Below are positions 1-64,000 of a stretch of DNA of 64,000 nucleotides, in pieces. The position numbers and the translations under genes were made by a program. How positions within the stretch are numbered: the stretch's first letter is position 1; every line of letters starts with the position of its first letter. Source of the DNA: a virus. Location of the stretch: the IMG/VR virus record IMGVR_UViG_3300036774_000066, positions 32,001 to 96,000 of that record, one strand, 5' to 3'. Below the pieces are notes generated by a model. The model did not search any database. It saw only the letters and a program-made list of their open reading frames with translations, and was not told where the DNA came from.

Positions 1-44
1 CTTCTCTTTAATTACTGCCCTTTCCATGCGATTCTTCCTTTCTT

Positions 45-449
45 CTATATGTCAACCTCAAACACTCCTAACCTTCCAATAACAGGGATAGGTTTTTCAA
101 GTTTTTCTATATTATTCAAAAATAAACCAAACCTTCTTGTCTTCTCACAGTCAATCATAGCCGCCTTTGAATGCTCACCCTCCAACCAACCTACCTTATA
201 CACCCATGCAGTACAGAGGATAACTCCGCGAAGATCAAGGTACTCTAACGAGTTAATTACCCCTGCTATTGTAGTATATGGCAAAGCAAGACTTCCTGCA
301 CGAGTATCAATCTTCTTTGTGGAACAAATAGCAATCCTCTGATCCACAAGACCTCTGAATCTGCTATGTGTCCGTGTCTCAATTGTCTTAAACCCTTCCG
401 CAATCCACGAGGCCCAAGGTTGATAAATAGAAATAGCTTTGTACTTCAT
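45..449 (-). CDS. ASCH domain protein
   Basis: N-terminal AISIYQPWASWIAEGFKTIETR matches the ASCH signature (S-x-x-QPWA...GxKxxExR); C-terminal PIPVIGRLGVFEV. Confidence 0.85.
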   Translation of the reverse strand: MKYKAISIYQPWASWIAEGFKTIETRTHSRFRGLVDQRIAICSTKKIDTRAGSLALPYTTIAGVINSLEYLDLRGVILCTAWVYKVGWLEGEHSKAAMIDCEKTRRFGLFLNNIEKLEKPIPVIGRLGVFEVDI

Positions 450-784
450 TGCCTAATCTTCCCCTCTAACGTCTCACATGCATCCTCACACTCTTTCCTT
501 GACCCGTAGTAAAACGGAACAAAGTCAGAACATCTTTCTGGTGTCTTTGCATTCCCCAACAACATCTCGGTATTCGTATTCACTGCCTCACCCAATGTCT
601 CTATGTGAAATGCCTTCTGTGAAGCAGAATATTCAGCAAGGCAAATAGGAAAGGCCAACAACTTCTCTTTCAAAGCGTTCCAGATTCTACACACATCGTC
701 ATGCACCTGTCCAGGCAACTCCAATGCAAGACATCGAACACACTTCTCCATCTCATCAAGTTCTGGCATAGTGCCCATACTCAC
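446..784 (-). CDS. hypothetical protein
   Basis: ORF overlapping both neighbours by 4 nt (ATGA), coding strand of the region. Confidence 0.6.
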   Translation of the reverse strand: MSMGTMPELDEMEKCVRCLALELPGQVHDDVCRIWNALKEKLLAFPICLAEYSASQKAFHIETLGEAVNTNTEMLLGNAKTPERCSDFVPFYYGSRKECEDACETLEGKIRQ

Positions 785-966
785 TCCTCTGTCAACTCAG
801 AGTGCATCTTCTTGATATGTCGCCGGAGTAACCGTAAAGCCTCACCAGCAGTAAATCCATGCTCTCGGTCTTTTCCAATCATCACCTTAAACTCCCGACA
901 CACAGCACAATGAAGCAAGTACCCGATACGGTCATCCCCAAAAACTTCCCCTATCTTCTTTGCCAT
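781..966 (-). CDS. hypothetical protein, possible small Zn-binding (CxxC...HxxxxH)
   Basis: CAVC and HIKKMH; overlaps downstream gene. Confidence 0.5.
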   Translation of the reverse strand: MAKKIGEVFGDDRIGYLLHCAVCREFKVMIGKDREHGFTAGEALRLLRRHIKKMHSELTEE

Positions 967-1012
967 CGGACTTCTCCCTCAATTTCCTTTCCTCGCGTGC
1001 GTGCGCGTGCGC

Positions 1013-1390
1013 CTACATGCGAACGTCTGCGCGGGTAAGGTCTTCACACCCCTGCTTCATCCGCTTCCCTACAAGCCTTTCCCGTGGTCCATCCGGTTTC
1101 TTATCGGGAGAGGAAGAAGACCCCTGTGCCTTCACAGAATCACTGGTTGTTCCTTCCTCAAAAGGAAACCCCTCTCTTCTTATCCACGTCAAAGGGTCAA
1201 CAACATCTTTATCTTTTTTGTAAGCTGGATTATTTGCCCCACAGCGAATACAAAATTTCTTATTCTCATAGGTATAATACTGAGCATCCTCATAACCTCG
1301 AAACGCATTCAAAACTCTTTTCGTCTCTCCAGTATAAGCCTTGACAACAAACCTATGACCAAACAACAGACAAATCAGCTTTGTCAACAT
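1013..1390 (-). CDS. hypothetical phage protein with DUF1660-like N-terminus
   Basis: KLICLLFGHRF ... CIRCG pattern. Confidence 0.45.
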   Translation of the reverse strand: MLTKLICLLFGHRFVVKAYTGETKRVLNAFRGYEDAQYYTYENKKFCIRCGANNPAYKKDKDVVDPLTWIRREGFPFEEGTTSDSVKAQGSSSSPDKKPDGPRERLVGKRMKQGCEDLTRADVRM

Positions 1391-1410
1391 AAAATCACCT
1401 TTCTGATATG

Positions 1411-1647
1411 CTACTCCAAATCAAGCGTTGTCTGCTTTTTCATGTACTCTTCAATACGCTTTTTTCTCTCTATCCTCTCTGCTTTCCGATCTTCTTTGTC
1501 CTTCTTCGCCAGTGCCTTCAAATCCTCCACATTGACAGGACGGTCATTCTTGTAATCCCAAATATACTCAGTTACCTTTCCATCTGCACCCCTGAAACGT
1601 ATTCCTCCATACGCTTTGCATATCATCCTAAGTCCTGCACCCATCAT
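1411..1647 (-). CDS. hypothetical protein
   Basis: ORF in operon, GAGG RBS upstream. Confidence 0.55.
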   Translation of the reverse strand: MMGAGLRMICKAYGGIRFRGADGKVTEYIWDYKNDRPVNVEDLKALAKKDKEDRKAERIERKKRIEEYMKKQTTLDLE

Positions 1648-2018
1648 TCCTCCTCATAAAAATCTCTGCGCGGACTCCCAAGGGCAGGGACAAGATACCG
1701 AGTACAGCTATCACAAAAGATATTCAAAAACTTGCATTTTGTAACCCGTGTGTCACACACAACAGGCGAAGCAATCCTCTCTGTCAACTTGTCAACTAAC
1801 TCCACCCAATTGTACGCTGGTGAACCTGAACCATCACTAACCCAAATACCAGGAGGAACTTCTTGTCCCACAGGAATACCCTTAATGTCCAGACGTTCCG
1901 CGATTTTTGCCAAGTATGCGCCAAAAACTGTCAAAACGCTCTCCGGGTATTCTGGTCCGGCAACTGTAATGACACTGTGATTTGTCATCCCTGCTGTCCC
2001 TTCTTTTTCTCTTCCCAT
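1644..2018 (-). CDS. hypothetical protein (start may be MTNH at 1988)
   Basis: ORF in tightly packed operon. Confidence 0.5.
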   Translation of the reverse strand: MGREKEGTAGMTNHSVITVAGPEYPESVLTVFGAYLAKIAERLDIKGIPVGQEVPPGIWVSDGSGSPAYNWVELVDKLTERIASPVVCDTRVTKCKFLNIFCDSCTRYLVPALGSPRRDFYEEE

Positions 2019-2176
2019 GCCGCCTTAACAATACGTAATGCATCATCACGAATAATAGTCCTATATGCCCGAACCCCCTTGGCAACCTCTTTGTCAATTT
2101 CCCGTGCGTGCTCCCCACAATACTTCTGAAAGCAGACGCATCCGCAGATTACGCACTTCTTGGACATCTTAGCCAT
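1985..2176 (-). CDS. hypothetical Cys-rich protein
   Basis: CVICG...YCGEH; AAGGTG RBS. Confidence 0.5.
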   Translation of the reverse strand: MAKMSKKCVICGCVCFQKYCGEHAREIDKEVAKGVRAYRTIIRDDALRIVKAAWEEKKKGQQG

Positions 2177-2191
2177 AGAAACACCTTCTTA

Positions 2192-2383
2192 CTACTCACT
2201 ATGTCTATCCGCAGTTGGACCTTCTGTATGAGGATTATACATCTCCCACTGGTCAGTCCTTCGGTTATACCTTGACAAACCGACAACATTTTGCGGTTGC
2301 CGTCTCTCAAGATTCTGCTTGCTGTAGGTATAATCACCAATGCGGACAGAATCACCGATTACATGAAACTGCAATTCAGACAT
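2192..2383 (-). CDS. hypothetical protein
   Basis: ORF abutting neighbours. Confidence 0.5.
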   Translation of the reverse strand: MSELQFHVIGDSVRIGDYTYSKQNLERRQPQNVVGLSRYNRRTDQWEMYNPHTEGPTADRHSE

Positions 2384-2384
2384 A

Positions 2385-2681
2385 TCAATAGCTTCCTGTC
2401 AATCTACGAAAAAGATCAACGTCCTTTGGTCTTGACTTGACCTTCAAAGTAAAAGACTCCCCTCCTAAACTCACTTGGTCAAACGTAACCATTTCCCCGT
2501 TATGCATCTTGAATGTATCTCGATAATTACTCACACTTCCAGCAGAGACAAGTATCTTTCTTCCTGAAGGGTCAAGTGTTCTTCTCATTGCAGAATGTTC
2601 CGTAACATCAGGAAATATGAAAAGGTCTTCCGGCGCATTCTCCGAGTCCTTAAAAACAATGTATTTCATGTCAACCTCCAA
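2385..2681 (-). CDS. hypothetical phage protein
   Basis: MKYIVF...IFPDVTEH...VSAG...GESFTLKVKSR pattern recalled from small phage proteins. Confidence 0.55.
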   Translation of the reverse strand: MEVDMKYIVFKDSENAPEDLFIFPDVTEHSAMRRTLDPSGRKILVSAGSVSNYRDTFKMHNGEMVTFDQVSLGGESFTLKVKSRPKDVDLFRRLTGSY

Positions 2682-3071
2682 TCAAAATACCCTTGCCTCT
2701 GCACTATTTGGAGACACAGCCGTTTGCTTCTTTCTTCGCATCTTTACAACTTTTAGACCATACTCTTCGGCTATGTTATTCATCAGGGTTTTCAGGTCTT
2801 CCACTTTATTCGGGTCTTTCGACCAATGCCCCGCATGTCCCAACACATACGCTGTATTCCCACCAACCAAAAGCATTCGGTATCCGTCTGCATGATGAGA
2901 TTCTATTGCTGTTGCTGCATTGCAATGATTCCCCGAAGATATATCTACTGGTCTTCCTCGTGTCGTCTGTAAATGCAAGACTGCCTCGTATACCTTCTTT
3001 CCAAACTCCGGGTCATCTCGGATCAGGTGCAAGGCATCATTCAAAACCAGCAACGTAGAGTTGAATCCCAT
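2682..3071 (-). CDS. hypothetical phage protein
   Basis: ORF in operon; MGFNSTLLVLNDALH...HHAD...VGGN. Confidence 0.6.
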   Translation of the reverse strand: MGFNSTLLVLNDALHLIRDDPEFGKKVYEAVLHLQTTRGRPVDISSGNHCNAATAIESHHADGYRMLLVGGNTAYVLGHAGHWSKDPNKVEDLKTLMNNIAEEYGLKVVKMRRKKQTAVSPNSAEARVF

Positions 3072-3074
3072 AAA

Positions 3075-3440
3075 TCAATCCTTCCGTCTTAAAAAATTTG
3101 AGTGAGTATCATCAGAACAATCACGGCACTTGTTTGAGATAGCCCGGCGAACCTCCTCCGGTGCAGAACCAAGATAATGACACTCCACACACTCACCCTT
3201 ACGTGTAGGCTTTTTCCTTCTGTTCCACACTTCCCTAAATGTCAATCCCTCTCGGGAAAACCTTGTAGAGTCTGAAAACCATATCCCACACTGACGACAC
3301 GAGATTCCATAACCTCTGTCATCAAGGTCCGTACTTCCACACAAAGGGCAAGGCTCTAAAGCCTCCCGTACAGAACTACCCGATTCCTTCTTCCTGTCTA
3401 TCAGTTTCTTTGTCACAATCCTCTCCTTCTGAAAACGCAT
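3075..3440 (-). CDS. Lar (restriction alleviation)-like zinc finger protein
   Basis: LEPCPLCGS...ISCRQCG...WNRR. Confidence 0.55.
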   Translation of the reverse strand: MRFQKERIVTKKLIDRKKESGSSVREALEPCPLCGSTDLDDRGYGISCRQCGIWFSDSTRFSREGLTFREVWNRRKKPTRKGECVECHYLGSAPEEVRRAISNKCRDCSDDTHSNFLRRKD

Positions 3441-3870
3441 CCTCGTAGTCTATTGACATACAAAAAGCCGCAAACTGTTCCCACCACTCCCCATAAGGCA
3501 TCTTCTCGGGAAAACGCTCTGGAGTCTTTTTCTGCTCGGCCTTCCAGTAATGCACAAACCGCATCAAGTCATCCTGCTCACCCTCTATGAATTTCCCCAA
3601 ATCAATCTCATTCTCCTCCGGTGGACTCTCCGATTGTGTCCACTCATTCCACGCCAATATCGCTGCTACCTCAGACGTTGTTCCAGTTTCAGGACCAGAC
3701 CAGCAATGCCTTTTGTCACATCCGCACACGTAAACACCCTCACTGTACTCCTGCACACTGGCAGAACCACCACAGCGTTTACACCTCAGAATCTCGGGCG
3801 GCAGTGTATTCTTTGCTCTCATACTAATCTCGCTCGGTGAAACCATTCGGTTAATTGACCTGTCGGGCAT
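3376..3870 (-). CDS. Lar-like zinc finger fused to acidic domain
   Basis: CKRCGG...CGC...C...AAILAWNE. Confidence 0.45.
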   Translation of the reverse strand: MPDRSINRMVSPSEISMRAKNTLPPEILRCKRCGGSASVQEYSEGVYVCGCDKRHCWSGPETGTTSEVAAILAWNEWTQSESPPEENEIDLGKFIEGEQDDLMRFVHYWKAEQKKTPERFPEKMPYGEWWEQFAAFCMSIDYEDAFSEGEDCDKETDRQEEGIG

Positions 3871-3872
3871 AG

Positions 3873-4244
3873 TTATGCTCCTTCGGAGTACAGCAATTTA
3901 CACCTCTTCACATCCGCTTCCATTTCCTCTCGAATTATCTTCCTCGCTGCAACCAACCCATCAAATACTTTTTCTTCTTTACTTAAATTCTCAATCGCAA
4001 TGTTGATCCTGTTAATGATCCTTCCAAGACAAGACCAAGGAACAAACTCTTCCTTCTTGTCAGGAATTTCTTGGGCTTGTGTGTTCTTGTCCAACGCCTC
4101 TGTCAAAGTCTGAATTGAACTCACCAAACAGTCAAGATGACGTGACGCATTTTCACCAAAATGTATCTCTGTTGAATCAGCCATTGTGGTTCTCCTTAGA
4201 CAACAAGTTGGACTTCTCCTCTGTAAACTCCACCTCTTCGGCAT
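3873..4244 (-). CDS. hypothetical protein (probable start MADS near 4184)
   Basis: ORF in operon; AGGAG RBS before internal ATG. Confidence 0.5.
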   Translation of the reverse strand: MPKRWSLQRRSPTCCLRRTTMADSTEIHFGENASRHLDCLVSSIQTLTEALDKNTQAQEIPDKKEEFVPWSCLGRIINRINIAIENLSKEEKVFDGLVAARKIIREEMEADVKRCKLLYSEGA

Positions 4245-4383
4245 TACCCTTCCATCTCTTCACGGGTGCTTGATGTTTAAGAAAACTTGCAGGAATACCA
4301 ACGGCAAGGGCAACCCTGTCTGCCATCTGGTTAATAATCCTGTCAAAGTCGATATTCCCGTATGTCATCCACACATTCAGCAT
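4177..4383 (-). CDS. hypothetical protein
   Basis: ORF in operon, GGAGG RBS. Confidence 0.45.
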   Translation of the reverse strand: MLNVWMTYGNIDFDRIINQMADRVALAVGIPASFLKHQAPVKRWKGNAEEVEFTEEKSNLLSKENHNG

Positions 4384-4385
4384 AG

Positions 4386-4601
4386 TTACCCTCCCACATC
4401 CTCTATTTTCTCAGACTCAAGAAGTTCGTGGACCCCAACACCAATCTGCACCCCGCATTCAACCGCGTCCTCAATACACCCCTGAATCTCGTAGTAGTAT
4501 GACGTAAACTTCTTCACAAACCCCGTAGTATCATTCCACCTGTCAAACAAGTTCAAGGCGCGTCTCTTTGCAAAGTCTACTTCGCCTTTGGTGCAACCCA
4601 T
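4386..4601 (-). CDS. hypothetical protein
   Basis: ORF in operon, GGAGG RBS. Confidence 0.55.
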   Translation of the reverse strand: MGCTKGEVDFAKRRALNLFDRWNDTTGFVKKFTSYYYEIQGCIEDAVECGVQIGVGVHELLESEKIEDVGG

Positions 4602-4604
4602 AAA

Positions 4605-4820
4605 CTATTCCTCCACCTTATCCCATTCATCCGCGTCCATCAACGCCTTCATGACTGCCCTCTTGGTTTCTCTCCGGGCTTCATTGTATCCCTTTTCAAA
4701 GCAAAACTGCTGCTCTGAATGTAAACCACCAGTTCCAACTCTGGGTAACGTCCGTGGCTTCTTGACCTTCGCGTTCTTAATAATCCTGTAGATTTTCCTC
4801 ATGTCCTTGATTGTCACCAT
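4605..4820 (-). CDS. hypothetical protein
   Basis: ORF in operon, AGGAG RBS. Confidence 0.5.
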   Translation of the reverse strand: MVTIKDMRKIYRIIKNAKVKKPRTLPRVGTGGLHSEQQFCFEKGYNEARRETKRAVMKALMDADEWDKVEE

Positions 4821-5119
4821 AAGTCACTCCTCTTTACAAACTTCGCATTCATCTCCTCCCACACAGCTTTGCAGCAATCACATCCGTTCTTATCCGGTGC
4901 AAACTGGCACACAAACTTCGCCGGACAGTCTTGACACTTAACAGTATTTTCTTGTTTCTTCGGCTCTGATTTTTTCTTGCTCATACTATCTACTTCCTTT
5001 GGTTTTTCACACTCTCCACAGTTAATACAATGTAATATTCTCGGTGCCTTGACACACCAGATTCTATTTGCCATATTGAACAACCTCCTCACTTCCAAGC
5101 AATAACAAGATGTCCACAC
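4814..5119 (-). CDS. hypothetical Cys-rich protein (start uncertain)
   Basis: multiple CxxC motifs. Confidence 0.4.
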   Translation of the reverse strand: MWTSCYCLEVRRLFNMANRIWCVKAPRILHCINCGECEKPKEVDSMSKKKSEPKKQENTVKCQDCPAKFVCQFAPDKNGCDCCKAVWEEMNAKFVKRSDLW

Positions 5120-5240
5120 AAAACAAGTTTACAAACAATAAAACAGACTACCCACACCGGAATAAACGTCAGACAAAACACCTTAAATTGTCTTCTTCGC
5201 TCGTATTTCTCCCATGCTGCCCAACGGACTCTTAGCATAG

Positions 5241-5648
5241 TTAATCCTCACACAAAGGAAACATGCCTAAGTGCAGATTCAGCTTTTCAAGATGTTCTTT
5301 CAACTCCACCATACTTTTCTTCCCAAACCCAAAATTAAAACGACGTAAATCCCATTCTGTGTGTCTTACCAAATCAAAATACGTGACAATTCCAAGGTTG
5401 TGAAAAAGAACATAGTGTCTTACGCGCAATTCGTTAGTGTCTATCTTCTTTTTAAGCAACTCACACATATCAGACTTAATATCACACTCTGCAACCGTAG
5501 CATCATCTCTCGCCCTCTTTTCCTCCTCTACCAACCTATCAAACTCCTTCAAAGCAACTTGATACATAAAGCCCAAGACATCATCTGGAATAGTAGAATC
5601 TACTTTTCGTATCCGCACATAAGCATTAGCAATGTCGGACCTCTTCAT
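5241..5648 (-). CDS. RNA polymerase alpha-subunit C-terminal-domain (alpha-CTD)-like protein
   Basis: KIDTNELRVRHYVLFHNLGIVTYFDLVRHTEWDLRRFNFGFGKKSMVELKEHLEKLNLHLGM aligns by eye with RpoA CTD (IDELELSVRS.NCL...I..IGDLV...E.ELLK..NFG.KSL.EIK..L...GL.LGM). Confidence 0.75.
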   Translation of the reverse strand: MKRSDIANAYVRIRKVDSTIPDDVLGFMYQVALKEFDRLVEEEKRARDDATVAECDIKSDMCELLKKKIDTNELRVRHYVLFHNLGIVTYFDLVRHTEWDLRRFNFGFGKKSMVELKEHLEKLNLHLGMFPLCED

Positions 5649-5837
5649 AACATGCTCCCTTACTCAGAAACACCAAAGGTTACATCAAACTGACCAAGGG
5701 AATCAGGGTGTTCTCCCCACCACTCAACATTGCACTCCTCTAATTTACAATCGGCCTTTCCGTCCGGGTAAACGCGCACGCACTTGTTACACCAGACACA
5801 AGCCTTCTTTAGATGATTTTCTCTGGCTTTACTCACT

Positions 5838-6098
5838 TCACATTTCCTCCAACAAACCTTCCTGCACAGTATTGGTTTTCACAAACAGCTTTCTCTCCAA
5901 GGCAATTACTCTCACCCCGACACCTTTCTTAATTGACAATGCTGCGGCTTCCCTTACAGCGTCATCATAGTTTGACATCCCGCCCAATGATTTTTCAATT
6001 GCCTCTTTGTAATTTGATGGCACCGGGTAGCTTGGCGCGGGAATAGCCTTTATCTCAATAGACTTTTCATCTTCTGTTACCAAAAAATACTCTTTCAT
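5838..6098 (-). CDS. hypothetical protein
   Basis: ORF with AGGAG RBS. Confidence 0.55.
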   Translation of the reverse strand: MKEYFLVTEDEKSIEIKAIPAPSYPVPSNYKEAIEKSLGGMSNYDDAVREAAALSIKKGVGVRVIALERKLFVKTNTVQEGLLEEM

Positions 6099-6110
6099 AG
6101 TTGGGCTCCT

Positions 6111-6551
6111 TTACTTTACAACAATGCATCCACGGCAAATCACCTCAGACCACGGGGCTTTTATTCCACACGCAACAGGTACTTTCTCTATTAACCTGTA
6201 AACATGAGTAATACCCAAGTATTTCATCTCATTCACCGCGTTTTTCAAAACTTCTGCGTGTATTTCCGGGTCGTTTGACATTGGAGATTTACACCGGAAA
6301 CTAAGTTTCCACGTTATGCACTGCCTCGGTACAGTCTTTCCTTCTGCCGCAACTGCAAATAGCGACGTATGTACTTTCACAAAATCAGCAGGCACAATCA
6401 AGTCCCTTTCAATTTTCTCTTCATCCGTCTCCGTCCAACCGTTTTTCTTAGCTTCTTCTATTATCAATGCAAGTCCAAAGGACATATCTTCAATTCCTTC
6501 CTGTAAATCTGAATCCGGTCGTCTTGGCGCATCATAGCAAAACTCACTCAT
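6111..6551 (-). CDS. hypothetical protein
   Basis: ORF with GGAGG RBS. Confidence 0.55.
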   Translation of the reverse strand: MSEFCYDAPRRPDSDLQEGIEDMSFGLALIIEEAKKNGWTETDEEKIERDLIVPADFVKVHTSLFAVAAEGKTVPRQCITWKLSFRCKSPMSNDPEIHAEVLKNAVNEMKYLGITHVYRLIEKVPVACGIKAPWSEVICRGCIVVK

Positions 6552-6702
6552 CTTTTCCTCCGGTTTTCTCTTGTTGTATCTTCTCTGTTAGTTCTTTCTT
6601 TGAATACATCCCATCACAGACTTGACAAACCATCCATTTCTTTCCAACATTTACCATTGACCTTTCATATACCCACTTTCCACAACAATCACATGGCTCC
6701 AT
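6544..6702 (-). CDS. small Zn-finger protein (52 aa, below ORF-track cutoff)
   Basis: manual translation MEPCDCCGKWVYERSMVNVGKKWMVCQVCDG...; fills gap; AGGAG RBS. Confidence 0.45.
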   Translation of the reverse strand: MEPCDCCGKWVYERSMVNVGKKWMVCQVCDGMYSKKELTEKIQQEKTGGKDE

Positions 6703-6713
6703 AGCTTCTCTCC

Positions 6714-7028
6714 TTATTCTCCCTGTTCATCGACCCACTTTACAAAGTCATGTAATACCCAATTAGGCGTATCCTTATTCGCGTCGATATACCTTCTTAC
6801 AAGGGCAGGCAATACTTCTTTTAGTGGCTTTTCCAGTTTTGCAAAGCATCTCTCAGCTTCTTCTACTCTTGCTTTAATAAGCCTCAAGTGTGACTCTAAG
6901 GCCGACCGTTCATCTAACTGCTCTTCTTTTTTCTCTGTAGATATTAAAGGTATTCTCACTTCTCCAAACTCATGCGTAACTGATAGACCGGCCTTTCCCG
7001 CCTTGATAATATCATCCATTGTCAACAT
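6714..7028 (-). CDS. hypothetical protein
   Basis: ORF in operon. Confidence 0.5.
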   Translation of the reverse strand: MLTMDDIIKAGKAGLSVTHEFGEVRIPLISTEKKEEQLDERSALESHLRLIKARVEEAERCFAKLEKPLKEVLPALVRRYIDANKDTPNWVLHDFVKWVDEQGE

Positions 7029-7620
7029 AGTTCCCTCAATCTACGGACAACAAACGACATCTCAACAGGCTCACCAACCCCTTGACCAACAACAATACTA
7101 TCAACAAGGGCGGCAATCTCAGCCTTTAGCTTGTTGGTTGACGTGGAGGGAGAGGCTACCGCCTTCTCAGCGGTAGCAACCGCCTTTGACAAATAAACGG
7201 CTGATCGTTTGCCCGATCCTCCGCATAAGTCACACCGTCCGTTATTACGACGATAGGTACTATTCAATATAATCCCATCACCGTTGCACTTAGGGCAAAT
7301 GTCTGCCTTGCGTTGTTCGCGATAACCAGCAGCAGGTTCCACATCCTCCAGCGCGGCATCCTCCAGCGCGGCATCCTCTGCGTGCAACCACTCCCCCTCG
7401 GTAATCATCTCTCCGTTGTATTCAGACACAAAAGCTCCTTTGTTAAGCCGCGCCTATATGTAAAAATTCAACGCAGCATTTACCACAACGTCCGCTAAAC
7501 GGCTGACAGTTGCCGCAAATCAGCAATAATATCAACATATAAATACGGCTCTTTGTTCGTGTCGCACGCACTTACCATCCTATCGGCTATTGCGGCAATT
7601 TTATCTTTTAACTGCTGTAC
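7020..7620 (-). repeat. three degenerate attC-like imperfect palindromes
   Basis: inverted arms TTGCCGCAA(7510-7518)/TTGCGGCAA(7590-7598) and TTTGCCC(7208-7214)/GGGCAAA(7293-7299); shared 11-mer TAAACGGCTGA at 7194 and 7496; related arm at 7110-7140. Confidence 0.5.
7022..7429 (-). CDS. hypothetical protein with DnaJ-like CxxCxGxG motifs, read through palindromic attC-like sequence
   Basis: CPKCNGDG and CDLCGGSG; AGGAG RBS; 15-bp tandem duplication (EDAAL x2) at 7342-7378. Confidence 0.5.
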   Translation of the reverse strand: MSEYNGEMITEGEWLHAEDAALEDAALEDVEPAAGYREQRKADICPKCNGDGIILNSTYRRNNGRCDLCGGSGKRSAVYLSKAVATAEKAVASPSTSTNKLKAEIAALVDSIVVGQGVGEPVEMSFVVRRLRELC

Positions 7621-7959
7621 GTCTATGGAAGGAATCTCAGGCATTTCTCCAATCCTGTGACTTTCCAGACACTTCTTTACACACTGCCATCTTTCAATTA
7701 TCTCTCCCCAACCGCGCTGCTTCACAAAAATATCCAGATAATCCACCGCACTTGCAAGTTCTTTCTTTTCTTGGTCAACTACCTTTGGTCTATCCGCAAT
7801 CGGCTCAATTGGTGTAAACACCGCTTCTCCACCAAAACCCTTTACTGCCTCATGTAAACGTGGCAAGTCCCGAACTGGTATCCCGTCCTTAAACATCACT
7901 ACCATTTTCACAGGCATAACTTCTCCTTTATCCCCAAACCCGTCGCGCTTCAAATCCAA
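7495..7959 (-). CDS. hypothetical protein ending in QQLKDKIAA...LRQLSAV
   Basis: ORF; C-terminus resembles that of 7022-7429 (KLKAEIAAL...LRELC). Confidence 0.5.
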   Translation of the reverse strand: MDLKRDGFGDKGEVMPVKMVVMFKDGIPVRDLPRLHEAVKGFGGEAVFTPIEPIADRPKVVDQEKKELASAVDYLDIFVKQRGWGEIIERWQCVKKCLESHRIGEMPEIPSIDVQQLKDKIAAIADRMVSACDTNKEPYLYVDIIADLRQLSAV

Positions 7960-8159
7960 TTCTCTCAGGTCTTACAAACCCCTCCAAAAAATTCCCTCTT
8001 CCACCTCTCCCTAACTGGTTCTTTACTTCTTTTTCCCCAACTTTTTTCTTCCCCCCGCCTTCACCTTCTGACTTCTCCGAATCCCCAACGCAACGGCTTC
8101 ATCCACTCTACTCTATACGCCCAAACCCCTCTTTTTCAATAGATGCATCATACAAACCC

Positions 8160-8534
8160 TCATTTCACATTCACACTCCTCGTAACCCTGCACCGCGTTG
8201 TACACGTACTCCCCGTTATGGCGCACATCCTCCCCTTCAAGTCCTCATGTGCCGCGCACGGCTCCATGTTCCTAATCCCCTCTTCCAACTCCTCTAATCG
8301 CACTCCCATAACTTCTCGCACCTGCCCCATTAACTCACGTCCAATCTTCACACACCTCTCCGAATCAAAATTCCCCGCACTATCAAGGCTATCCCAACAC
8401 ATAGACACAGCACCCAAAGCCATAAAAATCTCCGACTCCAAAACCCTCATCTCATTATCCATATCCATCATATCAAACCTCCTCAATCTGAAAGATGAAA
8501 GATAAAAGATTAGCCTCCAAACCACCCCACTCAC
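8160..8534 (-). CDS. hypothetical protein (start probably the internal MMDM)
   Basis: ORF; IFMALGAVSMCW; GGAGG before internal ATG. Confidence 0.45.
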   Translation of the reverse strand: MSGVVWRLIFYLSSFRLRRFDMMDMDNEMRVLESEIFMALGAVSMCWDSLDSAGNFDSERCVKIGRELMGQVREVMGVRLEELEEGIRNMEPCAAHEDLKGRMCAITGSTCTTRCRVTRSVNVK

Positions 8535-8591
8535 TATACGCTCAATACCTCAAAATTCAACATCAATTCTCCACCCGGCAAATTTTGCCTA

Positions 8592-8990
8592 CTACCTTTC
8601 AAAATTTATCACAAATTTTTTCTCCCCCAAACCCAAAAACCAATCAGGGTACTCACCCTCCCAAATTTTTATAGCCTCCTTCTTCCGCTTCCTTTCCCTC
8701 CAATCCCCACGACACCCCTTGAACAACGAAGACCTCGGCGATACCCTCTCCTCTAACTCATCCAGCAATTCCCCCAATAACCCCTCCTGTAAAAGCTCCT
8801 CCACCCTCTTCCTCTCAAACCCACTCGGCTCATTTAACACCTTAAAATCACTTAGATTCACGCAAGCCCGAATTTGGACCATATTCGCCAGCCCTTTTCC
8901 AGTCGCCCCTCCGAATGGCCCCCAAGGGGTAGTCGTCTCTGTAAATTTCTCCTCTAAGTCAACCGTGTAGGATATTCTATGGTATGTCAA
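8592..8990 (-). CDS. hypothetical protein
   Basis: ORF on coding strand. Confidence 0.4.
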   Translation of the reverse strand: MTYHRISYTVDLEEKFTETTTPWGPFGGATGKGLANMVQIRACVNLSDFKVLNEPSGFERKRVEELLQEGLLGELLDELEERVSPRSSLFKGCRGDWRERKRKKEAIKIWEGEYPDWFLGLGEKKFVINFER

Positions 8991-9158
8991 TCAATAGACA
9001 GGCGAGGGGATCATCTCAATAGATATAACACACTTTACACCGGGGAGTAATTCAATCCATCCCTCCCGTACCAAGTTCTGAATAGAGGAACTTTCCTGTT
9101 CTGCAACTCTCCAACAGTCATTAAAGTCTATATAGATTATCCTATACCTTCGCATCTG

Positions 9159-9359
9159 TCACCTCCTATGGGGAATAATATCAATATGACCTCTCTCGCA
9201 TTCGGGGATTTTATGCTCCTTAATATCTAACAGGAAAATCTCACTTGCTGATTTCCCTTTGCCAATGAACCAATTCTCCGCTGCCTCTTTCAGACAATCA
9301 GGGCACCATACATCATCAACGCCTACCCCTTGCCACTTGTGTTTACGACAGTAGACCAT
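9159..9359 (-). CDS. small Cys/His-rich hypothetical protein
   Basis: YCRKH...WCPDC. Confidence 0.45.
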   Translation of the reverse strand: MVYCRKHKWQGVGVDDVWCPDCLKEAAENWFIGKGKSASEIFLLDIKEHKIPECERGHIDIIPHRR

Positions 9360-9362
9360 CCT

Positions 9363-9977
9363 TTACTTCTTCCCCTTTCCCTTGACATATCCAAACATAT
9401 ACCCCGACATAAGATCAGCACTATGCACCAGGGTTGACAACTTGCTCATTCCCCCTCCATCAGAGGAGTACGAATATACACTTGACAAATTAGTAGAAAA
9501 ACCACCATGATGATGACTTACCGCCTCTATTTGCTGGTCTGTCAAGATCAATCCGTGCTTCGCGCAAAGCTGCGTGACCTTCGCACTTTCATCAGGATAA
9601 AAAATATCGTCTGCCACTTCCCATATCTGTCCACCATACTTCTCCTGTCTGCGATAATCACCAGCAGGCATATCTTTGTATCTGTAAAGTTTGTCCAAGT
9701 CATGCACATAGCAGACTATAATAACATCGTCTTGTGTAAAGTCAATGGCAGTAGGAGTTACAGGAACTATCATCTTGTATAGACCTATTCCTAACATCAC
9801 CACTTCCTTGACGTGATCGGCATATCCCCCTACCCACGCATGATGTCGCCTTCGGGATGCAGGCCAATATTCTATCCTACTCTGTAAAGACAAGTGCATC
9901 GCCGCCAACTTCTCCCGGTCTGCCTCGCCCTGGATCATCATAAGCATCTGGGAAATCTGCTCATAACTGGTAGTCAT
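9363..9977 (-). CDS. HD-domain phosphohydrolase (YhaM/Cbf1-like HD domain)
   Basis: PAS...HHAWVGGYADH...YVHDLDK...HHGG...HSADLMS. Confidence 0.8.
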   Translation of the reverse strand: MTTSYEQISQMLMMIQGEADREKLAAMHLSLQSRIEYWPASRRRHHAWVGGYADHVKEVVMLGIGLYKMIVPVTPTAIDFTQDDVIIVCYVHDLDKLYRYKDMPAGDYRRQEKYGGQIWEVADDIFYPDESAKVTQLCAKHGLILTDQQIEAVSHHHGGFSTNLSSVYSYSSDGGGMSKLSTLVHSADLMSGYMFGYVKGKGKK

Positions 9978-10331
9978 TTAACGCCTCCCGTTTCAGCCCA
10001 AGTTTAAGCCCCTGACCTCTGTTCCCCCGATCCCCTGACTGTACGCCACGCAACCCTCAATTCCTCAGTCCTACTCAATCCTACCCGTCCCACTTGCCCC
10101 TGAATCCCCGCTCCACCCCGGCTCCGACTTCTGAGTCCTCCCATTAAAGCACCCTTTCTAACAGGCTTTCCCCGTCTTCTCCTGGGCTTCCCCTGGGGAA
10201 GAATCCCTGGAGCACCTGGGTTCCAAACCGATTCCTCACAGTGCATTATTAGACTTTCCGGCCCGTGGAAGAAGTAGCCTGCCATCACGTCTTATCCTTG
10301 AGAGTCTGACTCTTGCAACAGCGTCTCACTC

Positions 10332-10550
10332 CTACCTACAAGACCTTCTTCTTGCGCTCACTCGAAACTGTGGCCCACCCGTACTGTCTGCCGTCCTCAA
10401 AACCCTCACTTCCCGCACGCACTCGTACTGAATACCCTTATTTCCTAAAGTCTCTGGGTCAAGACGGTTTACAACAACGATAGTAGAACAACCTACAATA
10501 AACGTACCTGTAAACAACGCAAGAAACACACCCCTTAGACGTATCATCAT
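10332..10550 (-). CDS. small putative lipoprotein/membrane protein
   Basis: hydrophobic N-terminus ending IVGC; GGAGG RBS. Confidence 0.4.
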   Translation of the reverse strand: MMIRLRGVFLALFTGTFIVGCSTIVVVNRLDPETLGNKGIQYECVREVRVLRTADSTGGPQFRVSARRRSCR

Positions 10551-10779
10551 GGCTCACCCTCCATGACTTTTACCCATACAGGGACGGAAACCTTCACCCC
10601 AAAACCAATGCACCTATCAGCCTATCCAGCAGTGGTACACATTCATCACTTTTGCCCCGGAGGGACGGAAACTTTTCCTTTGCATCAGAGATTAACTAAT
10701 CGGAATTTAATGGGTGCCCACTCAACCGACTGAAAAATCTCATATTTACAACAAGATAATCCCGTTTGTAGACCACCCA

Positions 10780-11427
10780 TTATAGCCTTCCTTGCCCTTC
10801 CTCGAAGTCATCAATCGAAACGCCTCTATTACCCTTAGAATCACTTTCACTTGTGCCTGTTCTTGCTTTCTTGACTTGTCCCAACAACTCTTTCACCGCC
10901 TTTAATCCTTCGGCATCCAAACTTCGCACCAGGTTTACCAACTCATCTCGCTCTGGGTCAATGATTATGTCCTTTGACTCAATAGAAAATCTCCGTGCAA
11001 ACTCCAAGAAATCCTGTACCGTGTTTTTTAATCTATTATGTGTGGTCATCAATTGCGCATCAGACAATCCAGCGAAACTTTTATTGACAAATAATCTTTC
11101 CTCTATGTCCTGTAACTGAGTCATCATCGAATTGAGACTTCCAAATCGCTGTATTATCATGTACGCAATATAGTAGCCCATCTTATTGCTTATGTCAGCC
11201 ATCATCTTTGCCAGCCTCGCGGGTGGAACCGTCATGTCACCCTTCATCCACGCAAAAATATCCGCTGGTATAGCATTTCCATCAGGCTTTTTCTCATCTT
11301 TTGGCGGCTCCTCCCTCGGCAAAGGCATCTTCCCCTTCGTCGCATCCCCTACCAAGTTAGTAATCCCCTTAGACGCTTCTAAAAATCGTGGCCCCGGTAT
11401 CTTCTTCTTGATAGGCGGCAATGGCAT
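10780..11427 (-). CDS. hypothetical helical protein
   Basis: 215-aa ORF with GAGG RBS. Confidence 0.6.
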   Translation of the reverse strand: MPLPPIKKKIPGPRFLEASKGITNLVGDATKGKMPLPREEPPKDEKKPDGNAIPADIFAWMKGDMTVPPARLAKMMADISNKMGYYIAYMIIQRFGSLNSMMTQLQDIEERLFVNKSFAGLSDAQLMTTHNRLKNTVQDFLEFARRFSIESKDIIIDPERDELVNLVRSLDAEGLKAVKELLGQVKKARTGTSESDSKGNRGVSIDDFEEGQGRL

Positions 11428-11504
11428 ATTCTACCTCAGATAAGTTTACATGAAAGAATTTCGGGCAGGGTATTCAACACACTGAAATAACTTACTTTAC
11501 AAAG

Positions 11505-12137
11505 CTATACTACTCCTACCAGACCATCCGATTCAGGTTGCTCCTCTTTTACATCAGGGAAATCTTCGGTTTCCTTGTTGTTTGCCTGAAATAACTCCCT
11601 AAATTGCTTCATGCAAGTGTCAACCTTGTCGCTTATCTTCTTCAAATCCTCCACCGACTTATGAAATTTCTTAGACGCACCTAAATACGTCCGCTCTGTA
11701 AAGTCTCCCTCCTTCAAATACAAGTACACCATAGAAAATTTCTTCAGCTTCAGCAAGTATCTTATGTCCGGCACCTTCACCGCTGCCCCATTAAACATTG
11801 ACAGGAATAGAATTGTCTCCCTGCCAAACAAGCTGTACAGCCTAACATAAAAATCATTCTTAGAAAATCCTGCCAGCACCGAAACCAGTACAACTAATCC
11901 ATTGTTTGTCAAGTCAGTAGAAAAATTAAACAGCAGCTTGTTCTTTACAGATACAGAATCCTCCCTCACTATGTCCTCATTCGGGTCTTCCTCCATCCCT
12001 ACATCAGAATCCTTCACCTCTGCAAGCAACTGTTCTAATAAGTGCTGACTTGATGGAGAACCAATCGAATCCCGTCTTTCTCTGGTGTCGCTCATGTTGA
12101 TTATTCCCCTTAGATTCTTTTGGAAAAAACGCCTCAA
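11505..12137 (-). CDS. Mor-like transcription activator (probable start MSDT at 12095)
   Basis: FNGAAVKVP...VYLYLKEG...ASKKFHKSVEDLKKI resembles Mor/C family FGG..VYIP plus C-terminal HTH. Confidence 0.4.
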   Translation of the reverse strand: MRRFFQKNLRGIINMSDTRERRDSIGSPSSQHLLEQLLAEVKDSDVGMEEDPNEDIVREDSVSVKNKLLFNFSTDLTNNGLVVLVSVLAGFSKNDFYVRLYSLFGRETILFLSMFNGAAVKVPDIRYLLKLKKFSMVYLYLKEGDFTERTYLGASKKFHKSVEDLKKISDKVDTCMKQFRELFQANNKETEDFPDVKEEQPESDGLVGVV

Positions 12138-12618
12138 CTTTACAAGTGCATATCCCTAACTCACCCAACCTCTCCGATACTTCTCCATAACAAATAGACA
12201 AATCTTCCATGATGTCAATGTCCTCTCCCTCATCATTCTCCCGCCTCACAAAATCAAAATCCTCCGGGTCCGTCAACCTCTCTCGCCTCAACTTCCTCAG
12301 ATAATTCCCTATCTCATTTCTCGCCGTAGAGTAAACTATCACAACCAAATCACACTTGGGGTTTATCCACCTCTCCTTCAACTTTGCGAAGGCTTTACAA
12401 TAGCCAAGTGAAAATAACTCCGATACATCAAGGTTAGGATGTCTCGGAAGAAAATGTCTCTTGATAACCACATTCACCACGTCCGAAATCGTCGCCTCAA
12501 GTAAATGCTTATCGAATTTCTCTCCCCTGACAAAGGAAGACAGATTAGTAGCAGAGATTCTTTTGGTCCAATGGGATTTTTTGCATTGACAAAATGAACC
12601 GACCATACCTATATCCAT
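12004..12618 (-). CDS. sigma70 region-2-like factor
   Basis: DVSELFSLGYCKAF...VYSTARNEIGNYLRK pattern of sigma region 2. Confidence 0.5.
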   Translation of the reverse strand: MDIGMVGSFCQCKKSHWTKRISATNLSSFVRGEKFDKHLLEATISDVVNVVIKRHFLPRHPNLDVSELFSLGYCKAFAKLKERWINPKCDLVVIVYSTARNEIGNYLRKLRRERLTDPEDFDFVRRENDEGEDIDIMEDLSICYGEVSERLGELGICTCKVEAFFPKESKGNNQHERHQRKTGFDWFSIKSALIRTVACRGEGF

Positions 12619-13170
12619 AGATATTTACTCCTAACTCAGATGTGTCAACAAAAATTAAACCAGCAAAGTGTAGGGAATCGAGCAGATGCCTCCGCTCAGT
12701 TCCCGCTTAAAGCATCCTGTAAAGACAGGACTCGGTGAGGCAAAGCAACAGCAGGATTAACAAATCGTAGCCACTGATTTTTACATCAGACTTAATCGTT
12801 TTCTAATCACGTCAACCGTCATAGTTACACCAGAGAATGATCCACTTTTCAATTATTCGCAAAAGTTAAGCTGGAAGTAGGGTTTCAAGTGTAGGAAATG
12901 CTGCAACTCCCTTTTTTCTTTCTTTCCTGTAGAAATCTGTCTAAAAGTAAACTAAAAGCTAATAGAACCATCCATTACATCCGTCGTGTATGTAAAATAA
13001 GTAAATCAAACCAAACAGGCTATTCGATCCTCTCCAAACCGTATTAGAGCAAGCTATTGTTTCCTGATTCTTTGCTAATTTCATATTTATTCTGGCTATC
13101 ACTCCTGCCATGCTTAACAGGGTATAAATACAATTCTTAATACTTAAAGATACATTAAGAATAGACTATA
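12619..13170. other. 550-bp non-coding region with hairpins and an AT-rich tract (candidate ncRNA and/or replication origin)
   Basis: no ORF >=60 aa on either strand; hairpins at 12673-12704 and 12715-12730. Confidence 0.4.
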
Positions 13171-13734
13171 CTAAGGCTCTTTTTTATTTCCGAAGAGGTG
13201 TCTATTTATTATGTCTGTCAATTTTTCTTTTTTCATTTTTCTTCCAGTTTGCCTCATTCGAGCAGTGCGTTTGGGGTCGGACTGTTTCGGAATTGTTGTG
13301 ATAATTCTATGTGTAAACGAATTTGCAACAGGAGAATCTATTGTTGTGGGAATGCTATCGGGGGATTTTGCGACGGGAAGTGTAGAAAATTCATAAGACG
13401 CCCTGTATACCCTTATGCGACGCTGCTCCCAATCCGCAACCAGACGTGTTAGCGCATCTATACCCTTTGTCCATTCCTTCTTCAAATCCAATAATGGAGG
13501 TTTAATTGCCGTTTGCATAGAATTTACATGAGGATAGTAACGAGGATAATGATACACAATCAAATTCCCGTCTTGCAGGGTATGAACTATTACCTCTTTA
13601 AGAACCCTCCCCGCCTTCACCCCGCCATCCCACACACTCAATTCCACAGAATTTTCTTCCCATTCTGTGAATTTACGATAAGACAATCCAGTAGAATTTG
13701 AGTCAGAGTCATCTATCACTTGTAAAATATACAT
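13171..13734 (-). CDS. hypothetical protein
   Basis: 187-aa ORF. Confidence 0.5.
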   Translation of the reverse strand: MYILQVIDDSDSNSTGLSYRKFTEWEENSVELSVWDGGVKAGRVLKEVIVHTLQDGNLIVYHYPRYYPHVNSMQTAIKPPLLDLKKEWTKGIDALTRLVADWEQRRIRVYRASYEFSTLPVAKSPDSIPTTIDSPVANSFTHRIITTIPKQSDPKRTARMRQTGRKMKKEKLTDIINRHLFGNKKEP

Positions 13735-13791
13735 TGTTTTTTGTCCTAAATGTCAATAGATTACTTCCACCGCAACCATCAGGCTACTTTT

Positions 13792-15120
13792 TCAAATCCT
13801 GAGTTTCTGCGTGCAAAGATCTTTTTGAGCATTCTTACGCATTGACGATAGGGCTTTCATGAGCGCAGTATTAAAGTCACGCAACACCTTGGCCTTTCCA
13901 TCACTGCCGTCCTCAAACGCCTCCACCGCCTCATCCCTCAACAGGCTTATCACCGCATCAATCCCCCGGTAATACCCCTCTCGCCACTCTTCCATACTAT
14001 CTTTTTCGGGGATTTTTGTTTGCGCGTTTTTTGTAGGCTGTGCTTTGTTGCGCGTCTTAACCCAATACCTCTCCAGCGAAAGAAGCATATCTTGTAAATC
14101 AATTCGCGTATGTATAGTATTTATAGCAGGCATTACTTCGTGACTCTTAATCAACTTGACAATCTCCTTGCCCAACAGCTTAATAATAACCTCCCGCAAA
14201 TCCATCGTCACCACACTCCCATCACCAGATAAAAAGTCATCCAAGAACTTGAAACAAGTATCATACTCCCCCTCATAATCAGCTATCATCTTAGGAGTAG
14301 GAAAATCAACTACACCAGTATAAGGCACCCCAAACATCTTCCGCTCATTCTCGGACCTCTTGAACTTCTTCTCAGCTTCCACACTCTCCCTTACTTCCTT
14401 CGCCACACGCTTAGAAAAAGGAACACTGCATATCGCACACCTTGTCAAAGTACAACCCTCACACGGATTCTCCTTATCGTCAACAGCCTTCTCAGCAACC
14501 TTCCCCTCCACCTCCTCCTTCTTAATCCCCGCCATCCCACCCTCCCCTAACTTCGAGGATAACTTAGAAACATCAAGAGGCTTCTCATACTTCCCCTCTT
14601 GTATCTTCTCTTCTTGCTCCCCCGTCTCCTGTATCTGTGGCTGCTCCTTCTGCCCCTGTCCTTGCGGCTGCTCTGGCATATCCGTCTCCTGAATCTTCAT
14701 CCTCTTTTCAGAGGGATGCCAATAATCATACCCCTTACTGCACCCCTCTGGATGCTCACAATCACAAGACATACAAGCCTTAATCTGCTTATCAAGTGTT
14801 GCCTGTGGTAAACAATGAAACTTCCGGACTACCACACCATTACGCAAAATTTCCGAAGCAGGTATAGGCTTTAATGTCTTCGCGTCAAGCATTAGGTTAT
14901 TCTCCATTAAAAACTTTCCAATAGAACAATACAACTCAATCAACTGCTCCTTCGACATCCTATTAGGTCCGTCCGAAAGATACACCACCACGTCCCGACT
15001 CTTCTCTCCCTCATGTAAACCACACCAAGTAATATTCATAGATTTACCTTTCTGCAATTTACCGTTCGGACCATTGCCCCACCCATAATCGTGATACCCG
15101 TCCGGGCCATCAGTTATCAT
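13792..15120 (-). CDS. hypothetical multi-segment protein
   Basis: 442-aa ORF with Cys clusters and Q/E-rich linker (IQE repeats). Confidence 0.6.
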   Translation of the reverse strand: MITDGPDGYHDYGWGNGPNGKLQKGKSMNITWCGLHEGEKSRDVVVYLSDGPNRMSKEQLIELYCSIGKFLMENNLMLDAKTLKPIPASEILRNGVVVRKFHCLPQATLDKQIKACMSCDCEHPEGCSKGYDYWHPSEKRMKIQETDMPEQPQGQGQKEQPQIQETGEQEEKIQEGKYEKPLDVSKLSSKLGEGGMAGIKKEEVEGKVAEKAVDDKENPCEGCTLTRCAICSVPFSKRVAKEVRESVEAEKKFKRSENERKMFGVPYTGVVDFPTPKMIADYEGEYDTCFKFLDDFLSGDGSVVTMDLREVIIKLLGKEIVKLIKSHEVMPAINTIHTRIDLQDMLLSLERYWVKTRNKAQPTKNAQTKIPEKDSMEEWREGYYRGIDAVISLLRDEAVEAFEDGSDGKAKVLRDFNTALMKALSSMRKNAQKDLCTQKLRI

Positions 15121-15123
15121 CGC

Positions 15124-15405
15124 CTACTCCATTAAAACATCATACATATCTACCCAATACCTCCTACCAGTCAAACTCAATACACAAACCTTCTCATAAA
15201 ATTCGTCCTGTTCATCCACCGTACCCTTCATAACATGCCCGTTTTTCTTATATGTAATCTCAGAACCAACAGGATAAACTTCATTAAACGTCTTTACAAT
15301 GTCCCTCTGAGTCTGAGCCTTTAACGCCATCAATTCACCAATACGAGCAATCGCATACGCCCTATTGTCAATAGAAGAAGTTTCCATTTTACCACTCCTC
15401 CACAA
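15124..15405 (-). CDS. hypothetical protein
   Basis: ORF in operon. Confidence 0.55.
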   Translation of the reverse strand: MWRSGKMETSSIDNRAYAIARIGELMALKAQTQRDIVKTFNEVYPVGSEITYKKNGHVMKGTVDEQDEFYEKVCVLSLTGRRYWVDMYDVLME

Positions 15406-15624
15406 CTATGTCAAGCCCTGCTTTTCCATCAACTTCTCAACTTGACTTCCACAAATCTGACAGATATTCTTCTCCCTTGCACACTTCTGACAAGATTGCT
15501 TTAGTTGCGTTCTGTAAAAAGAATATCGACCATGCTTCTCACACATGCCATCACCCATGCAGTCATGAAATAGACGCTTCTTTATCTTTTCACACTCTTT
15601 ACAAAGGTACATAGTACATCTCAC
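15406..15624 (-). CDS. Cys-rich Zn-binding protein, paralog of 57618-57830
   Basis: CxxC...CxxHGxY...CxxCAxExxxCQxCG shared with 57618-57830. Confidence 0.6.
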   Translation of the reverse strand: MRCTMYLCKECEKIKKRLFHDCMGDGMCEKHGRYSFYRTQLKQSCQKCAREKNICQICGSQVEKLMEKQGLT

Positions 15625-15826
15625 TCAATAGGGAAATCCCGGCACACTCGTATCCAACTCACTCTCCAAAATCAACTCCTTTATCACTGCACGTCGCAAT
15701 TCCGGTATCCGCTCATTTACCTTCTTGATAATCTTCTGAGAACACTCCACACAAAACCTAACCGCACAGGCTTTCTTGCATATCTCACACTTGTTTTTCA
15801 TGCTGCATTACCTGTAAAAACTTTAC

Positions 15827-15865
15827 AAAAAGAAAAAGGCACGTACCTATCTCTAAATACGTGCC
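15827..15865 (-). terminator. Rho-independent terminator
   Basis: stem GGCACGTA(15838-15845)/TACGTGCC(15858-15865) followed by a T-run on the minus strand, just after the SPFH gene. Confidence 0.75.
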
Positions 15866-15885
15866 CTTTCCCCAAAACCACAAGA

Positions 15886-16701
15886 CTACTTTCCTATTAC
15901 CACTCCACCGGGCTGTCCATCAATAATGGTAAAGGAAACACCAGTATTCTTTGCAGCAATGTCCTTGTACGTATCATACTTCTTGAAAAGCATGTACTCA
16001 GGGTTACGCCGCAATGCCTTTCCAAGTGAGTCAATCGTGGCTACTTGCGCCAATGATGCCTGCTTCGCATTCTCCGCTGCCCAAACAGTTTCATCCTGCT
16101 TGATATTGGAGAACTTCGCATTCTGCATAAGCAACGGCACCCCGGACGCTTTGAACGATTCAATTGCCATTGCAGACCCTTTTGTGCTCGCCCCGTCCAT
16201 GTCTACAACAACAGAATTGTAATCAGGATACTTACTAAGAACAGACCGAACACCTGACCGAATATCCATCTTGGCAAACTGAGTGTAGATAGCGTCAATC
16301 GTTATCACCGACACACGATCCATACTGGTAGACTTTGGAGTCATCTGTGCAAAAACCGCATTGCGTGTGTCAAGGTCAGCAGCTACCGCGCACCTAACAT
16401 AAAAATCAACAGTACACGGTGTCTTATTGATTATCACCCGGTCATCCTCCCCGTTCCCTCCATCCTTCCCAAAATGTTCCTTGATAGCAACTGACGTAGC
16501 CTCAAGTATAACAAGTACGTTCTTTGTTCCGTTAGGATTACCTGTCCCAATGTCAACCATGCCCGCCTCACGAACTCCCTTTTCCCACCCTGTCGGAGTA
16601 AGAATCTTTCCGACATATCCAGCAGGAATTTGCCGATACTCTTCACATCCGAGAAACACAAACGCCATCAGGCAAACCAAACCAACCAATCCGTACCTCA
16701 T
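15886..16701 (-). CDS. SPFH/band-7 domain lipoprotein
   Basis: signal/lipobox FLGC, IPAGYVGKIL, IRSGVRSVLSKY, C-terminal helical segment; typical phage SPFH layout. Confidence 0.65.
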   Translation of the reverse strand: MRYGLVGLVCLMAFVFLGCEEYRQIPAGYVGKILTPTGWEKGVREAGMVDIGTGNPNGTKNVLVILEATSVAIKEHFGKDGGNGEDDRVIINKTPCTVDFYVRCAVAADLDTRNAVFAQMTPKSTSMDRVSVITIDAIYTQFAKMDIRSGVRSVLSKYPDYNSVVVDMDGASTKGSAMAIESFKASGVPLLMQNAKFSNIKQDETVWAAENAKQASLAQVATIDSLGKALRRNPEYMLFKKYDTYKDIAAKNTGVSFTIIDGQPGGVVIGK

Positions 16702-17051
16702 TTCGCCTCCCCTTTGTTAGAGTTAGTAGAATTAAGAATACGTTGCTCATACGCCTTTTGCTGATCCAATACCTGACTCCGATCAATCACACCACGCGGA
16801 GTAGCATTGACGGACAGGGAAGACAGCAGGAACAAGGCGTAACCCACCCATGCAAGCCCGGCAATTGTCCACGCTACCCTCTTGACAAGTGCCTTGACCT
16901 TCATTTCATGCAATTCGTCATTGTCACCTTCGCCAAACAAGAACAACCGCCAGGAAAACCTACACACAACGGTCACAGCAACAAACAAGACAATCAACGC
17001 TATGACTAATCGCAATAGTGATGGACCATAGATTCTTAGCAGGTCAACCAT
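16698..17051 (-). CDS. membrane protein (2 TM segments)
   Basis: two hydrophobic helices; AGGAGG RBS at 17059-17064. Confidence 0.65.
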   Translation of the reverse strand: MVDLLRIYGPSLLRLVIALIVLFVAVTVVCRFSWRLFLFGEGDNDELHEMKVKALVKRVAWTIAGLAWVGYALFLLSSLSVNATPRGVIDRSQVLDQQKAYEQRILNSTNSNKGEAK

Positions 17052-17070
17052 TAAGAAACCTCCTTTGAAA

Positions 17071-17871
17071 AATGCGAAACAAAGCTACACTATACTTCAC
17101 CAAAACACCACGGCACAGGCTCCAACACCACCGCAACACCACCCAACGGTACGTTACTCTACCGTCACTCGACATAACGATTCCCAACTCAACCTCACCG
17201 CCGCAAGACAGAACCAAACTTCACCGAAACACTGCGGCACGGAACCAAACCCTACCACAACCGCGCCCTACTGAACATGACGCTACCGTCAAGGAACTTG
17301 ACCGCACAATACGTCACCACAACCAGACGTTAGCATACCGGACAAAACCCAACCCTACCATCACATCATGGCACGACACGATACCTCCACAGAACATAAC
17401 TTCACCACTACGCCACGAGACAATACTCTACCGTCACCCATCGGCACGATACTATACCAAAACGTGACTGCACCTTACCAAGACAAGACGTAACGGCACT
17501 ACACCTTACCACGACAGGACGTGATAGAACGTCACGTCACCTCACCAAGACACTATCTCACCTGACCGAACCAAGACGTTAGGATACCTCACTGCGCAAT
17601 ACTTAACCGTCCCCCAACATAACGATTCCAAACCCGACCTCACCGGAACACTACGCGACTGCACCCAACTCCACCACGACAATACCTCACCCTACCCCAC
17701 GTAACGATACCGTGACCAAACATCTCCCGACATTACAACACCAGAACATCACACTACGTCAAGGCACTCCACTTTACCACCACCAGAAAACACATAATGA
17801 AACGTAACCTCACCGAAACCGAAACCGGACCGCACTGTACCTAACCAATACAAACATTACCATTACGTTAT
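17071..17871 (-). ncRNA. 5-nt-periodic (GT-NNN)n array, candidate multi-guide RNA precursor for the adjacent RAMP protein (VIPR-like)
   Basis: hand parse gives ~153 units, ~133 ending AC on + (GT on gene strand); 27 six-nt units, all CNNNNN on +, divide it into blocks; no minus-strand ORF >=60 aa; begins right at the RAMP stop codon. Confidence 0.8.
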
Positions 17872-18546
17872 CTACTCAACCTTTGTCAAGGTATAGTCAA
17901 ACTTCCCATAGATACCAGAATTATGCCACTGACCAAAACCCTTGACATCGCGTGAATAGTCAAAAAGAAGACGCAGAATTTCCTCCGTTGCACAAAACTT
18001 CGGAATCTCATAGCAAGTAACCTGACACTCAAAAAAAGCACCCGCTTCAATCATCTCACTCCGAGCCAAGGAAACTCGTGGACCTTGCTTAGTCATAGCA
18101 CGAAGAGGACGCTCCAAAAATCCGATAGGTTTATCTGTAATCAAACGGATTCTGTGAGGATTGACAGCAACAGACTTGTCAATATTGGAGCGAAAGTTAG
18201 AAAGAGTCTCGTCAACCTCTTCTTCCTTCTTCATTTTCTTCTTGCCCGTAACAAAACCATTTAATGCCTCCGCTGACGCTTTCAAAACCCCCTTGACAAC
18301 ATAGCTGTAAAGAATGGGCATACCGTCAGTATCTCGATGAAAAACCGTTGTACCTTTCTCAACCTCTTCAGGGAGAGTACCCGTTTCTTCGATAATCGCA
18401 CTCGCCAAGGCAGGATTTTTCTCGATTGCCTTCTTCGTCAAGAACTCACTCGCCGGAGTATCCTTACCAGGAAGACTCCCCAAGATCGGCTCTACAAACA
18501 TCACTTTCAAATTGTACACACTACGGGCAAGAACAAGACCAGACAT
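17872..18546 (-). CDS. stand-alone Cas7/Csm3-like RAMP protein (Vipr-like)
   Basis: YNLKVMFVEPILGS (RAMP beta1), HRDTDGMPILYSYVVKGVLK (cf. Csm3 P.IPGSSLKG), SEMIEAGAFF (cf. E.VPAG..F), C-terminal Gly-rich loop KGFGQWHNSGIYGKF. Confidence 0.8.
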   Translation of the reverse strand: MSGLVLARSVYNLKVMFVEPILGSLPGKDTPASEFLTKKAIEKNPALASAIIEETGTLPEEVEKGTTVFHRDTDGMPILYSYVVKGVLKASAEALNGFVTGKKKMKKEEEVDETLSNFRSNIDKSVAVNPHRIRLITDKPIGFLERPLRAMTKQGPRVSLARSEMIEAGAFFECQVTCYEIPKFCATEEILRLLFDYSRDVKGFGQWHNSGIYGKFDYTLTKVE

Positions 18547-18581
18547 AACACACCCCTTTTGTTAGTAGTTAAAGCATCCTG

Positions 18582-18920
18582 TCAATCATCATCACAGTTC
18601 TTATCAGGATCAAGAATAGGTTCTACATCCCCCTCAAGGAAAATCTTTGTCTTCCCATTCTCAGCGTAAGGAGAGAAATTCATTAACTCGTCAAGGTCTT
18701 CCCTCGTTATATGTCTCTTTACGTAGAGCAACGAAACCAGCTTGGCACAAACCTTTCTTAATTCATTCAATTCCGATCTTAAAGACTCTATCTCTCCACT
18801 ACCAAAATCCATCCCCCTCATCACTCTATCAATATGCTCTTCAATAGGAGCAATATCAGTGACGTTAGTAAAGTACCCACGGGAAGTCTTAACAAGAACT
18901 TTGCGCCCGTTACATTCCAT
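18582..18920 (-). CDS. hypothetical protein
   Basis: ORF with GAGG RBS. Confidence 0.55.
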   Translation of the reverse strand: MECNGRKVLVKTSRGYFTNVTDIAPIEEHIDRVMRGMDFGSGEIESLRSELNELRKVCAKLVSLLYVKRHITREDLDELMNFSPYAENGKTKIFLEGDVEPILDPDKNCDDD

Positions 18921-19122
18921 AAGCTACCTCTTTTTGAGGATTCAGTAAACCACGCTTCTTGACTTCATCACATACCGCCCGAAAATACTTCTTCTCCTCC
19001 CCTTTCAATCCCTCTTCATTCCGTCCAATCCGTATCCAAATAATCATCTCATTAAGCAATACGTCATTACTCATCTCTTCTACAGGAATTGGAAGAATAT
19101 TCACCCCAACACCTTCACTCAT
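18910..19122 (-). CDS. hypothetical protein
   Basis: ORF overlapping neighbours. Confidence 0.5.
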   Translation of the reverse strand: MSEGVGVNILPIPVEEMSNDVLLNEMIIWIRIGRNEEGLKGEEKKYFRAVCDEVKKRGLLNPQKEVAYGM

Positions 19123-19319
19123 TCAGGCACCTCAGCCGTATCTGTCAACTGAGCACATACTATCTTAAAGCATTCATCACAAACTATGTCACACTGCGAC
19201 ACAGGAACACCAGGAAATAAGGCTTCCTTCTCCTCCAATGCCACTTCTTCGGAAACCTCTTTTTCAAAGATACCTCCACACATCGCACACTGAAATTCAT
19301 TGTCCTTCAAGTCCGGCAT
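19119..19319 (-). CDS. small Zn-ribbon protein
   Basis: FQCAMCGG...VCDECF. Confidence 0.55.
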   Translation of the reverse strand: MPDLKDNEFQCAMCGGIFEKEVSEEVALEEKEALFPGVPVSQCDIVCDECFKIVCAQLTDTAEVPE

Positions 19320-19332
19320 ACTCTTTCCCTCT

Positions 19333-19653
19333 TTACATTTTAGGACGCAAGAAATAAATCATGCCAACATCAGCAGCAAAGACATTTACTTGTCGTTTAA
19401 TAGCAGAATCACCAAAGAAATCAATCAAGTCACAACGCAAAGGAAACCCGTTGAACGATACCATAACCGACTTAGTATCCTTTACAAACTGCTCACACTC
19501 CTGCAAGTCACCGTCTATCCTATCCTCTGAAATACCTCTACCAAACAATGACCGAAAAGAAGGTATGTCACCCTCTTTCTTATTAACTGCAAGAGCATCT
19601 ATCCAATATTTTGTGCCTAATCTTTTATCTACTAATTGCTGAATATCTGGCAT
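19333..19653 (-). CDS. hypothetical protein
   Basis: start moved to MPDI (19653) to remove overlap with upstream gene. Confidence 0.5.
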   Translation of the reverse strand: MPDIQQLVDKRLGTKYWIDALAVNKKEGDIPSFRSLFGRGISEDRIDGDLQECEQFVKDTKSVMVSFNGFPLRCDLIDFFGDSAIKRQVNVFAADVGMIYFLRPKM

Positions 19654-19658
19654 ACTCT

Positions 19659-19925
19659 TTACTCCATGTAAACAAACATCTTCTCCCGATTCATTGACTT
19701 CCACGTATATGTAAGAACTTTCAATTCCGGGCAATCCCTCACAATCTTTTCCAATTCATCAGGCTTCACCGCTGGCACCACGTTCTCCGATACCATCAAC
19801 GCTATCTGAAATACCAAATCCGTAAACTTCAAACCACCAGAAAAATCCTCCACGATCCTCATGATCGCAGTTTTTATCTGGGCTATCCTATCCTGATCCC
19901 TGTCATCATGTAATACGTCGGACAT
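19659..19925 (-). CDS. hypothetical protein
   Basis: start moved to MSDV (19925), AGGAG RBS. Confidence 0.5.
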   Translation of the reverse strand: MSDVLHDDRDQDRIAQIKTAIMRIVEDFSGGLKFTDLVFQIALMVSENVVPAVKPDELEKIVRDCPELKVLTYTWKSMNREKMFVYME

Positions 19926-19936
19926 ACCAAAACTCC

Positions 19937-20131
19937 TTAGACTGTTGCTATGTGATCGCTGGTAAGCACTGTAACACCGTCCTTTAGCACCTGAGTACGC
20001 TTTGCCACCTCTGCCTCTTCTAACCACCTCTCAACCTCATCTAACTCCCTACGGGCCTCCTCTGCATCAAGCCCACCCGCGTTAGTCATGTACAAAACCC
20101 TCTCCACAACCAACTTTGCTTTTTCAAACAT
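19937..20131 (-). CDS. hypothetical protein
   Basis: ORF in operon. Confidence 0.45.
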   Translation of the reverse strand: MFEKAKLVVERVLYMTNAGGLDAEEARRELDEVERWLEEAEVAKRTQVLKDGVTVLTSDHIATV

Positions 20132-20146
20132 AGCAGTAAATCCCTT

Positions 20147-23100
20147 CTACACGATCCAGAGTCTCCCGAAATGCTCCTCTTTGCCTTCCTTGTCATCATA
20201 TTTAATCCCGTCGAACCACCGCAAACCGTAGTAATCCGTGCCTTCCCCGTCATCTTTACTTAGCATAATACTAAATGGCAATTGTGTAAACTTATCAGGT
20301 GGACCGTCAAGATTGATTAAGTCCCAAGGAATCTCTACGGAATAGGTAGTAACATAACTGTCCTTTTCACGGGTTATCAACCCTGTAAACTTGGACCCCT
20401 TTGAACTATACTCCCCAACAGGGTAATCCTTCTCGTTTGCCGTCTTGCAAAGACCCATAATCATCTGTCCATCATCAGAACGTAAGGCCATACCAATCAC
20501 CGCCGCCTTCCCACCAGGACTCATTACACCAATCTTCAATCCATCCTCACAATGTATCCGGTCCATTGTCCTCTGAAAAGCCCGGTGTATAGGGTGAACT
20601 GCAATCACCTTTACAATTAAGAATTTGTCATTGTACCACGCCCTCCATGCTGCTCTCAAAGTATGCTGAATATCCTCTGCCTTCTTCTTCAAAGTCTCAG
20701 GAAATACAGCGTAAGGAAATTCACCCATACTATACAAAGGAGAAGGCTCCCTCGAAGCACAAGCAAAACTCGCCATGAGGCTTCTCTTGATCGAAATATT
20801 ATCATCCGGTGAAGAAACATCAACAGAAATTTCACCTACTGTAAAATTGACAACACCAAAAGGTATGCTGACAATGTGAGTCTCGTGTCCACCAAAAAAT
20901 TCTTGTCTGTTAATAAGAAACCCATTCCCAGACAACGCTATGTTAATAGTCCTTGTATGATTCGCGTTACTGGCAATAGTAACAACTACCTCTTTCCCAT
21001 TTTGTATAGAAAGTTCTATCTTTCTTACCTCTAACAATTCTCCTACGTGAACAGGTACACACATCCATCCTATTCCGTTATGTAAAACAACAGAGTAATC
21101 TCCAGCAACCGTTCCTTCACGGGTAACAACTTCTATCCAACTATCCTTCAAAGTAACTTCGAGTTCTCTTCTTAATACCGACCAACCCTTCCCTATAACG
21201 GTAGAAAATTTTTGTCCTGCTGCCTGTGGTGGAATAGCTATCGAAGGCTGTACCTCTCCATCACAAAATCTCTTGTCTACCTCTTCCTCCCAAGTCAACT
21301 TACTGTTCCATCCAAAAATCCTTGTTGCAATACCGTGTGAATCTTTCCAAATCTGAATACCAGAAAAAGGACTCAGCCATACAGTACGAGATAAACTCCA
21401 ACCTTTCAAAGGGAAATTCACCAATCCAATCAATTCCTGCACGTCAACCAACTCAAAGGGTGTATGCCACTGGTAAAAATCCACATCTTCCAAAGCAATT
21501 CTCTCGCTCAATTCCCTCGGAGTACCTAAGTCAAAAATGGCAGAAACTACCATGCAAGAATTTAAGTCATTCCCACTCTTTGACCAATCAAGCAACTCTA
21601 CATCTCTGTCTCCACTGCCAGACAATCCTAACTTCCTTCCCGTAATAGAGTTTTCCCAAAGTAAACCAACATCAGACGAGTTCTCTAAATAAATCAACAC
21701 TGCCTTTCCATGATTCCAAAAAACATTATTATCACTCCAATTATCCTCACAGCGGGGCATTTCTGGCATTCGAGAAATCCCACCCTTACTGTTATTCACG
21801 AAGAAATTGTTGTAGATTTTATTGCCAGAAGTAGTAGTGTGGACACCAAGATACTTATACCTATGAAGTAAAGCACGTATCTTTACCCCGTACTGTGTTC
21901 CCTTTACAAAATTGCGAAAGAAGTGAGCATTGTTTCCATCATGTGTGTAAAATCCACACTCAGCAGCATCGCTTCCCTCTCTGGTATCAATGATTGTATT
22001 ACTGTCAATCATGACAGGACCATCAGACATTTCATGGAAAATGCCGTATGGCTTGCTGTCAACTATTAAGTTCTGTGTGATCCTGTCTCTTGCACAATCC
22101 CCATCCAGCCATATACCATAACAACACCGCTCAATCTTGTTTTTCTTTATCAAGCTATCATCAACAGCATGAAACTTAATACCACACTCCTCACACGTAC
22201 CTACCACCCCAGGCTTTATACAATTGTCAACAATTTCATTATACTCAATACCTAAGTCATGCGAATAAAATGCCACAATGCCCGAGATTCCATTATCATG
22301 AATCTTGTTTCCTCTCACCGTATGAAATCCCCCCACGGAATGTTCTTTTATCCACTTCACAAAGGCATATATGTAAGGCTCCCCGTACTCTCCCAAATCA
22401 AGCATAGATATATCTTTATTTACAATGGGAATATTCATCGCACTCTTCGCAAATCCACCCATTCCCAAATTAAGTCCTTGTGCATTACCGTAAGATATTT
22501 CACAGTTTTCAATGGTAAAGTTAGCTCCTGCGTTCACATCAACTACGGACAACTGATTGACAGAATGCCACGTCGGTCCTGCCCAAATCGGGGCACAGCC
22601 GCCAACAAACCTAATTCCAGAAACCTTGATATTTTCCAAGCCCCTGACAATAGGCACAAAACACTGCTGCCTTACTGACCTTTCAACTTTACACCTACCC
22701 GGATGATCTGGTAAACAAACATAAATGCGAGAATTATCTTCATCCACCCACATTGAGTACAGACACAACTTCTCCTTCTCTTTTACTTCTGTCAACAAAA
22801 CACTGTTGACAAAAATCTGCTCACATCCCACATTCGGAGTAATACGTACATAGTAGATATTACTTTCATCACGAAACCACTCAGAACTCCATTCGTCCAT
22901 TGCGCACACTACCGGGGGAACTTCATCTTGTGCTGCCTCAATAGAAATTTCAGAACAATATGGCTTTATACACTCTCTGTAAACCCCTTCATGAATTATT
23001 ATCCTATCGCCAGGAAGAGCACTCTCCACAGCACACCGAACAGTCTTTACAGGTGACTGAAAAGAGCCGATGTTCTTATCGCTCCCTCGCATACTTGACA

Positions 23101-23266
23101 CATGAAAAGCAATAGAAGTATGCTTTTGTTTTGTTGCAGAGGCCCAAGCAGCATAGCCTCTAATCAATTCATCGTCAGAAGATTCAATCACAGAAGATAA
23201 ACTAAAGGAAGGATGGGCCTTCCCCTGTCCTATCAATGTCAACATTCTAAGATCGGGTGTTATCAT
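20147..23266 (-). CDS. right-handed parallel beta-helix (pectin-lyase-like, GH120/DUF1565-like N-terminus) protein with C-terminal CBM9-like domain
   Basis: GSDKNIGSFQSPVKT...ALPGDRIIIHEGVYRE; PbH1 repeats (GIKFH, GIWLD, GIFHE, NNFFVNN); C-terminal AWYNDKFL...YSVEIPW...PFSIMLSKDDG. Confidence 0.75.
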   Translation of the reverse strand: MITPDLRMLTLIGQGKAHPSFSLSSVIESSDDELIRGYAAWASATKQKHTSIAFHVSSMRGSDKNIGSFQSPVKTVRCAVESALPGDRIIIHEGVYRECIKPYCSEISIEAAQDEVPPVVCAMDEWSSEWFRDESNIYYVRITPNVGCEQIFVNSVLLTEVKEKEKLCLYSMWVDEDNSRIYVCLPDHPGRCKVERSVRQQCFVPIVRGLENIKVSGIRFVGGCAPIWAGPTWHSVNQLSVVDVNAGANFTIENCEISYGNAQGLNLGMGGFAKSAMNIPIVNKDISMLDLGEYGEPYIYAFVKWIKEHSVGGFHTVRGNKIHDNGISGIVAFYSHDLGIEYNEIVDNCIKPGVVGTCEECGIKFHAVDDSLIKKNKIERCCYGIWLDGDCARDRITQNLIVDSKPYGIFHEMSDGPVMIDSNTIIDTREGSDAAECGFYTHDGNNAHFFRNFVKGTQYGVKIRALLHRYKYLGVHTTTSGNKIYNNFFVNNSKGGISRMPEMPRCEDNWSDNNVFWNHGKAVLIYLENSSDVGLLWENSITGRKLGLSGSGDRDVELLDWSKSGNDLNSCMVVSAIFDLGTPRELSERIALEDVDFYQWHTPFELVDVQELIGLVNFPLKGWSLSRTVWLSPFSGIQIWKDSHGIATRIFGWNSKLTWEEEVDKRFCDGEVQPSIAIPPQAAGQKFSTVIGKGWSVLRRELEVTLKDSWIEVVTREGTVAGDYSVVLHNGIGWMCVPVHVGELLEVRKIELSIQNGKEVVVTIASNANHTRTINIALSGNGFLINRQEFFGGHETHIVSIPFGVVNFTVGEISVDVSSPDDNISIKRSLMASFACASREPSPLYSMGEFPYAVFPETLKKKAEDIQHTLRAAWRAWYNDKFLIVKVIAVHPIHRAFQRTMDRIHCEDGLKIGVMSPGGKAAVIGMALRSDDGQMIMGLCKTANEKDYPVGEYSSKGSKFTGLITREKDSYVTTYSVEIPWDLINLDGPPDKFTQLPFSIMLSKDDGEGTDYYGLRWFDGIKYDDKEGKEEHFGRLWIV

Positions 23267-23838
23267 ACTGCCAATGGGTCATCCTCTCCTATTTCGGTAG
23301 ACATTTCAGGAACTATGTGAACATAGTCTGAAAATATTTCATCAATAATATTCTTTGTACTCTTCATGTCTTTCCAAACCTGCAACTCAGTCACTCGATT
23401 ATTACACTCTTTCGCGTCGTCGGGGTACTTATTATCCTTTGGCAATACTCCACACCCCAAAGAATCTAAGACTTTCCTCATAATACTCGCCGCATTATCC
23501 TCTGGTCCTATATTGACAACATGCTCATCTGGATTCAAAACAAACTCAGGAAACACTCTCTTTGCAAAGACAGGAGTTCCGTTACACAACTTTCTAAGAT
23601 AATAGTAATCCTTCATCATCCTGAAAAAATCAGCTTCCCGAACAGCAACGGGCTTCATGGAAAAGTCAAGTTCACTCACCATGTTCTGTATCAATGCCAA
23701 GTAAAGAAGATCACCAATTTCCGGCTTACCATAAAGTGTCTTTACAAGAAGCATCTTTTCATCAGCAACAACAGACACGTACTTCATGTCATACGAGAAA
23801 AATCTCTTCTTAAACAAAGCAACATCATTCATAGTCAC
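23263..23838 (-). CDS. hypothetical protein
   Basis: ORF with 4-nt overlaps on both sides. Confidence 0.55.
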   Translation of the reverse strand: MTMNDVALFKKRFFSYDMKYVSVVADEKMLLVKTLYGKPEIGDLLYLALIQNMVSELDFSMKPVAVREADFFRMMKDYYYLRKLCNGTPVFAKRVFPEFVLNPDEHVVNIGPEDNAASIMRKVLDSLGCGVLPKDNKYPDDAKECNNRVTELQVWKDMKSTKNIIDEIFSDYVHIVPEMSTEIGEDDPLAV

Positions 23839-24941
23839 CTTGCCATTCTATTTCTATCAACCAAAGAAGCAGTGTTTTGTGATGATCCACTCAAAACCGC
23901 TGCCCCACTTCGGAACTGATTGTAAATCAACCACAGCAAGGCTTGAACTGTCGTATCGTTCTTGAAAGAATTTACCGCCCAATCCTGCATCAGCATCATA
24001 AACAGCTTGAAAGAATCCTGACCCCACAACTCAATTGTTTTCTTGTAAAGATCCACAAAGTAACTTGAACTTGTCTTATTGGAAGAAATACTATAAATCA
24101 GATTATTCACAACAAGGTACATATCATTGCGAATTGACTCTATGACACACGAAGCCAAAGCAAATACTCTCTCTGTAACAGTCTTTTCATCCGCTGACTT
24201 CACCGCAATCAAATATTCAAGAACTTTACTTTCAGCAGACCTAATTGAGGCTACAAACTTCGACTTATCCTCCATCATCGCATAAAGGTCAAGCATCATC
24301 ACGGAATCCCGTACATGACCCTTTGACGTAATCGCTATGTAATACAAAATCTCCTCTGGTATCTCTAAATTCTCTGACTTTGCAATTCTCCTTAGATTCT
24401 CTATTATCTCCTCAATTGACAAAGTACGAAACACCAACTCAATTGACCGAGAACGAATTGTACTCTCTATACTCTCCACACTGGTAGAACAAAAAACAAT
24501 AAACATATTCTCAGGTATTGCTTCCAATGTTGTCAATAACTGCCCTTGGGCTTGCTTGGAAATCAAGTGACACTCATCAAAAACAACTACACGCCAATCA
24601 CAGACTGTAGAGGCTGTAAAGAAAATACCCTTCATTTCCTTGATAGCATCCACATTGCCAACATCACCCGAATCAAACTCCTGATAAAAAGGCACAAAGG
24701 ATAAGTCTGACTTGCATACGTCACAAACACCACAAGGCTTTTTCTCAATATGAGACTTACAATTCAACCCTCGCGCCAACAAACGAGCACTGGTAGTCTT
24801 ACCTGTGCCCCAATCACCACACATAATTATTGACCGGGGAGAATTAGTAGGATTCTTAATAATCGACTTCAATACTTCGGCGGGAGCCTCTTGACCGTAA
24901 AGCTGTTCAAACGTGCGAGAACGATACTCTTGTGTAAACAC
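23835..24941 (-). CDS. dnaX: DNA polymerase III gamma/tau-like clamp loader subunit
   Basis: YRSRTFEQLYGQE, Walker A GDWGTGKTT, Zn motif LNC...PCGVCDVC, Walker B VFDECH, TIRSR, GHVRDS. Confidence 0.9.
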   Translation of the reverse strand: MFTQEYRSRTFEQLYGQEAPAEVLKSIIKNPTNSPRSIIMCGDWGTGKTTSARLLARGLNCKSHIEKKPCGVCDVCKSDLSFVPFYQEFDSGDVGNVDAIKEMKGIFFTASTVCDWRVVVFDECHLISKQAQGQLLTTLEAIPENMFIVFCSTSVESIESTIRSRSIELVFRTLSIEEIIENLRRIAKSENLEIPEEILYYIAITSKGHVRDSVMMLDLYAMMEDKSKFVASIRSAESKVLEYLIAVKSADEKTVTERVFALASCVIESIRNDMYLVVNNLIYSISSNKTSSSYFVDLYKKTIELWGQDSFKLFMMLMQDWAVNSFKNDTTVQALLWLIYNQFRSGAAVLSGSSQNTASLVDRNRMAR

Positions 24942-25267
24942 TATTGAAGTCTCCCTGTCAAGAAATTACTCTTTCTCCATCCTGCCTCTGATTTCCAACG
25001 AGTAAAGAAAACCACAAGATTAGCCTCCGACTTATACTTTACATAGTAGATTTTAATGTCACTCTGTCCTTTGTACTTTACAAAATGCCATACAGCGTCC
25101 TTACCTTGGACTTCTCTTTTCATTTCTGAAACGTACACAACCAAATCAGCCCCGGTAATATCGTCTGTAACATATACCAAGGCCACAGCTTCCGACTTGT
25201 ATTTACAGCAGTAAACATTCCCCGCAAAGGAAACACTGCACAAAAGAAGAACAAGAAGCGGCTTCAT
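24941..25267 (-). CDS. secreted DUF6150-like repeat protein
   Basis: signal peptide; repeats KYKSEA/ADLVVY/WHFVKYKGQSDIKIYYVKYKSEA...AGW. Confidence 0.6.
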   Translation of the reverse strand: MKPLLVLLLCSVSFAGNVYCCKYKSEAVALVYVTDDITGADLVVYVSEMKREVQGKDAVWHFVKYKGQSDIKIYYVKYKSEANLVVFFTRWKSEAGWRKSNFLTGRLQ

Positions 25268-25276
25268 AAACCACCC

Positions 25277-25591
25277 CTATAGTTTCCTTCCACACTCCGG
25301 GCAATACTTAAAATTCCATCTCTTTGACACAGAAACCCAACCACAATTGCTATCACACAACTCGCATTTAGGAATTACTTCATCTTTCGGTATCTTCTGC
25401 CCTTGAATATCCCTATCATTGACCCGTGCAATAGTAGCTATTCCATTCTCCTCACTCACAATGAAGGTCAACTTCACTTCATCCGCGCAATGAGAAAACA
25501 TATCCAAAGCAGAACCAGAAAGTCCGATTTTCTCTCCTACTTCGTAAACCGACTCGTCGCTCCCATGTACGTAGACATCTGCAAGTATCAT
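25277..25591 (-). CDS. hypothetical protein with C-terminal Zn ribbon
   Basis: CELCD...YCPECGRKL. Confidence 0.55.
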   Translation of the reverse strand: MILADVYVHGSDESVYEVGEKIGLSGSALDMFSHCADEVKLTFIVSEENGIATIARVNDRDIQGQKIPKDEVIPKCELCDSNCGWVSVSKRWNFKYCPECGRKL

Positions 25592-26007
25592 ACAACACCC
25601 TTCGGTGGAATTATTACAAAAGAGACAATCTCAATTTCTTGGAACTTCCCGCCCTCCCTCTTACCTCCAATAGCGCGAAAAGCACAACTCAACTTCTGAT
25701 CCTTAGAAAGTAAAGAAGAAACCAACCTTCCCATTGTAGTATCCAGAATTTCCATCCTCAAAGAGAAATCATCTCTAATCTCCTCAATCAACCCGGCTGC
25801 ATTTTTCAGGTCCATATCTCCCACAAAGCATACCGAGGAAAGCATCTCCTCTTTTATACGCTCCATAAACCGTTTTACAGCAGACCTAAGAACCTCCCCC
25901 GAAATAGGATACGGATTATCAATCTTTAGCTCTACATACCTCTTCGTTCCTTTGGAACTAATAGAATCTCGAATACCCTGCAAATCACTGAGAACATGAG
26001 CCATCAA
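25588..26007 (-). CDS. degenerate T4 gp21-like prohead protease homolog
   Basis: EILDTTMGRLVSSLL...LSCAFRAIG resembles ILDTPMG.I...L..G..LGVSSRG.G; catalytic His/Ser positions not conserved. Confidence 0.4.
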   Translation of the reverse strand: MMAHVLSDLQGIRDSISSKGTKRYVELKIDNPYPISGEVLRSAVKRFMERIKEEMLSSVCFVGDMDLKNAAGLIEEIRDDFSLRMEILDTTMGRLVSSLLSKDQKLSCAFRAIGGKREGGKFQEIEIVSFVIIPPKGVV

Positions 26008-26828
26008 TCTACCTCCACGTCCCTTTCAGAGGCAAGCTCCACTTCTTCATCTCTCTCCTCTACTTCTTCACTTGCCTTTATTACCTTACCCCACTGCGCT
26101 ACCTCTGCATCATCCTTCTCCTTTACACCACAATCCCTTTTTATGGAAAGTAGTTTTCTCTTAGCAGGCATCAAGGCATCGGCACATTTTTTCAAAAGAA
26201 CTCCCTCATTATCACTTACCCCATTCAAAGTCATCTCGAACTCTGCCACTTTCTTATTTCGACAAGGTATACAATTCCCGCACTCCCGCATAACACCGTC
26301 AGGGGTTTCACAGGTCCAACAAAATCTCTCCAAACCTAACCTACGAATCTCTTGTATGACTACATACTTTTTCATCCCCTGTAAAGGGAACTCGAAAGAA
26401 ACTTCTTTATGCATAGATTCTGCAATGTATCTTCGCACATAGTCAAACGTATGCCACGTCTGCCAATAATCATCACCCTTATGAAATCCAAAAAGGATTG
26501 TAGAGTCTTCAGGGGCAAGGTAAGCACAAAGAGGAACAAATAAAGCGGCCTGCATCGACCCATCACCGCCAGGATTTATCTCGTGCTTAAAATCAATAGA
26601 CTTATTTACAATTGTTACTTTCAACTCAGACTTAACAAACTCTGTAAACGCTTCTCGGCAAAGCCTCTCACTTTCCATTTTCTTTTCATCCAACCTATCC
26701 CACCTCAATGACCACGTTGAAACTACCTCTGTACGGTCATCCTTTGCTCTCTGCGCTTCCTTCCAGACCAAAAGAGTGCTATCATATCCCCCGGACCAAA
26801 ACACAATCCTACCCTTATGCATAATCAT
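26004..26828 (-). CDS. QueC-like (7-cyano-7-deazaguanine synthase family) PP-loop ATPase
   Basis: VFWSGGYDST PP-loop; C-terminal CWTC...CGNCIPC Zn site. Confidence 0.75.
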   Translation of the reverse strand: MIMHKGRIVFWSGGYDSTLLVWKEAQRAKDDRTEVVSTWSLRWDRLDEKKMESERLCREAFTEFVKSELKVTIVNKSIDFKHEINPGGDGSMQAALFVPLCAYLAPEDSTILFGFHKGDDYWQTWHTFDYVRRYIAESMHKEVSFEFPLQGMKKYVVIQEIRRLGLERFCWTCETPDGVMRECGNCIPCRNKKVAEFEMTLNGVSDNEGVLLKKCADALMPAKRKLLSIKRDCGVKEKDDAEVAQWGKVIKASEEVEERDEEVELASERDVEVD

Positions 26829-27046
26829 CCTTTCTTAACAGGATTCATGTGGACATTTACGTGTCCACCCTTACAGTCAATCTCACATCTTTGCGTAACT
26901 ATACCAGAATCATCCACTGCCTCTATTACAACCTTCTCTGCCTTTCCTGCATAGCAAATTGAATCATCTTTCTCTGATTCGTAAAGAATAATCTGCATTG
27001 ACACACTCTCTAAATTGCCAATACAAGGGGCTGGTATCGGTAACAC
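26825..27046 (-). CDS. hypothetical protein
   Basis: ORF in operon. Confidence 0.4.
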   Translation of the reverse strand: MLPIPAPCIGNLESVSMQIILYESEKDDSICYAGKAEKVVIEAVDDSGIVTQRCEIDCKGGHVNVHMNPVKKG

Positions 27047-27105
27047 CTCACGCGCAAAGTGTTACGGGTTGTTTCAACCAAAAGCCCCCTGCATGGCATC
27101 ATTAC

Positions 27106-28065
27106 CTATGATAACCTGTTGCGACCCCAGGCATACGCTCCCTTTTCACAATTCTCCCGAACTGCAAAAAGAGTAGACGCTTGACACAAGAAGGTAAACA
27201 GATTGATCCAATTCCAAACCGTTTCCAACTGAGGTATGCCAACGTGTGCAAGGCTTTTCTCATTGGACTTCACCGCAACAGCCTCCACCCGCGCATCCCG
27301 AATAACACGGCGAGGGATAAACTTCTGCTCCTCTGCCTTATCACAAACAGCTTCCACCGTCTCGTCAACATGGTGAGAATCAGCATCCTCGACAAACTGC
27401 TTCATTCCAGCACCGTAAACATCACAATCCTTTGCACGAGCCTGTAAAACATCAGCAATAAACGTAGGAGTTGCATTCTTTGTGTCAATCTTGTAAGTCT
27501 GGCAATGTGTCGCGTTAATCAAGCCATTCTTACAAATAATACGGTATGTCATGAAATCAGAGCTAATCTTACCATAGTTGATATTCGATACTCGAATACG
27601 CTGACCCACAAACATATCTTCCCCATTCGGGTTAATCTCCATCGTCTTTGTCACAATACGAAGCGAATCATCCGTAATCGGACTGCCATAGACTTCCCAA
27701 ATCTTATCCTGAAAAGGCTTCACCAAATCATTGTATCTCAAGTACGGTTCCTGAATCGGCTGCATGAAAATAATCTGGTTCTGATCGTTAGGATTTCTGC
27801 CTACCCGAAACTTCGCATACGACCGACGTACAAACTGCTCCTGTACAAGCTGATTGAAAACAGGAAGCGTCAACTCCTTCATCAGGCTTTTGGGAATCCC
27901 CGACCAACGACCAAGATTCTTTGCCGCCCTGTCAGAAAGAACCCCAACCCCTTCGACAGCCATCAACCCTTCCGACTTGGTAAAGGACTTATTTGCAAAA
28001 TCCACTTCTGTCACACTGTCATCAATCTTCTCAATCGTGTCTGCAAACTCCTGACTGTAACCCAT
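27106..28065 (-). CDS. DUF932-like protein
   Basis: RVSN...YRIICKNGLI motif resembling the DUF932 RxxCxNG. Confidence 0.5.
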   Translation of the reverse strand: MGYSQEFADTIEKIDDSVTEVDFANKSFTKSEGLMAVEGVGVLSDRAAKNLGRWSGIPKSLMKELTLPVFNQLVQEQFVRRSYAKFRVGRNPNDQNQIIFMQPIQEPYLRYNDLVKPFQDKIWEVYGSPITDDSLRIVTKTMEINPNGEDMFVGQRIRVSNINYGKISSDFMTYRIICKNGLINATHCQTYKIDTKNATPTFIADVLQARAKDCDVYGAGMKQFVEDADSHHVDETVEAVCDKAEEQKFIPRRVIRDARVEAVAVKSNEKSLAHVGIPQLETVWNWINLFTFLCQASTLFAVRENCEKGAYAWGRNRLS

Positions 28066-28081
28066 AAGTCACTCCCTTATG

Positions 28082-28699
28082 TTAAGGTGTAATACCAGAA
28101 ATTCCAAGCCTTTCCTTCTCTTTGCATGTTCTACACTTCCCACACTCCTTAAAAAATCCAAACTCTGTTTTTATAGGTGTACGACAAGACCACGCCATAT
28201 CAATCAGACTTTTTGGCAAGATACTGACATAATCCCTTTTTGTCAAGGAAACTACCGGATAAATTCTCTGTACATCTGTATACAATTCCCAAAGTTTATC
28301 TGTCCTTTCTTTACATCTGACATAATACTCCGCTGTATTCCCATCATCATCCTTATTCTTTCCCGTAGCAACCATCTTTATCTGAGGGTAAAACAGGCAG
28401 ATATTCGCAGCTATAAACAGATACACGTCCTTGTCCCAAAACAAACTCTTTCCTATGTCAAAGGTACTTTCCGATGTGTAAAATTCACGAGGAACGTACC
28501 TTCGGAAATATTCATAGATATTTGCTGTTGCTATCCTCTCTGCTTCATTTCTATTCTCTCTGTTGATGAAGTTAATCCTATGAGAATGAATCACAAAATC
28601 ACTATACTGTGCATCGGTCAACAAATAGTAAAGAGCAGCAACAGAGTCTAACCCTCCCGAAAACATCAACAAAATCGTGGGCTTATCAACAAACTTCAT
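28082..28699 (-). CDS. second QueC-like PP-loop ATPase
   Basis: LMFSGGLDS PP-loop; AWSCR...CGKCRTC Zn site. Confidence 0.75.
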   Translation of the reverse strand: MKFVDKPTILLMFSGGLDSVAALYYLLTDAQYSDFVIHSHRINFINRENRNEAERIATANIYEYFRRYVPREFYTSESTFDIGKSLFWDKDVYLFIAANICLFYPQIKMVATGKNKDDDGNTAEYYVRCKERTDKLWELYTDVQRIYPVVSLTKRDYVSILPKSLIDMAWSCRTPIKTEFGFFKECGKCRTCKEKERLGISGITP

Positions 28700-29067
28700 T
28701 ACTTTTCTTCTTTTTGAGTATAGTCACATAGCGGGTAAGTAGTACATCCCCAAAAAGTCTCCTTTGACAACCTGTTTGTCCTCTGTGTCAAAAATCCCTT
28801 TTTGCATTTCGGACATGGAAAGGCAGTAGAACCTTTTAACCTCAACGCCTCTAAGTTAGTATACTCTACTCTGTTCCGTGCTCCAATTTCACGATACTTC
28901 TCATACTTTCCAGCGGCAATAACCTTCCTTGCCTGAAGAACAGAGGTACACACACCAAGGGCAACCAACTCCTTCTCTCTTTCCCGATCTTCCGTTCTCT
29001 CCCTCTCCCTTTGCTCCTCCTCCATCTCATTTTCCTTCTCTTCCCTTGACATCTGTTTCATTATCAC
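28699..29067 (-). CDS. protein with topoisomerase-type C4 zinc finger
   Basis: CPKCKKGFLTQR...FWGCTTYPLCDYT. Confidence 0.7.
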   Translation of the reverse strand: MIMKQMSREEKENEMEEEQRERERTEDREREKELVALGVCTSVLQARKVIAAGKYEKYREIGARNRVEYTNLEALRLKGSTAFPCPKCKKGFLTQRTNRLSKETFWGCTTYPLCDYTQKEEK

Positions 29068-29254
29068 GCTCTCCGGCAGGAAAAAATAGCGTATTCATTT
29101 CAGCTATAACACCCGCAGACGTAGTAATCTCACCAGACTCAATCTTGGCAACTACCCTCTCGGTATACTCTTTTGCTGTTTCCCTTGACAAACTATCTTC
29201 CGGCATCTCATCAAAAGCATACTTCACAGCATCAATCAAGGTCTTCTTATCCAT
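29027..29254 (-). CDS. hypothetical protein
   Basis: ORF with AGGAG RBS. Confidence 0.5.
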   Translation of the reverse strand: MDKKTLIDAVKYAFDEMPEDSLSRETAKEYTERVVAKIESGEITTSAGVIAEMNTLFFPAGERDNETDVKGREGK

Positions 29255-29269
29255 CCCATTCTCCTTACA

Positions 29270-30115
29270 TTAAAAATCCAAAACCTCATCCGTAGTTTCA
29301 TCAACTACCCTATCAATACGCCTGTCTTCACTCACAACAATAGGCTTTTCTTTCACCTTCCCTCCCCACTTTATCTTACCTCTAATAACGGAAAATGACT
29401 TAGGTAATACTACTGGAAATTTACTTGTGCCAAAATCAAGTATGTCTGCTTTAACAAATACTCTTCGGTATTCCTCATGAGTAACACCCAATAACTTCAT
29501 TGCAGCACAAAAGGATACCACATCGGCACGCTGAAAAAGAGGAGCAATAACCCCATTCAAACGAATGTACTTTTTTCTTCGGTCACTCTCTCCGCACCAC
29601 ACCCCATAATCATAATTTGTAACCCTCTCTGCTATCTTTACCACAGTTTCTACATCCAACACCACTGCACCCTGAATAGACCTACAAATACCCTTCACCA
29701 TTTTCGGGATATTATCAAAACTGTTAGACAATCCCTTTACGTCATACGAGTATAAAATGTAAAATACCCTTGGTGACGTAAAAGGAAACTCATTCTTAAC
29801 CAGCCTTGAGTAAAACTGTATCTGAGTCAAATCTAACAAAGGAGCAGACTTATTTGATCCTTTACTTTCCCAAAGAACATCACTCTTGTTTTTTCTCTTT
29901 CTGCCCCAATCAATAACGTCAGGGTAACTCTCCCAATGCTCCGGCGCATTCTTTACTAATTCTCCCCCTGTAATAAGCGAAGTCACATACTCAAAAGTCT
30001 GCCCCACTATCGTCATTACCGCACCACGGCTGATAAAACGATGAATATGTACTTCATCCTCGTCAAACAACTTAGTCTGTAGAAAATCAGACATCCAAGA
30101 AGGATAGCCCATCAC
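29270..30115 (-). CDS. hypothetical protein
   Basis: 281-aa ORF in replication cluster. Confidence 0.6.
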   Translation of the reverse strand: MMGYPSWMSDFLQTKLFDEDEVHIHRFISRGAVMTIVGQTFEYVTSLITGGELVKNAPEHWESYPDVIDWGRKRKNKSDVLWESKGSNKSAPLLDLTQIQFYSRLVKNEFPFTSPRVFYILYSYDVKGLSNSFDNIPKMVKGICRSIQGAVVLDVETVVKIAERVTNYDYGVWCGESDRRKKYIRLNGVIAPLFQRADVVSFCAAMKLLGVTHEEYRRVFVKADILDFGTSKFPVVLPKSFSVIRGKIKWGGKVKEKPIVVSEDRRIDRVVDETTDEVLDF

Positions 30116-30285
30116 TTTTCCCTACTATACAAACCAAACTCTACCTCAGATATTAACCGATAAGAAATTCCTGCTTTTGTCATAACAGGAACAAGAACAG
30201 GATTAACTGGAAAACGACATACTTTACACCTACCGTTTAATTCAATCTGAGAAGACTTACACAAAGGACAGGTATCATCGTGCAT
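30112..30285 (-). CDS. small Zn-ribbon protein (57 aa, below ORF-track cutoff)
   Basis: manual translation MHDDTCPLCKSSQIELNGRCKVCRFP...; fills gap and overlaps both neighbours. Confidence 0.45.
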   Translation of the reverse strand: MHDDTCPLCKSSQIELNGRCKVCRFPVNPVLVPVMTKAGISYRLISEVEFGLYSREK

Positions 30286-30982
30286 ACAACTTGATCTCCT
30301 CTATCAGTTGATCTCTCACCATACAGGTATCAGAATCGACCCCGTTTCTTGACACATGCTCAATCCAATCACCAGGGTCTTTATACGGCTGGCCCATACT
30401 GGTAACATGACAAGTAACATCATACCTTTTCAAGTTTTTAGTAGAAACTTCTGCTCCCTTACTTCCTGCCTCATCGTTATCCTTGAAGTAAACCACCTTA
30501 TTTGTAAACAAGGAAATCAGTTGCGCCTGATAGTCATTTATATGATTCGTCAAACAGGCGTAAGAAAAAGGCCAAACACATGACAAAGACTCTGCATCCA
30601 AAACTCCCTCAGAAAAAACCATAATCGTCCCATAAACAAACATCTCCCCCTTCATGGGACTCAGCATTGATCTAAGGGAACTGTATAGGTAAACCGAAGA
30701 ATAGGACAGCAGCATGAAATTCTTATCTGCCAACGACCGAAAAGCATACCCAAAAACCACCTGTCCAAAAGTCAACGGATACATCACGCAAGGACCAACA
30801 GACCGTATGAAATTTGCAATGTAAGAATCATCGTATTTAACATCAAAAGGAGTGACTACCTTCAGGTGATTCAAGTTAAAGGCTCGCGCCACAACTGCCC
30901 ACTTTGCATCAGCATTAAACTGAGACAGTAGCGGCAACCTGTCATAAGCCTCCTCAAAACGCTTTACAATCTCAAAACTCAT
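30275..30982 (-). CDS. DnaG-type TOPRIM primase
   Basis: VFSEGVLDA, YFKDNDEAG (DxD), YKDPGD. Confidence 0.75.
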   Translation of the reverse strand: MSFEIVKRFEEAYDRLPLLSQFNADAKWAVVARAFNLNHLKVVTPFDVKYDDSYIANFIRSVGPCVMYPLTFGQVVFGYAFRSLADKNFMLLSYSSVYLYSSLRSMLSPMKGEMFVYGTIMVFSEGVLDAESLSCVWPFSYACLTNHINDYQAQLISLFTNKVVYFKDNDEAGSKGAEVSTKNLKRYDVTCHVTSMGQPYKDPGDWIEHVSRNGVDSDTCMVRDQLIEEIKLYAR

Positions 30983-30985
30983 AGG

Positions 30986-31375
30986 CTATTTTGCCATAAT
31001 TGAATCAATAGAGCGAATGAACTTGTCAAGATAGCTTCCAAACTCCCCATACAATTCCATCTCTCGCAAATCAGAAAGAAAAACCCAAGAAAATCCTTTC
31101 GTTTCCATGTTAGGAATAACATTCATCAACTGCTTATCTGGAAAATAGGGAAATATCTTTACACTATGAAACACCCTCGGAGTACCAATCCGTATCCCTA
31201 CCAAGGGTATACCCGTTTCTTCAAAAAATTCTCTCTTTGCACAAGACAAATCATCTTCATTTCCCTGTTTCCCTCCACCAAACAACCCAAAAGACCCGTC
31301 CTTCCTCTCTTGCACCATTATCTTCCCATTGTAAATAGGCACAACAAAGCAACCCTTAATCTTTTCCATTGTCAA
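30986..31375 (-). CDS. NUDIX hydrolase
   Basis: GGGKQGNEDDLSCAKREFFEETGI Nudix box. Confidence 0.85.
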   Translation of the reverse strand: MTMEKIKGCFVVPIYNGKIMVQERKDGSFGLFGGGKQGNEDDLSCAKREFFEETGIPLVGIRIGTPRVFHSVKIFPYFPDKQLMNVIPNMETKGFSWVFLSDLREMELYGEFGSYLDKFIRSIDSIMAK

Positions 31376-31598
31376 CCTCTTTCTTTTGAGACTTTTTTCT
31401 CAGACTTTGACCCTCAAGGCAGATACAAAAGTTCTTCTTGCCCCAAGGTTTATCGGAGGTATCTAATATTCCACTTCCCCCACAAAGAGTACAACTATCA
31501 ATACCACCATGAGAATAGTACAAATCCCAATACACCCATACAGTAAAGGCATCCCCTCCACTCTTCCTAAACTGCTCTCGTACATCAGAAATAATCAT
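31356..31598 (-). CDS. hypothetical protein with CxxCxGxG
   Basis: CTLCGGSG...CIC. Confidence 0.45.
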   Translation of the reverse strand: MIISDVREQFRKSGGDAFTVWVYWDLYYSHGGIDSCTLCGGSGILDTSDKPWGKKNFCICLEGQSLRKKSQKKEVDNGKD

Positions 31599-31602
31599 AT
31601 CT

Positions 31603-31794
31603 TTAAGACTTACTTAACTTGTCAACTTCCACCCATTTTCTATCACCACCAAAAAGTTCTACAATAACGACACTCCCTCTCTCATTGTCAGAAATACCTG
31701 AATTTTCTATCCCTGCAACATGCCCTGTGTAAAGTGTTCCCATTCCATCCCGAAACTCAACAAGAAGACCTACCTTTACTTCTTCTTTTTTCAT
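31603..31794 (-). CDS. hypothetical protein
   Basis: ORF overlapping upstream stop. Confidence 0.5.
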   Translation of the reverse strand: MKKEEVKVGLLVEFRDGMGTLYTGHVAGIENSGISDNERGSVVIVELFGGDRKWVEVDKLSKS

Positions 31795-34586
31795 AATCTC
31801 CCCAATTTCTTGACAATTGCTTTACGGGTGCATAACTCACAAAACCGTGAATCATTCTGCTCATAAACATCAAAGTAGGTATGATTATTACACCCGGCTA
31901 CAGCACAAACTCCCAAACCTTCCCTGAAATACTTAATACGCTGACAAGAAAACTTCGTATAGACATCGAGAAACTTAATCCCGGTCATCGAAGATAGAAA
32001 AACAAAGGGATTCAACTTATTAGGCAAAGAAACCACCAACTCCCCGGTTGTATAACTAAGAAAAATCTCAGGTATTTCTGGCATCAAAACAGGGCTACCC
32101 ACTATCAAGTGAAAATCTGCAAACTTTACGTTCTTAGGATATACAATCCTTCGGTCAAAGTTTCTTGCACTTTCTCTAATAGAAATAACATCAACAGCAT
32201 CAGAAGGCTTAATAACAAGCATCTGCCAATCCTCATACTTTACTCCACGATAACCAACATCCACATACTTCAAGTCTACCATACCTAACGTCTTTACTTC
32301 AGGTGCTACTCTTGTATATGCTGCCTTCACTTCGTCAAGACTTGAGTATTCATTTCTAAGTAACACTTCTACAAGAAAAACTCCCCAAGAGTAATCTGGA
32401 ATATTACCCTTTTTTATCCCGATGAAATAAGAACACCTTCCTATTTCCCGCGTGCTCAAGACATAGTTATCCGGCAATTCCCTCATTATTCTTGACCAAA
32501 GGTATCTGAAATTAGACGCAACATTCAAGTATGAATACTCCGGCTCTCTCCATAACTTCACCAGCAGTTTATTTTGCGCTTGTCCCATCTCATTGAATGA
32601 CAAAACATCATCAACAGTTGTAGAAACATCAAACTCCCTCTCTACCCGAGCCAATCTTTTCTCTGCTGTATCACAATACCCACAAGCTACACACTCTCCT
32701 TTAAGCTGTGCAGGAGTTGACAAACAATGATTGATCTGCTGAAACTGTCGGATACTTCTATTAACCCGTACAAGATACTCTTTGTTCCAATCAATAATAT
32801 CATCGGGAAAGATAAAATCATAAGGCTTTTCATCAAAAACATCCTGTAAATCAATCCCCGCTCTATCAAGTTTCTCAATCAAAACCTTTACCCCGGCACC
32901 GTCACAGTCCTTCTTGTACACCACCAAACTATGATTGATTGACATATCCACAAGGAAAGGGGTAAAGACCCTTCCTAAGTCAATCATCAACTGACTCACA
33001 AAATTAGTCCACGCCCTCGAAGAAAACCTTACCTGCATTCCCATTTCATCAACAAACATCCGCAGCATACCCTCAAACGCTCTCTCCTCTCTCAAAAACA
33101 TCAAGTAAGTATTCCTCTTCTCCCACGCCATCGGAGTATTCGTACAGTAAATCAGGTGAGTAAAAGAAACCTCAAACTTAATACCAGCAGTACGCAAACT
33201 CAAAGCATAATCCCGCATCTCTTGAATAAAAGATACAAACTCCTTTTTGTCTTCCTCTGTCTCTCTACCCGTATAAATGCAGTACAACTTCACACTTTGA
33301 AAATGATGGTCAATACATCTGCGAATAGCTACCTTAAATTCTTCAGTCGAAATATTCTTATTAAGGTAATGCCTCATTCTCTCTGATATACCCTCAAAAC
33401 CATAGGAGATACTTCTCATTCCCAACTTATTAGCAAGTGTAAAGTAATCAGAACGTGCTGCTATTATATCTGCCCTCATAGTCATAAACAGCACACGAGG
33501 ATAAATCTCAAGACCCAATTTCACAAGGTCAAGATACCGAGAATAGTAATTGTTATTGAAACTCAACCAGCCTATCGAATTACACATACCAAACTTACGG
33601 GAACTAATCAAGTCACTCCGAATACGCTCCAATGACTTTTCTCTCCATCCCCCAGAGATATTTCCCTCATGACAAAAGCTACAAGACCCTCCTGAACTGC
33701 ATCCCCAAGAGATAATCACGTCCATTCCATCATCAGCAGGTTCAATTGACGAATATATAATTTTTCTAACGTCTTTCGGACTTGAATCAAAAGACTCTTC
33801 TCTATGATACTTGACTTTATCAGGGGCATCATCAATTACCTTGTTTACTTTGCTAATTCTCCACCTGTCTTTGTACTCGTACTGATACGCAAGAGGATGC
33901 ACAAAGTTTTCAAATCGGAAAAACTTTCGCAGTCTCTCCTCTTTACTTGTGTAAGGCTCTAACAAAGTGTCAATTATCTTAGGAATTACACCCTCACCAT
34001 ACCCAATAAAAGCACCGTCAATCAATGCTGTTTCTTTCCCGTCCTCTGAACTTCCTAAAAATACGTCTACAAAATCAGCAGAGTTTCCACCAACAAAGAA
34101 AAAAGGAATCCGATCTTCCTTCATGCGCTGAGTGTGCCAAATAGGAATAGCCGAATGATGAAGCAACCACGGAAGATTCATCTTTTCAGGAAGAACTGAA
34201 TTAGAAATCAAAACTACATCGAAGTCGAGCACACTCCGATGAGAAGCCACACCATGCCACACAGGAAGTTTATGCTTTTCGTAAAGAGAGAAATTCTGCT
34301 TCTCCGGCATGAATGCTATATCAACATAAACCTGATCCCCCAGGTTTTGCTTTATCAAGCTAATCAAGATACCATCTGCTGACCCTTTACACTTGGACAA
34401 ACCCTTCATCATAAAAGCAAGTAACACTCGTATCCTTGCCTTATCGAAATTATCTGGATTGTCAAGGTTAGAATCATAAACAGAGATAATCCCAGGGTCA
34501 ACGAAAGTCTTAATGTTCTCCTCTAAAACTTTCTGTATATGCTCAGATGTATTTATTATTTCTCTGTCTGCTGACATTCTTGCCAT
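31791..34586 (-). CDS. large radical SAM protein (TIGR03960-like, B12-binding-type N-terminus)
   Basis: SVLDFDVVLIS, VGGN, GAFIGYGE, GCSSGGSCSFCHEG cluster motif, GFEGISERMR..LNK, TNTPMAW, CVACGYC. Confidence 0.75.
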   Translation of the reverse strand: MARMSADREIINTSEHIQKVLEENIKTFVDPGIISVYDSNLDNPDNFDKARIRVLLAFMMKGLSKCKGSADGILISLIKQNLGDQVYVDIAFMPEKQNFSLYEKHKLPVWHGVASHRSVLDFDVVLISNSVLPEKMNLPWLLHHSAIPIWHTQRMKEDRIPFFFVGGNSADFVDVFLGSSEDGKETALIDGAFIGYGEGVIPKIIDTLLEPYTSKEERLRKFFRFENFVHPLAYQYEYKDRWRISKVNKVIDDAPDKVKYHREESFDSSPKDVRKIIYSSIEPADDGMDVIISWGCSSGGSCSFCHEGNISGGWREKSLERIRSDLISSRKFGMCNSIGWLSFNNNYYSRYLDLVKLGLEIYPRVLFMTMRADIIAARSDYFTLANKLGMRSISYGFEGISERMRHYLNKNISTEEFKVAIRRCIDHHFQSVKLYCIYTGRETEEDKKEFVSFIQEMRDYALSLRTAGIKFEVSFTHLIYCTNTPMAWEKRNTYLMFLREERAFEGMLRMFVDEMGMQVRFSSRAWTNFVSQLMIDLGRVFTPFLVDMSINHSLVVYKKDCDGAGVKVLIEKLDRAGIDLQDVFDEKPYDFIFPDDIIDWNKEYLVRVNRSIRQFQQINHCLSTPAQLKGECVACGYCDTAEKRLARVEREFDVSTTVDDVLSFNEMGQAQNKLLVKLWREPEYSYLNVASNFRYLWSRIMRELPDNYVLSTREIGRCSYFIGIKKGNIPDYSWGVFLVEVLLRNEYSSLDEVKAAYTRVAPEVKTLGMVDLKYVDVGYRGVKYEDWQMLVIKPSDAVDVISIRESARNFDRRIVYPKNVKFADFHLIVGSPVLMPEIPEIFLSYTTGELVVSLPNKLNPFVFLSSMTGIKFLDVYTKFSCQRIKYFREGLGVCAVAGCNNHTYFDVYEQNDSRFCELCTRKAIVKKLGRL

Positions 34587-34588
34587 AG

Positions 34589-34894
34589 CTACATATCCTC
34601 ACTCAATACTTTTTCAATGCCCAAAAGAATCTCTCCCCGCTGACCCTTATCCTCCGTTGACAAATACCCGCGAACTAACTTGACAATCCCCTCATAACCA
34701 TTGGACACTGCCTGCAAGTCAACGTCTTTCAACACACCCTTAGTTTCCAAAATAGACTTTAGGTATGCTATTCCATGAAGGTCTTTTGCTTCATCAGGTA
34801 ATAGAATACCTTTCTTTACAAGTAAGTGAACAAGAGACAGAAATGCAATATTGTCACTCATAGTTCTCCAAAAAGAAAGCGGGTTTAAGAACAA
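34589..34894 (-). CDS. hypothetical protein
   Basis: ORF (likely start MSDN). Confidence 0.5.
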   Translation of the reverse strand: MFLNPLSFWRTMSDNIAFLSLVHLLVKKGILLPDEAKDLHGIAYLKSILETKGVLKDVDLQAVSNGYEGIVKLVRGYLSTEDKGQRGEILLGIEKVLSEDM

Positions 34895-34930
34895 CCCGCC
34901 TCACTGCTCACAATGACATAAATCAACCTA

Positions 34931-35089
34931 CTAACTTTCCAACCTTACCCTACGCTTACCTCTCTCCCTATGGCTCAAACTTTTCCAAAAGTCCTTCTTC
35001 CACTTCCTAACTGCACGAGAAGTAAGATGAGAAACCTTTGGATTCTCAGGTACAAGAGTCACAAGATGCTTAACTACCAAACTTCGCAT
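34931..35089 (-). CDS. small basic protein (52 aa)
   Basis: manual translation MRSLVVKHLV...RRVRLES; GAGG RBS. Confidence 0.35.
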   Translation of the reverse strand: MRSLVVKHLVTLVPENPKVSHLTSRAVRKWKKDFWKSLSHRERGKRRVRLES

Positions 35090-35098
35090 AACAATACC

Positions 35099-36295
35099 TC
35101 AATTCTTTTTAGTAATGATAACACATTCCTTGTTACCAGCAGAAAACACTACCTTATCGTTGATAAAGGACACACTCACAAAGGCATCCCCCTTGAAAAC
35201 CCTTATGATAACTGCAAGGGTTTTCAAGGACACACCAAAAATTGCCTCCGAAGTAATGCCTTCCACTTTCTCCGAAATTGTAAAGTTAGAAACATCCCCT
35301 CTTCTATTTCTGAATACTCCCTTCAACGAATCTTTCCCAAAAACCAAGTCAACTACACCAGACGATTCAGGTATCCCGCTCAATGTGTTGACCTGTGAAG
35401 TAAGAAACGGCATATTGACAAAGTAACTTCCTGAACCCTTTACAAACGCAGTTTTATACTGTCCCACAAACTGCACATTCGTTTTAGGAAAGACATAGCT
35501 AAACTTATCTGATGTTAGAAAATACTTCTGGTCATAAGCAAAAATTTCCAAGTCAGCATTTCCTATTACAGCCAAGATTGACTGTATGAGAGTTATGTCA
35601 CTCCTTCGGATAATCACCGGAAAATACTCTTGCTTTATCCTTCCTACAACAGTACCATTACATGCGTAAATACCATCAGGTTCAACAAATATATAGTCAA
35701 AGTCTGAAATTTCCACAAAAGAAAGAATTGGGCTAATACTTTGGATAGAAGACAAAAGATCAGGGGTCTTTATTACTCCCTGTGAAGTAGGACTTCCGCT
35801 TACCATCCTTGACGTATAGATATTAGCATCCAGATTGAAAGTAGGTATGTAAATCTCCCCACCAAAAAAGTCCACAAAAACCTCTGGCTTACGGTGAATA
35901 AGATACACTTTCCCCTTATGCACTCTTGCCACTCTGTAAAACGTCTCAGCGTCTATTATCTTATGATTCGGAAAATGGTTATTCCTGCACGGAACAACAC
36001 ATGACATCAAAGAAACACCTTCACACATCTCGAACTTTGCACTTGTATCACTCATCAAGGTAATTCTCAGTGACCGAGAAATCACCATCTTTGTTACAGA
36101 CTTCTTGCTGATAAAAGGAAGAAGATAGGATAACAAAACTGAAGTGTCAAACTCCAAATAGTCAACACTGTCCGGCAACGTAACAGAACCAACATCCTTG
36201 AAATCATCTGACAAAGCCTCTTTACTAACTTCATCGTCAGATATTTCAACTTTACCTTGTAACTTGTCAAGCAAGTCCAACTTACTCTCAGCCAT
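35099..36295 (-). CDS. DNA polymerase III beta sliding-clamp-like protein
   Basis: ~400 aa, repeated beta/alpha pattern, IYACNG (cf. vATDG), IFGVSLKTL (cf. IGFN..YL); dnaX in the same cluster. Confidence 0.55.
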   Translation of the reverse strand: MAESKLDLLDKLQGKVEISDDEVSKEALSDDFKDVGSVTLPDSVDYLEFDTSVLLSYLLPFISKKSVTKMVISRSLRITLMSDTSAKFEMCEGVSLMSCVVPCRNNHFPNHKIIDAETFYRVARVHKGKVYLIHRKPEVFVDFFGGEIYIPTFNLDANIYTSRMVSGSPTSQGVIKTPDLLSSIQSISPILSFVEISDFDYIFVEPDGIYACNGTVVGRIKQEYFPVIIRRSDITLIQSILAVIGNADLEIFAYDQKYFLTSDKFSYVFPKTNVQFVGQYKTAFVKGSGSYFVNMPFLTSQVNTLSGIPESSGVVDLVFGKDSLKGVFRNRRGDVSNFTISEKVEGITSEAIFGVSLKTLAVIIRVFKGDAFVSVSFINDKVVFSAGNKECVIITKKN

Positions 36296-36307
36296 TCAAG
36301 CCTCCTG

Positions 36308-37315
36308 TTATACCGAAATACCAAAATTCGTGAAGTATTGCTTAATAAATGTAAAAAGAGCAGGGTTATCTTTACACAAACGCAACAAACTCTCCCCAAT
36401 CTCAGAAGATATGTCCTGCTTCGACTTATCCTTCATCACCGCAATAAACTCACTCATCTTCTGAGATACTGCTTCCCGTTCAATCCTCACCAGACTGAAA
36501 ATTTGCTCTGCTGGCGCAACGGGAAGTGCCTCTTGCCTTACTTCGGCCTTCAGCCCTTCCCCAACTACCTTCACTGAAACAATGTCAAAGAACACGTCTC
36601 TGACACGGTTAATCGTATGTTTAGTACCACGAGAAAGAGCACCTGGACGAACAATCAACTTACCGTCAAGGTCAACCACGGGATACGGAACATGATCGTG
36701 ACCCATCAACAGACAATCCCACTTTGACGCTTTCACGTCATCCTGTAAAAAAGACTCTTCTTTTGTGATGGAAGTCAAACTATTTATCACAAAGGCATGA
36801 CCACAAAGCATCTTGTAATCAGCCTCCAAAGCTGGCTCTGGCAACGTGGGATTCAACACGTAATCTTGACCTTGCAGTAAAACCGTCTTACCGCCAACAT
36901 TAAAGGTCAGTGCCCCAAGTCTCCGTAAATGTTCCGATGAAAGTAAAACACCTAACGGACTCTTATTGACAGTCTCAGGATTTGCATGGTAAACATCATG
37001 ATTCCCAAATACCGTATACACCGGAACCTTAAACTCAGCAAAAGTATGAATTACTGTCGTCTTGTAAAGATCGGTCTGCGGCTTCTGGTGGTAAATATCC
37101 CCACCAATCAAAACAAAATCACACCCTGTTGCATCCGCTACCTTTGCCATCTTAGAAATCTTATTGAGAATAGTAACGGGGTAATTATCCTGCCGAGACA
37201 TCGGATTTATGTGATTGACATGAGGATCAGTAAAGAACAAAAAACGAAGTTCTTCCCTACGATCAGGAAAACTCTCCACCACCTTGTCAAGAAATTTCAA
37301 GAGAATATCACTCAT
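36308..37315 (-). CDS. sbcD: SbcD/Mre11-like metallophosphoesterase nuclease
   Basis: TDPH, GGDIYH, GNHD, GHA, GHDH, PGALSR motifs. Confidence 0.85.
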   Translation of the reverse strand: MSDILLKFLDKVVESFPDRREELRFLFFTDPHVNHINPMSRQDNYPVTILNKISKMAKVADATGCDFVLIGGDIYHQKPQTDLYKTTVIHTFAEFKVPVYTVFGNHDVYHANPETVNKSPLGVLLSSEHLRRLGALTFNVGGKTVLLQGQDYVLNPTLPEPALEADYKMLCGHAFVINSLTSITKEESFLQDDVKASKWDCLLMGHDHVPYPVVDLDGKLIVRPGALSRGTKHTINRVRDVFFDIVSVKVVGEGLKAEVRQEALPVAPAEQIFSLVRIEREAVSQKMSEFIAVMKDKSKQDISSEIGESLLRLCKDNPALFTFIKQYFTNFGISV

Positions 37316-37799
37316 CTTGCCTCAAATCTTTCACTACGGGAACTTCCTTGCACGCCTCAAACTCTGGACAATTGATGCACTCTGTCCAGACTTTCCTTGG
37401 TAAACTATCCCTTGAAACAGCATAAAATCCAGCCCGAAAGAAAAATTCAGGGATGTACGTCAACGCGAATACTCTGACTGCCCCTATTCTAACTGCCTCG
37501 TTTATTGCAAGATTTACAAAGTGTATACCAACACCATCTCTCTGCCATTTAGGGTCAACTACCAATGATCGTATCTCACAAAGAACATCACTACCCTTAC
37601 CACTCCACGTAGGAACTACTGAGACACACCCTATCACACACCCACGAACGCGAGCAACAAAAAAGTTAAACAAACTACTGTATATCTCATTACATGATCT
37701 CGGAAGCAAAACATTTTTCTTAGAGTGTAAAGAAATTAAACCATGAATACCCGATACATCAGAAACAACTGCTTTTCCAATTTCACAATCAAAGGTCAT
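37308..37799 (-). CDS. GNAT N-acetyltransferase, short ArgA (N-acetylglutamate synthase)-like
   Basis: LLPRS, EIRSLVV..WQRDGVG, VFALTY.PEFF..GF, LPRKVWTECINCP. Confidence 0.75.
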   Translation of the reverse strand: MTFDCEIGKAVVSDVSGIHGLISLHSKKNVLLPRSCNEIYSSLFNFFVARVRGCVIGCVSVVPTWSGKGSDVLCEIRSLVVDPKWQRDGVGIHFVNLAINEAVRIGAVRVFALTYIPEFFFRAGFYAVSRDSLPRKVWTECINCPEFEACKEVPVVKDLRQDE

Positions 37800-37801
37800 T
37801 G

Positions 37802-38014
37802 TTACTTTTCATCCTCCTCAAGCGGGTCCAAAAGATCAGAGTCACCAGCTTCCATCATTCGATCTTCCAATAATTCTCCGTCTTCTTCATCTCTTGCACT
37901 TGTAAATAAATCAGGATCGGAGTGAGCAACCTTAGACTCTTCTATCAACTCATTATCTGCCTCACCGCTATCCACCGGAAAAATAGAATCTTCTGTATAG
38001 TTCTTACGTGCCAT
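37802..38014 (-). CDS. small highly acidic protein
   Basis: D/E-rich 70-aa ORF with GGAG RBS. Confidence 0.5.
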   Translation of the reverse strand: MARKNYTEDSIFPVDSGEADNELIEESKVAHSDPDLFTSARDEEDGELLEDRMMEAGDSDLLDPLEEDEK

Positions 38015-38026
38015 ATTCCACGCTCC

Positions 38027-38287
38027 TTAATCCATGAACTTTGTCAAGTCAACATCAGACTCTTCAACACCTGTAGGCTTACCAGACTCAGGAGCAATTG
38101 AAGTCTTGATAGGCAAAAGAATACCAGATTTTTCTAAATATTTCTTTACTTCCAACAAGGATGGATATTGTTTTATTAAAGCAACCACCCCTGCATTATC
38201 CTTCCCCTCAGTTACTCCCTTCCACAAGTCAAGAAGAATCTGCTGAGACTCGGACAACCGTACTTCTTCATTGAAAACCATAGCCAT
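38027..38287 (-). CDS. hypothetical protein
   Basis: ORF in operon. Confidence 0.5.
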   Translation of the reverse strand: MAMVFNEEVRLSESQQILLDLWKGVTEGKDNAGVVALIKQYPSLLEVKKYLEKSGILLPIKTSIAPESGKPTGVEESDVDLTKFMD

Positions 38288-38288
38288 A

Positions 38289-38453
38289 CTACTCTACCTT
38301 CGATCCTACCTGCTTCTCCCACTCCTCTCGCACACCCGGATGGGACAAGTGACATGGCTTTGATTCACCGTTAGGAAATTTCACAAATCCGGCATCCTCT
38401 GTTGCCTCAATATTCCTACCGCAAATCCCGCAACTAAGTTTCTCTTTTGACAT
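38289..38453 (-). CDS. small Zn-binding protein (54 aa)
   Basis: manual translation MSKEKLSCGICG...CHLSH; fills gap exactly. Confidence 0.45.
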   Translation of the reverse strand: MSKEKLSCGICGRNIEATEDAGFVKFPNGESKPCHLSHPGVREEWEKQVGSKVE

Positions 38454-39121
38454 CACTTCTCCTTTTTCAAGTCACCATGAACCATACGATAAATCGAAGT
38501 CGCATAAGAAGTAAACCGGACATCATGAGTCACCCACAATACAGAAAATCCCAAATCATCGGTACACTGACGAATGAATTTGAACAGTCCCTCCACATAC
38601 ACATCTGACAACTGCGAAAGAGACTCGTCCAAAATCACGAATCTACGCAACCCCAAAACCAACATAAAGTAAACTCTCAAAATAAACGAAACAACTGTCT
38701 GCACACCTCCACCAACCGAATCTCTCAGTTTACATTTACGAATTTCTCCATCCTTCTTTTCTACCAAAAACAACTCCGCAGTCTTCATATCACCCCGATC
38801 CGCAATATCAATCTCTATAGAGTAATCTCTATCATCAAAAATGGTTCTCATACCATAAGTCAAGAGTTCTTGTAATTTTCTGATACTCTTTTCAGAAAGT
38901 TCACCAATAAGAATCTTTGTAACCTCTATTGCTTTCTCAGTAAATTCAAGCTGTAAAACCTTATCGGTATGTTGCTGTTTTACATCAGCAAGAGTAATCT
39001 CAGTGCCGTTTATGGACTCCCGAGTAGCTTGAAGTTTTGCTTGACAGGAAACAAACAAATCTTCAAGTTTACGAGCCTTATCTAACAACACGTCAGACAT
39101 TACTATTTCTCTCCTCATCAA
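38453..39121 (-). CDS. sbcC: SbcC/Rad50 C-terminal half (coiled coil, signature, Walker B, H-loop)
   Basis: SVGGG signature, ILDES Walker B, VTHD. Confidence 0.8.
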   Translation of the reverse strand: MMRREIVMSDVLLDKARKLEDLFVSCQAKLQATRESINGTEITLADVKQQHTDKVLQLEFTEKAIEVTKILIGELSEKSIRKLQELLTYGMRTIFDDRDYSIEIDIADRGDMKTAELFLVEKKDGEIRKCKLRDSVGGGVQTVVSFILRVYFMLVLGLRRFVILDESLSQLSDVYVEGLFKFIRQCTDDLGFSVLWVTHDVRFTSYATSIYRMVHGDLKKEK

Positions 39122-39695
39122 GCATACGAATAATCTGAGTCACTTTCTCTGTAACAACGGACAGAGAATCCTCCGCGTCAACTATCAACCCATCACATTC
39201 TGTCTGGTAATACAAGTGAACTCTCCTCAAGTAATCCTCTCCCCTTGACTCTATGTTATCCCCTCGCCTCACACGGCGAGCCATTGCAACCTCAAAGGGT
39301 AAGTCTAAAATGATGTTAATATCTGGATTACAAACATCAGACATTTCTAACAATCTCTCAACAAAAAAAGCATGACCATAGGCAAACTCTTGATATGCTT
39401 TTGTTGAATAATACCACCTATCAGCAATGACCAACTTCCCCCTATGCAAAGCAGGTTTAACTATCTTATTAGATGCTTCTATCATAGAAGCGACAAACAA
39501 GAAAAGTTCAGTTTGCTTTTCCAACTTCTCCCTTGAGTTAAGAAGTACCCTCTTTAATTCTCCCCCTGTATACGTAGTTCCCGGTTCCCGCACAATAACC
39601 GCATCAGGGTACACCTTTCTCAAGTTCCGAATAACAGACGTAATTCCAGAACCGTTGATTCCCTCAATAGTAATGAATCGACCCTTTTCCATCAC
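39093..39695 (-). CDS. tmk: thymidylate kinase-like protein with altered P-loop
   Basis: FITIEGINGSGITS, REPG, ELFLF, VIADRW, PDINIILD. Confidence 0.8.
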   Translation of the reverse strand: MMEKGRFITIEGINGSGITSVIRNLRKVYPDAVIVREPGTTYTGGELKRVLLNSREKLEKQTELFLFVASMIEASNKIVKPALHRGKLVIADRWYYSTKAYQEFAYGHAFFVERLLEMSDVCNPDINIILDLPFEVAMARRVRRGDNIESRGEDYLRRVHLYYQTECDGLIVDAEDSLSVVTEKVTQIIRMLDEERNSNV

Positions 39696-39997
39696 ACTGT
39701 CACCTTTGACAAAATAGTTTCCATTGTAGACAAACTCTGGGTAAGAGAATCCGTCAATGTCTGAAGTTCTGAGGTAAGCTGCTCATAAGAAGTAATACCA
39801 AAATCAGCCTGAAGTTTCAGCAAAATAGCGTTCTTTTGCTCAGTCAAAGCCGTCTGCCTCGCTTGCAACTTCTTCAAGTTATCCTTGATAGTCTCAACCT
39901 TAGAACTGAGAAGGTTAAACCTGTCAACTATCGGATTATTTGCCATGCACTCCTCCCTTATGTGAATCCAAAGGTTCTTGACAAAGAGGACAAACAC
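39692..39997 (-). CDS. short coiled-coil protein (probable start MANN), possibly a Rad50 middle segment
   Basis: heptad pattern; lies between the two SbcC halves. Confidence 0.55.
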   Translation of the reverse strand: MFVLFVKNLWIHIREECMANNPIVDRFNLLSSKVETIKDNLKKLQARQTALTEQKNAILLKLQADFGITSYEQLTSELQTLTDSLTQSLSTMETILSKVTV

Positions 39998-41201
39998 CTA
40001 TCTCGTCCTTGTATTTCTCAAAATCTGCTTCTGCCTCGGTAAGACGTTTCTGCTCCTCCTCAATCTCTCCAGAAACACCAGACATTGAACCAAGTAAAGC
40101 GGAAAATAACCCTCCCATTTCCGAAAGACCCTTAAACCTATCCACCAAAGATTTCTCCGGTGGATTAGCTTGCTCTATAAGAAAAGCTAAAGACTTTTGT
40201 GCTTCTCCACACTGGAAAAGCTGAGAACCAACGTCGAAAAATCTCTGCGCAAAGTCACGTAACTTCTCCTCTTTATCAAGCAAACTCCGGTCGGGAATCT
40301 GAATGCTACTTATTATTGCCTCTCTGCCTTTTACCGCATTATCCGTTGCTATCAATTCAGAATCCAACTTAGAAATAACAGACAATGCCTCCATTAACTT
40401 TTGATAATTCCCAACCTGTGAAGGAACATTGGAGAAAGACAACAAAGGAAGTATCACCTCGTTGTCCAACAAAGTAACTGCACCAGATACTTGTTCTAAC
40501 TGAGGAACAACAGCTTCATACCCTTGCTTAATAGCAACCAACCTCTCATATTTTACCTTCCCTTTTCGCAAGCTAAGAAAGTCCGGCTCTGCCGCTGTAA
40601 TCTGAGCAAGGACAGCCTCTTTATTTTTCAACTGTAACAGGGAATTTTGGTATGCTGCAACCTGACCCTCCAACGCCACAAGTTCAGTCTTTATTTGCTT
40701 TGAGTCAACAACCATCTGCTTCAACACAGGTGTCAACTTCTTATCTTGCATCAACTGAGAAACAAAATCAAAAATGTAAGACGGAGAAGAAAAAACAAGA
40801 AAAGGCTCTTCCATCTGTCTCCAGATAAAAAGCCTCTCTTTATTGTCACGCACAACTATATCTTTTATACCAGCTTTTTCTAAGTCTTCCGGGGCAGTCT
40901 TACCCGTCCTCTTAAACTCCTTCTTGTTAATTACATACTCGGAGCCTCCTGTTCGACCCTTTATCCAAGAAACACTCAATTTTTCCCCATCATCTCCTTG
41001 AGGAAACACAATATCAACTTGACATTTCTCAGCATCATAATGAATAAAGTCACTTCCTTGATTAGAAAACAAGGCTGACTCTATTGCACGGCACAGAGAA
41101 GATTTGCCATGATTGGTAGAACCAACAACCATAGTAATGCCGTCTACATCAATTGCGGCATCACCTATGATCTGAAAAGACCTTACTCGTACACTAACCA
41201 C
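39936..41201 (-). CDS. sbcC: SbcC/Rad50 N-terminal half (Walker A, coiled coil, zinc hook)
   Basis: VRSFQ, GSTNHGKSS Walker A, Q-loop region, C-terminal CPLCQE hook. Confidence 0.8.
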   Translation of the reverse strand: MVSVRVRSFQIIGDAAIDVDGITMVVGSTNHGKSSLCRAIESALFSNQGSDFIHYDAEKCQVDIVFPQGDDGEKLSVSWIKGRTGGSEYVINKKEFKRTGKTAPEDLEKAGIKDIVVRDNKERLFIWRQMEEPFLVFSSPSYIFDFVSQLMQDKKLTPVLKQMVVDSKQIKTELVALEGQVAAYQNSLLQLKNKEAVLAQITAAEPDFLSLRKGKVKYERLVAIKQGYEAVVPQLEQVSGAVTLLDNEVILPLLSFSNVPSQVGNYQKLMEALSVISKLDSELIATDNAVKGREAIISSIQIPDRSLLDKEEKLRDFAQRFFDVGSQLFQCGEAQKSLAFLIEQANPPEKSLVDRFKGLSEMGGLFSALLGSMSGVSGEIEEEQKRLTEAEADFEKYKDEIGVCPLCQEPLDSHKGGVHGK

Positions 41202-41206
41202 AATAA

Positions 41207-41701
41207 TTATCTCCTGTAATCTCGTCGTTCCTTGTCATCCCGCCTGTCATCCCGCCTGTCATCCCTCCTGTCATCACGAAAATGGTAACGATCCCCAAAG
41301 CTATTGCCTCTCTTATTGACATAAATCAAAAAAGCCATGCAAATAGCATGTGCAGGATTAAGACTCTTGGCGACGTGCTTAAAGTAAATTCCTCGTTTTG
41401 CAAAGTCGCTTGGAAAGATACGAAGTTCACACCAGTATTCGTCTTCATCATGATTTCTCGATAAACGAAACCACGAAAATCCAGAGACAATAAACTCAAA
41501 ACAAAGCCCAATATCCCTCGAAAAAGGCCGAGGATTATCCTCGTTTCCTCCCTCTACTGCTTTTTCAATCAACCTGTCTATCTCTTCTCCCTCCCTGAGT
41601 TCATAAATTTCCTCTCTTGTAAGACCATCCCTTATGTCAACCTTCACATCTGCCCTTGTTTCAACCCTATCTTTCTCTTGTGGTTCTCTCTTGAAAAGCA
41701 T
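41207..41701 (-). CDS. phage ABA-sandwich-like domain protein with (RDDR)n tail
   Basis: EIDRLIEKAV...PFSRDI...PAHAICMAFL; 12-bp tandem repeat at about 41233-41278. Confidence 0.5.
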   Translation of the reverse strand: MLFKREPQEKDRVETRADVKVDIRDGLTREEIYELREGEEIDRLIEKAVEGGNEDNPRPFSRDIGLCFEFIVSGFSWFRLSRNHDEDEYWCELRIFPSDFAKRGIYFKHVAKSLNPAHAICMAFLIYVNKRGNSFGDRYHFRDDRRDDRRDDRRDDKERRDYRR

Positions 41702-41729
41702 AGAATCTCCTTACATATACAGGTTTTTA

Positions 41730-42935
41730 TTACAGACGTTCTTTGGCTCTGAGAAAGTCAATCACTGCTGCCTCATTCTTAATAACCCACTCCTCCAATG
41801 CCCTCCTACCTTGACAAGAAGTTGTCAGACCATTCATATCTACATAGTAAAAAGCCTTGTTCTGCTTGACAGCACCCTCTTCCTGCAAAAGAAACGTGAA
41901 TGCTCGAATGTTAGAAATTCCCTTTCCGAAAAAGATAGAAATAACTGTCTTGATAAAAGGCATGGTAATCTTGTTCTTTACACATTCAGCAGTTATATCT
42001 GCTCCTATCTTTCTGGTAACTCCATCAACCGTCTCCTCAATCCAACTCGCTAACGAAATGTCAACCCGAATGTCCGGCCAAAACTCCAATGCCAGACCGC
42101 CAGCGGCCTTTACATGAGAAGAACCCCGAAAATCAAACTTTGTCCTTTTTTGATTAACAATAACAAGACTTGAGTTAGCCCGAGCAAAAGCAGCCTTGTA
42201 CTTTCCCAAGAAATTTCCTGTCAACCGAGAATGCCAGCCAGGTTCCGCATCCTCAATTTTAAGATCACCCGAAACTATCTTGTCAAACAGCATTGCAGTA
42301 ATGGAATCAACAACAACCAATTCAGGTACTCTATTACTTACCAGCAGAGAATCTATTATACTCTCTGTCTGCTCAAACGTATCCGGCTTAATAACTATAA
42401 AAGTCTTTTGATAGTAAGGTTCTAACCCAACCCCAAAAATCAAACTCTCATTCAACGCTTTCTCAACGTCAATAAGAATTGCAACACCACCAGATTGACA
42501 AACTCTCAAACACCAGCACAGCACACAGGTAGACTTTCCAAGTCCAGCATCCGAGTGAAGTTCAATAATCCTCCCTCGTGGTATGCCTCCACCAAAAATA
42601 TAATTAAACCCTATAGAACCAGAGTCAATAAAATCCACCTTACTACTCACACGAAACCTTTGTGCAAAATCAGCACATAGCGTATCAAAATCAGTTGACG
42701 GTTTACCAGCCTTTTCTTCTTTCCCTCCCCGTCTACCGCGAATCATCACGGAAGAAATAGAAGGAGGAAGAGAGGTAGCTGGAGGAACTGGAGGAACTGG
42801 AGGAACTGTCTTCGCATCTTCCGGCGTAACAATAGGTACAGTAGCAACAGACTCAGAAACAACAGGTGTAGAAACAACAGGTGCAGGCGCAGGTGCAGAA
42901 ACATTCTTCTTAGACTTTGCAAACTCTATAGGCAT
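41730..42935 (-). CDS. recA: RecA/UvsX recombinase with Pro-rich N-terminal extension
   Basis: GGGIPRGRIIE, GLGKST, IDVEKAL, VVVDSI, VNQKR, GGLALEF, VKNK..PF. Confidence 0.9.
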   Translation of the reverse strand: MPIEFAKSKKNVSAPAPAPVVSTPVVSESVATVPIVTPEDAKTVPPVPPVPPATSLPPSISSVMIRGRRGGKEEKAGKPSTDFDTLCADFAQRFRVSSKVDFIDSGSIGFNYIFGGGIPRGRIIELHSDAGLGKSTCVLCWCLRVCQSGGVAILIDVEKALNESLIFGVGLEPYYQKTFIVIKPDTFEQTESIIDSLLVSNRVPELVVVDSITAMLFDKIVSGDLKIEDAEPGWHSRLTGNFLGKYKAAFARANSSLVIVNQKRTKFDFRGSSHVKAAGGLALEFWPDIRVDISLASWIEETVDGVTRKIGADITAECVKNKITMPFIKTVISIFFGKGISNIRAFTFLLQEEGAVKQNKAFYYVDMNGLTTSCQGRRALEEWVIKNEAAVIDFLRAKERL

Positions 42936-42950
42936 ACCACCGCTCCCCTT

Positions 42951-43592
42951 TCAATTGTCAACATACATAACAACCAAACCACGCATTTTCAATGACTCTT
43001 TCTCTGATAATACGGAAAACTTATCCTCCCACTTTAGACTTAATTCCAACGGAATATTCAATTTACGGATAAGATTATGGAAAGCCCACATCACCAACAA
43101 CAAAGCATCCGCACAATCACTCTGAATCTTCACATCACCACTCTTTGTAAACGTCGAAAACTTGAGATTATTCTCTCTTGCTAAGTAAAGTACAAAGTTC
43201 TTTATCTCTGACTTTGTAGACTTTCTTCCCATCAGCATGTGAATCTTGTTTGGATGAGCCAACATCAACTCACAGTTCCTTAACCCCTGCAAAATTATCA
43301 TATAGTCAAGAGCATACATCAAAGGGGAACTTAGATTGTATGGCACCGGATACTCAGAAACAAACAAGACCTCATGCGTTTCAACCTGTTTACTCTTTAG
43401 AAAATTCTCAATATTAGTAATCAGCAAGTCATAAATATCCCCCACACGACTAAGCCACGCATGAAACCGAAAATCCTTCTCCTCTTCCGACTTGAAAAGG
43501 AAAGTTGTAACTTCCAATGTATTGACATCAAGAAAGGATAGACCCAACTTGGCAGGAGCCGGGTCTATCCCACAGACATACTTATACTTCAT
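42951..43592 (-). CDS. RuvC-like Holliday junction resolvase
   Basis: GIDP at N-terminus, VSEYP, K..IK, DCADA catalytic pattern. Confidence 0.65.
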   Translation of the reverse strand: MKYKYVCGIDPAPAKLGLSFLDVNTLEVTTFLFKSEEEKDFRFHAWLSRVGDIYDLLITNIENFLKSKQVETHEVLFVSEYPVPYNLSSPLMYALDYMIILQGLRNCELMLAHPNKIHMLMGRKSTKSEIKNFVLYLARENNLKFSTFTKSGDVKIQSDCADALLLVMWAFHNLIRKLNIPLELSLKWEDKFSVLSEKESLKMRGLVVMYVDN

Positions 43593-43594
43593 TG

Positions 43595-44680
43595 TTACCT
43601 CAGAAAAGACTTGAGATTGGTTGCCTGTTGCGGCATTGCCTGAGACGCATCAGACTGACCAGAAACGAGCTTCATGAAGGAAGACTCGTTTAACACGCGG
43701 GCAATCACAGTCGGTAGCATGTTTTTCAAGGGAGAAACCCCTAACTGAGGATTACCATTCCACTTTATCATAACCTGCTCGCCCAACTGTGGGTACTGTC
43801 TCCACGTAGCCGGACCAACATTTTGCATGTGTAAAGTCTGAAATTTCTGGTCGGAACAAGTGACAATAAAGTCCAATGTGTCAATAGGGACATTCGCATC
43901 CAAAGCCTTGAGTGCCTTATACTCATCTTCCGCGAGGCTGAGATACATAACATCAAACTTCGCGGAAATAATTTGCCCTGTCATGTCCGTATCGTACAAT
44001 ACGATTGGGACAATGTATCGCACTGACGGGATTCCTAAGTTCTCACAGCACTTCCCCGAAAAGCAGTAGAAATAACCAAAATCGTCCAGCCAATGAGTCT
44101 TCACCACGGCAATCTGTCGGTCGATCATCCCCAACCGATATGTCGGTCCAACACTTGCCTTGAAACGGTTGATCGGGTATCTCTGGACCTCTACCCCGAA
44201 GGAACCCCACATAAACCCTGCTTGCGGAGGAGCCGCTGACGCTGACGCTGTAGGGCTTGGCATCATTGGAGGGGAAAAAGGTACAGGTGCCGGAGGAAAC
44301 ATCATCTGCTGCGGAGGAAACACCATTGCAGGGGCTTGTGGTGCCGGGACAGGTGCCGGGACAGGTGCCGGGACAGGTGCCGGGACAGGTGCCGAAGGCT
44401 GTGCAAAAATAGCAGGATTTACAGGAGGGACCGAAACGGGCTGTGAACTTACTGCTGGTGGAACTGCCTGGGAAGCAGCCAAAGCAGCGGAAATACGCTG
44501 CGCTGCATCGGGTGACTCTATCGCTGTTGCTGGTGTCAAGATAGCAGATGAAGCAACAGGAGCAGCAACGGGCTGCGGAGCCGCCTGTGCTGCTGGAGGA
44601 GTTACTTTACCTCCAAGAATATCATCCAAGCTAACAGAACCCAAAACAGGCTTACCATTCTCAGACATAAAATCCTCCAT
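43595..44680 (-). CDS. probable single-stranded DNA-binding protein with long Pro/Ala-rich N-terminus
   Basis: THW...YFYC...CC...RYIVPIVLY resembles gp32-type Zn/OB region; next to recA and RuvC-like; (GGTGCCGGGACA)x4 repeat at about 44340-44393. Confidence 0.45.
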   Translation of the reverse strand: MEDFMSENGKPVLGSVSLDDILGGKVTPPAAQAAPQPVAAPVASSAILTPATAIESPDAAQRISAALAASQAVPPAVSSQPVSVPPVNPAIFAQPSAPVPAPVPAPVPAPVPAPQAPAMVFPPQQMMFPPAPVPFSPPMMPSPTASASAAPPQAGFMWGSFGVEVQRYPINRFKASVGPTYRLGMIDRQIAVVKTHWLDDFGYFYCFSGKCCENLGIPSVRYIVPIVLYDTDMTGQIISAKFDVMYLSLAEDEYKALKALDANVPIDTLDFIVTCSDQKFQTLHMQNVGPATWRQYPQLGEQVMIKWNGNPQLGVSPLKNMLPTVIARVLNESSFMKLVSGQSDASQAMPQQATNLKSFLR

Positions 44681-44761
44681 TGTTTACTTGACTTGACACT
44701 TACAACATGGATGGGACAACACCTTTAATACGCCCCAAAGGACAAAAACCATTAGAGACAA

Positions 44762-44796
44762 ATAAAAAGCCTACGGAAGTAACTCCGTAGGCTTTT
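44762..44796 (-). terminator. Rho-independent terminator
   Basis: 13-bp inverted repeat AAAAGCCTACGGA/TCCGTAGGCTTTT after the HU-like gene. Confidence 0.8.
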
Positions 44797-44820
44797 AGCA
44801 TCACTCGACCCAAGAAACTC

Positions 44821-45357
44821 CTATGCAATTTCCCCTGTTGGAGGAACCACCTGACCTGTCTCAATCAGACGTTCAACATCAACGTGGTTGATGGTCTGAA
44901 TCAACCACTTGAAATACTTGAACGAGGGCTTCCACCGGAAATGAGGAATCTCACCAAGCTGCGCGTACCGAGAAGTAGGCTTTGTTGCGATCTTGCGTGG
45001 AGGAGACATCTTGATATAAAATCTCCCCACACCAACCAGACTCAGCCGCTTCTTCTCGGACATTGCGGTATGCATGACAATTGAATCAAACGCCTCTTGG
45101 AAAAGTTCATACGCCAGATTTTGCGAAATCTGACCTTGACCTTTACCAATGAGAACCTTTGACAAATTGACTTGCAATAAGGCTTTGAATTTCTCCACTT
45201 CCGTCATGTCCAACTCCAGCTTGCGACGACTCCTTTTCCTTTTCGGAATCGGACCAACCGTTACGGCATCAGCAACGGGAGCAGCATCAGCAGCATCAGC
45301 AACGGGAACAGCAGGAACTTCGGCGGGTGCCGGAGTCGGATTCTGAACATCAGGCAT
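44821..45357 (-). CDS. HU/IHF-like DNA-binding protein
   Basis: RLSLVGVGRFYIK..PPR...PHFRWKPS resembles HU V.L.GFG.F...R..R...P.FKP. Confidence 0.6.
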   Translation of the reverse strand: MPDVQNPTPAPAEVPAVPVADAADAAPVADAVTVGPIPKRKRSRRKLELDMTEVEKFKALLQVNLSKVLIGKGQGQISQNLAYELFQEAFDSIVMHTAMSEKKRLSLVGVGRFYIKMSPPRKIATKPTSRYAQLGEIPHFRWKPSFKYFKWLIQTINHVDVERLIETGQVVPPTGEIA

Positions 45358-45475
45358 ACAACCTCCTCAAGAAGGGTAAAAATTTAACCGCACTCTACAA
45401 CAAAGCACTGCATAGCTACTAATACGACACGACAAACAAAAAACAGAAGACTATCATCCAAATCATTGAAATTAC

Positions 45476-45739
45476 TTACTTTCGCACATCCCTCCTTTCA
45501 ATAGCCTCACTCACTTTGATTACTCTACCTCCTATCAACTTATCATTCATCTCAGTAATTGCCTTCTTGACAAGTGCTTCATTTTCCATCTCTACAAAGG
45601 CATATCCCTTAGATTTTCCTGTCTCTTTATCTTTGACAATAAAAACACCTACCACTTTCCCACACTCAGAAAAAGCAGCTACCAACTCCTCTTCCGACAT
45701 TCTAAAAGGGATATTTCCAACGTAAACTCTTTTAGGCAC
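45476..45739 (-). CDS. RRM (RNP-1) RNA-binding protein
   Basis: RNP2 VYVGNI, RNP1 KGYAFVEM, GRVIKVSEA. Confidence 0.9.
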   Translation of the reverse strand: MPKRVYVGNIPFRMSEEELVAAFSECGKVVGVFIVKDKETGKSKGYAFVEMENEALVKKAITEMNDKLIGGRVIKVSEAIERRDVRK

Positions 45740-45760
45740 AACAAACTCCTTGAGAAATTG

Positions 45761-46279
45761 TTACTCTAAAAAAGATGAAGATGACGACGGTGGACGATCT
45801 GATTTTGGCGCATCATATTTCAACGTCCTTAATGCCCAAATACACTTATCCAACGTCTCTAATTTACTCCTTAGTATATTCTCAATATCTATCAGTCTCG
45901 AAATATAAAAATTCACGTCCTTAGAAAATTGTCGTACTGCACCATCCCCACACTCCCGCTCTGAATTATGGAGAAACACCCGTATCTGGATTTTCTTTGT
46001 TCCCAATTCGTGAAGGGTATTGGCAACCTGAATCAACTCAGACTCATACTCCGCAACCAACCGAGCAACAAATCCCCACTGTAAAATTCCGTTTTTGACA
46101 AGTTCATCAATTGTCGGAAATGTCCTTACCCTTGTACATGCTATTCCTATCGGACCAAACTCAGGGTTATCATTGGCAAGTCCCATCAAGTAATCCTTGA
46201 CAAGTCCCAAAAGTTTTTCTTGGGCAGCTATATTATATGCGGAGCTAACTACCGTAGTCGGTTGATGCAATACAGGCAT
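45761..46279 (-). CDS. hypothetical protein
   Basis: 172-aa ORF with AGGA RBS. Confidence 0.55.
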   Translation of the reverse strand: MPVLHQPTTVVSSAYNIAAQEKLLGLVKDYLMGLANDNPEFGPIGIACTRVRTFPTIDELVKNGILQWGFVARLVAEYESELIQVANTLHELGTKKIQIRVFLHNSERECGDGAVRQFSKDVNFYISRLIDIENILRSKLETLDKCIWALRTLKYDAPKSDRPPSSSSSFLE

Positions 46280-46295
46280 TATTTACAAATCCTTC

Positions 46296-46991
46296 TCATA
46301 CTATCCATTTTAACTTACCTTCTCTATCTGCCTCAATTATTTCCCTTGCAGCAGATAGATAAGCAAAAGAATCTTGTGCTATTTTTGGGTTTCTCCAAGA
46401 AGCAGCAGGATGAGGAACAGCAAACACCAATAACTGCCTTCCGTGAAATCTTGTTTGGTAAACATCTCCGAATATCCGCATGATTGACATAAACTCATAG
46501 CCCATTGTCTGCTTCAAAGCATCCCCACCAAGGAGAAAGAGATACTTCATATTTGTCAACTTGAGAAATTCCAGATACTTCCAAACGGAACACCAAACAA
46601 GTTCTGTGTCTACGGGTGGACGATCCTTCTTGGTATGACAAAGGAGAGAATTAGTAATGTAGATTTTTGATCGGTCAACACCCACAGCCTCAAGATACTT
46701 CATAAACCACGAACCCGCAGTAGCGGATGGATAAAACGGTTGCCCGTGTACATCCTCTTCCCAACCAGGATTTCTCCCAACAAATACAGTATCAGAACCC
46801 ACATCCCCCTCTGGCAACACTACCTGTCTCGCCTCTTTCCTTGCCTCACATGACACACAAGTAGACATAGTAAATCTAAGGTGGTGGTAATCAAGGCCAG
46901 AAAAACTTGATATTACTGCTCTGTAATACCCCTGAAATTCTGGACGCTCATACACCAATTTTGTAAAGTGAGGCTTTATATATACGGACAT
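46296..46991 (-). CDS. uracil-DNA glycosylase family 4-like protein
   Basis: CxxC, FVGRNPGWEED..G.PF, YITN..LC, C..W, LLGG.A, PHPAA. Confidence 0.85.
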   Translation of the reverse strand: MSVYIKPHFTKLVYERPEFQGYYRAVISSFSGLDYHHLRFTMSTCVSCEARKEARQVVLPEGDVGSDTVFVGRNPGWEEDVHGQPFYPSATAGSWFMKYLEAVGVDRSKIYITNSLLCHTKKDRPPVDTELVWCSVWKYLEFLKLTNMKYLFLLGGDALKQTMGYEFMSIMRIFGDVYQTRFHGRQLLVFAVPHPAASWRNPKIAQDSFAYLSAAREIIEADREGKLKWIV

Positions 46992-47006
46992 TAGAGTTAC
47001 CTACAC

Positions 47007-47134
47007 AAAAAAGGAAAGAACCCCCTGCTCCCGGCGACCATTACCGTGTCTTCCACAACCGTTTGCGAGTTGCGCCTATTAAGTCATCGGTAAAATCGCA
47101 CCTGATAGGACAGGCAAGCATAAGGGTTCTTCCC
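47007..47134 (-). ncRNA. candidate structured ncRNA with pseudoknot and U-tail
   Basis: 13-bp closing stem 47013-47025/47122-47134, 12-bp helix 47034-47046/47088-47099, crossing helix 47075-47079/47105-47109, T6 tail. Confidence 0.5.
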
Positions 47135-47137
47135 GCA

Positions 47138-47866
47138 TCACTTTCTAAGGGTGAGTAAAAAGTAAAGAACTCTACTATCCAATGGCACTTCATTCTTAAT
47201 ACGCAAAGTCTCCACCAAACTAATAGGAATACTCTCTGGTTTCAAGACAGTTTCTAAGTTACCCATAAGCCCCAGATAATAGTCTGAAAATTTCGCTCCC
47301 CTTCGATTTTCCTTTTCTTTGAACTTGAAAAGAAAAGTCAAAACAGAAGAAAAAATCTCCCCTGCCAACATTCTCCTTCTTAACAAAAGGTACTCCTCAA
47401 TCAACTTTTCCTTAGACTCTCGCATTGCCTCAAACAACTCATACATCTTTTCGTGCCTCTCAAACAACTCAGTATACCAACGACCCAAAACAGCGGACAT
47501 CTTGATAAAGTACAAAAACTCATAGGCAGTCAGTAACTTCTTTTTTCCTTTCTCCGCCTCGGGACACGCATACCTCTCTACTGTTTTTGTCAGCTTGAGC
47601 CTCTTGACTTCCGATACATACTTAACAATGTCTGTCTCGTTATCAAACTTCCGATCTACCACATGAGAATCATTGGTTGTGACAATGATATAATCGGTAA
47701 ATCGGTACTGCATATTTCTGTCAACATCAGGTATTCTATCGTTTGGCTTGAGAAAATACATCACCTTACCTTTACAATCACTCCACTCAACGGACTCTAT
47801 ACGCTTATATCCGGGGAACAAAAAGTAAAGCAATTGCAAGGTATCTTTACTAAAGTAGATTTTCAT
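47138..47866 (-). CDS. hypothetical protein, possibly an accessory clamp-loader subunit
   Basis: 242-aa ORF near the delta-prime-like gene; assignment from context only. Confidence 0.5.
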   Translation of the reverse strand: MKIYFSKDTLQLLYFLFPGYKRIESVEWSDCKGKVMYFLKPNDRIPDVDRNMQYRFTDYIIVTTNDSHVVDRKFDNETDIVKYVSEVKRLKLTKTVERYACPEAEKGKKKLLTAYEFLYFIKMSAVLGRWYTELFERHEKMYELFEAMRESKEKLIEEYLLLRRRMLAGEIFSSVLTFLFKFKEKENRRGAKFSDYYLGLMGNLETVLKPESIPISLVETLRIKNEVPLDSRVLYFLLTLRK

Positions 47867-48042
47867 TCCATCCCAACTTCTTGATCCCCAAGACTCAGAT
47901 AGCCAGAATCGTCAAAATACCCTTCCTCCTCTTCATCAAAATCGCTTTCCTGCTCCTCTACTTCCTCCTCAGTAAACGCCTCTTCCTTCCAATACAACTG
48001 CCGCAACTCGTGAGAAGTAAACAGTGGATTTTCTATTGTCAT
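47863..48042 (-). CDS. small highly acidic protein (59 aa)
   Basis: manual translation MTIENPLF...EEEVEEQESDFDEEEEGYFDD...; 4-nt overlaps on both sides. Confidence 0.55.
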   Translation of the reverse strand: MTIENPLFTSHELRQLYWKEEAFTEEEVEEQESDFDEEEEGYFDDSGYLSLGDQEVGME

Positions 48043-48518
48043 ACGAAAAACTGCCTTATTCTATCCCTCACTGGTAAGTCAGACTTTCCAATAAAATAAT
48101 TCAACGGATAAGAAGAAACTGCATGTCTGACTAATTCCTCGTCTGTTACCGACCCATCAGCAAACGACTCCTTCACAAACCGCAAACTATCTGCCTCTCT
48201 TTTCAACAATGTGGGGTACTTCTTTACAGTCTTAAACCTTGACAGCAAAATAGAGGAAATATTATCCTCAGACGCAAGACAAACAAGGGGAATAGTTGTC
48301 TCCTCTACGAACTTCAGCAACTTGGAATGGTATCTTCTCAATGCAGAAATATTTGACAATGCAACAGGCTCTTTCAATGTTATTCCTGAATATTCCCGTA
48401 TAAAGTCCTGTAATTCCTCCCGGTTAATAACAACATTTACTATAATCCCACAAGACGATATGTTCTGCTGCAAAGACACGATATTAGACGCAATGACTAA
48501 AGCAGGGTACTCGCTCAT
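48039..48518 (-). CDS. truncated clamp-loader (delta-prime/RFC-like) subunit
   Basis: LLKFVEE...LVCLAS...ISSILLSRF resembles LLK.LEEP...FIL....L.TI.SRC. Confidence 0.45.
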   Translation of the reverse strand: MSEYPALVIASNIVSLQQNISSCGIIVNVVINREELQDFIREYSGITLKEPVALSNISALRRYHSKLLKFVEETTIPLVCLASEDNISSILLSRFKTVKKYPTLLKREADSLRFVKESFADGSVTDEELVRHAVSSYPLNYFIGKSDLPVRDRIRQFFV

Positions 48519-48877
48519 TCACTTACCTTTTTCTCTTCCTCTATTACCCTGTTCGCTTCTTCGAGTCCGTCCAAAGCATCCTGAAACATCTTCCTGATTC
48601 CCTTATTGTCAAATTCCTCCGCTACCCACTTTGTATACTTCAAATCATTCTCCAATACCCACGGTAAAGTCTTTCCCCTATACTTACCAAAAGGAACAAC
48701 AAATTCCATCCATTTACCCGGCTGTGGTAGAAATTTAATGTACCCACAACCATGACAAAACCAGCCAATGTGCGGACCACACCGCTTGATATATGTCCGT
48801 AATGATTTACACTTTGGGCATGACCTATCATCACACTCCTGAATATGCCCATTCGGAAAATCCGTCAACTTGAGCAT
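48515..48877 (-). CDS. Zn finger plus DUF3820-like domain protein
   Basis: CPKC...WFCHGC; PFGKYRGKTL...Y.KW. Confidence 0.6.
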   Translation of the reverse strand: MLKLTDFPNGHIQECDDRSCPKCKSLRTYIKRCGPHIGWFCHGCGYIKFLPQPGKWMEFVVPFGKYRGKTLPWVLENDLKYTKWVAEEFDNKGIRKMFQDALDGLEEANRVIEEEKKVSE

Positions 48878-48886
48878 ACCTTACCC

Positions 48887-49495
48887 CTACACAAAGGATA
48901 ATGCCCGGCTCACCCAATTGCTAAGATACTTTACCTGTAAATTGGCAATGGAGAAAACTGACCCGCTCTGAATCTTATCCCCCAAATCTTTCATCACCAA
49001 GTCAATACAAAAGGAAACTCTCTTCTGTACGTAAGACTTTACTACAGTAGAAATATTACAGCTTGCCGCAGTTGCAAGGGTCTTAGGTCCAATCACTCCA
49101 TCCACAAAGACACCCAAAGACTTCTGCAAAAAACATGCTGCCTGAATCGGCCCATACAGCACACACGAATCAAAATGCACTCTATCAATTCTGTCAGGTA
49201 AAACATCGCACTTGCCAACAAGCCAATAGTCTGTTCTGTAAATATCTGCTACTTCTGAAGCAGATATATTCTTGACATCAGCAAAGGGAAGATGCATCCT
49301 GGCTCTATATGCACCATAAGAATTTTGTGTAATCCCAAAGTTCGTAGCCCCTCCATGATCTGTCGGGTCATTAACGTACCCACCCTCAAAAGCCAGCACA
49401 GAAGCCAAAGCAGAGTCAAAGTTCCTATTCATACGGTTACTCCATTCTACTAAGTTATTTACATTCCCCAAGGCCATGCGCAATCTGATTCCCAA
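48887..49495 (-). CDS. glycoside hydrolase family 108 lysozyme (endolysin candidate)
   Basis: EGGYVNDPTDHGGATNFGIT; IYRTDYW; LQ..LGV..DGVIGPKT. Confidence 0.9.
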   Translation of the reverse strand: MGIRLRMALGNVNNLVEWSNRMNRNFDSALASVLAFEGGYVNDPTDHGGATNFGITQNSYGAYRARMHLPFADVKNISASEVADIYRTDYWLVGKCDVLPDRIDRVHFDSCVLYGPIQAACFLQKSLGVFVDGVIGPKTLATAASCNISTVVKSYVQKRVSFCIDLVMKDLGDKIQSGSVFSIANLQVKYLSNWVSRALSFV

Positions 49496-50457
49496 TCGTA
49501 TGTTACTCCCTGTGGAAGATTTTTTATCATGTCTATTCCAATAGAATACCTCTCGTCTTCACTCAACTTGACCTTTACTATTTTGTCAATCTTATCCGTG
49601 TCACGCACCCTGTCAAGACTTACACGAAGTCCGCCCTTCAAAATAGCAACCTCTTTCTCCTTCGGGACATTAACCCACCCGTCAAAATACTCGTCAATAT
49701 CGTCAATCCTCTTGTGTGAAGGAACTACCTCAACTTTATGTAGATTATCCTCTTCATACAGGTTTGTCAACTTTTTCCTGCACTCCGAGATAATCTGACA
49801 AATCCTGTTGGCTGTCACCTTAAAAAAATCCGCTATTGCGAGAGGAGTCCAATCCTGTAAGTAAAGAAAATAGACCCAATAATGACAAAACCACACAGTA
49901 AATATGGGCTTTCTTTGTTCTACCCAATCAGATACAACTTGCCCATCAACCATACCCCACTTTTTGTATCTGTAAACATCAAACAACGGCTTATCCTTAT
50001 CCAAACCCTCATGAGTCCGTAACGTCCGAGAATTTGTAATCCTCTTTTTGGAAAGAACTTCCAACGCCTCCTGCATTATCAACTCACCCAAAACATTGAC
50101 ATTGTAAGGATCAGGAAATACATCATATATAGACATATCCCCATCATCACCGCCTCCAAGTGTAACTATCTTTACTGACCGCGCATTTTTCCTAAGAAGA
50201 TCAATCGCCTGATTTGCCATCCCGGTATACAAATAGCAAAACTTCGGGGCGGGAGGATTAGCGGTCTTTCCATACTCCTGCAAAAAATGGGACCGATGAA
50301 TCTTTTCAAGAAAAAACTCGTCAATAAAATCACCCATCTCCAGAAAGGAAGACATCACCGGAAACCGCTTGAATAACGAACAAGTAATGGGACGAAAAAA
50401 AGGCAGGGCTTCTTCAAACGTAAACGGAGCAGCAACGGCAATGGCGGGTGTATGCAT
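49459..50457 (-). CDS. sigma70-family factor
   Basis: YLYTGMANQAIDLLRK (region 2); YLQDWTPLAIADFFKVTANRICQIISECRKKL (region 4 HTH). Confidence 0.65.
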   Translation of the reverse strand: MHTPAIAVAAPFTFEEALPFFRPITCSLFKRFPVMSSFLEMGDFIDEFFLEKIHRSHFLQEYGKTANPPAPKFCYLYTGMANQAIDLLRKNARSVKIVTLGGGDDGDMSIYDVFPDPYNVNVLGELIMQEALEVLSKKRITNSRTLRTHEGLDKDKPLFDVYRYKKWGMVDGQVVSDWVEQRKPIFTVWFCHYWVYFLYLQDWTPLAIADFFKVTANRICQIISECRKKLTNLYEEDNLHKVEVVPSHKRIDDIDEYFDGWVNVPKEKEVAILKGGLRVSLDRVRDTDKIDKIVKVKLSEDERYSIGIDMIKNLPQGVTYDWESDCAWPWGM

Positions 50458-50484
50458 TTACTCCTCCAACAAACTAAAAGGTTG

Positions 50485-50880
50485 TTATTTAGACAAAAGA
50501 TGTTTAAGTTCATCTTCAGATACTCCTAATCCTATAGACAATTTAGCTATAGTTTCGGTATTGACACCTCTGGTAACTCCACGGATAATCTTTGACAGGG
50601 ACATCTGAGAGATACCACAACGGAAAGCCAAGTCATGCTGCGAATACCCCAACTCAATCATCCTACCTTTTATATAGTTACCAAAAGCCGATGAATTTAC
50701 AGAAGAAAATAACTTCTCAAAATCCTGTTGAGGAATCGAGAGTTTTACGTGACTCCCATTTACAGAGGCAGAAACGTGGATACAATTTGCATCTTTGAAT
50801 AGATAATACCACGCCGTTGCATTACACACAAAGGTTTGACTTGATTTATCAGAATCAACTTTAATGCTTAATCGACTCAT
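50485..50880 (-). CDS. XRE/Cro-family HTH transcriptional regulator
   Basis: GYSQHDLAFRCGISQMSLSKIIRG...TIAKLSIGLGVS. Confidence 0.8.
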   Translation of the reverse strand: MSRLSIKVDSDKSSQTFVCNATAWYYLFKDANCIHVSASVNGSHVKLSIPQQDFEKLFSSVNSSAFGNYIKGRMIELGYSQHDLAFRCGISQMSLSKIIRGVTRGVNTETIAKLSIGLGVSEDELKHLLSK

Positions 50881-51238
50881 GCTCTTTTCTCAATTCTTCC
50901 AAGATAAACCATCGAATCACTGACCCATGACAAAACCACCCACCCGGATGTTTGCAATCACACAGTAGAAAAAGATTCCCCTTCCGAGCTATCCCTACCA
51001 AAATATGAAACGCCGCTGCGAACTCCCTGTCCACAGCAAGCATAGATGAAAAATATCTTTTGTAAAGTCCACACGCTACATCCATCCCCCTTATATACAC
51101 AAACCCACAAGGAAGAAGAAATCTCGCCCAAAAAACCCACCACGGCAAAACTACATGCTTCTGCTCAAAAATGGACCCTCGCCCAATCTTGACCTCGTAC
51201 CTCCCCTTCCGATGGGACGATGATAGTATGTAAACCAT
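50861..51238 (-). CDS. DUF4326-like protein
   Basis: VKIGRGS...LLCDC...CHGSVI. Confidence 0.6.
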   Translation of the reverse strand: MVYILSSSHRKGRYEVKIGRGSIFEQKHVVLPWWVFWARFLLPCGFVYIRGMDVACGLYKRYFSSMLAVDREFAAAFHILVGIARKGNLFLLCDCKHPGGWFCHGSVIRWFILEELRKEHESIKH

Positions 51239-51247
51239 GTATCCCTC

Positions 51248-51817
51248 TCACCTAATTACCAACACTCCTTTACGAATCATAATATTTCGCTTAGACAAAA
51301 CTCTCCCGTCTGCTCTAACGGAAGGCCCACGAGATACAGGGGAGACACGATTACTCAAGGAGGGATGCTGCACAACAGCAGTAGGAGAAATACTCGGAAT
51401 AGTCAACTCTCTTGACCAATAGCCACGATTGCCTATACCTACCCATACCCGATAACCCGTATCGGCTCTCACTGTGTCACTAATACACCCAATAAGACAC
51501 GTAACCGTGTCACAAGGAGGACGATTATTTCCACAAGTAGCAAATTCAACAGGAAGAGGAACCGTCAAATAGGAATGAGTCGCATACAGCGTCCATCTAT
51601 TATGTTCAAGTTCAAAAGTAAACATGCTATTCCCATAAAACCTTCCGTAGATAGCAACACCCCTCCCACATTGATATGTAGGAGTAAGTGAGGTAGGACC
51701 AAGAACCTTCACATAAACAGAATCCGTGTCCAGCATAGTAGGATTACCCAAACTATCAAGAACAACAGCACTTGACATACCACATATAACAAGAACAAGT
51801 GAAAGAACCTTACACAT
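51248..51817 (-). CDS. secreted protein with basic C-terminal sorting-domain-like tail
   Basis: signal peptide; tail TAVV...RADGRV...KGVLVIR. Confidence 0.55.
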   Translation of the reverse strand: MCKVLSLVLVICGMSSAVVLDSLGNPTMLDTDSVYVKVLGPTSLTPTYQCGRGVAIYGRFYGNSMFTFELEHNRWTLYATHSYLTVPLPVEFATCGNNRPPCDTVTCLIGCISDTVRADTGYRVWVGIGNRGYWSRELTIPSISPTAVVQHPSLSNRVSPVSRGPSVRADGRVLSKRNIMIRKGVLVIR

Positions 51818-51828
51818 GATACACCTCC

Positions 51829-53148
51829 TTAAAAAACCATTTCTTTTAGAAAATTCTCCTGTAACTCACATTGATCCGCGTTCTTGTCTACCCTCCATGC
51901 AATTAAACGACAATGCCTGATCCGCATTGCCCTTGATGAGATATTCTGCCCGTCGATCTCTGCAACCCGGCCTTCCCAATCGGGATGTAACCCACAGACC
52001 TTACCTCCTAACCCATCATCCATGTAAACCGTGATCGACTTCCGAAAATCCAGCGCCAGCCCGGAAACATGCCCAATCTCATGCTGCACACGCTCCCCGT
52101 TAGGCTTCACAAGCCACACGGAGAACTTCAAAGTTCCTACCATGTTCTCGTATGCCTTACCCTTCTCCCCCGGCTCCCACCCGCTCACAAACGCATCCAG
52201 CGTATCATTGAGAGGAGAATCCAGCAAAGACCCTGAAACAGTACGCTTAATCTTGATCCACTGACACCGCGCCCTACTCTCCTGTGCAAGGTATAGGGCA
52301 TTCTTATGCTTTGCAATAACCCCTTCTCCTTTGGCTGCAATTATCATGTCATGGAAAGCCTTCTTACCAACCACATCATAAACAGTCTCAAGAAACTCCA
52401 CATTCAAACCAGCAGATTTTTCAACAGAGGTAACAACACGGGCAACCTTCTCTCTATCACACTGACCCAATGCCCGATTACTTCCCTCTGTCAACCACTC
52501 GTTGTTAAAAAACATACAATCAAAACTGTAAAACTTCAGAGGACAGTTCTCGTTCTTCTGAATGTATAGGGAATCTGTGTCATTCAAACCTAACAAGGCG
52601 GTTACTGCGGACAACTGAGTATCCGTCTCCACTCCTCGTTTCTTCATCACAGTAGAAATAACAGGGTTAGTACAAACCAACTCTGAATCAGCAATGTAAG
52701 AATCAAACTGAGCACCCAATTCCTCAATGTTAAGATTCGGCTGGTATATGTTGGTATACTCTATTGGAAGATAATCCTTGACAGACACACCACGAGAATA
52801 GAAATGAAGCCCCTCACCTCTTACGAAAATTCTTATTAGTCGAACTCCGTCCATCTTCTCCTGAAATCCCCACAGATCAGTCTTCCAAATCTCCTCTTGC
52901 TTTTCGGGAGAGACTGCATTGAAGCGATTAGCCAACATTGGACTATCCATCTGTAAAATCAACTGCAAGTGCTTTGGAACACGACCATCGGGATACCGTA
53001 GCTTCAGGTGGTGATTGCGCAATGCAAGTATGTAATCATCCTTGGAGCACTTCTTCCCTGGTTTACTATTCTTAGTAGGCTCAACATACAAACCATACTG
53101 ACGACACTCTCTGTCCAAGTCTGCAATTGTCCGTACACCAATACCCAT
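51829..53148 (-). CDS. ATP-dependent DNA ligase
   Basis: motif I QEKMDGVR, DSEL, FDC, EGVIAK, WIKIK, OB-fold GTL...GHVSG...RVDK. Confidence 0.85.
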   Translation of the reverse strand: MGIGVRTIADLDRECRQYGLYVEPTKNSKPGKKCSKDDYILALRNHHLKLRYPDGRVPKHLQLILQMDSPMLANRFNAVSPEKQEEIWKTDLWGFQEKMDGVRLIRIFVRGEGLHFYSRGVSVKDYLPIEYTNIYQPNLNIEELGAQFDSYIADSELVCTNPVISTVMKKRGVETDTQLSAVTALLGLNDTDSLYIQKNENCPLKFYSFDCMFFNNEWLTEGSNRALGQCDREKVARVVTSVEKSAGLNVEFLETVYDVVGKKAFHDMIIAAKGEGVIAKHKNALYLAQESRARCQWIKIKRTVSGSLLDSPLNDTLDAFVSGWEPGEKGKAYENMVGTLKFSVWLVKPNGERVQHEIGHVSGLALDFRKSITVYMDDGLGGKVCGLHPDWEGRVAEIDGQNISSRAMRIRHCRLIAWRVDKNADQCELQENFLKEMVF

Positions 53149-53164
53149 GTCAAACTCCTATACG

Positions 53165-53560
53165 TCAATAATCCTGCATCTTTGAAACCTGTTGGCACCA
53201 ATTCAATGCTCGCATATTCCTACCGTCCTCATAGCAGGAATTTCCAGCCTTATCACCAAGTTTACCAATAATCCTTTGCAAAAAGAAAATCATCTCCTGC
53301 TGCACCGACCTATGCTGTGTAACAATCAGCCCGACAATTGCATCCGAGTCCAGCCCCTCAAAATCAAAAGGGATTTTGCTTGCCATGTCAGCAAAATCCC
53401 TTACAAAACCCTTGTATCTGTCAATCTTTTTTCTTACTGATTCCCTACACGCACACGTCTGACAAACGACCTCACCTTTCTGTACAGGTCCAACATTCTC
53501 CACATACAAGGTAGTACCGATAGTCTCTGCTTCTTTACGGCAGATAAAACAGATTGACAA
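53165..53560 (-). CDS. hypothetical protein
   Basis: ORF with CxxC pairs. Confidence 0.5.
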   Translation of the reverse strand: MSICFICRKEAETIGTTLYVENVGPVQKGEVVCQTCACRESVRKKIDRYKGFVRDFADMASKIPFDFEGLDSDAIVGLIVTQHRSVQQEMIFFLQRIIGKLGDKAGNSCYEDGRNMRALNWCQQVSKMQDY

Positions 53561-53563
53561 AAC

Positions 53564-53797
53564 TCACCCCCGTCGTATGTCATCCCGTATGACCTCGACC
53601 CCGTGCTTTGTCAAAAACTTTATCACAGTATTATGCAGGATAATGTTGGGAACAAGCTGCCTCTTTACACGCACCTTCTTCACATCCCCCTTCTCTGCCC
53701 TTGCAAGCAGATCAATCAACTCAAACTTGCCCAAAGAAGCAAGTTCTGACCAAACAAAGAGCGCAACATCCTTCTCAAAGTCCTTTGCGATATTCAT
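53564..53797 (-). CDS. hypothetical protein
   Basis: GGAGG RBS directly downstream of a promoter. Confidence 0.55.
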   Translation of the reverse strand: MNIAKDFEKDVALFVWSELASLGKFELIDLLARAEKGDVKKVRVKRQLVPNIILHNTVIKFLTKHGVEVIRDDIRRG

Positions 53798-53818
53798 AAC
53801 GCGCCTCCCTGATCTCTA

Positions 53819-53847
53819 AATATAGTCTTTGAAAACTATAAAGTCAA
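53819..53847 (-). promoter_or_regulatory. sigma70-type early promoter TTGACT-N17-TATATT
   Basis: same hexamers and 17-bp spacer as the copies at 59577 and 63275. Confidence 0.75.
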
Positions 53848-53867
53848 GTCCTCATTTCAAAAACCCA

Positions 53868-54515
53868 TTAACGGTATAACTCTTCTCTCCTTTTCTGGTA
53901 TTCGCAACGCTTTCGACACCATGACGCTTGCCACTTAGACCTTCTTGCATATTTCCGATGTAACTTATGCATCTGAGGAAGATTGTCGGCGCAAATATTA
54001 TCCCAAATATCGTGCCAAACCGCATCAAAACTCAAACCTTCCGGCTTATATTCCAACGCATCAGCATTGATGAAGTGAACCCTGCTATCTTTCTCGAAGA
54101 CAGGCTTCACCAGGGAAAGAACATCAGCAGATTTTTCTACAACAAAAGCCCTCTTGACAAACGGCTCTCCCCTCTCGTCAATCTTGTTAAGAACAACATC
54201 AAGAGTAATCCCTAACCCCAAGCCGTTAATCAAAACAGTCCCTTCTGCTGCGCGGAAAAAGGGGAACTGATCTCTAATCTCGTCAGGGGTATTTGACATT
54301 ACCATTGTTCCACCCCGCTTCAAAGCCGCGTATGTCCCTGCTGGCACATACCTACCTCCCGCAGAGGAAAAGGCTGCACGCATGGCTCCAAACCTCTCAG
54401 CCTCTTCCGAAACTGTAAAGGTACTTACTGACCAATCGCCAGATATTCCATCTGGAACATCAACCGGAATAACTTCGGGCAACTCACCTGTAAAATGCCA
54501 CGGCTTCATAATCAC
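53868..54515 (-). CDS. SAM-dependent methyltransferase (spermidine-synthase-like fold)
   Basis: VMSNTPDE, VLINGLGLG, VVEKS, ADA, FDAVWHDIW. Confidence 0.7.
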   Translation of the reverse strand: MIMKPWHFTGELPEVIPVDVPDGISGDWSVSTFTVSEEAERFGAMRAAFSSAGGRYVPAGTYAALKRGGTMVMSNTPDEIRDQFPFFRAAEGTVLINGLGLGITLDVVLNKIDERGEPFVKRAFVVEKSADVLSLVKPVFEKDSRVHFINADALEYKPEGLSFDAVWHDIWDNICADNLPQMHKLHRKYARRSKWQASWCRKRCEYQKRREELYR

Positions 54516-54525
54516 ATCCTCATAG

Positions 54526-54677
54526 TTGACAGGAGGAAAAAGGGGGAGGGGTAAACTTGGTTAGATCAACAACAGACTGCCGCTTCAATGCAATCCCTGA
54601 CCTCACGGACAGGATGCCTTGGACTCCACGATCATCTGTCTCCCCTCCCAAGTATAGCCGATCCCCTCCCCTGTCAA
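54526..54677 (-). ncRNA. candidate rod-shaped ncRNA or palindromic element
   Basis: nested helices GGGGAGGGG/CCCCTCCCC, ACTTGG/CCAAGT, ACAGA/TCTGT, TCCTG/CAGGG, GUGA tetraloop; terminal IR TTGACAGG/CCTGTCAA. Confidence 0.45.
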
Positions 54678-54901
54678 TCCAAGATTACTTTCTTTTCCCT
54701 CTTGTATCTTCGGGCTGTTCGCGCTTGCTCAATCTTATGAAGATGTGCCTCGACTCCCACATTGGTAGTCCTATCAAAGACAGAAACAATATGATACTTC
54801 CAAAATGAATACGCCAAAGCCTTGACCTGTCCATAGGTCTTTGCCTTGGTCTGTGAGGAAAGATGCAAGTCTTTGAATCTCTGTACACACTTTTGACACA
54901 T
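54674..54901 (-). CDS. hypothetical protein
   Basis: ORF on coding strand. Confidence 0.4.
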   Translation of the reverse strand: MCQKCVQRFKDLHLSSQTKAKTYGQVKALAYSFWKYHIVSVFDRTTNVGVEAHLHKIEQARTARRYKREKKVILD

Positions 54902-54918
54902 AAAAATTTCCTATCAGA

Positions 54919-55257
54919 TCACTCTAACAACAACTTATACCGCGTCAAAAACGTGATCTTCCAAGCATCAGCAATTGCAGTACCTCTTTTGAACTCGCTC
55001 ATGGCTTCCTGCAATTCTTTCACATGAGTAGAAATTTTCCCGCCCTCGATATTCAGCTTCTTTTGGGCAATGTGAAGCACCTGACGAAAAGCCTCACGTT
55101 GAATAACCTGCTCCCCCAACTCATTCCCGTAAACACCAAAGAAAGCCAACAGCCACGTACAGAACTCCTCATTGTAAATGGGAATCCCAATACTGGTGTA
55201 CAGCGCATCCAACTCCTCTAACTCAGACATACTAACCTCTTTCCCTTTCTCTAACAA
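54919..55257 (-). CDS. hypothetical protein (probable start MSEL)
   Basis: ORF; GAGG RBS before internal ATG. Confidence 0.5.
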   Translation of the reverse strand: MLEKGKEVSMSELEELDALYTSIGIPIYNEEFCTWLLAFFGVYGNELGEQVIQREAFRQVLHIAQKKLNIEGGKISTHVKELQEAMSEFKRGTAIADAWKITFLTRYKLLLE

Positions 55258-55486
55258 TCACCTTCTGTCCTCCCGCCAACGTGTGAATCTTTGTATTACC
55301 CTCACTGCAAGGAACATACCGTATTGACGGATGATACCTCGCGGCATCAATCAACTCCTTCACCACCTCTCTCGGAACAGGGGCAACCATGTATTCCCCG
55401 TCACCCAAACACGCCCTTGCAATATCAACTGCTTCTTGTATTTTCATCAGGCTATTCTCCCATGTACGGAACAATCTTCTCCCCAT
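55232..55486 (-). CDS. hypothetical protein (probable start MKIQ)
   Basis: ORF in operon. Confidence 0.4.
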   Translation of the reverse strand: MGRRLFRTWENSLMKIQEAVDIARACLGDGEYMVAPVPREVVKELIDAARYHPSIRYVPCSEGNTKIHTLAGGQKVIVRERERG

Positions 55487-55892
55487 CCCAATACCGAACA
55501 GGCTTACCGTTATACCGAAGATACTTCACCATACGCTGAAAATGACTTGCAGTAAAATTCTTCACTGCCATGTGAGGAGTGAAATATTTCCCCTGCCTAA
55601 CCAAGTGACTACCACCGCAAGTCTCCTCACCTACGGAATCTCCTACTCCAGTATCCCGACAAGCATACATAATATCAGTCAAGAAATGCTTGTTAAACTT
55701 ACGCCAAGCCACAATGCAGAAGGTTATCCTGTTGTAAACTGCTTTTGGATTATCTACATCCTGCTGAAAAATTACCCATGTCGGCATACTTTCCGGGTCT
55801 GCTTTTCCCTTTTCCTCACAAGCCATAGCAGACTCAGAACTTTCATACTCTTCCCCGCATATCTCACAGGCATACTTAGTTATGATCTTCAC
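55452..55892 (-). CDS. hypothetical protein with N-terminal Zn-finger-like motif
   Basis: YACEICG...A.ACE; GGAGG RBS. Confidence 0.55.
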   Translation of the reverse strand: MKIITKYACEICGEEYESSESAMACEEKGKADPESMPTWVIFQQDVDNPKAVYNRITFCIVAWRKFNKHFLTDIMYACRDTGVGDSVGEETCGGSHLVRQGKYFTPHMAVKNFTASHFQRMVKYLRYNGKPVRYWDGEKIVPYMGE

Positions 55893-55961
55893 TGACCCTC
55901 CTTGTACACGTCAAGCAAGGCATCCAATTCCTGATTACATTTTTTCCAGTTGACTCCAAAG

Positions 55962-56546
55962 TTACAAACTCAGGTGCGTAACTATTCTTTTCACCTGTTC
56001 CTTAAACTCCTCAACAGACATTGTATGCTTCATATAATTGCACCGTTTACAACAAGAAACACAGTTTTCTTTTACATAACCAACAGAGTTATCTAATCTG
56101 TCAATACCATTATGGGTTAAAGCAGCATGTCGAATCGCTTCTTCAGAGTACCTTTTTGAGTGTGCCGGTCCATAGGTAGTAACCATACTTGGGGACGCTC
56201 CGCAATAGAAGCAATCAGAAGTAACTATGCCCCTAATCTCTTCATTGGTCAATTCAAATCTTAACCCTCGCACCTCTGCTCCACGTCTATAATTATCTAC
56301 AAAACGATTAAGACCATGCTCACCTTTTCCCTTTCTTGTCCTTTTACTTATAGATAATCTAAGAATGCATCCACAAGATTTAGTTTCCTCGCCATGTCCT
56401 TTTGTCAAATCTTTTGACCGAATTATCTTTTCTTTTCCACAATCACACGCACATAAAAAACAAACACACTTTCCCTTATTCTCCACTCTTCGGAGAACAA
56501 CTAATTTCCCAATTCTCTGCCCAGTCAACTCTATAAATTTCGGCAT
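55962..56546 (-). CDS. HNH homing-endonuclease-like protein
   Basis: ELTGQRIGKLVV...CACDCG...TKSCGC; CFYCG...NGIDRLDNSVGY..NCVSCC..CN.MK. Confidence 0.8.
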   Translation of the reverse strand: MPKFIELTGQRIGKLVVLRRVENKGKCVCFLCACDCGKEKIIRSKDLTKGHGEETKSCGCILRLSISKRTRKGKGEHGLNRFVDNYRRGAEVRGLRFELTNEEIRGIVTSDCFYCGASPSMVTTYGPAHSKRYSEEAIRHAALTHNGIDRLDNSVGYVKENCVSCCKRCNYMKHTMSVEEFKEQVKRIVTHLSL

Positions 56547-56549
56547 ATC

Positions 56550-56987
56550 CTACTCACACAGCTTGTCACAGTAATAGTCATATTTCTTCCAACTAAAGGA
56601 AAGAAATCCAAAAAATACCTTACAGAATAACCATGAGGCAATGTCCCCAGCAACATGACCACGATGATAAGGACAATTCTTATCATAGCCCGCTTCTTGC
56701 GATTTAGGAATTTGTTTCAAGGTATACATTTCTTCATACTTCCGGTCAAAGTCGTCGCATTCTGGTGTTTTCACTCCCATCCACTCGCATATCAACCATT
56801 CAACAATCTCGTGAATGAAAACACCTGCTTCGTACATCCACGCTTCCTTATTAGACAATTCGGGAAACGCCAACTTGTAATCGGTAATCCTGATCTGCAA
56901 TACCCCATTCTCGTCCTCATACCAATCCCCACAAGTTGTAAATCTGTGCTCTCTGTGTGGTATTGTCTTGACATTGATCTTTAACAT
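56550..56987 (-). CDS. hypothetical phage protein with HExxE motif
   Basis: RFTTCGDW...VFIHEIVE...PYH..H. Confidence 0.55.
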   Translation of the reverse strand: MLKINVKTIPHREHRFTTCGDWYEDENGVLQIRITDYKLAFPELSNKEAWMYEAGVFIHEIVEWLICEWMGVKTPECDDFDRKYEEMYTLKQIPKSQEAGYDKNCPYHRGHVAGDIASWLFCKVFFGFLSFSWKKYDYYCDKLCE

Positions 56988-57004
56988 AGCAAGAAATCCT
57001 TTGG

Positions 57005-57268
57005 TTATCCTTTTATGAGAAGAGATACGATCACAACGAGGAGAAAAATCAAAGAGGAGACAAAGCAGACAGACCTATTAGTCAACCGGATATTGTAACT
57101 ATTCCGGTCCTTCCATCCCTCTGCATACCCTATGAAACGGGCATACCTCACCAACGCCTCAAGGTCCGTCTTCTCCTTGTCAAGGTGAAGATGCTGCTTG
57201 TCAACTGCATCTTGAATTATATCAGCCTCAGACATAGCTGAAATAGCAGACTTTCCACCGCCCCTCAT
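57005..57268 (-). CDS. small protein with C-terminal TM helix
   Basis: hydrophobic C-terminus. Confidence 0.45.
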   Translation of the reverse strand: MRGGGKSAISAMSEADIIQDAVDKQHLHLDKEKTDLEALVRYARFIGYAEGWKDRNSYNIRLTNRSVCFVSSLIFLLVVIVSLLIKG

Positions 57269-57582
57269 ACGATGTCCTTGAATTTCACTTCAATTTTATC
57301 AATTACAATATGATTCGCAATAGTTGGAGCTACAATTATGGTTTCCGGCACAACTTCCGACACTTCTACAGAAGCCACAGGAGCCGCCGCAACAACTTCT
57401 GACTCCGTAGTCTTTTCCGACTCCGGCTCCGGCTGCTTGACTTCAACACAGGCAGCACTACGAGGGGCAACCCGACCACATGCAGGGCTTGCACACTGCC
57501 ACGTATGCTCATGCTCCTTGACGTGAGGACAACCTTCCTTACTGACACCGCATGTTGATGCATGAGGACATACGAAATTCAT
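57265..57582 (-). CDS. hypothetical Cys/His-rich protein
   Basis: ORF with AAGGA RBS. Confidence 0.5.
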   Translation of the reverse strand: MNFVCPHASTCGVSKEGCPHVKEHEHTWQCASPACGRVAPRSAACVEVKQPEPESEKTTESEVVAAAPVASVEVSEVVPETIIVAPTIANHIVIDKIEVKFKDIV

Positions 57583-57617
57583 AGACTATCCTTTCTCTTT
57601 ACAGATGTTAAAAACAA

Positions 57618-57830
57618 CTACATTGGAGTCTCCATTGGCCTTCCGCACTTCTGACAAACACGCCCCTCATTTGCACAAGACCTACACGTCACCGCCAAAT
57701 CCTCATGTAAGTCATACGTGCCATGTTCTTTGCACTCAGCAGTTCCTCTCTGCTGAAAAGAAAAAACAGCACGAGAGTAGAGCTTCGTGCAATCATCACA
57801 GAAGATGAAAAAATCTGCTGGCGAGTTCAT
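57618..57830 (-). CDS. Cys-rich Zn-binding protein, paralog of 15406-15624
   Basis: shared Cys/His spacing. Confidence 0.6.
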   Translation of the reverse strand: MNSPADFFIFCDDCTKLYSRAVFSFQQRGTAECKEHGTYDLHEDLAVTCRSCANEGRVCQKCGRPMETPM

Positions 57831-58198
57831 ACGTCCTCCCCGGCCACAGAATCATGATACTCTTGCGGTTCGGAAAAGGGAGAATACTTTTCTCCTGCAT
57901 GAGAAACCGTACCCTTCAATCGCACATTGAGATCACGCAGAGACAGCGACGGAGGAATAGCAGCAACCTTCGCCGCAAAGTCCTCTTGACTCCCACGATT
58001 TACGACACCGGACACATCCTGTACAAGATCGGAGTTCCAAACCGGGCAAGTCCGAAAATTGCACTTGTCAGGCTGAGAAGCCAGGCGATTCTTGCACGAA
58101 ACGTAAAACTTGCCAGGAGTTCCCATGTACCCGAAATGTCGGTCGTCGCAATGCGACTGAAACACATGAAATGGGACAATCTTCTCTGAAACTGACAT
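57827..58198 (-). CDS. hypothetical protein
   Basis: ORF with AGGAG RBS. Confidence 0.5.
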   Translation of the reverse strand: MSVSEKIVPFHVFQSHCDDRHFGYMGTPGKFYVSCKNRLASQPDKCNFRTCPVWNSDLVQDVSGVVNRGSQEDFAAKVAAIPPSLSLRDLNVRLKGTVSHAGEKYSPFSEPQEYHDSVAGEDV

Positions 58199-58213
58199 AC
58201 TCTTCTCCTTTAT

Positions 58214-58420
58214 TTATGCGAAACCTATTGCCATCAACACAACCTCTTCAATCCCATAGACACAACGAGAATCACACTCCTCACACTTGTACTCTCTCGC
58301 ATCCGGCTCTATCCCGGTAACTTTCGCCCCACATGCCAGACAATACCCAACACTCTCTCCAGAACGATATGCCTCTTGCAACTCCTTTACAGGTGGGTAT
58401 TTGTGAGACTCAGAAGTCAT
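58214..58420 (-). CDS. small Zn-ribbon phage protein
   Basis: GYCLACG...IEPDA..YKCEEC...VYG.EE. Confidence 0.6.
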   Translation of the reverse strand: MTSESHKYPPVKELQEAYRSGESVGYCLACGAKVTGIEPDAREYKCEECDSRCVYGIEEVVLMAIGFA

Positions 58421-58436
58421 GCTTTAACTCCCGAAG

Positions 58437-58468
58437 ATAAAAGAAGTGGCTGGCATTACACCAGCCAC
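58437..58468 (-). terminator. probable Rho-independent terminator
   Basis: stem GTGGCTGG/CCAGCCAC followed by TTCTTTT on the minus strand. Confidence 0.6.
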
Positions 58469-58485
58469 GCTCCCCGCCCCACTGC

Positions 58486-59490
58486 TCAAGGAACTGCAAC
58501 CGCAACAGGCTGATTGACATTTACTGTGTCCAACTTGGCACACAGGTCAAAAGCCTTTTCTTTGATCGTCGCACCTGACCCGAACCAGATATTCTCAAGG
58601 CGCGAACTGGACTTTCCAATTGCCCGGTAGTAGTCCACATACTCCACAACCGAATTGTAAAGACCCCACGCGGTCCCTTTGAACTCAGGCAGGTCCGCAC
58701 CCTTAGCCTTTCCCTCAAAAAGTTCCTTGATCGTGTCCCTGACATTGATTGCACGAGTGGAGTTTCCGGTACTTGACGCGGAGGGAACCACGTACTCAAG
58801 GAAGTAGGCAAGCATCGCAGTATCAACCTGAATGGAAGCCATCTTACCAAAGATACCCTCCACCTTCTTAGCCTGTTCCTTGACAAGCCCCAAAATCCGC
58901 AGTCCCTCTTGCAGTCCGGCATCCATACTCTTCGTGTGCCGGACCTTGATGATCTTTGACGCACCGCCGACTGCCATTGACAAAGTATTCTGGCAAACCA
59001 CACGCACATTGGTCAAGGCAGCAGTCACGGAAGAAGTACCGTCATGGGAGTTTGACAGAAGAAGATACTCCTCAACAAGATCATCCTTGCCGATACGAAT
59101 TGAGTCAGGCAATTTCGCCAAGACCCAAATCCGTTGCCCATTGCCAAGTGCGCCCGCCGTATCATACACAGCGGCTTTCGCACCAACCACCGAGTCAAAA
59201 AATGCAAATGCATCCCGATTCTGCAAGGGAAGGTACTGCTTCCCAACATGCCCCAAAATCCCCGGAATCCCTGCCACGTCATCACGCTTCACGAAGTAAT
59301 GATCCGGGGAGGCATCAGCAAAGGAGCCATCAGGCATCGACAAGAAACACGGAGATTTCACCGCATTCCAATCCAGCCCTGCCGCGTGAATTGCATCCTT
59401 CGCGTTGAGAAGCCCCTGTACAATGGTCCCTTCCCCATGCCACGGTACTTTCCCCTGTCCTGAAAACATTGACTGCACGTTCGCTGGCAT
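58486..59490 (-). CDS. DUF932 family phage/plasmid protein (TIGR03299-like)
   Basis: PWHGEG, AGLDW, Y.PLQN..AF.F, TAGAL..G, LLLSNSHDG, VRVVCQNTL, RHT, GTAWGLYN.V.EY. Confidence 0.9.
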   Translation of the reverse strand: MPANVQSMFSGQGKVPWHGEGTIVQGLLNAKDAIHAAGLDWNAVKSPCFLSMPDGSFADASPDHYFVKRDDVAGIPGILGHVGKQYLPLQNRDAFAFFDSVVGAKAAVYDTAGALGNGQRIWVLAKLPDSIRIGKDDLVEEYLLLSNSHDGTSSVTAALTNVRVVCQNTLSMAVGGASKIIKVRHTKSMDAGLQEGLRILGLVKEQAKKVEGIFGKMASIQVDTAMLAYFLEYVVPSASSTGNSTRAINVRDTIKELFEGKAKGADLPEFKGTAWGLYNSVVEYVDYYRAIGKSSSRLENIWFGSGATIKEKAFDLCAKLDTVNVNQPVAVAVP

Positions 59491-59576
59491 ACCAACACCC
59501 CTTTCTTAAAAGTTTGTTTGAGACTCTTACATCATCTCTTTGTCTCTCGCTCATTCCCTACACTCCCTACACTCTA

Positions 59577-59605
59577 AATATAACCTATTTCAAAAGAAAA
59601 GTCAA
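59577..59605 (-). promoter_or_regulatory. sigma70-type early promoter TTGACT-N17-TATATT
   Basis: consensus-like hexamers; A-rich upstream; 17 bp identical to the 63.3-kb copy. Confidence 0.8.
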
Positions 59606-59633
59606 TAGTTTTTGAATCTTTTTTTCTTCCTCT

Positions 59634-60044
59634 CTAAGTCCTTGATTTTTCATCAGGTACAACAGGCTCGTCCGCTGAATATTTATACAACACTTGTAGG
59701 GCAGTCTTAATCTCCTCGAAATTTTCTCTGGTGATCCTCAGTTTCCCGCTATCCGGCAAGTCCTGATACTTCCTCCTCAAAACCTGTTTCCGATACTGCA
59801 CTTCAATCTCGTCTGTCAACGGCTCGTAGTATGTTCTGCTGTGCATTCTCGTACCATCATCACTGCCCACAAGATACCCGTCAGACTTTCTTACAAATCC
59901 CTTAATTGGACTTTCCTTCGTCCCTGCAACCCGAATAATCCATTTCGCATCTGTCTCCCCAAGGATAGTCTTGATAAGAACCGTACTGCCATAATTGACA
60001 GTACAGTAAATCCTATCCCCTATCTTCAAACCAGACAAATCCAT
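59634..60044 (-). CDS. hypothetical protein
   Basis: AGGAGG RBS. Confidence 0.55.
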   Translation of the reverse strand: MDLSGLKIGDRIYCTVNYGSTVLIKTILGETDAKWIIRVAGTKESPIKGFVRKSDGYLVGSDDGTRMHSRTYYEPLTDEIEVQYRKQVLRRKYQDLPDSGKLRITRENFEEIKTALQVLYKYSADEPVVPDEKSRT

Positions 60045-60052
60045 AGTTCCTC

Positions 60053-60385
60053 CTAAAGAACCGTCTTAATCCAACAAAGCGCATCGGGAGGCCACTTGTC
60101 AAGAGAAACCTTCTGGTCAGCCCAATCATACAAGCGACCGAAGTAAACATCAAACGCATCTTTATCATCATCCTCTTCCTCAACAAACCGTTCAAAGTCA
60201 GCCATGATGTCTGTCAAGATCAATGCGGCATGTGAGGCTTCCCCAAACCTCGCCCGGACCTTCGGAAGAAGCTGCCCTTTTATCTTCTCCACAATGTCCT
60301 TAGACAACTCCAAAACGGTTATTTCGTCTCGCTTTGTCCGTTCCCAAACATCCTGTATGTCAAGCTCAAACAACCAATTCGCCAT
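60053..60385 (-). CDS. hypothetical phage protein
   Basis: ORF; FD....LYDWAD...W motif. Confidence 0.55.
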   Translation of the reverse strand: MANWLFELDIQDVWERTKRDEITVLELSKDIVEKIKGQLLPKVRARFGEASHAALILTDIMADFERFVEEEDDDKDAFDVYFGRLYDWADQKVSLDKWPPDALCWIKTVL

Positions 60386-60400
60386 AGCACTTCCCCTTTG

Positions 60401-60877
60401 TTATCTCGTGACTATCAGCCTATTAAACCCCTTATCAAAGTTCTGCGGTTGTTTCCTGTAGTTCCAATTCTCAGTAAATCCTGCCTCTGTGTAAATACCC
60501 ATCGGGTAAACACACATAGCAATAAACTCTGCATCTACCCGGACTTCTCCCCGTACTCTCATGTATGCTTCAACCGTCTCAATCAAAGCAAGTACAGCCC
60601 TTGCAGGCGTATCACAGAATATCAAAACAAGCACCAGTAAAGCACTTGCCTCGAACTTCGGAAGATGAAACACAGCAATTCTCTTTTCCATCAGATCAAT
60701 CAAGTGAGCGTACTTCCGAGTTTCCTCCAACATTCCTTCCAAATCAGCAGTATTCCCTTTGTCCATCAAAGCAATCTTGATAAGCACCGAACTTTCCTCT
60801 TTAGTTAGAGGACGTACCTCATACGGAGTTGTAGCAACCAACGGATAATCAGGGACCATCAAGTTACGCAATGTCAT
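60401..60877 (-). CDS. hypothetical protein
   Basis: GAGGTG RBS. Confidence 0.55.
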   Translation of the reverse strand: MTLRNLMVPDYPLVATTPYEVRPLTKEESSVLIKIALMDKGNTADLEGMLEETRKYAHLIDLMEKRIAVFHLPKFEASALLVLVLIFCDTPARAVLALIETVEAYMRVRGEVRVDAEFIAMCVYPMGIYTEAGFTENWNYRKQPQNFDKGFNRLIVTR

Positions 60878-60903
60878 ACGTCACCTCTCCGGTTAATACG
60901 ATT

Positions 60904-61359
60904 TTATCCTACAAACTTCTTAGATAATGAACCAAGAAGATGCTCTCCTATTCGGCAAGGAGTATTACCCCTCTCATACTGCTCATGCGCAAAGCAAGGA
61001 GTCTCATTGTACCAAGGCATAGCATGAACAGCATAAGAATATTCACCGGGCTTACTCCCTTGTAAATGCTTACACGGACCAATGCCCTCATGGAAAACAA
61101 TATTGCCTTCCACCGGACCCTTTACAGGATCGTCAACAATAGGAACACATAAGCGAATGCAGCAGTAACCGCAATGCAAACAAATCATGTTATCCTCGCT
61201 GTACCATCCAAAACTCGTCACCCCACTCATCCACGTTAGGTACAGGCAAAGCATGACTAAGCATCTCATGAAGTTTCTTATTCTCTTTTTCCAACCTTTC
61301 ATACTCCTCAATGTAAACCCAAACCCCCGCTGGATTTTCCAACATTTCTCGGTTTGCAT
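60904..61359 (-). CDS. YkgJ-like Cys-cluster protein (probable start MICL near 61188)
   Basis: CLHCGYCC...PCKHL...PC. Confidence 0.45.
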   Translation of the reverse strand: MQTEKCWKIQRGFGFTLRSMKGWKKRIRNFMRCLVMLCLYLTWMSGVTSFGWYSEDNMICLHCGYCCIRLCVPIVDDPVKGPVEGNIVFHEGIGPCKHLQGSKPGEYSYAVHAMPWYNETPCFAHEQYERGNTPCRIGEHLLGSLSKKFVG

Positions 61360-61384
61360 AACAAGGCAAATACTTCTTAGGCAT
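61190..61384 (-). CDS. hypothetical protein
   Basis: starts in the duplicated 18-bp initiation module. Confidence 0.45.
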   Translation of the reverse strand: MPKKYLPCYANREMLENPAGVWVYIEEYERLEKENKKLHEMLSHALPVPNVDEWGDEFWMVQRG

Positions 61385-61682
61385 GACCAGACCTTTCATA
61401 TCTTAAAAGATACTCAATATCCTATCCTAAAGAAATACTCAATTGCCGAATGCACGAGAATCAGGTGCGTCTTTGTCCTGAAATATTCATACGGATTGTA
61501 AAGATTCAAAGCAAGTTCCCGGTACATATCCGGGTAGAACTTCTTGACCAACGCATTGACCTTACGTTTGCAAGCTCTCTTCGCTCCCTGCATCAGTCGC
61601 TCCCACTCCGCAGAAGTGCAGTCCACACATCTTGTCTCATACTCTATGGTAACGTCACTGTACTGCATGACCAGACCTTTCA
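61381..61682. repeat. 18-bp exact direct repeat GCATGACCAGACCTTTCA
   Basis: copies at 61381-61398 and 61665-61682, each covering an RBS plus ATG on the minus strand. Confidence 0.8.
61414..61668 (-). CDS. hypothetical phage protein
   Basis: ORF ending VHSAIEYFF; starts in the duplicated module. Confidence 0.55.
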   Translation of the reverse strand: MQYSDVTIEYETRCVDCTSAEWERLMQGAKRACKRKVNALVKKFYPDMYRELALNLYNPYEYFRTKTHLILVHSAIEYFFRIGY

Positions 61683-61966
61683 ATGTCTCGAAGAAAGTTG
61701 CAGACCTTCAACACGGCAGGATACGGGACACAATACTGCATCCCCACAACCTGCATAGAAATATCACCTTCACGAATCCCCTCTTTGTAAAGCTGCTCGG
61801 CAAGGACCGCGAGCGGATCATTCTCAATGACTGCCTGTATCCTTGCCGCAATCTGCTTTTGTGTAGATAGCACTTTTTTTACCTCACCGTATTTGGCATC
61901 CGGCAGGTACTTTTTCACGCTATCTGTCACTCTCTGGATTGTTTTGTCTCTCATTTCATACTCCAC
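61655..61966 (-). CDS. hypothetical protein
   Basis: ORF in operon. Confidence 0.5.
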   Translation of the reverse strand: MEYEMRDKTIQRVTDSVKKYLPDAKYGEVKKVLSTQKQIAARIQAVIENDPLAVLAEQLYKEGIREGDISMQVVGMQYCVPYPAVLKVCNFLRDIERSGHAVQ

Positions 61967-62403
61967 TTTCCGTCAACGATCTTTCCCCTTGGGTAATCTT
62001 TCGGGTCAAGCCCGATGTCCCGAATCGACCCAAGAAGCAGATCATAGTTGTCTTCAATCCGGCTCCCGTGCCGTCGCACATACTCCCCCAACTCGATCTC
62101 TTGTGTGTGACCTACATGGTCAATAATATCCTTGACACACAGAGAAACCTTTGCAGTGACCTCTACCTTGACCCGAACAGCAATAGCCGGAATACTCAGG
62201 CTGTCCACCAAAACCGGGCTTAAAGTCAAGTCCTGCTTAGAAAGGTCTTGTATCGTGTGAATAGCCTCATCGTCGGTCAGGATTACCTTATCCTTGCCAA
62301 CAATAGCCGCGTTGATCTCGGAGAAAGGCAGGTCACATTTCCCGTCCGTCAGACACCGCAATGCAGTTCTCAAATCATAAACCTTGACTTTTGCCATAAA
62401 CAC
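61951..62403 (-). CDS. hypothetical protein
   Basis: ORF in operon. Confidence 0.55.
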   Translation of the reverse strand: MFMAKVKVYDLRTALRCLTDGKCDLPFSEINAAIVGKDKVILTDDEAIHTIQDLSKQDLTLSPVLVDSLSIPAIAVRVKVEVTAKVSLCVKDIIDHVGHTQEIELGEYVRRHGSRIEDNYDLLLGSIRDIGLDPKDYPRGKIVDGKWSMK

Positions 62404-62598
62404 CTACCCCTTTCTTTTAAGATAATTGTGGTATTCCTTCACCATGTCATCTGTATTCTTCCATCCGGCAACCGTCAGAAGGTGATGATCCTGATTGACA
62501 ATCGAAGCAGCACCAGAAATCAAGTCAAGATCATACAACGAGGTAGAAATAGCCTCGTGCTTTTCGTCATACTTTGTAAATGCTCTGTACTTAGGCAC
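62404..62598 (-). CDS. hypothetical protein
   Basis: ORF in operon, GAGG RBS. Confidence 0.5.
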   Translation of the reverse strand: MPKYRAFTKYDEKHEAISTSLYDLDLISGAASIVNQDHHLLTVAGWKNTDDMVKEYHNYLKRKG

Positions 62599-62600
62599 AA

Positions 62601-62795
62601 TTACCTCTTATCAAGCGAGGTAAGGGAATTAGAACACCTCACCCGACTCACCAAAACCCGACTCGTCACAACAGCATCCTTGAAGCACACAACATACTTC
62701 TCCGAATCTGACTCCTCCCGGTCCAACTCCAACCGTATAACAGCATTGGGAGTTCCAGCCGGATAATCCTCGTATCTCTTGACTCTCTTGCTCAT
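62601..62795 (-). CDS. hypothetical protein
   Basis: AAGGAG RBS. Confidence 0.45.
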   Translation of the reverse strand: MSKRVKRYEDYPAGTPNAVIRLELDREESDSEKYVVCFKDAVVTSRVLVSRVRCSNSLTSLDKR

Positions 62796-62866
62796 ACTCT
62801 ATTCTCCTTTCCCATCCACTTATATAAGGCGCAAAATCTATACCTGATATATCAAAGGAAATCCCA

Positions 62867-63250
62867 CTAAACCGCCAAGTCCTTGTCCATAAGGGACATA
62901 AGACGGCTCAAGTCTGTAACGGAGAGAACTTGCTTCCAGTACCTTGTGATTTTTGCCTTGAGTATGGCAAACTGCTTTGCACTCAAGACCCGTCCCGCCT
63001 GAACCTGTCTCGCAAAACTTGACAGGATTTCAGCATCATAGGCACCAAACCCCACCCCATTGTCCTCCACCGTCTTTTCTATCTGCTGTTCTGCTGCTGT
63101 CTGTCGCGCATACACGACCTCCAAAGCCCGGAGTGCCCATCTCGGGTCAGTCCGCAGCTTCCCTTGCACGTACACCGCTATCTGCTTCTTGGTGTACTTC
63201 TTGGCCTTCAAAACAACTTTCTGCGTTCCCGTCTCTACTTGGCTACTCAT
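62867..63250 (-). CDS. conserved hypothetical phage early protein
   Basis: RAL..VY.RQT..EQ....T..NGVGF...DA..LSSFA...LS.KQ...YWKQ; start moved to MSSQ because a promoter lies inside the longer ORF. Confidence 0.6.
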   Translation of the reverse strand: MSSQVETGTQKVVLKAKKYTKKQIAVYVQGKLRTDPRWALRALEVVYARQTAAEQQIEKTVEDNGVGFGAYDAEILSSFARQVQAGRVLSAKQFAILKAKITRYWKQVLSVTDLSRLMSLMDKDLAV

Positions 63251-63274
63251 AACTTCGATCTCCTCTCTACTTCT

Positions 63275-63303
63275 AATATACAACGAATCAAGGGAAAAGT
63301 CAA
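63275..63303 (-). promoter_or_regulatory. sigma70-type early promoter TTGACT-N17-TATATT
   Basis: third copy of the motif, followed by AGGAG RBS. Confidence 0.8.
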
Positions 63304-63351
63304 TAGTTTTCAAAACTTTTTTCTAACCTCTGTAAGTCATTGAAAACAAAT

Positions 63352-63382
63352 AAAAAGGGCAAGAACCTTTCGGCCCATGCCC
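63352..63382 (-). terminator. Rho-independent terminator
   Basis: GGGCA-T-GGGCC-GAAA-GGTTC-T-TGCCC then TTTTT on the minus strand. Confidence 0.75.
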
Positions 63383-63418
63383 CATCACCATTCCACAACA
63401 ACCTTTTAGGAAATAAGG

Positions 63419-64000
63419 CTAAGTCGTACACTCCTTCAAAACTTCCTGCATCGCAGCAACTCCCACAGCATCCCCAGACGATTGACAGTCTGCCATAATT
63501 GACTGAGTATAGCGAGAATGGTAGTGATCCCTAATCAAGTCTTTCTTGCGTGTAAACCACCCTCCAATATGAGGAGGATAGACTACTTCTTTTCCTACTG
63601 CCCGTGCTCCTGTTGAATCCGGGGGAACCTGTGCCACAATATCTCGCCCGTTAATCACACGAGTACAGTCAACAGGAAGCATATTATACTGGTCCCTAAA
63701 GTCCTTCGTCCCTGCCCTTGGACACCCGAAAAAGATTGCTGAGTGTGGTATGTCAAGCTGCTTCCCAACATACCCAGAGCAAAGCGTTCCTAACGCCCCA
63801 CCCCTGGAATGACCTGTAATCAGAAGACTTTTCAGCTTCCAGAACCTCCAAAAACTTCCAGCACTCTTCTTGGTCACATGCTCTACATCTTCCTCACCAA
63901 TAGACTGCTTGATATACTGCAACAAATACTGAGTAACCGAAGGCTCAAAGTATTCCCATGATGTAAAGAATCCCTTATGCACAACATCACTTTCCCATTC
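63419..64000 (-). CDS. class-3 lipase (alpha/beta hydrolase), 5-prime partial
   Basis: VHKGF, TGHSRGGAL nucleophile elbow, FGCPRAG, RVINGRDIVAQVP, DH; frame open to the window edge. Confidence 0.85.
   Translation of the reverse strand, partial: EWESDVVHKGFFTSWEYFEPSVTQYLLQYIKQSIGEEDVEHVTKKSAGSFWRFWKLKSLLITGHSRGGALGTLCSGYVGKQLDIPHSAIFFGCPRAGTKDFRDQYNMLPVDCTRVINGRDIVAQVPPDSTGARAVGKEVVYPPHIGGWFTRKKDLIRDHYHSRYTQSIMADCQSSGDAVGVAAMQEVLKECTT

What the first reader, a model, noticed from the sequence alone, without database searches (positions are those of the whole stretch)
17071..18546. Solitary Cas7-like RAMP gene plus an 800-nt (GU-NNN)n array: candidate phage RNA-guided system with an interleaved guide code
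Seen: the 224-aa ORF has RAMP/Csm3-type motifs (N-terminal strand FVEPILGS, GMPILYSYVVKG, EMIEAGAFF, terminal Gly loop GFGQWHNSGIYGKF). From its stop codon onward the sequence is non-coding on the gene strand and parses into ~153 units, of which ~133 begin with GT and 5 more with GC, each followed by three variable bases (e.g. GTAAA GTGGA GTGCC TTGAC GTAGT GTGAT). No CRISPR repeat-spacer array and no cas1/2/3/5/6/8/10 occur in the 64 kb. Established: Cas7-family RAMPs polymerise along guide RNA with a fixed per-subunit register (6 nt in Cascade/Csm). Inference: this protein coats the array RNA at one subunit per 5 nt, gripping the constant GU and displaying the variable bases, so repeat and spacer are interleaved base by base; targets might be competing phages/MGEs or host genes. 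From memory this resembles the recently reported VIPR systems (GGY/NN RNAs). Here, though, the base before GT is G in only about 38 of 124 ordinary units, so the constant part is 2 nt rather than 3, suggesting a distinct variant.
Basis: partly seen in the sequence, partly recalled or inferred. Interest (0 to 1): 0.97.

Follow-up and report, generated by a model that had tools for sequence, protein, structure and literature searches.

The report
Phage VIPR system, staggered GY-NNN array
A large uncultivated phage carries a small Cas7-like protein gene followed by a 791-base five-letter repeat RNA array; it belongs to the recently published VIPR family of phage RNA-guided DNA-binding systems, in a little-studied form with only two constant letters per repeat.

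Summary
Window 17076-17866 (minus strand) holds 153 units, of which 132 start GT and 6 start GC. It is the only period-5 tract in the 64 kb (lag-5 z = 10.4). It begins 5 nt after the stop codon of a 224-aa ORF.

An extra G every 4-7 units splits the array into about 25 blocks. However, the preprint already lists YNNNG repeats and "staggered" arrays, so this is a new member of a known kind.

No tail, ribozyme or conserved vap gene was found. Natural targets and the pairing rule remain unresolved; the exact-match scans were negative, and so was the positive control. Other first-stage reads of this genome noted the same stretch.

The parts
17872..18546 (-). vipr gene: 224-aa stand-alone RAMP (Cas7-like) protein, P0001
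18049..18126 (-). predicted thumb: long beta-hairpin, residues 141-166, carrying the invariant RPLRA.T.QGPR..LARSE motif
   Evidence: DSSP of the model shows strands 141-152 and 155-166. Invariant columns R146, P147, T152, G155, A161, R162, S163, E164. Assignment as the thumb is by analogy with Cas7/Vipr and is an inference.
17899..17940 (-). glycine-rich loop, residues 203-216 (G-F-G-Q-W-H-N-S-G-I-Y-G-K-F)
   Evidence: G203, W207 and G214 are invariant; G205, Q206 and R208 are >=90% conserved. It aligns to the SUSP1 G-loop G174-F185: D177->Q206, W178->W207, R179->H208 (R in relatives). The roles of the SUSP1 residues come from the cryo-EM preprint.
17076..17866 (-). vrRNA array: 153 units of G-Y-N-N-N (132 GT, 6 GC), divided into about 25 blocks of 4-8 units by 27 six-base units that add one G (boundary consensus Y-G|G-Y-R)
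   Evidence: Equivalent arrays abut the gene in about 75 of 80 homologous viral loci, with the same +1-G punctuation. No Rfam family, ribozyme or tail structure.
17049..17065 (-). RBS (AAGGAGG, 17059-17065) and ATG (17049-17051) of the next gene, a 117-aa predicted membrane protein, about 10 nt after the last repeat. No terminator lies between the array and this gene.
   Evidence: Sequence read directly, ORF list, terminator scan. This implies the array lies inside a polycistronic minus-strand transcript (inference).

Best explanation
This is a VIPR (Viral Interference Programmable Repeat) system carried by a 156.6-kb uncultivated phage. It consists of a vipr gene encoding a minimal Cas7-like RAMP and, directly downstream on the same strand, a 791-nt array of pentanucleotide repeats that is transcribed into guide RNA (vrRNA). 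By homology with the SUSP1 system, Vipr protomers would polymerise on the RNA at one protomer per 5-nt repeat. They would flip out and hold the constant G-Y, present the variable bases for gapped base pairing with double-stranded DNA of a competitor (another phage, satellite or prophage), and so repress its transcription. This locus belongs to a large clade in which only G2 and Y3 of the canonical GGY are constant (the YNNNG form). Its array is continuous ('staggered'): an extra G every 4-7 repeats recreates a full GGY and shifts the register by +1, giving about 25 guide-sized blocks with no 3' tail, ribozyme or conserved accessory gene. Shown here: fold, homology, array anatomy, gene-array linkage across about 75 loci, hypervariability confined to the three N positions, and phage context. 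Inferred: transcription, RNP formation, DNA targeting, the pairing rule and the identity of the targets.
Against: No expression or binding data exist for this locus or, according to the preprint text, for staggered arrays: only the ribozyme and single-vrRNA architectures are stated to be confirmed by sRNA-seq. No natural target was found under any rule. The positive control with a SUSP1 vrRNA also failed, so those negatives carry little weight. No vap gene is recognisable, although VIPR loci 'typically' have one. The family profile against the single SUSP1 sequence gives only 52% probability, and no direct sequence hit links the clades. Assignment to one of the seven published types could not be made because the figures and data tables are not held.
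Confidence: 0.85

Rival explanations
1. It is a VIPR relative with a different recognition code. Because the G1 pocket is lost, the third variable base also pairs, giving three bases read per protomer (target NNN or NNNx instead of NNx). Each +1-G-delimited block of 5-6 repeats would be a separate guide spanning one helical turn.
For: All three N positions are equally hypervariable (5.7, 6.0 and 6.0% against 1.0 and 2.3% for G and Y). The third N is G at only 11-54%, close to background in most arrays. Shuffling the third base worsens a codon model by about 200 nats, and TAG and TAA are the two most depleted triplets. Blocks containing both sense and antisense stop triplets are fewer than expected (8 against 15, p = 0.018). 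Block length peaks at 5-6 units, matching the 6 and 5 subunits per turn of SUSP1 filaments. A block read as NN would specify only 8-16 bases.
Against: The triplet bias correlates equally well with ORF trinucleotide bias in all three frames and both orientations (rho 0.38-0.55), so it is generic genomic bias. TGA is not depleted. Two 21-nt contiguous-triplet patterns have no exact match in IMG/VR. In the chance-level hits to the xNN pattern, the skipped base matches the third guide base in only 0-3 of 8 positions. The published systems all use the 1-nt skip, which is tied to codon wobble.
Confidence: 0.12
2. The array RNA is not a trans-acting guide. It is a cis-regulatory or scaffold element: Vipr coats the intergenic RNA of its own operon to control stability or translation of the downstream membrane-protein gene, or the RNA acts as a decoy.
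For: The array lies between vipr and the next gene's RBS with no terminator or tail. No target was found.
Against: The downstream gene is not conserved with vipr in any of 80 loci. Arrays lie upstream of the gene in many loci. Rapid change confined to the N positions is expected for guides, not for a scaffold. Homologous SUSP1 vrRNAs are proven trans-acting DNA guides.
Confidence: 0.03

Closest known systems
VIPR type II (Escherichia phage SUSP1 and the Pseudomonas fulva prophage; bioRxiv 10.64898/2026.04.26.720920 and 10.64898/2026.04.26.720927)
   Same: A phage-borne, stand-alone, roughly 200-aa RAMP that is homologous at profile level over its full length. It shares the G-loop G.G.WR..G.F. 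A 5-nt repeat RNA with a constant G-Y and hypervariable bases lies beside the gene. No cas genes or CRISPR array.
   Different: Position 1 of GGY is not conserved here (32% G). There is one continuous 791-nt array with +1-G punctuation instead of separate ~100-nt vrRNAs of 9-16 repeats, each with a pseudoknotted 3' tail. No vap1 homolog. The G1-contact residues are changed: H17->S24 and D177->Q206.
VIPR variants with YNNNG repeats and 'staggered vrRNA arrays' (methods and fig. S17-S18 of the same preprint)
   Same: (GY-NNN)n is YNNNG in another phase. Adjacent blocks abut without spacers and are offset by one nucleotide, as the legend of fig. S18 describes.
   Different: Identity could not be verified, because the figures, type table and accession lists are not held. 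The text does not state that staggered arrays were validated by sRNA-seq, and it gives no pairing rule for YNNNG repeats.
Csm3/Cas7 backbone subunits of type III and type VII CRISPR-Cas effectors
   Different: About 10% sequence identity and no match to the Pfam RAMP family. The repeat register is 5 nt, not 6 nt. No crRNA repeat-spacer array, Cas10, Cas6 or adaptation genes; only Cas1, Cas2 and the Pfam RAMP family were searched directly.

Membership tests
VIPR | Sequence homology to an experimentally validated Vipr (SUSP1) | tested here: met
   hhalign A2 against A3: 94.8% probability, E 5e-8, 181 aligned columns. Weaker against the single sequence (52%). No direct tblastn hit.
VIPR | Tandem pentanucleotide repeats beside vipr with the canonical GGY/NN (YNNGG) consensus | tested here: not met
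   Only G2 and Y3 are constant. The first position is G in 35 of 111 regular units, and at 11-54% across the clade.
VIPR | Tandem pentanucleotide repeats with a 'related consensus' accepted by the authors (NNNGG, YNNNG, NNNNG) | tested here: met
   153 units, of which 138 start GY, equivalent to YNNNG. Conserved next to the gene in about 75 of 80 loci.
VIPR | Non-CRISPR context: no CRISPR array and no other cas genes | tested here: met
   No Cas1, Cas2 or Pfam RAMP-family match in the 156.6-kb genome. No CRISPR-like repeats by TRF. Cas3/5/6/8/10 families were not searched individually.
VIPR | Accessory vap gene next to vipr ('typically' present; defines the type) | tested here: inconclusive
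   Neighbouring ORFs have no Pfam or PHROG DNA-binding or nuclease hit, and none recurs in the other 80 loci. A novel vap cannot be excluded. A relative (L097) has an HNH gene between vipr and its array.
VIPR | Mainly viral or proviral location | tested here: met
   G000 is an IMG/VR virus record, 93% complete. 217 viral contigs carry relatives.
VIPR | vrRNA is expressed and co-purifies with Vipr as an RNP filament | not testable with these tools
   Needs sRNA-seq, pull-down and cryo-EM.
VIPR | Variable bases match natural DNA targets under the 1-nt skip rule (xNN) | tested here: inconclusive
   No excess over shuffled controls locally. IMG/VR exact scans gave chance-level or zero hits. The SUSP1 positive control also gave zero hits.
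CRISPR-Cas type III / VII effector | Cas7 backbone together with a repeat-spacer crRNA array and signature genes (Cas10 or Cas14, Cas5, Cas6) | tested here: not met
   Only the fold is shared. No CRISPR array, Cas1, Cas2 or second RAMP in the genome. The repeat register is 5 nt with interleaved constant and variable bases.

The most novel reading that the evidence does not exclude
The GY-NNN clade (over 1,000 protein clusters) may use a different code from published VIPR. With the G1 pocket lost (D177->Q, H17->S/T), three bases per protomer would be read. The +1-G punctuation would cut a single long transcript into about 25 guides of 5-6 repeats, each spanning one helical turn, without tails, ribozymes or an accessory protein. 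That would be a second noncontiguous recognition code and a new array-processing logic.
Probability: 0.12. Interest if true: 0.7.

Novelty: new member of a known kind. Interest (0 to 1): 0.4.

Why it matters
VIPR is a newly described way of guiding a protein to DNA with RNA, and is proposed to be ancestral to CRISPR. This locus shows the system in a 157-kb lytic-type phage in a very compact form: one gene and one long array, with no recognisable accessory gene. The analysis also documents rules that hold across a very large and experimentally untouched clade: a two-base constant part, three equally variable positions, an extra G every 5-6 repeats, and an invariant Gln where SUSP1 uses Asp to read G1. 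These rules give concrete handles for testing how repeat recognition and guide length are set, and whether the pairing code differs. As an identification it is not new, because the family and this repeat form are already in the literature.

Tried and rejected
1. Pfam, PHROGs and PDB sequence searches of P0001 found nothing. Only structure and profile-profile comparison identify it.
2. Coding potential of the array was rejected. The periodicity is 5 rather than 3, with +1 shifts. The 131-aa plus-strand ORF across it is best explained as an artefact of the T-poor antisense strand; it was not searched against any protein database.
3. No hammerhead ribozyme or other known RNA family was found at E<=1 in 15500-20500.
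4. No 3' tail or pseudoknot was found. The array ends fold no better than shuffles (z = +0.35 and -1.52), and the whole-array MFE per nt equals that of coding controls and shuffles.
5. Internal promoters or terminators were not found above chance (3 promoter-like sites against 3.7 expected).
6. Codon-likeness of the variable triplets: the TAA/TAG depletion is real but not frame-specific, and array-specific positional nulls beat all codon models. It was rejected as evidence for a triplet code.
7. The local target search gave one apparent excess (rule bcx, 7 against 1). It traced to a canonical GGT-NN array in L020 where the 'variable' base is always G, and was rejected.
8. The first estimate that arrays are ~90% identical when genes are 100% identical came from blastn averaging over overlapping repeat HSPs. 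Global alignment corrected it to 98.3%.
9. A covariation test of G1 conservation against pocket residues was not possible, because Q206 is invariant in the clade.
10. Assignment to a VIPR type failed because no figures or tables are held.
11. The 'T4-like' label from earlier notes was not verified. The RecA-like recombinase is at most 32% identical to any cultured phage.

Full report
**Observation**

On the minus strand, a 224-aa ORF (17872-18546) ends in TAG. Five bases later a 791-nt tract begins (17866 down to 17076).
- A dynamic-programming parse gives 153 units: 125 pentamers, 27 hexamers and 1 tetramer. Of these, 132 begin GT and 6 begin GC.
- Positions 3-5 of each unit show no dominant base.
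- Lag-5 identity is 0.469, against 0.301 +/- 0.016 in dinucleotide-preserving shuffles (z = 10.4). Lag-3 identity is at background, so the tract is not coding.
- A sliding scan finds this signal nowhere else in the 64 kb. Only one such array exists in the whole 156.6-kb genome.

**Second-level grammar**

Twenty-seven units are six bases long, and 26 of them end in G. They recur every 3-7 pentamers, shift the register by +1 and create a full GGY at each boundary. This explains the lag-26 autocorrelation peak. Anchoring on the boundaries gives a weak extended consensus of Y-G|G-Y-R. The array is thus a chain of about 25 blocks of 4-8 repeats, or 21-41 nt.

**The protein**

Pfam, PHROGs and PDB sequence searches find nothing.
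- The protein has more than 220 close relatives and 1,188 cluster representatives at E<=1e-3, all unnamed.
- An AlphaFold2 model built on 59 relatives is confident (pLDDT 87.1, pTM 0.81).
- Foldseek returns 198 PDB chains at E<=1e-3, and all those listed are Cas7-family backbone subunits: type VII Cas7, Csm3, Cas7-11 and type IV Cas7.
- The model has a long beta-hairpin (141-166) carrying the family's invariant RPLRA.T.QGPR..LARSE motif, and a Gly-rich loop (203-214) before the last strand.

**Link to published VIPR**

Two 2026 preprints describe VIPR: a small phage-encoded RAMP (Vipr) plus vrRNAs made of GGY/NN pentanucleotide repeats. One protomer binds per repeat, GGY is flipped out, NN pairs with DNA, and one target base is skipped.
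- I located the reference locus in phage SUSP1 (KT454805.2). The 195-aa gene lies at 28474-29061, vap1 is downstream, and GGT-NN arrays with conserved tails flank them.
- A 120-sequence profile of our family against a 52-sequence profile of the SUSP1 clade gives 94.8% probability and E 5e-8 over 181 columns, essentially the full length.
- The phage has no Cas1, Cas2, Pfam RAMP-family match or CRISPR array. It is a virus record estimated at 93% complete.

**Gene-array linkage**

Of 217 IMG/VR contigs encoding relatives, I examined 80. About 75 have a G-rich period-5 tract on the gene strand, starting right after the gene or ending right before it.
- vipr is the only ORF of our neighbourhood that recurs in the other 80 loci. 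No accessory gene is shared across the clade.
- The constant dinucleotide is GC or GT in most arrays, and in every array with a strong signal.
- The +1-G punctuation recurs in every long array tested. In L025, for example, 65 of 67 hexamers end in G.
- Over 673 family blocks, length peaks at 5 and 6 units, and 72% have 5-7 units.

**Guide-like evolution**

In closely related loci compared by global alignment, substitutions per position are G 1.0%, Y 2.3%, and 5.7, 6.0 and 6.0% for the three variable positions.

| Pair | Gene divergence | Array divergence |
|---|---|---|
| L074/L080 | 0% | 1.7% |
| L044/L045 | 2.0% | 7.4% |
| L056/L062 | 1.3% | 5.2% |
| L071/L078 | 7.4% | 8.6% |

Several pairs with 88-90% identical genes have arrays with no detectable similarity. 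An earlier figure of '90%' from blastn was an artefact of overlapping repeat HSPs and is withdrawn.

**Why only GY is constant**

In SUSP1 Vipr, G1 is read by H17 and D177, G2 by R138 and W178, and Y3 by R179 and others.
- In alignments, our clade has S/T at the H17 position and an invariant Gln at D177. It keeps Trp (or Phe) at W178, and Arg at R179 (His in our protein).
- Across the clade, the first repeat position is G at only 11-54%, close to the background G content in most arrays.
- The loss of the G1 constraint therefore coincides with replacement of both G1 contacts. This is a single between-clade contrast and remains an inference.

**Is it a new variant?**

(GT-NNN)n read in another phase is YNNNG. 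The preprint's methods list YNNNG, NNNGG and NNNNG as alternative vrRNA repeats. Its results and fig. S18 describe 'staggered arrays' in which adjacent vrRNAs abut and share 1-nt overlapping positions. Our array fits both descriptions.
- I could not confirm the match or assign a type, because the figures and data tables are not held.
- The text says that only the ribozyme-interspersed and single-vrRNA architectures were confirmed by sRNA-seq. The staggered form therefore appears to be uncharacterised experimentally.

**Targets and code: unresolved**
- Local searches of 1.5 Mb (81 loci plus the phage's own genome) under seven pairing rules show no excess over shuffled units. The one apparent excess came from a canonical array with a constant G.
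- There is no self-targeting.
- In IMG/VR, an 8-unit block under xNN gives 14 hits. That is near chance, the skipped base matches the third guide base in only 0-3 of 8 positions, and other blocks do not converge on those loci.
- Two 21-nt contiguous-triplet patterns give no hit.
- Three 20-nt xNN patterns from long blocks of homologous arrays give no hit.
- A positive control from a SUSP1 vrRNA also gives no hit. Exact scanning of this collection is therefore insensitive, and these negatives are weak.
- Intrinsic statistics are also inconclusive. TAG and TAA are the two most depleted variable triplets (0.42 and 0.55), while TAT and TAC are at expectation. But the triplet bias correlates equally with ORF trinucleotide bias in all frames and both orientations.

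**Other anatomy**
- No Rfam family or ribozyme was found.
- No tail structure at either array end.
- No promoter or terminator above chance.
- The next gene's RBS starts about 10 nt after the last repeat, so the array probably lies inside a polycistronic transcript.
- The phage has a RecA-like recombinase, an SbcCD-like pair, a DNA ligase and a beta-helix fibre protein. It has no close cultured relative: at most 32% identity for the recombinase.

**Verdict**

This is a real, well-delimited VIPR locus. The system and this repeat form are already published, so it is a new member of a known kind. What remains open is the pairing rule of the GY-NNN clade and the meaning of the +1-G blocks. Their modal length equals the 5-6 protomers per turn of the SUSP1 filament.

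Noticed in passing
L097:4001-5800 (Logan SRR29366204 contig, 104 kb): In a relative whose Vipr is 45% identical, a 223-aa HNH-domain gene sits between vipr and its period-5 array (array at about 5420-5800). It could be a nuclease-type vap or a homing endonuclease inserted into the locus.
   Followed up: partly
L020:6026-6251: A canonical GGT-NN vrRNA-like tract of 11 repeats lies about 1.5 kb downstream of a vipr of the GY-NNN clade, which also has its own GC-NNN array at 4526-4901. Two repeat types therefore occur in one locus. Whether a second vipr gene lies nearby was not checked.
   Followed up: no
L025:3051-3901 and 4551-6276: One viral locus has arrays on both sides of vipr. The downstream array is about 1.7 kb long, with 67 +1-G boundaries at a very regular spacing of 4-5 pentamers.
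   Followed up: partly
proteins P0133 (432 aa) and P0164 (458 aa): Two relatives are about twice the normal length and match the query in two stretches. They look like tandem-fused double Vipr proteins, reminiscent of fused Cas7 repeats in Cas7-11.
   Followed up: no
window 17582-17596 and 17327-17341; 17616-17627 and 17173-17184 (minus strand): Two short motifs with degenerate anchors recur inside the array: GTAT[C/G]-CTAAC-GTCT (blocks 12 and 21) and GAATC-GTTAT-GT (blocks 11 and 26). They may be partial block duplications or guides to related sites. Coordinates are approximate, read from the parses.
   Followed up: no
window 31791-34586 (-): A 931-aa phage protein with radical SAM N-terminal and core domains (Pfam E 4e-9 and 2e-8). 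This is unusually large for a phage radical SAM enzyme.
   Followed up: no
L044-L080 (human-gut IMG/VR sample 3300045988 and relatives): In this sub-clade the array lies upstream of vipr. Small ORFs of about 100 aa and 91 aa flank the module in 20-22 loci. They could be a clade-specific vap or plain synteny.
   Followed up: partly

Follow-up and report, generated by a model that had tools for sequence, protein, structure and literature searches.

The window analysed here is a 64,000-nucleotide stretch (positions 32,001 to 96,000) of the 156.6-kb IMG/VR virus record IMGVR_UViG_3300036774_000066, which is 93% complete. On its minus strand, a gene for a small protein predicted to be Cas7-like is followed, 6 nt past the stop codon, by an array of about 770 bases that falls into some 25 short blocks of pentanucleotide repeats, and then by a short hydrophobic ORF. 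In gene order, and in window coordinates, the features of the region are:

17872..18546, minus strand: vipr-like gene for a 224-aa stand-alone RAMP, predicted to be of Cas7 type, with the C-terminal G-loop GFGQWHNSGIYG (ORF, AF2 model, Foldseek)
17920..17948, minus strand: weak sigma-70-like site within the 3′ end of the vipr gene (9/12 matches)
17101..17866, minus strand: vrRNA-type array of G-T-N-N-N pentamers (lag-5 periodicity, HMM parse, no gene-strand ORF)
17101..17820, minus strand: 25 one-base punctuation marks, each an extra G that gives GGT (spacing 21, 26, 31, 36 or 41 nt, once 6 nt)
17742..17778, minus strand: block whose contiguous variable triplets read AAAGGAGCCGACAGTGATTCT (exact 21/21 metagenome match)
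17066..17100, minus strand: last array block, which extends into the next gene's ribosome-binding site (HMM parse; AAGGAGG, then ATG at 17051)
16698..17051, minus strand: 117-aa hydrophobic ORF, co-oriented with the array and 3′ of it (no family match)

The names vipr and vrRNA come from VIPR (Viral Interference Programmable Repeat), which the available text of a preprint describes as a phage-borne ancestral RAMP (Vipr) together with vrRNAs of pentamer repeats (10.64898/2026.04.26.720920). The locus shares with VIPR its viral context and a non-coding pentanucleotide array that adjoins the gene and combines fixed with hypervariable positions.

The five-base period is apparent from the autocorrelation of 17101-17866, which is 0.47 at lag 5 as against about 0.25 at neighbouring lags, and which at longer range peaks at lags of the form 5n+1 (0.41-0.49 at lags 21, 26, 31 and 36). 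The array was parsed on the minus strand with a five-phase Viterbi, or phase-tracking, HMM in which +1 and -1 shifts carried equal penalties, and the extra base of each junction was placed just 5′ of the G in G-T. This parse called 25 insertions and no deletions, every shift being +1, at positions 17101, 17132, 17163, 17199, 17225, 17256, 17287, 17318, 17359, 17385, 17406, 17432, 17458, 17479, 17510, 17546, 17572, 17608, 17644, 17675, 17711, 17742, 17778, 17814 and 17820. The extra base is G at all 25 junctions, compared with 26% G at the equivalent position of ordinary pentamers (0.26^25 = 2e-15), and the punctuated array is a real feature, far beyond chance. Between the junctions lie 24 blocks (139 pentamers), with a 12-unit 5′ run before them and the last block after them. 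Blocks are 4-8 pentamers long and the spacing is 5n+1 at 24 of the 25 junctions, the exception being at 17820/17814, where a block of one unit repeats a 6-nt unit in tandem (gene strand: GGTTTC). A sequence-only reading of the window had listed 27 junctions, with 5n+1 spacing through 17814 and blocks of the form G(GTNNN)4-8. Its spacing and block lengths were reproduced by the HMM, as were its first 25 positions (17101-17820) at their exact coordinates, whereas 17846 and 17861 were not called, and the 5′ stretch around these two parses equally well as a single in-phase run with degenerate units.

Inside the blocks, G-Y (mostly G-T) is retained in 124 of the 139 units and N-N-N is variable. GGT is confined to block starts, and the internal units are N-G-T/NN, so that the repeat departs from the canonical GGY/NN. 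The bases around the junction follow rules of their own: both bases after GGT are purines in 17 of 24 first units versus 24 of 92 internal units (p = 8.5e-5), in agreement with the purine pair of the earlier reading. A second element of that reading, a pyrimidine before GGT, is found at 24 of 25 junctions and G is avoided there (0/25 junctions vs 26/92 internal positions, p = 0.001), but it partly reflects composition, A being rare at that position throughout the array, and in the wider family the base before GG is lineage-specific (A in 18/20 in one related array, L039). Some blocks resemble each other, forming guide families within 17161-17645 (minus strand); for instance, the blocks at 17644 and 17199 share GTGAG ... 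GAATC GTTAT, and GTGCC is the third unit in several blocks of the window.

No ORF spans the array on the gene strand, the overlapping ORFs being short and lying in other frames or on the plus strand; with a period of 5 rather than 3, this rules out a coding or recoded gene. An Rfam search of the array returned no family, hammerhead included, and RNA folding of the whole array was unremarkable (z = -2.2), with no per-block hairpin. Direct repeats of CRISPR type (23-50 nt, alternating with spacers) are absent, as TRF and the parse show only the 5-nt period.

Pfam and PHROG searches of the 224-aa protein gave no match, and no close relative turned up in IMG/VR when this protein alone was the query. 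Its structure is more informative. The AF2 model (pLDDT 83.7) has as its top Foldseek matches in the PDB type VII Cas7, Csm3 (type III) and Cas7-11 (E ~1e-8, prob 1.0); a profile match in the PDB is also to a Cas7 (8yhd, E 6e-4), and the top match in BFVD is a siphovirus ‘Cas system-associated RAMP superfamily protein’ (E 8e-19). A homotrimer was predicted with an ipSAE of 0.64, the best of three controls reaching 0.00; among proteins of solved structure, 20 of 30 one-chain pairs and 1 of 23 single chains reach this mark. The trimer runs had at least 40% of their contacts in common, with a partner pLDDT of at least 72, and the contacts are head to tail, one surface of each copy meeting the opposite surface of the next in a filament-like manner. 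The trimer pass may come from likeness to solved Cas7 backbones. Taken together, the neighbour protein is predicted to be a Cas7-like RAMP that polymerises head to tail, and it corresponds to the small stand-alone RAMP of VIPR (~20 kDa, with RRM core, G-loop and thumb).

Relatives of this protein allow the array to be compared across phages. A profile scan of IMG/VR recovered 211 relatives, and the family is large, with 220 matches in one search and, in an exhaustive one, 1,188 clusters at 50% identity. Loci of relatives were fetched for comparison and carry L-numbers (L095 is a JGI contig); in nearly all of 80 such loci a 5-periodic array lies flush with the gene, mostly downstream and, in one gut-phage group, upstream. 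The same HMM, run over 33 arrays (the window included), called 637 insertions against 55 deletions. In 28 arrays with 504 blocks, blocks of 5 and 6 units are the commonest, and the extra base is G in 442 blocks (88%), A in 41, T in 18 and C in 3, the background frequency of G being 0.2-0.35; in single arrays, G accounts for 62/64 (L025), 21/21 (L022), 21/21 (L065) and 16/16 (L072). One array, L047, is aberrant in appearance because G-C reads the same on both strands, and on the gene strand it again has G before G-C. A purine after GGY, mostly A, is general: the first variable base is A in 61% of first units versus 37% internally. Homologous arrays thus carry the same junction, G before G-Y, beside proteins that are only 31-44% identical, and the phase shifts are not of the random, unconserved kind that would have spoken against the sequence-only reading. 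The recurrence of +1 shifts with the same junction in distant arrays makes them a family trait rather than slippage noise, and it is supported that they are conserved, selected punctuation. Some lineages (L010, L012, L027) have A beside or in place of G as the extra base, and given these lineages a phase shift combined with a purine, not GG itself, may be the signal.

Two groups of relatives deserve separate description. In L025, a 77-kb IMG/VR phage, two arrays (2050-2880 and 3600-5250) flank the vipr-like gene and hold about 96 blocks in total, many of them five units long and starting with GGTAAA; with an extra G in 62/64 and 31/32 blocks, they are the cleanest example of the punctuation. 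The loci L044-L081 (about 25 contigs, from IMG/VR sample 3300045988 and relatives) belong to phages of ~40 kb whose nearest GenBank relatives come from human faeces, and their arrays (~2450-3000) lie upstream of the gene. The same last two blocks stand beside the ribosome-binding site in all of these arrays, and the inner blocks turn over like cassettes.

Several observations bear on the blocks as units. In the window, all first units (24/24) are intact and G-T is lost in only 2/70 of the first three units, while the fourth unit lacks G-T in 8/21 cases versus 11/109 among other units (p = 0.003); kinship of duplicated blocks may inflate this fourth-unit effect, or it may reflect structural tolerance. 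Family-wide, terminal units are better kept than middle units. Blocks are also gained and lost whole: L073 carries a 31-nt block that L070 lacks, three blocks of L044 correspond to two in L045, and block 5 of L005 is present twice, as a tandem duplication of the whole block. One block family was found in six gut-phage arrays with differing neighbours, and at least one neighbour is unrelated in 43 of 124 homologous block pairs. The ends of inter-array homology segments tend to fall at junctions, in a set of 26 segments that are non-independent. These comparisons support blocks acting as evolutionary modules that are gained, lost and reshuffled whole between related phages. Whether they are functional units as well is answered in the affirmative by three indirect lines, namely (i) G-Y conservation by position, (ii) whole-block evolution and (iii) the homotrimer prediction.

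The wider neighbourhood is less conserved. Among 81 loci, no neighbour family besides vipr is conserved, and no accessory vap gene was found at the window locus; the 117-aa ORF, which has no family match, is not recognisable as one. No DNA-binding or nuclease match was found among the neighbour genes in the window, nor any match to Cas or other RAMP families among neighbours up to 3.5 kb on either side of the vipr gene. With no conserved neighbour except vipr, protein and array make up the whole conserved system. The sigma-70-like site at 17920..17948 could be the start of array transcription, as judged from its sequence, in a region in which the count of such sites is not above shuffle expectation. 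Two further genes of the minus strand can be described. The 1039-aa protein at 20147-23266 has a right-handed beta-helix (Beta_helix/NosD, E ~1e-15) and is probably a tail fibre or depolymerase, and the 271-aa protein at 15886-16701, two genes downstream of the array, has an N-terminus of lipoprotein type and matches PHROG 200 (lipoprotein) weakly.

If the blocks are guides, their variable bases should be found in targets, and various collections were searched under several decoding rules. In the JGI metagenome collection, AAAGGAGCCGACAGTGATTCT, which decodes to a ribosome-binding site, a six-base spacer and GTG, has one match (21/21) on contig Ga0114918_10093183 (L095, 555-575), where it coincides with the ribosome-binding site and the first start codon (GTG) of a 346-aa TPR ORF. 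The match stays within one block, as the adjoining blocks of the window do not match its flanks. Chance expectation for a 21-mer in this collection is ~0.2 matches (an estimate) and about nine scans were run, so that the match is compatible with chance and only suggestive. L095 holds the only exact match for any decoded guide; it is a contig of 58% GC, and its TPR protein has a Cys-rich C-terminal end and belongs to a rare family known only from short contigs.

Other searches returned nothing above chance. The decoded block 17778->17742 has 0 matches in IMG/VR, and so does the block 17711->17675 in contiguous and one-skip readings; the block 17359->17318, read contiguously, has 0 matches in viral, metagenome and genome collections. 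The best block matches within the phage's own 156-kb genome equal those of shuffled controls under six spacing rules. Across 80 loci and the own genome (0.63 Mb), matches at target periods 3-6 are no more frequent than with reversed-guide controls, the one 15/15 match being within chance. A guide of L028 that resembles a ribosome-binding site plus ATG has 0 matches, and a BLAST search of six decoded guides joined with N spacers against cultured phages gave no match. For the 9-unit guide of L019, read as ‘ab+N’, one independent match (three related contigs) was judged to be chance, with third bases at 2/9 and the unread base on codon position 1.

Statistics of the decoded guides give weak signals. 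In a lag analysis, the sole excess resembled adjacency and linked the final base of one unit to the opening base of the following one (z = 3.0); in-frame stop codons are slightly fewer than expected (51 vs ~69, 15 arrays); and 11 decoded guides resemble a ribosome-binding site plus start, as against 6.6 +/- 2.4 (p ~0.05). The decoded triplets have 50% GC in a phage of 43% GC, which suggests that the targets lie in genomes of a kind other than the phage's own. The 12-24 variable bases per block that the sequence-only reading proposed presuppose that all three N are read. Information content makes this plausible and favours it: were only two bases read in each unit, a block of 4-5 units would hold little information, a 5-unit block specifying just 10 bases.

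The interpretation of the locus relies on what has been established for canonical VIPR. In the cryo-EM structures of the phage SUSP1 system, one protomer is bound per repeat in a right-handed filament with five to six subunits per turn (10.64898/2026.04.26.720927). The available text of the first preprint gives GGY/NN as the canonical repeat, with NNNGG, YNNNG and NNNNG as alternatives, and speaks of ‘staggered arrays’ in which vrRNAs abut with a 1-nt offset (fig. S18); in the same text, sRNA-seq confirmed the ribozyme-interspersed and single-guide architectures only, not the staggered one (10.64898/2026.04.26.720920). Because G-T-N-N-N is Y-N-N-N-G in another phase, the window array belongs to a class named there, and its blocks likewise abut with a 1-nt offset and no tail, ribozyme or spacer between them. 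The region 17101-17866 is therefore probably the vrRNA guide array of a phage VIPR with non-canonical N-G-Y-N-N (= YNNNG) repeats in the ‘staggered’ layout, a doubled G separating the guides. Homology with the SUSP1 structures suggests that the 224-aa Cas7-like protein binds the transcript with one protomer per five bases, holds the fixed G-U and presents the variable bases to target DNA; the conserved G-Y within each unit is the part that such a protein would be expected to hold. Every 4-8 units the G is doubled (GGU), which would place the next G-U run one base out of phase, so that an in-register filament could not continue and each block would form a short ribonucleoprotein of its own, about one helical turn in length. 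The doubled G also restores the canonical GGY at the 5′ start of a block, where it probably seeds or caps the filament, and the junction may then be trimmed or cut. The sequence-only reading was right in its main point, that conserved one-base punctuation splits the array into guide-sized units bound by a predicted Cas7-like protein. The reading is thus supported in part, its further step, in which the extra G marks processing sites or filament boundaries, being a proposal.

Other explanations of the extra G differ in how much of this evidence they can accommodate. It is unlikely, yet the strongest competitor, that the array acts as one uncut scaffold in which the extra G forms a hinge or bulge in a continuous or beaded Vipr filament, the blocks remaining tethered and acting together, for instance on clustered sites. 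Such a scaffold would suit the lack of any ribozyme, hairpin or tail between blocks as well as the shortness of 4-5-unit blocks for independent specificity, and the available text of the VIPR preprint holds no RNA-end data for staggered arrays (10.64898/2026.04.26.720920). However, related phages differ by single blocks that have been gained, lost or reshuffled, which fits independent units better, block lengths of 4-8 units give no fixed structural period, and the sole candidate target (L095) matches a single block only.

The doubled G could instead be a scar of guide addition or duplication, a joining product at block borders that is tolerated and has no role in assembly or processing. Tandem duplication is indeed seen, in block 5 of L005 and in the 6-nt duplication at 17814-17820, and a conserved GGYA start could serve as recombination microhomology. 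A neutral scar would decay, though, whereas the junction is kept between arrays whose proteins are only ~31-44% identical, with G in 88% of 504 blocks and constraints of its own nearby (G avoided before GGY, a purine after it), which leaves this explanation improbable. Random replication slippage, with indels that mean nothing, has only the repetitive nature of the DNA in its favour; shifts that are +1 in 25 of 25 cases and all G at the same position of the unit (p ~2e-15), the family-wide surplus of insertions (637 vs 55) and the same motif in distant homologous arrays reduce its probability to almost nil.

A more specific proposal goes beyond the preferred reading of a staggered VIPR guide array and is put forward tentatively, as it is rather doubtful in its full form. 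N-G-Y VIPRs may read three contiguous bases per unit with none skipped, the doubled G ending one filament and seeding the next, so that an unstructured transcript of ~770 nt would become ~25 one-turn mini-guides (15-24 nt of specificity) without ribozyme, hairpin, tail or dedicated nuclease. Such guides would in many cases be aimed at the ribosome-binding-site and start-codon regions of a host or rival element of higher GC.

VIPR is only months old as a discovery (2026), and experiments have characterised only the canonical GGY/NN type. The present locus and its relatives (504 parsed blocks) add that the tail-less ‘staggered’ layout obeys a strict grammar, with G-Y in every five bases and the doubled G as a one-base full stop. 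The doubled G would be the most compact guide delimiter known, and the grammar amounts to a simple design rule for multiplexed guide arrays. The staggered concept is already contained in the supplement of the VIPR preprint; the locus is a well-documented new example rather than a new kind, and overturns nothing.

Among known systems, the closest is the staggered, YNNNG-type VIPR itself, which according to the legend and methods text of the preprint has the same stand-alone phage RAMP beside a pentamer array, the same fixed Y...G with three variable bases and the same 1-nt offset with neither tail nor spacer. The window locus differs in that no vap gene was found there, and the likeness covers what that legend and those methods state. 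A later survey describes non-canonical VIPR-like arrays of the WGT/NN type (fig. S10, 10.64898/2026.10.21.760802), which in its available text share the 5-nt entropy period, the fixed G-T, degeneracy at the first position and a neighbouring protein of Vipr-like fold. Those arrays differ in having repeats of ~10 units, and neither ‘staggered’ nor a second level of punctuation occurs in the searched text of that survey (10.64898/2026.10.21.760802).

The type II VIPR of SUSP1 is more distant. Its locus was found by its GGY repeats in KT454805.2 (~27.6-29.2 kb), with ALH47069.1 as Vipr, and the numbering of C173, D177, W178 and R179 fits the published one. Both systems have a RAMP of ~200 aa with a G-x-G-x-W-R G-loop, a protomer (in the window, by prediction) per 5-nt repeat and an array that adjoins the gene in a phage. 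In SUSP1, however, a guide consists of 9-16 GGY/NN units and ends in a conserved tail (a pseudoknot according to the preprints), and guides lie ~60-90 nt apart, whereas the window has N-G-U/NN, 4-8 units per guide, none of the tails of type II and guides one base apart. At the protein level, hhalign of the 43-sequence family alignment A1 with SUSP1 Vipr gave an alignment over 47 C-terminal columns only, those surrounding the G-loop (probability 36%, E 4e-4), and an HMM search of the SUSP1 genome with A1 gave no match. In SUSP1 Vipr, H17 and D177 read G1, R138 and W178 read G2, and the next protomer reads Y3 (10.64898/2026.04.26.720927). The G-loop is G-x-G-Q-W-R/H in the window's family and G-V-G-D177-W178-R179 in SUSP1; Q206 and W207 are invariant in A1, Q thus standing in place of D177, and the exchange of this G1 reader fits, but does not prove, the loss of the first G within blocks.

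Class 1 CRISPR systems (Csm3 of type III, Cas7 of type VII) provide the last comparison, and the sequence-only reading had called the extra G the functional equivalent of CRISPR repeats. This holds for its part as a delimiter and not beyond, there being no repeat handle, hairpin or tail: the window has none of the 25-40 nt direct repeats, the Cas6-type hairpin, the 8-nt tag or cas1/cas2, its period is 5 nt rather than 6 nt, and its delimiter is a single base. What the two would have in common is the predicted protein fold, a periodic grip on the RNA by thumb and G-loop, and many guides per array transcript.

What the first reader, a model, noticed from the sequence alone, without database searches (positions are those of the whole stretch)
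17076..17851. The variable triplets have codon-like composition; blocks may spell in-frame target sequences
Seen (hand count of 150 triplets read on +): position 1 G 45 / T 22, position 2 G 27 / T 44, and only one stop triplet (TGA at 17272). Established: G-rich/T-poor first and G-poor second positions are typical of codons. Concatenated blocks read like peptides, e.g. 17511-17545 ACG AGG GTG AGA GTC GTC CTC (TRVRVVL), 17743-17777 AGA ATC ACT GTC GGC TCC TTT (RITVGSF), 17779-17813 ACC CAG AAC ATA GAA GTA CTC (TQNIEVL). Inference, weak: the minus-strand RNA may be antisense to coding sequences with each unit registered on a codon, recognised either as contiguous NNN or as NN with one skipped base. 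RNA-protein sequence preferences could also produce this bias.
Basis: inference. Interest (0 to 1): 0.7.

Follow-up and report, generated by a model that had tools for sequence, protein, structure and literature searches.

The report
Phage VIPR guide array, undecoded triplets
The 0.8-kb five-base-periodic tract is the guide-RNA array of a phage VIPR system (a CRISPR-related system first described in 2026), and the "codon-like" make-up of its variable triplets comes mostly from punctuation at guide boundaries, so it does not show what the guides target.

Summary
The codon-like signal is weak. Chi-square across positions gives p=0.02. It rises to p=0.13 once the two triplets flanking each block junction (RNA consensus Y-GGU-R) are removed. 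The stop shortage is not significant (1 seen, 3.8 expected) and the other strand shows it too.

The tract is a staggered vrRNA array of the GU-NNN ("YNNNG") type. It lies directly downstream of a Cas7-like Vipr gene (17872-18546, minus strand). About 150 related viral, metagenomic and MAG loci carry the same gene plus array. VIPR, this repeat variant and staggered arrays are described in 2026 preprints, and this scan has met VIPR arrays on other genomes.

I found no target under contiguous, period-4, period-5 or two-of-three decodings. I searched the phage's own genome and 1.07 Mb of related loci against shuffled controls, and ran exact scans of four long guides in viral and metagenome collections.

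A target-free test on 1,329 family blocks weakly favours a 3-nt step per unit (z=3.2, against about 0 for steps of 4 or 5). That fits the published codon-periodic logic. It does not show whether two or three bases are read.

Verdict: a new member of a known kind; the codon reading is unproven.

The parts
17872..18546 (-). vipr-like gene: a 224-aa solitary Cas7-like RAMP protein
   Evidence: No Pfam hit. AlphaFold2 model has mean pLDDT 87. Best Foldseek matches in the PDB are type VII Cas7 and Csm3, E about 3e-8. Profile-profile match to SUSP1-type Vipr proteins over the full length: probability 75%, E 2.5e-5. More than 220 homologues, all unnamed.
17079..17863 (-). staggered vrRNA array: about 152 pentamer units (GU + NNN on the RNA) in about 25 blocks of 4-8 units
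   Evidence: Parses. 131 of 153 separators are GU. All three variable positions carry about 0 bits (0.03, 0.00, 0.06). The array starts 9 nt after the vipr stop codon, on the same strand. The same gene-plus-array layout occurs in 88 viral/MAG loci plus 67 metagenome loci.
17099..17846 (-). block junctions: one extra G gives GGU (ACC on the plus strand) every 21-41 nt (5n+1); RNA consensus is Y-GGU-R
   Evidence: Plus-strand ACC units start at 17099, 17130, 17161, 17197, 17223, 17254, 17285, 17316, 17357, 17383, 17404, 17430, 17456, 17477, 17508, 17544, 17570, 17642, 17673, 17709, 17740, 17776, 17812, 17818 and 17844. The same extra-G grammar is seen in relatives. The preprint describes this as 'staggered arrays'.
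   Evidence: The contiguous 21-mer has no exact match in metagenome contigs. No near match beyond shuffled controls in the phage's own genome or in related loci.
   Evidence: 18-nt contiguous cores have no exact match in viral contigs.
17920..17948 (-). sigma-70-like promoter match inside the 3' end of vipr, about 55 nt upstream of the array
   Evidence: Consensus scan only. The number of sites in the region is not above shuffles.
16698..17051 (-). 117-aa ORF with an AAGGAGG ribosome-binding site directly after the array; candidate accessory gene, unproven
   Evidence: ORF list and sequence. No Pfam hit. No homologue next to any of 110 related vipr loci.

Best explanation
The tract is the guide-RNA (vrRNA) array of a phage-encoded VIPR system of the GU-NNN ('YNNNG'), staggered type. 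Shown: a Cas7-like Vipr gene is followed on the same strand by about 152 pentamers, and the pair recurs in about 150 related loci. Inferred from the published VIPR mechanism: the minus strand is transcribed with or just after vipr. Vipr protomers bind one per 5 nt, gripping the constant GU. The variable bases are presented to double-stranded DNA of rival mobile elements to silence them. The extra G that makes GGU every 4-8 units marks where one short guide ends and the next begins. Inferred from my tests: each pentamer advances the target by 3 nt, so guides can stay in register with codons. The plus-strand 'codon-like' composition is nevertheless mainly junction punctuation (RNA NNY-GGU-RNN), not a readout of target codons. 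My working guess is that all three variable bases carry guide information, because blocks are too short for a two-base code. This is unproven, and the targets are unknown.
For: Identity of the system. Fold and profile homology of the 224-aa protein to Cas7/Csm3 and to SUSP1-type Vipr. Same-strand GY-NNN arrays with extra-G junctions sit next to the homologue in 88 + 67 loci. The preprint names YNNNG repeats and staggered arrays. A second preprint reports NGU/NN-like variants such as WGT/NN. The record is a 156.6-kb virus.

Punctuation as the source of the bias. Positional bias drops from p=0.021 to p=0.13 without edge triplets. G at position 2 is 8% at edges against 23% inside.

Three-nt step. 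On 151 arrays and 1,329 blocks the coherence test gives z=3.15 for period 3, -0.16 for period 4 and -0.74 for period 5. Position-permuted controls range from -1.3 to 1.7. The direction was the same in the discovery and replication sets. The size of the signal relative to an ideal simulation (about one quarter) equals that seen in canonical arrays, whose code is known.

Three informative bases. Information content is about 0 bits at each position. Divergence between homologous guide pairs is similar at n1, n2 and n3 (31, 25 and 33 differences) against 5 and 12 at G and Y. Under any two-of-three reading the phage's own genome holds 16-33 perfect matches to its own blocks, whereas canonical systems show no self-targets.
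Against: No target was found for any guide under any decoding, so guide function is inferred, not shown. The period-3 signal is modest (z about 3), comes from many tests, and is not significant for this window alone (z 1.9). The two-base readings did not replicate consistently: n2n3 gave z 2.75 then 0.45, and n1n2 gave 1.3 then 2.2. In many relatives the base after GY is purine-biased. That fits a three-base handle plus two read bases, as in the published code. The self-match argument rests on the 4-5-unit blocks and fails if guides span several blocks. No accessory (vap) gene is recognisable.
Confidence: 0.7

Rival explanations
1. Published two-plus-one code with a degenerate handle. The unit is really NGU + NN (or GUN + NN). 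Only two of the three variable bases pair, the target skips one base per unit at the wobble position, and the third variable base drifts freely.
For: This is the experimentally established rule for GGY/NN guides, with a structural basis. Junction units are canonical GGU. A second preprint describes WGT/NN-type variants. Many relatives show a purine bias at the base after GY, or G enrichment before GY. Period 3 is favoured.
Against: In this window none of the three positions carries information. Neither pair of positions gave a reproducible signal. With blocks of 4-8 units it leaves only 8-16 read bases and 16-33 perfect self-matches in the phage's own genome. All three positions diverge alike between homologous guides.
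Confidence: 0.3
2. The plus-strand triplets are in-frame sense codons, and the minus-strand RNA is antisense to coding sequences or mRNAs. The block 'peptides' would then be real protein segments, and the composition would reflect codon usage.
For: Plus-strand counts look codon-like and only one stop occurs. With edge triplets included and a pooled codon table, this phase scores best of six. Canonical VIPR targets are mostly coding and wobble-aligned.
Against: The bias is largely junction punctuation and is non-significant in the interior. The phase fits worse than composition alone and is among the worst with the phage's own codon table. Family-wide, the two in-frame phases are the worst of six. 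In-frame phases are not enriched in posterior assignments. Family-wide there are 109-112 stop triplets in each orientation among 3,672 interior triplets, ratios 0.88 and 0.74. The three example blocks have no contiguous match in the viral or metagenome collections. Canonical VIPR binds DNA on either strand.
Confidence: 0.1
3. Not a guide array. The tract could be a DNA-level protein-binding or structural repeat, a structured non-coding RNA, or an odd coding region.
For: No target, no expression data, and no accessory gene were found. An ORF of 131 aa (17072-17467, plus strand) runs through part of it.
Against: The tract is tightly linked, on the same strand, to a Cas7-like gene across about 150 diverse loci while the triplets are hypervariable. 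RNA folding is not above shuffles (z -1.6). There is no Rfam family match. The 5n+1 grammar breaks any reading frame.
Confidence: 0.03

Closest known systems
VIPR systems with 'YNNNG' repeats and staggered vrRNA arrays (bioRxiv 10.64898/2026.04.26.720920, Methods and fig. S17-S18)
   Same: A solitary Cas7-like Vipr gene. A same-strand 5-nt periodic array with constant G and Y and three variable bases. One-base offsets where one guide ends and the next starts. Encoded by a phage.
   Different: The text I could read gives no targeting rule and no small-RNA evidence for this repeat type or for staggered arrays. Here the pyrimidine is almost always U, all three variable positions are uninformative, and no vap-like neighbour is recognisable.
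Type II VIPR of Escherichia phage SUSP1 (Vipr + Vap1 + four vrRNAs)
   Same: A remote but full-length profile match of the proteins. A pentamer period, G-rich guides on the vipr strand, and a likely 3-nt target step.
   Different: SUSP1 has GGY + NN units, 9-16 or more per guide. Each guide has a structured 3' tail and its own spacing, and a vap1 gene is present. The window has GU + NNN units, 4-8 per block, no tails, and about 25 blocks head to tail.
Class 1 CRISPR Cas7 backbones (Csm3, type VII Cas7)
   Same: Best structural matches of the protein. The protein is periodic along a guide RNA, with bases taken out of pairing at fixed intervals.
   Different: There are no CRISPR repeats or spacers, no other cas genes, and the period is 5 nt rather than 6.
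TIGR-Tas arrays
   Same: A non-CRISPR tandem guide array in phages, with units of about 36 nt in places.
   Different: TIGR uses Nop-domain Tas proteins and dual-spacer 36-nt units. Here the protein is a RAMP and the block length varies between 21 and 41 nt.

Membership tests
VIPR system | Vipr protein: minimal single-RRM RAMP related to Cas7, with a G-loop | tested here: met
   AlphaFold2 pLDDT 87. Foldseek top hits are type VII Cas7 and Csm3, E about 3e-8. hhalign to SUSP1-type Vipr: probability 75%, E 2.5e-5 over 179 columns, including the C-terminal G-x-G-x-W-R...G-x-F motif.
VIPR system | Adjacent same-strand RNA array of pentamer repeats with constant and hypervariable positions | tested here: met
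   152 GU-NNN units start 9 nt after the vipr stop. The layout is conserved in 88 + 67 related loci.
VIPR system | Canonical GGY/NN repeat | tested here: not met
   Only junction units are GGU. Interior units are GU plus three uninformative bases. This corresponds to the 'YNNNG' alternative named in the preprint.
VIPR system | Accessory vap gene next to vipr | tested here: inconclusive
   Flanking ORFs have no Pfam hit and no homologue beside 110 related vipr genes. Only BLAST-level similarity was examined.
VIPR system | Noncontiguous code: target advances 3 nt per 5-nt guide unit | tested here: inconclusive
   Family-level coherence z=3.15 for period 3 against about 0 for periods 4 and 5. The window alone gives z 1.9. 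No actual target was found.
VIPR system | vrRNAs expressed, processed and bound by Vipr | not testable with these tools
VIPR staggered array | Guides abut with a one-base offset instead of being separated by tails or ribozymes | tested here: met
   Block lengths are 5n+1 (21-41 nt), with a single extra G at each junction. The figure legend is quoted.
CRISPR array | Direct repeats of 25-40 nt alternating with spacers | tested here: not met
   Tandem-repeat and direct inspection show only the 5-nt period.
TIGR-Tas | Nop-domain Tas protein and fixed dual-spacer units | tested here: not met
   The neighbouring protein has a RAMP fold, and unit length varies.

The most novel reading that the evidence does not exclude
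GU-NNN arrays use a denser variant of the VIPR code. Each Vipr protomer sequesters only two guide bases and presents three, so one pentamer reads a whole 3-nt target step with no skipped base. This would let guides of only 4-8 units be specific. It would also remove the wobble tolerance that is thought to explain the canonical code.
Probability: 0.3. Interest if true: 0.65.

Novelty: new member of a known kind. Interest (0 to 1): 0.35.

Why it matters
VIPR is a months-old class of RNA-guided DNA silencers thought to pre-date CRISPR. Its published code (pair two bases, skip one) was worked out for GGY/NN guides only. The GU-NNN family is large, with hundreds of loci in groundwater, sediment, gut and sludge viromes, and its rule is not stated in the papers I could read. 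This window is a clean example: about 25 guides and three fully variable positions. Knowing whether it reads two or three bases per unit would show how flexible the Cas7-like filament is, and would be needed to predict what such phages silence. The present finding does not settle that. Its compositional clue is mostly punctuation.

Tried and rejected
1. Own-genome target search. I tested contiguous, NNNx, NNNxx and the three two-of-three patterns against shuffled blocks. There was no excess and no depletion.
2. The same search on 0.6-1.07 Mb of related viral and MAG loci, using the window's guides and up to 999 family guides. Hits were at chance level, apart from trivial matches to unmasked duplicate arrays and to the loci I had fetched by pattern.
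3. In-frame, wobble-aligned search of the phage's own coding sequences. This followed a lead from earlier scan notes that guides may target sister-phage versions of the phage's own genes. No excess was found.
4. Exact scans. The contiguous core of block 17319, and the cores of blocks 17743 and 17779, gave 0 hits in viral contigs. Block 17511 gave 0 hits in metagenome contigs.
5. Two-of-three patterns for block 17319. These gave 14 and 4 hits, falling into 8 and 2 independent sequence groups. Free positions matched the guide at chance (0-3 of 8), with no convincing convergence.
6. Avoidance of GY inside triplets as the source of the bias: not seen.
7. Codon-usage likelihoods: no phase beats a composition-only model.
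8. The coherence test on canonical SUSP1-type arrays, run as a positive control, reached only z 1.4-2.0 against 7-9 in simulation. Negative results of this test are therefore weak evidence.
9. Host identification.
10. DNA of the closest homologue (65% identity) is not held.
11. Rfam: no family matched.

Full report
**What is there**

Window 17052-17871 is an intergenic stretch between two minus-strand ORFs. On the plus strand it reads (NNN AC)n. AC-AC distances peak at 5 and 10, then at 26, 31 and 36, which means a 5-nt period with +1 slips. A dynamic-programming parse gives 152 units from 17079 to 17863. They fall into about 25 blocks of 4-8 units, and each block is closed by a six-base unit ACC-NNN.

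On the minus strand, the strand of both flanking genes, this is (GU NNN)n. One extra G makes GGU at each junction, and the junction consensus is NNY-GGU-RNN.

**Checking the observation**

- Position 1: G43, T22.
- Position 2: G28, T44.
- One plus-strand stop, TGA at 17272.

The three positions differ in composition with p=0.021. The two triplets flanking every junction are semi-conserved: a purine follows GGU in 23 of 25 blocks, and a pyrimidine precedes it in 23 of 25. They account for most of the 'G-poor second position'. Without them, the 103 interior triplets give p=0.13. Only a shortage of T at plus position 1 remains.

One stop against 3.8 expected is not significant. The opposite strand is equally stop-poor, with 3 against 6.8.

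Read as codons, the plus-strand triplets never beat a composition-only model. They are the best of six phases only when the edge triplets are included and a pooled codon table is used. With the phage's own codon table they are among the worst.

**What it is**

The upstream 224-aa ORF (17872-18546, minus strand) has no Pfam hit. Its other properties:
- It folds confidently, with pLDDT 87.
- Its best structural matches are type VII Cas7 and Csm3.
- Its family profile aligns over the full length with SUSP1-type Vipr proteins, at probability 75% and E 2.5e-5.

A literature search found the 2026 preprints on VIPR systems. In these systems a Vipr RAMP protein polymerises on vrRNAs made of GGY/NN pentamers. 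The complex recognises double-stranded DNA by pairing two bases and skipping one. The target therefore has codon periodicity, and the skipped base usually falls on the wobble position. The Methods name alternative 'YNNNG' repeats. A supplementary figure describes 'staggered' arrays in which one guide ends where the next begins.

I fetched relatives of the window's protein from three collections:
- 80 viral loci.
- 30 loci from MAGs of many phyla.
- 80 metagenome loci, mostly groundwater, sediment and sludge.

Of these, 88 distinct arrays in the first two sets and 67 in the third carry a same-strand GY-NNN array next to the gene, with the same extra-G junctions. No other neighbouring gene is shared with the window. 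The window belongs to a 156.6-kb virus record. The array RNA is not unusually structured and matches no Rfam family.

The tract is therefore a VIPR guide array of a described but uncharacterised variant.

**Does it spell targets?**

I decoded blocks as contiguous NNN, NNN plus one or two skipped bases, and the three two-of-three patterns. I compared each with shuffled blocks.
- The phage's own genome shows no excess and no avoidance.
- 0.6-1.07 Mb of related loci show only chance hits, for the window's guides and for up to 999 family guides.
- Codon-aligned near matches in the phage's own genes are at the shuffled level.
- Two-of-three patterns of the longest regular block gave 14 and 4 hits, in 8 and 2 independent sequence groups. 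The free positions agreed with the guide at chance.

These searches cover only a small part of what a proper environmental search would cover.

**A target-free test of the register**

If blocks copy coding DNA, the triplets within a block should share one codon phase when the target step is 3. The phase should rotate when the step is 4 or 5. A six-phase mixture likelihood against within-array shuffles has good power in simulation, with z of 9-14 if all blocks were coding.

Observed results:
- On 836 blocks: z=1.7, -0.25 and 0.1 for steps 3, 4 and 5.
- On an independent set of 493 blocks: z=2.9, 0.1 and -1.2.
- Combined, 151 arrays and 1,329 blocks: z=3.15, -0.16 and -0.74. Five position-permuted controls fell between -1.3 and 1.7.

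As a positive control I took 59 canonical vrRNA tracts from SUSP1-like phages. They give only z=1.4-2.0 where simulation predicts 7-9. Real guides therefore show roughly a quarter of the ideal signal, and the GU-NNN family shows the same fraction.

I read this as weak but consistent support for a 3-nt step, and as no support for steps of 4 or 5. In-frame phases are not enriched. Family-wide, stop triplets are only mildly depleted, with ratios of 0.74 and 0.88. A general in-frame contiguous codon reading is therefore unlikely.

**Two bases or three?**

This is unresolved.

Evidence that all three bases are read:
- All three positions carry about 0 bits in this array.
- Homologous guide pairs differ equally at the three positions.
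- Under any two-base reading, the phage's own genome contains 16-33 perfect matches to its own blocks. Canonical systems show no self-targets.

Evidence that only two bases are read:
- This is the established mechanism.
- Many relatives show a purine bias at the base after GY.
- Another preprint reports NGU/NN-like variants.

The pair-wise versions of the coherence test did not replicate.

**Verdict**

The object is a new member of a known, very recent kind: VIPR with a YNNNG staggered array. This scan has already met VIPR arrays in other genomes. The idea that units map onto codon-sized steps is plausible and weakly supported at the family level. No target or frame was demonstrated.

Noticed in passing
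window 16698-17051 (-): A 117-aa ORF with hydrophobic stretches and a strong AAGGAGG ribosome-binding site starts immediately after the last array unit, so the array sits inside an operon. It has no Pfam hit and no homologue next to related vipr genes.
   Followed up: partly
window 17164-17199 vs 17614-17644; 17319-17359 vs 17573-17615: Pairs of blocks share sub-strings, including their irregular separators (RNA ...GA-auc-GU-uau-GU... and ...CU-aac-GU-cu...). The motif GU-gcc followed by a non-GU separator also recurs about six times. This may reflect guide duplication or related targets.
   Followed up: no
window about 34800-34817: A six-unit guide from the array of an unrelated VIPR phage (locus L041), read contiguously, matches this phage's genome with 1 mismatch in 18. 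About 0.7 such hits are expected by chance over the whole search.
   Followed up: no
L112, L113, L115, L116 and L111, L117, L119, L122: The two-of-three pattern of block 17319 hits two families of near-identical sites, four viral contigs each. One family lies outside long ORFs and contains a TAGTTTAATNGGTAA-like string reminiscent of a tRNA D-arm. These are probably chance hits multiplied by shared ancestry.
   Followed up: partly
L024:3053-6242: One related viral contig carries a GY-NNN array of about 614 units (3.2 kb) that spans the vipr position. It is far larger than any other array seen here.
   Followed up: no
window 17920-17948 (-): A sigma-70-like promoter match with an extended -10 lies inside the 3' end of vipr, just upstream of the array. 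It could give the array its own transcript.
   Followed up: no
window 20147-23266 (-): A 1,039-aa protein with right-handed beta-helix / NosD domains, typical of phage tail-fibre depolymerases.
   Followed up: no
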